Part shown: piece by piece, positions 1 through 12,660 of the stretch
Position numbering within the stretch: the stretch's first letter is position 1
How the letters are laid out: each line of letters begins with the position of its first letter
DNA from: a virus
Taxonomy: Duplodnaviria > Heunggongvirae > Uroviricota > Caudoviricetes
IMG/VR virus record: IMGVR_UViG_2896601577_000006
DNA length: 12,660 nucleotides
Reading direction: 5' to 3' (one strand)
The notes under the pieces: model-generated
The model's database searches: none
Seen by the model: the letters and a program-made list of their open reading frames with translations, nothing else
Told to the model about the DNA's origin: nothing
Position numbers and translations under genes: made by a program

Positions 1-288
1 TCAATGGTTGGCGTCATTATCTTTTTCTCTTTCTGAACGTGAATATTGCGGTGGACGGTTCATCAGCTGTGGGGCAAGACGTTTTGCCACCTGAAGAATA
101 ACCACCACCGCAGCGGGAAGCATGAGCAAAACACCGAGAAAAATCATCAGAATCTGCACTTCTGGCCGAGAAAATGGCTCAGGCAGCGACAGGGAGTCGC
201 TTACCGACAGCAGCGCCACCGCCAGTAGCATCATTCCGATAAATTCCAGTATCAACACGCCTTTAGGCAATTTACCGATCGCGCGCAT
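1..288 (-). CDS. ybjC: small inner-membrane protein YbjC
   Basis: Complete 95-aa ORF (stop at 1-3), two hydrophobic helices, divergent from grxA as in E. coli K-12. Recognised from sequence memory. Confidence 0.85.
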   Translation of the reverse strand: MRAIGKLPKGVLILEFIGMMLLAVALLSVSDSLSLPEPFSRPEVQILMIFLGVLLMLPAAVVVILQVAKRLAPQLMNRPPQYSRSEREKDNDANH

Positions 289-447
289 ACGCTTCCCTCT
301 GCAAAGTGAGCCTTCAGTCTAAAACTTTTCACTGTATTGTGTTTAACAGTTATAGCTTTTAGCAATTAATGCAACAGGTTAAACCTACTTTCAGCGAATA
401 CATTTTAGCGTGATCATTACAGGCATAAATCTATGAGGAGAGAAATA
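289..447. promoter_or_regulatory. divergent ybjC / grxA promoter region (grxA is known to be OxyR-regulated; individual sites not mapped here)
   Basis: AT-rich 159-bp spacer between two divergently oriented genes. Promoter elements not pinpointed from sequence alone. Confidence 0.3.
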
Positions 448-705
448 ATGCAAACCGTTATTTTTGGTCGTTCGGCTTGCCCTTACTGTGTGCGTGCAAA
501 AGATCTGGCTGAGAAATTGAGCAATGAACGCGATGATTTTCAGTATCAGTATGTAGATATTCGTGCGGAAGGGATCACTAAAGAAGATCTACAACAAAAG
601 GCAGGTAAACCCGTAGAAACCGTGCCGCAGATTTTTGTCGATCAGCAACATATCGGCGGCTATACCGATTTTGCTGCATGGGTGAAAGAAAATCTGGACG
701 CCTGA
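448..705 (+). CDS. grxA: glutaredoxin 1
   Basis: 85-aa ORF MQTVIFGRSACPYCVRAKDL... with CPYC active site; GAGGAG Shine-Dalgarno 8 nt upstream of ATG 448. The ORF-track start at 433 is an upstream in-frame ATG without RBS spacing. Confidence 0.95.
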   Translation: MQTVIFGRSACPYCVRAKDLAEKLSNERDDFQYQYVDIRAEGITKEDLQQKAGKPVETVPQIFVDQQHIGGYTDFAAWVKENLDA

Positions 706-714
706 TCGTCTGAC

Positions 715-747
715 AAGCCCTCGCGTTGAGGGCTTTACTGATTTTTT
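715..747 (+). terminator. rho-independent terminator downstream of grxA (overlaps the ybjM stop codon)
   Basis: 8-bp stem AAGCCCTC / GAGGGCTT (715-722 / 728-735) with 5-nt loop, followed by T6 at 742-747. Confidence 0.45.
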
Positions 748-1094
748 CTGTGCTGTGGTTTAAACAAACTACTGATAAATAAGAAACACAGTGCCCCCAG
801 CGCACACCAGAACACCGCGCTTAGTAACCATGCCAGCTCTTGCCAGAATGAGCGCGTCGGTGAAAAAAACAGCCGCATAATGAGCATTGAACAGGGTGCC
901 GCCAGCATTGCGCCAAATAGAGGTTTCAGGACTTCTCTACGCTGTGAAAAGAAACTGGCAACTGCTCCAGGAAGAATGAAAAACAGCAAGCCGATTTCAG
1001 GATGCCCGGCAGCCCGAAAAGCGCCTTTCATGTGCGTCGCCAGAAAAAGGCACACCACAATGAAGAGGACAAAACAGCAGATTGCCCCGCCCAA
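735..1094 (-). CDS. ybjM: inner membrane protein YbjM
   Basis: 119-aa strongly hydrophobic ORF, convergent with grxA and divergent from ybjL as in K-12. Start is uncertain: the longest ORF begins at TTG 1094 with a TAA two codons upstream and no clear RBS; an internal ATG (codon 22) is an alternative. Confidence 0.7.
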   Translation of the reverse strand: MGGAICCFVLFIVVCLFLATHMKGAFRAAGHPEIGLLFFILPGAVASFFSQRREVLKPLFGAMLAAPCSMLIMRLFFSPTRSFWQELAWLLSAVFWCALGALCFLFISSLFKPQHRKNQ

Positions 1095-1380
1095 CGTTGT
1101 TTATGTTTCACTCGTTCCTCCTGACACTGCGTCTATCGAACACATTTTTCGCCAGTGTGGCGTTCAGTAAGATAAAGCCGCTTCGCATTCCATGCTAATA
1201 TAGGCCAACGCAATTCATATAGCCGTTGATACCTAATGTGATTACACTAGTAAAATATATTGTTACTTTACTATCGTTTAGGTGCGCTGAATGAATCTGC
1301 GCCCTGAATTCTGGTAAAAAACATTATCGTAAATTACCATTTCTTTCAACAGCTTACTAGTAAACAAGAAGTTAGCCTCC

Positions 1381-3066
1381 GTGAATATAAACGTCGCCGA
1401 ATTGTTAAATGGGAATTACATTCTGTTATTATTTGTGGTCCTCGCGCTTGGGCTATGTCTCGGAAAGTTACGACTTGGTTCGATCCAACTGGGTAATTCC
1501 ATTGGCGTTTTAGTCGTATCGCTGTTATTAGGCCAACAACATTTCAGCATTAACACCGATGCGCTTAATCTTGGCTTTATGCTGTTTATTTTCTGCGTCG
1601 GGGTCGAAGCCGGACCGAACTTTTTTTCCATTTTTTTTCGCGATGGGAAAAATTACCTAATGTTAGCACTGGTGATGGTTGGCAGTGCGCTGGTGATCGC
1701 CTTAGGGTTAGGTAAGCTGTTTGTCTGGGATATTGGCCTGACGGCCGGTATGTTAGCAGGCTCTATGACGTCGACACCGGTTCTGGTCGGTGCTGGCGAT
1801 ACACTGCGTCATTCCGGCATGGAAAGCAGGCAGCTCTCACTGGCACTGGATAATCTGAGCCTCGGGTATGCCTTAACCTATTTAATCGGTCTGGTGAGTT
1901 TGATTGTTGGTGCGCGTTACTTGCCGAAATTGCAGCATCAGGACTTACAGACCAGCGCCCAGCAAATCGCCCGCGAACGTGGCCTGGACACTGATGCCAA
2001 CCGTAAGGTTTATTTACCGGTGATCCGCGCCTATCGCGTCGGCCCGGAGCTGGTGGCCTGGACCGACGGCAAAAATCTGCGTGAACTGGGTATTTATCGA
2101 CAAACCGGCTGCTACATTGAACGTATTCGACGTAACGGGATTCTGGCAAATCCAGACGGTGATGCCGTGCTACAAATGGGCGATGAAATAGCGTTGGTAG
2201 GCTATCCCGACGCCCATGCCCGACTCGATCCCAGCTTCCGTAACGGTAAAGAAGTTTTCGATCGTGACCTTCTCGACATGCGTATCGTCACTGAAGAAGT
2301 GGTCGTTAAAAACCATAACGCTGTAGGTAAACGTCTCGCACAACTGAAGTTGACCGATCACGGTTGCTTCCTTAACCGCGTCATTCGTAGCCAGATTGAG
2401 ATGCCGATAGATGACAACGTCGTGCTTAACAAAGGTGACGTTTTACAAGTCAGCGGTGATGCCCGTCGCGTAAAAACCATCGCCGATCGCATCGGCTTTA
2501 TCTCGATTCACAGCCAGGTCACTGACCTGCTGGCATTTTGCGCCTTCTTTGTTATTGGGCTGATGATCGGGATGATCACCTTCCAGTTCAGCACATTCAG
2601 TTTCGGCATGGGGAACGCTGCCGGGTTGTTATTCGCCGGAATTATGCTGGGCTTTATGCGTGCTAACCACCCGACCTTCGGTTACATTCCGCAAGGTGCA
2701 TTAAGCATGGTGAAAGAGTTCGGCTTGATGGTGTTTATGGCAGGCGTTGGTCTGAGCGCCGGTAGCGGTATTAATAACGGCCTGGGCGCGATTGGCGGTC
2801 AGATGTTGATTGCCGGATTAATTGTCAGTCTTGTGCCCGTGGTTATCTGTTTCTTGTTCGGTGCTTATGTATTGCGAATGAACCGCGCACTGTTGTTCGG
2901 CGCAATGATGGGCGCACGCACCTGCGCGCCGGCAATGGAGATCATCAGTGATACAGCTCGCAGTAACATCCCTGCGCTGGGCTATGCGGGCACCTACGCA
3001 ATCGCCAACGTCCTGCTGACGCTGGCAGGGACAATCATCGTTATGGTATGGCCAGGATTAGGATAA
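1381..3066 (+). CDS. ybjL: putative AAE-family transporter YbjL with central TrkA-C-like cytoplasmic domains
   Basis: 561-aa ORF with GTG start, hydrophobic N- and C-terminal membrane domains flanking a soluble central region. Sequence recognised as YbjL. Confidence 0.95.
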
Positions 3067-3178
3067 AACTGAAGTTGCCCTGAAAATGAAATTTTTTTGC
3101 ACAACCGCAGAACTTTTCCGCAGGGCATCAGTCTTAATTAGTGCCACTGCTTTTCTTTGATGTCCCCATTTTGTGGAG

Positions 3179-3221
3179 CCCATCAACCCCGCCATTTCGG
3201 TTCAAGGTTGATGGGTTTTTT
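3179..3221 (+). terminator. rho-independent terminator, probably for ybjL
   Basis: Perfect 10-bp stem CCCATCAACC / GGTTGATGGG (3179-3188 / 3206-3215) with 17-nt loop, followed by T6 (3216-3221). Confidence 0.5.
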
Positions 3222-3279
3222 GTTGTCTGAAATTTATGCCTTTTAAAATCATGATGTTAGAAGCACTGTTTTTTAACGA

Positions 3280-3301
3280 TGGCGACAAAATGGCGGCAGC
3301 G
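3280..3301. repeat. putative prophage att core, ogr-proximal copy (direct repeat of 12621-12642)
   Basis: TGGCGACAAAaTGGCGGCAGCG matches 12621-12642 at 21/22 positions in direct orientation; it ends one base before the ogr stop codon. Confidence 0.55.
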
Positions 3302-3520
3302 TCAAAGAGAGAGCGCCACCTGTCCTGATTTCATTGGATGCGGCTGAACCGGATTTGACTCTTTTGGCGTTGCAATCGAACGAACAAAAGTTTCATGGGT
3401 AACAAAAGTATGGCTGCAGTTAATGTTCTGGCACTGGTTGTAACGCTCTTTGGTCAATGAAGATACCTGAAAACTGCTGCGAGTATGGGCGGCACTTCCA
3501 CACAGTGGGCAAATCATCAT
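3302..3520 (-). CDS. ogr: Ogr/Delta-family zinc-finger late transcription activator
   Basis: 72-aa product MMICPLCGSAAHTRSS...TKERYNQCQNINCSHTF with C-x2-C...C-x4-C zinc finger, aligning with P2 Ogr (MFHCPLC...KERYHQCQNVNC). GGGGAG RBS upstream of ATG 3520. The ORF-track start at 3553 is an upstream extension. Confidence 0.9.
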   Translation of the reverse strand: MMICPLCGSAAHTRSSFQVSSLTKERYNQCQNINCSHTFVTHETFVRSIATPKESNPVQPHPMKSGQVALSL

Positions 3521-3610
3521 TTTTCGAGTTCTCCCCATTTTTGCTAAATTCACAATAATGATACCGCATTATTCCATTTTGCAAGCTTAAAAGTTCTCCA
3601 TTGCGAAGAA

Positions 3611-4711
3611 TCATTCCATTTCGAAATCATCAATCCTCACTTCAAGCTCCAGACTGGTCGTAAAACCGTTATCCGGGCTGACAGTATGCGTCAGAGTCGT
3701 AATGGTCCATTCCGCATCATCTATCGGCTGTTTAAAGCCACTGACCTTCACAGGCATTTCTGTGTAGAGATCTGCCCGCCCTTCCGCCAGTTGTAGCGAG
3801 AATGATGCAACGCCGCGTTGCAGGAGTTCCCACTGCATTTTCGCTGCCCGTTCGGCGTTGCTCCGGTTGGCATAAGTGCGATTAAGTACCAGCACGTTTT
3901 CATCCGTACCCACCAGGTAATCGCCCTGCTTCGCTTCCGGCTCTTTCTTCTGCTTCTTAGTCCTGCGCTTACGCTTCACCGTGGTGCTTTCTTTCTTCGC
4001 GGGTTCGCGGGTATGCAACCAGCTGGCAATGACGCCCGTGTAAGCTCCGCGATCTGCCAGGGTAAAGCGGTGACTGTCGCCGTCCTTGCGTGTGATAGTG
4101 ATCACCGGTAGTGGTTTACCGCTGGCGCTTTTACCCTGCCCCTGCCGGATGAATAACAGATTGCCATTTTTCACCGACGCAATAGCACCGTACTGGCGCG
4201 CCAGCCGCATCAAAAAACTGCCGTCACTCTCATTAGTCTGGTCTATATGCTCCACGAGTTTATCCGACAAGTCTTCACCCAATGCCATCTTCAGTTTGTG
4301 CCGCGCAGCTATTTCCTTCACCACTTCCCCAACGGTGGTCTTGTGCCACGACTTTTCACGGCGGGTATTCAGCGTTTCACGAAAATCAGCACTTCGCGCC
4401 CGGATAGTCAGGCGATCCGGTGCGCCAGTGTGTTCAATCTCGTCCACCGTGAATGCCCCTTTCGGGAAAAGCGGCTGTCCCTTCCAGCCCAGCGCCAGCG
4501 TAATGACAGCCCCACGGCGCGGCAGCACGATTTTTCCATCGGCGTCGTCCAGCTCCAGATCAAGCTGGTCCGCTTCAAAGCCCCGGTTATCCGTCAGCGT
4601 CAGCCCCATCAGGCGGTTGTCCAGCACAGTGGTGATATCCCTGCCTTCAATACTGATGCTGAATGCCGGAGTTTTGTTGCCTTTGTTAAGCAGTTCAGAG
4701 CTGAAATTCAC
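3611..4711 (-). CDS. D: P2 gpD-like tail protein (late control gene D family)
   Basis: 366-aa ORF at the P2 position between U and ogr; start ATG overlaps the U stop (ATGA). Confidence 0.9.
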   Translation of the reverse strand: MNFSSELLNKGNKTPAFSISIEGRDITTVLDNRLMGLTLTDNRGFEADQLDLELDDADGKIVLPRRGAVITLALGWKGQPLFPKGAFTVDEIEHTGAPDRLTIRARSADFRETLNTRREKSWHKTTVGEVVKEIAARHKLKMALGEDLSDKLVEHIDQTNESDGSFLMRLARQYGAIASVKNGNLLFIRQGQGKSASGKPLPVITITRKDGDSHRFTLADRGAYTGVIASWLHTREPAKKESTTVKRKRRTKKQKKEPEAKQGDYLVGTDENVLVLNRTYANRSNAERAAKMQWELLQRGVASFSLQLAEGRADLYTEMPVKVSGFKQPIDDAEWTITTLTHTVSPDNGFTTSLELEVRIDDFEME

Positions 4712-5193
4712 GACAGCAGCCCTCCCACCGTTTTACTGATATCGCTTAAGGCAGATGTTGCCGTTCCCTGCAGATTATTCAGTTGCGCACTGAGATCACC
4801 GAACATATCGGACAGGGATTCATCCACGCGTTTTAGCGACAGGGTGAACTCAATCCGGCGCGGCATACCGTCGCGGAAAAACTCCGTTTTAGTCTGATTC
4901 AGTCCCTCAATCACATACATGCCGTAAATCGTGCCGCTGCCTTCAATCAGGGGCCATGCTTTTCCCTGTTCTGCCATCTGCTCCAGAGCCAGCAACGACA
5001 GCCTGCCGCCCGTTACCTCCGGCATAAGAACACCAGAAAGCGTCAGCATGTCGTTGTCCGGTCCCAGAAACTGCGTTGACGGGCGTCGGTTTACCCGGCT
5101 GTTTGCCGCATGTCGCCAGCTGCGTTGATACTGCAGCTCCTGATACGGCACGGTGCGCAGCATAAACACGTACAATCCCAGCACCATCATCAT
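4708..5193 (-). CDS. U: P2 gpU-like tail protein
   Basis: 161-aa ORF beginning MMMVLGLYVFMLRTVPYQ, in the P2 gene order T-U-D; ATGA overlap with D. Confidence 0.9.
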   Translation of the reverse strand: MMMVLGLYVFMLRTVPYQELQYQRSWRHAANSRVNRRPSTQFLGPDNDMLTLSGVLMPEVTGGRLSLLALEQMAEQGKAWPLIEGSGTIYGMYVIEGLNQTKTEFFRDGMPRRIEFTLSLKRVDESLSDMFGDLSAQLNNLQGTATSALSDISKTVGGLLS

Positions 5194-7663
5194 GCGTCGT
5201 ATCCCCCTGATCGCTGTAGTTACTCCTGGCTTTTGCCTTCAGCCTGCGTTCACGTTCATCAAGCTGGCGGGCCACCTCCCGCGCAATATCCTGCGCACTT
5301 TGTCCTGGCTGCGTTTGAATGATGATCTGCATCGGTGCCTCAATCCGTTGAACGGGCGGCACAGTGGCTGCACGACTCACCATCGCTTCACCGCCTTTCG
5401 CGGGAAGTGCCAAAGGGTGCAACGGTGGAAGCTCTGCTGGCGTAGCAGCAACACCCATCATTCCGGCAACAACGGCAGCCAGTGCAGCTGTATTTCTCCG
5501 GCTGGTCACATTTGCCGGGCCGTTAACAATTTCCGGCCCGTTTTCACCGACGATGCCAAACTGCCCGCGCGGGATATACCCGCCGCTGTCATACATCCCC
5601 GCAAAGCCATATCCCCATGACGGAAAACCACCCGATGGCATCATCACTTTACCGTCTGCATTCACCGTCGCAGGTTGCTGACGCGTCACGCTTTCCGGCA
5701 GTTTCGCCTTTGCGGCCTCTTTACTGACAATGCCAAGTTTCTCCAGCAACCAGGAAACGCCGGATTTCAGGGAGTCCAGCGGATGCATGACCATATTCAG
5801 CCCTTCCGCCAGAGCCTCCCCGAATCGTCGCCCCATTGCCGCTGCACTCTGCAGTTCGGCAGAGGTCGACTTAACGGGCGTCAGCAGATCAGTAAACCAG
5901 CCCCACAGCGCCTGTACTTTGTCGCCAATCCACTGGAACACAGGCTTAAGCGGTTCGAACGCGGCACTGACAGGACCTGCCGCCGCTTTGAATCCTTCCA
6001 CCACGCCACCGAGAAATGCGGTGATGGGCTGCCAGTATTTCCAGACAACCAGCGCCACACCCGCCAGTGCAGTAACCACAAGACCTATCAGACTGAGCAG
6101 AGCACCTAACAGACCAGAGACGGCATACAGGGCAACGCGCAGCATCGCCAGTGGACCGGATGCGAGCATACGCAGCACCGTGCCTGTGGCAGCCAGTCCG
6201 CCGCGTAGTACCGCCAGTGGATTCATAAACATCACAGCAACCGCACGTAAACCGGATAATCCAGACCGCAAAAGTGCAACCGGCGCACCTGCTACAGTTT
6301 TCAGGACATTTCCCGTCAGTGATGCCGTGCGGCGCAAAGACGACAACGGCGCAGTAAGTAAACCTGCAGCGTTGCCCGATGAAGCAAGCCCGCGTCGCAG
6401 CAGTGCCAGTGGTGCGCCAGCCAGCCAGGACAACGCGTTGCTGGTTCGGGTTACTGCTGCCGTAACGGAAGGTAACGTTTTGATACCCAGCACAGAGAAT
6501 CCCAGACGGATGACTGCCAGCGGCCCCAGCACTGCAGCCAGCGCCACCGCTAAGGTGCCGAGGCCCACGGTAACGGCAGCTACCACAGCGGCTACTTTCA
6601 TCAGAGTGCCCGTCAGTTCCGGGTTAGCTTCCACCCAGCGACGCAACGCCCCCGTGACGCTTTTCACCGTGTACAGAATATCCATCAGCGGCTGGCGCAG
6701 CGTTTCCCCCAGGCTGCTGAAGGTGTTCTGTGCTCCGGTTTTGACCAGCAACCACTGAGCAGAAAGTGAATCCTTGTTGATGTCGGATTCTTTCTGCATG
6801 GAACCGAGCGCATCATTGCCCGCAGTCAGTTTTAACTGGCGCTGAAGTTCCGGCAGGTTGTTTGCCAGTTTCGCTGCGTCATCGCCAAACTCTTTACCAA
6901 ACAACATGGTCATGGCAGACAGGCGCTTATCCTGTGGCAGCGCATTCACCTTCTCCAGCACCCGCTGGATAGTTCCCATCGCATCCTTCGTCATCTGCTT
7001 TTCAATCACTTCTGGATTGAGTTTCAGCAGATTCATCCCTTCAAAGAAACTCTTGCTTTGCATGGTGGCAATGGACAATTCACGCACCATCGCGTTTGCT
7101 GCACTGGCTGCAACCTCAGGCGCAGCGCCGAGTGTCAGGAAGGTGGAACCCAGCGCCGCCGCTTTACGATAATCCAGACGGTCAGCCACACCGCCCAGGC
7201 GTTGCATGACATCAATGATGTCCGCCCCTTTCGACATGGCGTTATCATCCAGATAGTTCAGCGCATCACCGAGCTGCTCAATATTGCGGGTAGGGATTTT
7301 GTAGAGCTGGGCGATTTTCCCCAGACTTTCTGACAGTTCATCCGCTGGCAGTTCAAAGGCTGTTGCCGCCTTTGCCGCCGTGCTGGCGAAGGCCAGCAGG
7401 TCACGTTTCTGGTCTTCCCAGCTGTCGTCAGGGTTTGCGACGTTCATGCGCGCACCACCTTCAACCAGTGCGGCGAAGTCCACAGCACCGTTTTCCATCG
7501 GCAACTGTTCGCTGGCAGCCTTGATGGCACCCTGCATTTCGTAAAAACGCGCAGTGCGGTTGCCATTATCGTCACGCAGACCATTGACCTGCTTTGCCAC
7601 ACCTTTCATGGCATCTTCCATGCTGGTATAGCTTTTTACTGCCGCCATCACTGGTGCGCCCAT
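4943..7663 (-). CDS. T: tail tape-measure protein gpT, main/C-terminal reading frame (frameshifted gene; see findings)
   Basis: 906-aa ORF with hydrophobic Ala/Leu/Gly-rich internal repeats typical of tape-measure proteins. The frame is open upstream of the listed ATG to 7798, and at the 3' end it overlaps U by 251 nt. Confidence 0.8.
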   Translation of the reverse strand: MGAPVMAAVKSYTSMEDAMKGVAKQVNGLRDDNGNRTARFYEMQGAIKAASEQLPMENGAVDFAALVEGGARMNVANPDDSWEDQKRDLLAFASTAAKAATAFELPADELSESLGKIAQLYKIPTRNIEQLGDALNYLDDNAMSKGADIIDVMQRLGGVADRLDYRKAAALGSTFLTLGAAPEVAASAANAMVRELSIATMQSKSFFEGMNLLKLNPEVIEKQMTKDAMGTIQRVLEKVNALPQDKRLSAMTMLFGKEFGDDAAKLANNLPELQRQLKLTAGNDALGSMQKESDINKDSLSAQWLLVKTGAQNTFSSLGETLRQPLMDILYTVKSVTGALRRWVEANPELTGTLMKVAAVVAAVTVGLGTLAVALAAVLGPLAVIRLGFSVLGIKTLPSVTAAVTRTSNALSWLAGAPLALLRRGLASSGNAAGLLTAPLSSLRRTASLTGNVLKTVAGAPVALLRSGLSGLRAVAVMFMNPLAVLRGGLAATGTVLRMLASGPLAMLRVALYAVSGLLGALLSLIGLVVTALAGVALVVWKYWQPITAFLGGVVEGFKAAAGPVSAAFEPLKPVFQWIGDKVQALWGWFTDLLTPVKSTSAELQSAAAMGRRFGEALAEGLNMVMHPLDSLKSGVSWLLEKLGIVSKEAAKAKLPESVTRQQPATVNADGKVMMPSGGFPSWGYGFAGMYDSGGYIPRGQFGIVGENGPEIVNGPANVTSRRNTAALAAVVAGMMGVAATPAELPPLHPLALPAKGGEAMVSRAATVPPVQRIEAPMQIIIQTQPGQSAQDIAREVARQLDERERRLKAKARSNYSDQGDTTHDDGAGIVRVYAAHRAVSGAAVSTQLATCGKQPGKPTPVNAVSGTGQRHADAFWCSYAGGNGRQAVVAGSGADGRTGKSMAPD

Positions 7664-7713
7664 TGCCAGCCCTGCAGCCGTGGTGGTGGCTCCGGCACCT
7701 GCAATACGATCCC

Positions 7714-8265
7714 TTACCTCAAGACGCCTGGCGTAAGCCCCCGGGCGGCGTGCATTTTTCGCTGTTGCTCCCCGACACGTCGTAACCTCGCTTCCTGCTC
7801 AGAAAGCTGCCTGTTATAACGCATCGTTTCACGGGTAATGCGGGCCGTCGCACTGGCGCCATCATTAGCTGAAATACCAGCACGATAAAGTTCTGCACGC
7901 ACAAGCGCCGTCTGCTGCTGCAGCTTTTTCTGGCGTTCTTCCAGGCGCTGAACAGCCAGCCGTTGACGGCCCAGAGCAACAACCTGACGTTGCGAAGGCG
8001 GCCCCATCGCTCCCAGTTCCTGACTGAGCAAATTTGCACGCTGGCGGGCATAGTTCAGCCTGTCGCCTAATTTCTGATTTTCTGCCTGCAGCTTTCGGAA
8101 GCTGTCCAGACTGCTCCCGGCCTGATCAAGCTGCTTTATTGCATCGCGGGATTTTTTGACAGCAGCAGCCAGTTCTCTTGAACTGGCCTGCGCGGATCGA
8201 AATGGGCGGGTGAGTTTGTCAACCGCATTAAGAATCACCTGCAGACGCAGGTTATTGTCACTCAT
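7714..8265 (-). CDS. T: tail tape-measure protein gpT, N-terminal fragment
   Basis: 183-aa coiled-coil-like ORF (Q/R/E/A/L-rich) whose ATG overlaps the E' stop (ATGAGTGA) exactly as the T start does in P2-like phages. It ends at TAA 7714-7716 while the next frame stays open. Confidence 0.75.
   Translation of the reverse strand: MSDNNLRLQVILNAVDKLTRPFRSAQASSRELAAAVKKSRDAIKQLDQAGSSLDSFRKLQAENQKLGDRLNYARQRANLLSQELGAMGPPSQRQVVALGRQRLAVQRLEERQKKLQQQTALVRAELYRAGISANDGASATARITRETMRYNRQLSEQEARLRRVGEQQRKMHAARGLTPGVLR

Positions 8266-12660: not shown

Follow-up and report, generated by a model that had tools for sequence, protein, structure and literature searches.

The apparent T/U frameshift of a P2-like prophage remnant in a Shigella boydii chromosome is very probably a homopolymer error of the assembly

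The stretch of DNA analyzed here (12,660 nucleotides, hereafter the window) carries on its minus strand a tail-gene block from a P2-like prophage (Peduoviridae) that adjoins ybjL. The block comprises FI (9274-10446), FII (8749-9264), E together with E' (8392-8694 for E), T, U, D (3611-4711) and, at its end, ogr; beyond it the bacterial chromosome continues with ybjL, ybjM, grxA and ybjC. An IS1 copy (10494-11261) is found upstream of FI and abuts a split phage integrase and, since the genes that would extend from int to FI are gone, the prophage must be considered a remnant. The same operon that contains T and U carries the E/E' programmed frameshift site, T TTT TTG, at 8431-8437. The window is identical at 12660 of 12660 bases to CP026867.1 (GCA_002949895.1), a Shigella boydii chromosome, and its D and FI protein variants are labelled Shigella boydii in the source records.

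The gpT-like tape-measure gene occupies positions 5190-8265 on the minus strand (3076 nt as deposited) and its placement, between E/E' and U, matches that of P2 gpT in the FI-FII-E-E'-T-U-D-ogr tail block. In the deposited sequence it is divided into two open reading frames, one of 183 aa (7714-8265) and one of 906 aa (4943-7663), and no single uninterrupted T frame ending at the U start as ATGA is present in the window. The following gene, U (4708-5193, minus strand, 161 aa, ATG at 5193-5191), is an intact gpU-like tail gene whose product matches PF06995 (Phage_P2_GpU) over its full length (E=2.6e-44, profile positions 1-120 of 120). As stated in the preliminary description, which was made from the sequence itself, the T frame runs to 4943, i.e., 251 nt into U (5193-4943+1), and the coordinates listed for the open reading frames bear this out.

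The T extension (4943-5202, minus strand) consists of 87 codons and a stop and lies within a non-coding frame of U. Downstream of ...SNYSDQG it reads DTTHDDGAGIVRVYAAHRAVSGAAVSTQLATCGKQPGKPTPVNAVSGTGQRHADAFWCSYAGGNGRQAVVAGSGADGRTGKSMAPD before the stop and is rich in Gly, Ala and Arg. This composition had led to the proposal that the tail is out-of-frame translation; indeed, a Pfam scan of the tail (about 87-88 aa) matched no family and the length of the extension varies in relatives, in agreement with a spurious product. The third frame, in turn, reads LQRSGGYDA between a stop on one side and two on the other, that is, nine open codons followed by a tandem TGATGA at 5192-5187 that overlaps the U ATG, just as first described. 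The only homopolymer of at least five nucleotides in the T/U overlap stretch is a run of five G on the coding minus strand (C5 on the plus strand) at 5203-5207, a position at which relatives have six, and the absent base displaces the T frame 15 nt ahead of its true stop. When one G was added to this run in silico, T ended as ...SNYSDQGGYDA followed by a stop, as had been anticipated, and the T/U junction became an ATGA (5190-5193) in which the T stop, TGA at 5192-5190, overlaps the U start, ATG at 5193-5191. The complete run of six G codes for two Gly residues; it stops 9 nt before the U start codon, at Shine-Dalgarno distance, and may also constitute a putative ribosome-binding site for U.

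A second run in T is affected in the same manner. At 7738-7742 (minus strand) alignments reveal five G in the window and six in assemblies of the same clone and in E. coli relatives. The division of T and its apparent 251-nt overlap with U are both due to G5 taking the place of G6 at 7738-7742 and 5203-5207; indeed, one G added at each run yields an uninterrupted T of 3078 nt (1025 aa) that ends at the U start. The restored product is identical over its full length to the protein P0125, which corresponds to ACD09388.1 of S. boydii CDC 3083-94 and is found on 99 contigs. The frameshifted protein of 906 aa occurs on two contigs, CP026866.1 and CP026867.1, both of one accession block. The restored protein matches PF10145 (PhageMin_Tail) with 66.8 bits (cut-off 33.2), and this domain is also detected in the 906-aa frame.

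The junction of the restored window is that of annotated P2-type loci, represented by Klebsiella phage 4LV2017 (NC_047818), Escherichia phage 500465-1 (NC_049342) and the locus of ACD09388.1, which have the same FI-FII-E-E'-T-U-D-ogr order and a nucleotide identity to the window of 94-99.8%. They share with it, once restored, a T of 1025 aa, a U of 161 aa, the ATGA overlap and the G6 run placed 15 nt before the stop, whereas the window as deposited differs from them in having G5 at both T sites, a split T and the condition of an IS1-truncated remnant. In both phages and in E. coli prophages T is annotated as one gene of 3078 nt (1025 aa) that overlaps U by 4 nt, and the alignment of the T C-terminus and the T/U junction proposed at the outset accordingly recovered the G6 run and the short overlap. 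Both phages could be aligned over at least 6.5 kb, in which the window has two gaps only, each of them one G short of G6 (7738-7742 and 5203-5207). Both gaps reappear in the alignment with the closest E. coli loci (identity 99.6-99.8%), together with a third one, again a lacking G, in the G5 run of ybjM at 1085-1088.

A long T/U overlap with a conserved C-terminal extension in related phages, which would have spoken for a genuine feature, was therefore looked for and had to be rejected: the relatives stop T at the U ATG, the extension is variable, and the exact G5 version of the junction is present in 2 of the 1066 E. coli records that include this site. Both of these, the complete genomes LH10-b-1 and MS1665, have an otherwise degraded T. 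At the first site (7738-7742), G5 was found in none of 34 E. coli records. The frame of the extension closes after 37 codons in 4LV2017 and LH10-b-1 and after about 87-90 in others. Moreover, a homology search with the tail retrieved only sporadic fragments derived from the same slip (P0001, P0002, P0023, P0024 and P0057) and, as none of them covers the whole tail, extended T proteins do not form a family.

These observations bear on the idea that the G tract is a site of recoding or phase variation, at which ribosomal or transcriptional slippage or on-off switching would either produce T with its extension of 87 residues or modulate the coupling between T and U. The position of the run directly ahead of a coupled stop/start, the alternative frame that stays open for about 87-90 codons in many relatives, and the existence of a true programmed frameshift site (E/E', 8431-8437) within the same operon lend this idea some attraction. 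Nevertheless, 1064 of the 1066 E. coli records are without the G5 version, every relative aligned at the junction has G6 and a T that ends at the U start, the alternative frame is shut early in 4LV2017 and LH10-b-1, and the tail lacks a Pfam match. The comparison with E/E' itself is instructive: the -1 frameshift of P2 is likewise homopolymer-based and the relatives all retain its site and its extension, both of them annotated, whereas at the T/U run the shift is absent from them and the extension is not conserved, that is, the pairing of a shift site with an extended product that would be expected of a recoding site was not found among the relatives. Furthermore, six G are few for the tract of a contingency locus. 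Altogether, we regard recoding or phase variation at this junction as extremely improbable.

A more stringent comparison is provided by assemblies of the same clone. The window carries two private markers, the substitutions S70L in FI (at 10238) and R296L in D (at 3825), and an exact look-up of the FI and D proteins bearing them was used to retrieve draft and Logan assemblies, which we presume to derive from short reads given their contig sizes (5-150 kb) and which may come from clone-mates rather than from the same isolate, Shigella clones being separated by few SNPs. The FI marker is also present in QXHH01000011.1 and in the Logan assemblies DRR015929 and DRR015924, and these can be aligned over 15,061, 7,342 and 4,941 bp, respectively, with the window or with its source locus without a single substitution. 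QXHH01000011.1 differs only at the three G-run deficits (7738-7742, 5203-5207 and 1085-1088); DRR015929 spans, and differs only at, the two T sites; and DRR015924 spans, and differs only at, the first of them. Thus, each assembly with the FI marker carries the longer run at every deficit site within its span. Four more draft or Logan contigs, with the D marker and 1-3 SNPs away from the window, have G6, G6 and G5 at the three sites and intact genes for T (1025 aa), U (161 aa) and ybjM. The uninterrupted T that ends at the U start is therefore a reality in other assemblies of the clone, and not only a product of in silico correction. Among the eight draft and Logan contigs of the Shigella clade, the junction is G6 in all seven that reach it, DRR015924 ending earlier; no run-length polymorphism was seen among them at the junction, which also argues against phase variation.

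The third deficit lies outside the prophage. In chromosomal ybjM (minus strand) a run that is G5 in all comparators is G4 in the window (1085-1088), and the gene is called intact (125 aa) in loci L018, L019, L021-L024 and L026. As a conserved chromosomal gene is hit by the same kind of deficit, the pattern is not one of prophage decay, and decay was rejected as the main explanation, the more so as T is intact in the same clone.

A narrower form of this explanation deserves to be weighed, namely that replication slippage private to the strain contracted G6 to G5 in a defective P2-like remnant free from selection, so that T would be a real pseudogene. The state of the prophage favors it, as the interval from int to FI has been replaced by IS1, int is interrupted in a draft assembly as well, and the tail genes of such a truncated remnant are dispensable; G5 alleles in two E. 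coli genomes with a degraded T and the sporadic public proteins with the same slip point in the same direction. It would require, however, three independent contractions of one nucleotide in G runs together with no substitution at all over 15 kb relative to assemblies of the same clone, one of the contractions falling in chromosomal ybjM, and it has to face the 99 contigs with the intact allele against two with the frameshifted one.

The distribution of the short runs among assemblies also speaks against private slippage. Among 20 aligned loci, the junction reads G5 in the window (L020), in CP026866.1 (L008) and in L016, chromosome-scale assemblies that belong to three SNP-defined lineages and to one accession series, while their sister assemblies have G6; consequently, the short run tracks the assembly series and not the phylogeny. 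At the first T site, all chromosome-scale loci of the series, L008-L016 included, have G5. An exact look-up of the 183-aa T fragment retrieved a single Logan assembly besides chromosome-scale ones of CP0267xx-CP0268xx. This Logan assembly, L017 (ERR14938997, of unknown platform), contains further homopolymer indels, and the short run is absent in the other seven draft and Logan contigs. With junction G5 thus shared by three lineages and restricted to one assembly series, we consider private slippage an improbable account of the window.

The nature of the differences completes the picture. All three in the window are changes of one nucleotide in the length of a homopolymer (G6 to G5 twice, G5 to G4 once), and all other private deletions of one nucleotide in the sister assemblies fall within G/C runs of 3-5. 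In 17 kb of presumed true sequence, both of the two G/C runs of six and one of the five runs of five were shortened; none of the A/T runs, of up to 8, was shortened in the same 17 kb. Such a pattern is the signature of platform-linked homopolymer under-calling. Regarding the platform, CP026832, which belongs to the same accession block, is described in one paper (PMC10132075) as a PacBio sequence that goes back to Kim et al. (2018) and the '59 historical Shigella strains' project. A literature search for CP026867 gave no match; from the accession block and the description of CP026832, we infer that CP026867.1 comes from the same PacBio project. Gene-fragmenting indels are a known problem of long-read assemblies, in which homopolymer under-calls give rise to false pseudogenes (PMC12007338).

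The likeness of the window to long-read-only homopolymer indels is close: its deficits are deletions of one base that are limited to G/C homopolymers, draft and Logan assemblies of the clone do not share them, they recur among assemblies of one series whatever the lineage, and they also strike a conserved housekeeping gene. The difference resides in the run at 7738-7742, which is short throughout the series and is thereby more systematic than is usual for such errors.

Taken as a whole, this evidence makes us confident, at the level of sequence comparison, that the T/U "frameshift" arose as an error in the consensus of a single long-read assembly and is not a biological one. G/C homopolymers in CP026867.1 would have been under-called by one base, presumably during PacBio consensus calling, and the junction G6 located 15 nt before the T stop would in this way have been written as G5. 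The real T, of 1025 aa, most likely ends as ...SNYSDQGGYDA-TGA, with its stop overlapping the U start as ATGA, and the real locus would have the ordinary coupled stop/start of P2-like tail operons. The earlier proposal that both T lesions are deficits of one nucleotide in G runs of the coding strand is thus upheld as far as the run lengths are concerned (G6 to G5 in both cases); what probably does not stand is their status as lesions, since the clone has G6 in its other assemblies and the deficits are very probably errors of the assembly rather than changes in the DNA of the organism.

The T/U locus is almost certainly ordinary from a biological point of view, an IS1-truncated P2-like remnant with a common coupled junction rather than a new feature, and the main value of the case would reside in quality control of the deposited chromosome and its sister assemblies. 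In this region, under-calls of G/C homopolymers amount to about one per 5 kb; they break up real genes, T and ybjM, and give rise to false pseudogenes as well as false long gene overlaps. A census of pseudogenes, or a search for overlapping or recoded genes, in these Shigella assemblies should hence be preceded by a check against short reads.

Two features of the runs themselves do not sit easily with an artefact. The presence of G5 at the first T site throughout L008-L016 is far more regular than a random consensus error would lead one to expect, and G6 tracts are genuine slippage sites. G5 alleles of the junction are known from CP026867.1, CP026866.1, LH10-b-1, MS1665 and the sporadic proteins, and all of these could be assembled into a single account, in which the junction G6 would be a slippage hot spot that recurrently inactivates or remodels the T C-terminus and the T-U coupling in cryptic P2-like remnants, the window then being the record of a real event. 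We consider it unlikely that this is so, to much the same degree as slippage private to the strain.

At the T/U junction (window 5203-5207, minus strand), where the tape-measure gene T meets the following tail gene U, only two of 1066 E. coli complete-genome records carry the shortened run G5, namely those of LH10-b-1 (L006) and MS1665 (L007); these two G5 runs may be real or may be assembly errors. In both of them T is annotated as a degraded pseudogene, one carrying a gpM-T fusion produced by internal deletion and the other multiple frameshifts.

The first T lesion is of the same deficit type, a G6 run reduced to G5 at window 7738-7742 (minus strand). G5 is present there in all the chromosome-scale loci returned from the CP0267xx-CP0268xx accession series (L008-L016 and the window locus itself, L020), as well as in the Logan contig ERR14938997; it was not found in the remaining draft and Logan contigs, nor in any of 34 E. 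coli records. Consensus errors are seldom distributed so systematically.

The sister assemblies (L016, L013, L015, L010 and L012/L014) show other private losses of single nucleotides from G/C runs, which split FI, FII, E, D and T. Among them there is also a shared additional G near window 6268, and L010 lacks 4 nt at window 6425-6428; these two changes may be real. Moreover, the chromosomal gene ybjM (window 735-1111, minus strand) is frameshifted at codon 9 by the reduction of a G5 run to G4 at 1085-1088, whereas the sister assembly CP026866.1 and all the draft and Logan contigs that reach ybjM (L019, L021-L024 and L026) have the gene unbroken. About 4 kb past the right end of the window, an MFS transporter gene is called as two overlapping pieces of 70 and 321 aa (positions 3500-4628 of L025, the CP026867.1 locus), which may correspond either to another homopolymer indel or to a real Shigella pseudogene.

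In contrast to the T lesions, the split phage integrase (window 11452-12660, plus strand), with an N-terminal part of 207 aa and a catalytic part of 103 aa, appears to be a true pseudogene; gene calls on the draft contig AMKC01000167.1 (L019) divide it in the same way. The operon does have a true programmed -1 frameshift, that of E/E', where the canonical P2 slippery heptamer T TTT TTG lies close to the end of E (window 8431-8437, minus strand), and relatives are annotated with E' (39 aa, PF06528).

Between FI and the integrase end of the prophage stands a 768-bp IS1 copy (window 10494-11261). As IS1 joins FI straight to the integrase end, some 25 kb of the P2-like genome are missing, comprising the capsid, lysis, baseplate and fibre genes. 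This IS1-associated deletion is real, since draft contigs from the window's own clone terminate within the element; the prophage is more fully retained in sister lineages.

Follow-up and report, generated by a model that had tools for sequence, protein, structure and literature searches.

How the tape-measure gene of one P2-like prophage came to be read in two pieces is the question raised by this locus. The break falls at a short run of G residues, and it could be a genuine frameshift mutation, a sequencing error, a place at which the frame is shifted during expression, or the border between two separate genes. The locus was compared with intact relatives and with other assemblies that carry the same allele, and each of these possibilities is weighed below at the point where the evidence bears on it.

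Two open frames in the tape-measure gene

The stretch of DNA analyzed here (the window, 12,660 nucleotides) is a Shigella-type chromosome segment in which the chromosomal genes ybjC, grxA, ybjM, and ybjL (1-3066) precede the right end of a P2-like (Peduoviridae) prophage. That right end spans 3302 to 10446 on the minus strand, and its genes stand in the order FI-FII-E/E'-T-U-D-ogr. First in transcriptional order are the intact tail sheath gene FI (9274-10446) and the intact tail tube gene FII (8749-9264), both recognized from their open reading frames (ORFs) and from the annotation of relatives. Gene E, a tail assembly chaperone gene (8392..8694, PF10109) that holds a programmed -1 slippery site, comes next, together with the 39-codon E' ORF that is reached through a -1 shift and overlaps the start of T (8258..8377, "GpE family" in relatives, PF06528). 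The tape-measure (gpT-type) pseudogene T occupies 5190..8265 as a whole. Beyond it lie gene U for a 161-aa tail protein (4708..5193, PF06995, 150 bits), gene D for a 366-aa protein of the late control D family (3611..4711, an ORF with PF05954 and matching annotation in relatives), and, at the prophage end adjoining ybjL, a gene for an ogr/Delta-like zinc-finger late activator (3302..3520, PF04606, also annotated in relatives). An IS1 copy with InsA and InsB ORFs (10494..11261, minus strand) sits directly upstream of the sheath gene, and an inactivated prophage integrase gene follows on the plus strand (11608..12660). This layout rests on the annotation of E. coli prophages that are nearly identical and on that of Escherichia phage 500465-1 (Peduoviridae), and the Pfam matches to E and U agree with it. 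T thus lies between the E/E' chaperone genes and U-D of the FETUD tail operon, which is the position of a P2-type gpT.

T is split into two open frames on the minus strand. The first is a 183-aa ORF (7714..8265) of 176 native residues followed by seven out-of-frame residues (LTPGVLR), and it ends at a premature TAA (7716-7714). The second (4943..7798) includes a 906-aa ORF (4943..7663) that begins at an ATG at 7663. The stop upstream of this second frame is a TGA at 7801-7799, which leaves it open from 7798 and gives the two frames an overlap of 82 nt (7717-7798). Between those limits lies the frameshift site CCCGGGGG (7745-7738), composed of CCC at 7745-7743 and a tract of five G residues, or G5, at 7742-7738. 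The minus strand around the site reads ...ATGCACGCCGCCCGGGGGCTTACGCCAGGCGTCTTGAGGTAAGGG..., with the TAA at 7716-7714, and a longer reading of the break region is ...AAAATGCACGCCGCCCGGGGGCTTACGCCAGGCGTCTTGAGGTAAGGG.... Translation in the start frame departs from the native frame after Gly176. The sequence-only reading had placed the end of the N-terminal frame at this TAA, the opening of the other frame at 7798 with an 82-nt overlap, and a C5G3 run at 7738-7745; every one of these coordinates, like the others that it gave, proved exact.

The two products differ in what they contain. The 183-aa product matches exactly a database entry, WP_134800733.1, listed as "hypothetical protein [Shigella dysenteriae]" and under "Shigella" in UniRef, and a profile search found no Pfam domain in it. 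The tape-measure core (TIGR01760, residues 200-567) lies wholly downstream of the break, and PF10145 is recorded for the 906-aa ORF product. The second frame comprises native T residues 177 to about 1020 and then 83 codons inside gene U, into which it runs because of a second frameshift at 5203-5207. Split at both nt 524 and nt 3060 of the gene, T in the window does not form a single continuous ORF of the length typical of its family (1025 aa).

Intact relatives and repair of the gene

In intact relatives, which include E. coli prophages and Peduoviridae phages, T is one gene of 3078 nt that encodes a 1025-aa "phage tail tape measure protein," and it has one base more at the break site. In the window the whole gene measures 3076 nt. 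The two closest relatives (L001 and L004) read CCCGGGGGG at the site, and the closest intact genes have GGGGGG at T nt 524-529 within CGG GGG GCT, or Arg-Gly-Ala. Judged against these relatives, the window carries a deletion that reduces six G residues (G6) to five at T nt 524. The deletion is absent from the E. coli genomes and phages compared: all 34 of the E. coli complete genomes that match 7690-7800 have 112 nt where the query has 111, and all full-length phage matches have 902 nt against 901. A search with the flanking pattern gave four metagenome matches, each at the longer length. The exact pattern of the G5 allele was absent from the GTDB species representatives and JGI metagenomes, collections with little or no Shigella that are therefore uninformative about that genus; when one additional base was allowed, the same collections gave no match among genome representatives and, in metagenomes, just the four of undeleted length. 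Alignment with intact P2-family tape-measure proteins had been proposed as a check on the break, and a single 1025-aa T with one more base at this place bears out the reading of it as an indel.

The rest of the alignment is nearly free of differences. The window is 99.82% identical to E. coli UPEC-245U over 10,496 aligned columns and 99.66% identical to E. coli strain B2C over 9,095 columns. All indels relative to UPEC-245U are three 1-nt deletions in G/C runs, which in plus-strand form are C5 to C4 in ybjM (about 1085-1088), C6 to C5 at 5203-5207 (T nt 3060), and C6 to C5 at 7738-7742 (T nt 524), and indels relative to B2C are likewise confined to 1-nt deletions in G/C runs. Within T, the difference from UPEC-245U amounts to three substitutions and the two 1-nt deletions. 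The break site is one of only three such deletions, and we conclude that the pattern of ORFs did not arise by chance.

The second deletion in T governs what repair of the first can achieve. Insertion of one G at the first run restores ...KMHAARGAYARRLEVRDRIAG..., identical to the intact homologs P0011 and P0003, and the continuity across the break that the sequence-only reading had predicted therefore holds. The predicted length of about 1025 aa does not follow from that insertion, however, as repair of the first run alone gives a 1107-aa product that reads through into gene U. The cause is a second loss of one G from a run of six at T nt 3060 (5203..5207, minus strand), five codons before the native T stop, a TGA at 5192-5190 that overlaps the ATG of U at 5193-5191. 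The nt 3060 deletion adds 83 codons within U, and only when both runs are repaired is a protein of 1025 aa obtained, ending in ...QGGYDA*. The repaired protein matches TIGR01760 at 312.4 bits (cutoff, 28.8) over residues 200-567 and PF10145 at 66.8 bits (cutoff, 33.2). In operon position, in its 1025-aa length, and in its TIGR01760/PF10145 core, the repaired protein resembles gpT of P2-like phages (Escherichia phage 500465-1 gp40 and E. coli WP_112048226.1 and WP_001282801.1); unlike theirs, the window copy is interrupted as an ORF by its two 1-nt deletions.

Deletion or sequencing error

Whether the base was lost from the DNA or from the consensus is the first matter to be decided. The sequence-only reading had left a pseudogenizing indel and a homopolymer sequencing error side by side, and the assemblies compared here favor the mutation. 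The 183-aa product WP_134800733.1 was found on 15 contigs, and the G5 allele at nt 524 was verified base by base in 17 other loci (L006-L015, L020-L023, and L026-L028). These are 11 PacBio chromosomes of Shigella and six Logan assemblies of separate read sets (ERR14938997, SRR15989154, SRR22550175, and SRR19634182/91/93). The 11 complete chromosomes share an origin in a single PacBio-only project (accession series CP0267xx-CP0268xx), and one of them, CP026731.1, belongs to S. boydii ATCC 8700 (PMC9430107). PMC10132075 cites the series as a PacBio set of 59 historical Shigella strains. The carriers of the allele have two prophage architectures, one with the order int-IS1-sheath, as in the window, and the other with the order lysis-R-S-IS1-fiber-invertase-sheath.

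Beyond the common deletion, individual carriers have further lesions in T. A CTGG repeat unit is deleted at T nt 1839 in L008 (L008 7837), an additional G at T nt 1999 (GG to GGG, position 7999) is common to L010, L012, L013, and L014, and a reduction from four G residues to three at T nt 2446 is common to the PacBio chromosome L014 (8445) and the independent Logan assembly L028 (2523). The tract at nt 524 does not vary in length and is G5 in every lineage member examined. The tract at nt 3060 is G5 in the window, CP026866.1, L014, L020, L022, L023, and L028 and G6 in the other related loci. The length of the nt 3060 tract thus follows a patchy, homoplasic pattern among related assemblies, and between L021 (G6) and L022 and L023 (G5) it is the sole difference over 5 kb, which may be real variation or assembly noise.

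In the case of a homopolymer error of sequencing or assembly, the strain would truly have the six-base tract and the PacBio consensus would have lost one base. PacBio sequencing is prone to deletions in G/C homopolymers, and the indels of the window fit consensus errors of that kind, as each of the three removes a base from a G/C run (both G6 runs and one of the five G5/C5 runs) and no A/T run is altered. Moreover, the window alone has the ybjM deletion, the related chromosome L014 has eight such deletions, and the related chromosomes belong to the PacBio-only project. The allele, however, is confined neither to one assembly nor to one collection of reads: it is present in 11 of 11 related PacBio chromosomes, and it is present in the six Logan assemblies, four of which show only the two G-run deletions over 4.8 to 7.5 kb. 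L015 and L028, also Logan assemblies, have additional homopolymer indels of their own. A systematic miscall of G6 is disfavored because the other G6 run, at nt 3060, retains all six residues in 9 of the same 11 chromosomes, and an error of this particular assembly is disfavored because the G5 allele recurs across architectures, secondary lesions, and other read sets. Furthermore, the deletion occurs in 0 of the 34 matching E. coli complete genomes, and downstream lineage-specific lesions such as the CTGG deletion and the additional G in four strains are what would be expected after an old and real inactivation. We consider an error at this site very improbable. To judge from the assemblies compared, we conclude that the nt 524 deletion is very probably a genuine mutation that was inherited and that predates the IS1 rearrangements.

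The deletion in ybjM deserves separate mention. Near the 5' end of ybjM (1085-1088, minus strand), the reduction of C5 to C4 shifts the reading frame; ybjM of CP026866.1 is intact and encodes 125 aa, and that chromosome differs from the window by three single-nucleotide polymorphisms (SNPs) and the ybjM indel. Of the three indels, the one in ybjM is the most error-like and the best candidate for a long-read homopolymer error, and otherwise it may be a very recent mutation. Not every homopolymer deletion that looks private to one PacBio chromosome need be an error, as the independent read set behind L028 reproduces the deletion of L014 at T nt 2446.

Recurrence and alternative readings

The same base appears to have been lost more than once. 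The four contigs L020-L023 (SRR22550175 and SRR19634182/91/93) have a T that is about 3.4% diverged from that of the window and 98.9% identical to its nearest relative, an intact T in E. coli 65COLEC with CGAGGGG at the spot. They carry SNPs of the 65COLEC haplotype 20 to 35 nt from the run together with the same 1-nt deletion at nt 524, and the deletion on this haplotype is therefore taken to be an independent event. The nt 3060 deletion is also found in three of the four contigs of this haplotype, and 2 of about 1061 E. coli complete genomes likewise have G5 at that position. The region compared (10.5 kb) contains exactly two G6/C6 runs, which are these two tracts of T. In E. coli, the rate of indels climbs exponentially with run length (PMC8510543), and given that dependence the two G runs, as the longest G/C runs in the region, are the likeliest hot spots for indels. 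The simplest reading is that an unselected gene has slipped repeatedly at its two most mutable sites.

Alternatively, the repeated and independent collapse of G6 to G5 could have been selected for as a means of switching off, or reversibly switching, the production of tails or tailocin-like particles by P2-type prophages in Shigella, with residual full-length T supplied by a low-level -1 slip on G_GGG. The idea draws on the occurrence of the collapse in the lineage of the window, L020, L021-L023, L014, L028, and the two E. coli genomes, and on the G6/G5 difference between otherwise identical contigs. Phase-variable contingency tracts are typically 7 nt or more in length and lie in a gene whose switching is selectable; here the tracts are 5 to 6 nt, and they lie in a remnant that lacks head, baseplate, and fiber genes. 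We give selection for loss a faint chance.

Functional recoding would restore full-length T through a programmed or tolerated -1 ribosomal shift, with tRNA-Gly slipping on G_GGG, or through transcriptional slippage at G5. A -1 slip in the P site on CGG GGG would re-pair perfectly and yield the exact native ...AARGAYARR..., and the 82-nt overlap of the open frames permits a shift in that direction. A canonical X_XXY_YYZ heptamer is absent in the zero-frame phase, however; the codons are GCC CGG GGG CTT, and only the single-tRNA slip on G_GGG is possible. A stimulatory RNA structure downstream is common at -1 sites and not obligatory, and the folding energy of the 88 nt that follow (-30.2 kcal/mol; mean of shuffles, -31.7; z = +0.44) is no lower than shuffling of the sequence gives. 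Moreover, undeleted relatives all have a single ORF with one base more, which makes the split a recently derived state rather than a conserved signal, and selection for T appears to be lacking, given the second frameshift, the lesions in sister strains, and the loss of head, baseplate, and fiber genes. The operon also has a real programmed site, the slippery heptamer T_TTT_TTG of gene E (8437-8431, minus strand), which is in phase, intact, and about 700 nt upstream, and a -1 shift there would give a predicted 145-aa E+E' product ending at 8258, 7 nt into T. Such a shift at TTTTTTG is known for E/E+E' of P2 (PMC3091744). The programmed -1 frameshifts of P2 E/E+E' and lambda G/GT resemble the break in T in that they occur in the same tail operon, adjoin the tape-measure gene, and go in the direction that would also restore T of the window. 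They differ in that the chaperone signal lies upstream of T, has an in-phase heptamer, and is conserved in functional phages; the T site has none of these and is a one-base deletion. Programmed frameshifting at the T site is not supported, and we allow barely any chance that recoding of either kind operates there; the single-tRNA slip may leak at a trace level, though no evidence speaks for it.

Finally, two genuine separate genes for proteins of 183 and 906 aa are next to impossible: gene callers and RefSeq do list WP_134800733.1 and the 906-aa ORF separately, but no undeleted homolog, the place where such a pair might have refuted a frameshift, has two genes here, each having one 1025-aa protein that spans both parts, and no domain is present in the 183-aa product, and a single base is all that sets the junction apart from intact genes.

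Decay of the prophage and meaning of the deletion

How T decayed is best placed within the decay of the whole prophage, which is dead in other respects too. Relative to UPEC-245U, the IS1 element occupies the place of about 25.5 kb that includes fiber, baseplate, lysis, head, replication, and immunity genes, and its junctions map to UPEC-245U 4214559 and 4240027. A TGG-to-TAG change at 12229-12231 splits the integrase gene into two ORFs, and the same split calls (207 aa and 103 aa) are found in L006, L008, and L009 (CP026866.1, CP026814.1, and CP026797.1). As a separate observation, substitutions between the window and UPEC-245U (L004 and L005) are strongly skewed: at 14 sites the window has A/T against G/C in the relative, and at only 3 does the opposite hold. 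The skew fits mutation pressure from G:C to A:T under relaxed selection, with the direction read against the E. coli relative alone.

We think it very probable that an inherited loss of one base at T nt 524 has made the tape-measure gene of a decayed P2-like prophage a pseudogene. Strand slippage during replication would be the likely cause of the loss from the stretch at nt 524-529. Translation shifted after Gly176 would add LTPGVLR and stop at the TAA at 7716-7714, and the predicted 183-aa product would lack the tape-measure core and everything downstream. No tail-length ruler can be expected from such a product, and for that reason we infer that T has lost its function. The deletion would be older than the differing IS1 rearrangements of the related Shigella assemblies, and it seems to have arisen independently on the second, diverged T haplotype as well. 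T then probably kept decaying without selection, through the second loss from G6 to G5 at nt 3060 and, in sister strains, through other slippage lesions, and the prophage itself also has the IS1 replacement and the nonsense codon in its integrase gene.

IS elements and pseudogenes are abundant in Shigella genomes. The T gene of the window resembles the homopolymer-slippage pseudogenes of Shigella and of cryptic prophages in the single-base loss from a G/C run, in the accompanying IS1-mediated deletion, integrase nonsense codon, and lineage-specific lesions, and in its inheritance across strains. It differs from them in nothing of kind; the nuance is that both G6 runs of T have repeatedly been lost in independent lineages. 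We regard T as an ordinary pseudogene of the homopolymer-slippage type within a defective P2-like prophage, and its break represents no new biology. For annotation, one frameshifted tape-measure pseudogene should be recorded here in place of a "hypothetical protein" and a truncated tape-measure protein, and the locus should not be "corrected" as a sequencing error. More generally, a real homopolymer frameshift can be told from a long-read artifact when independent assemblies are searched for the exact truncated product. Ultimately, the common G5 allele, as it predates the IS1 rearrangements that separate related Shigella strains, may be used as a lineage marker.
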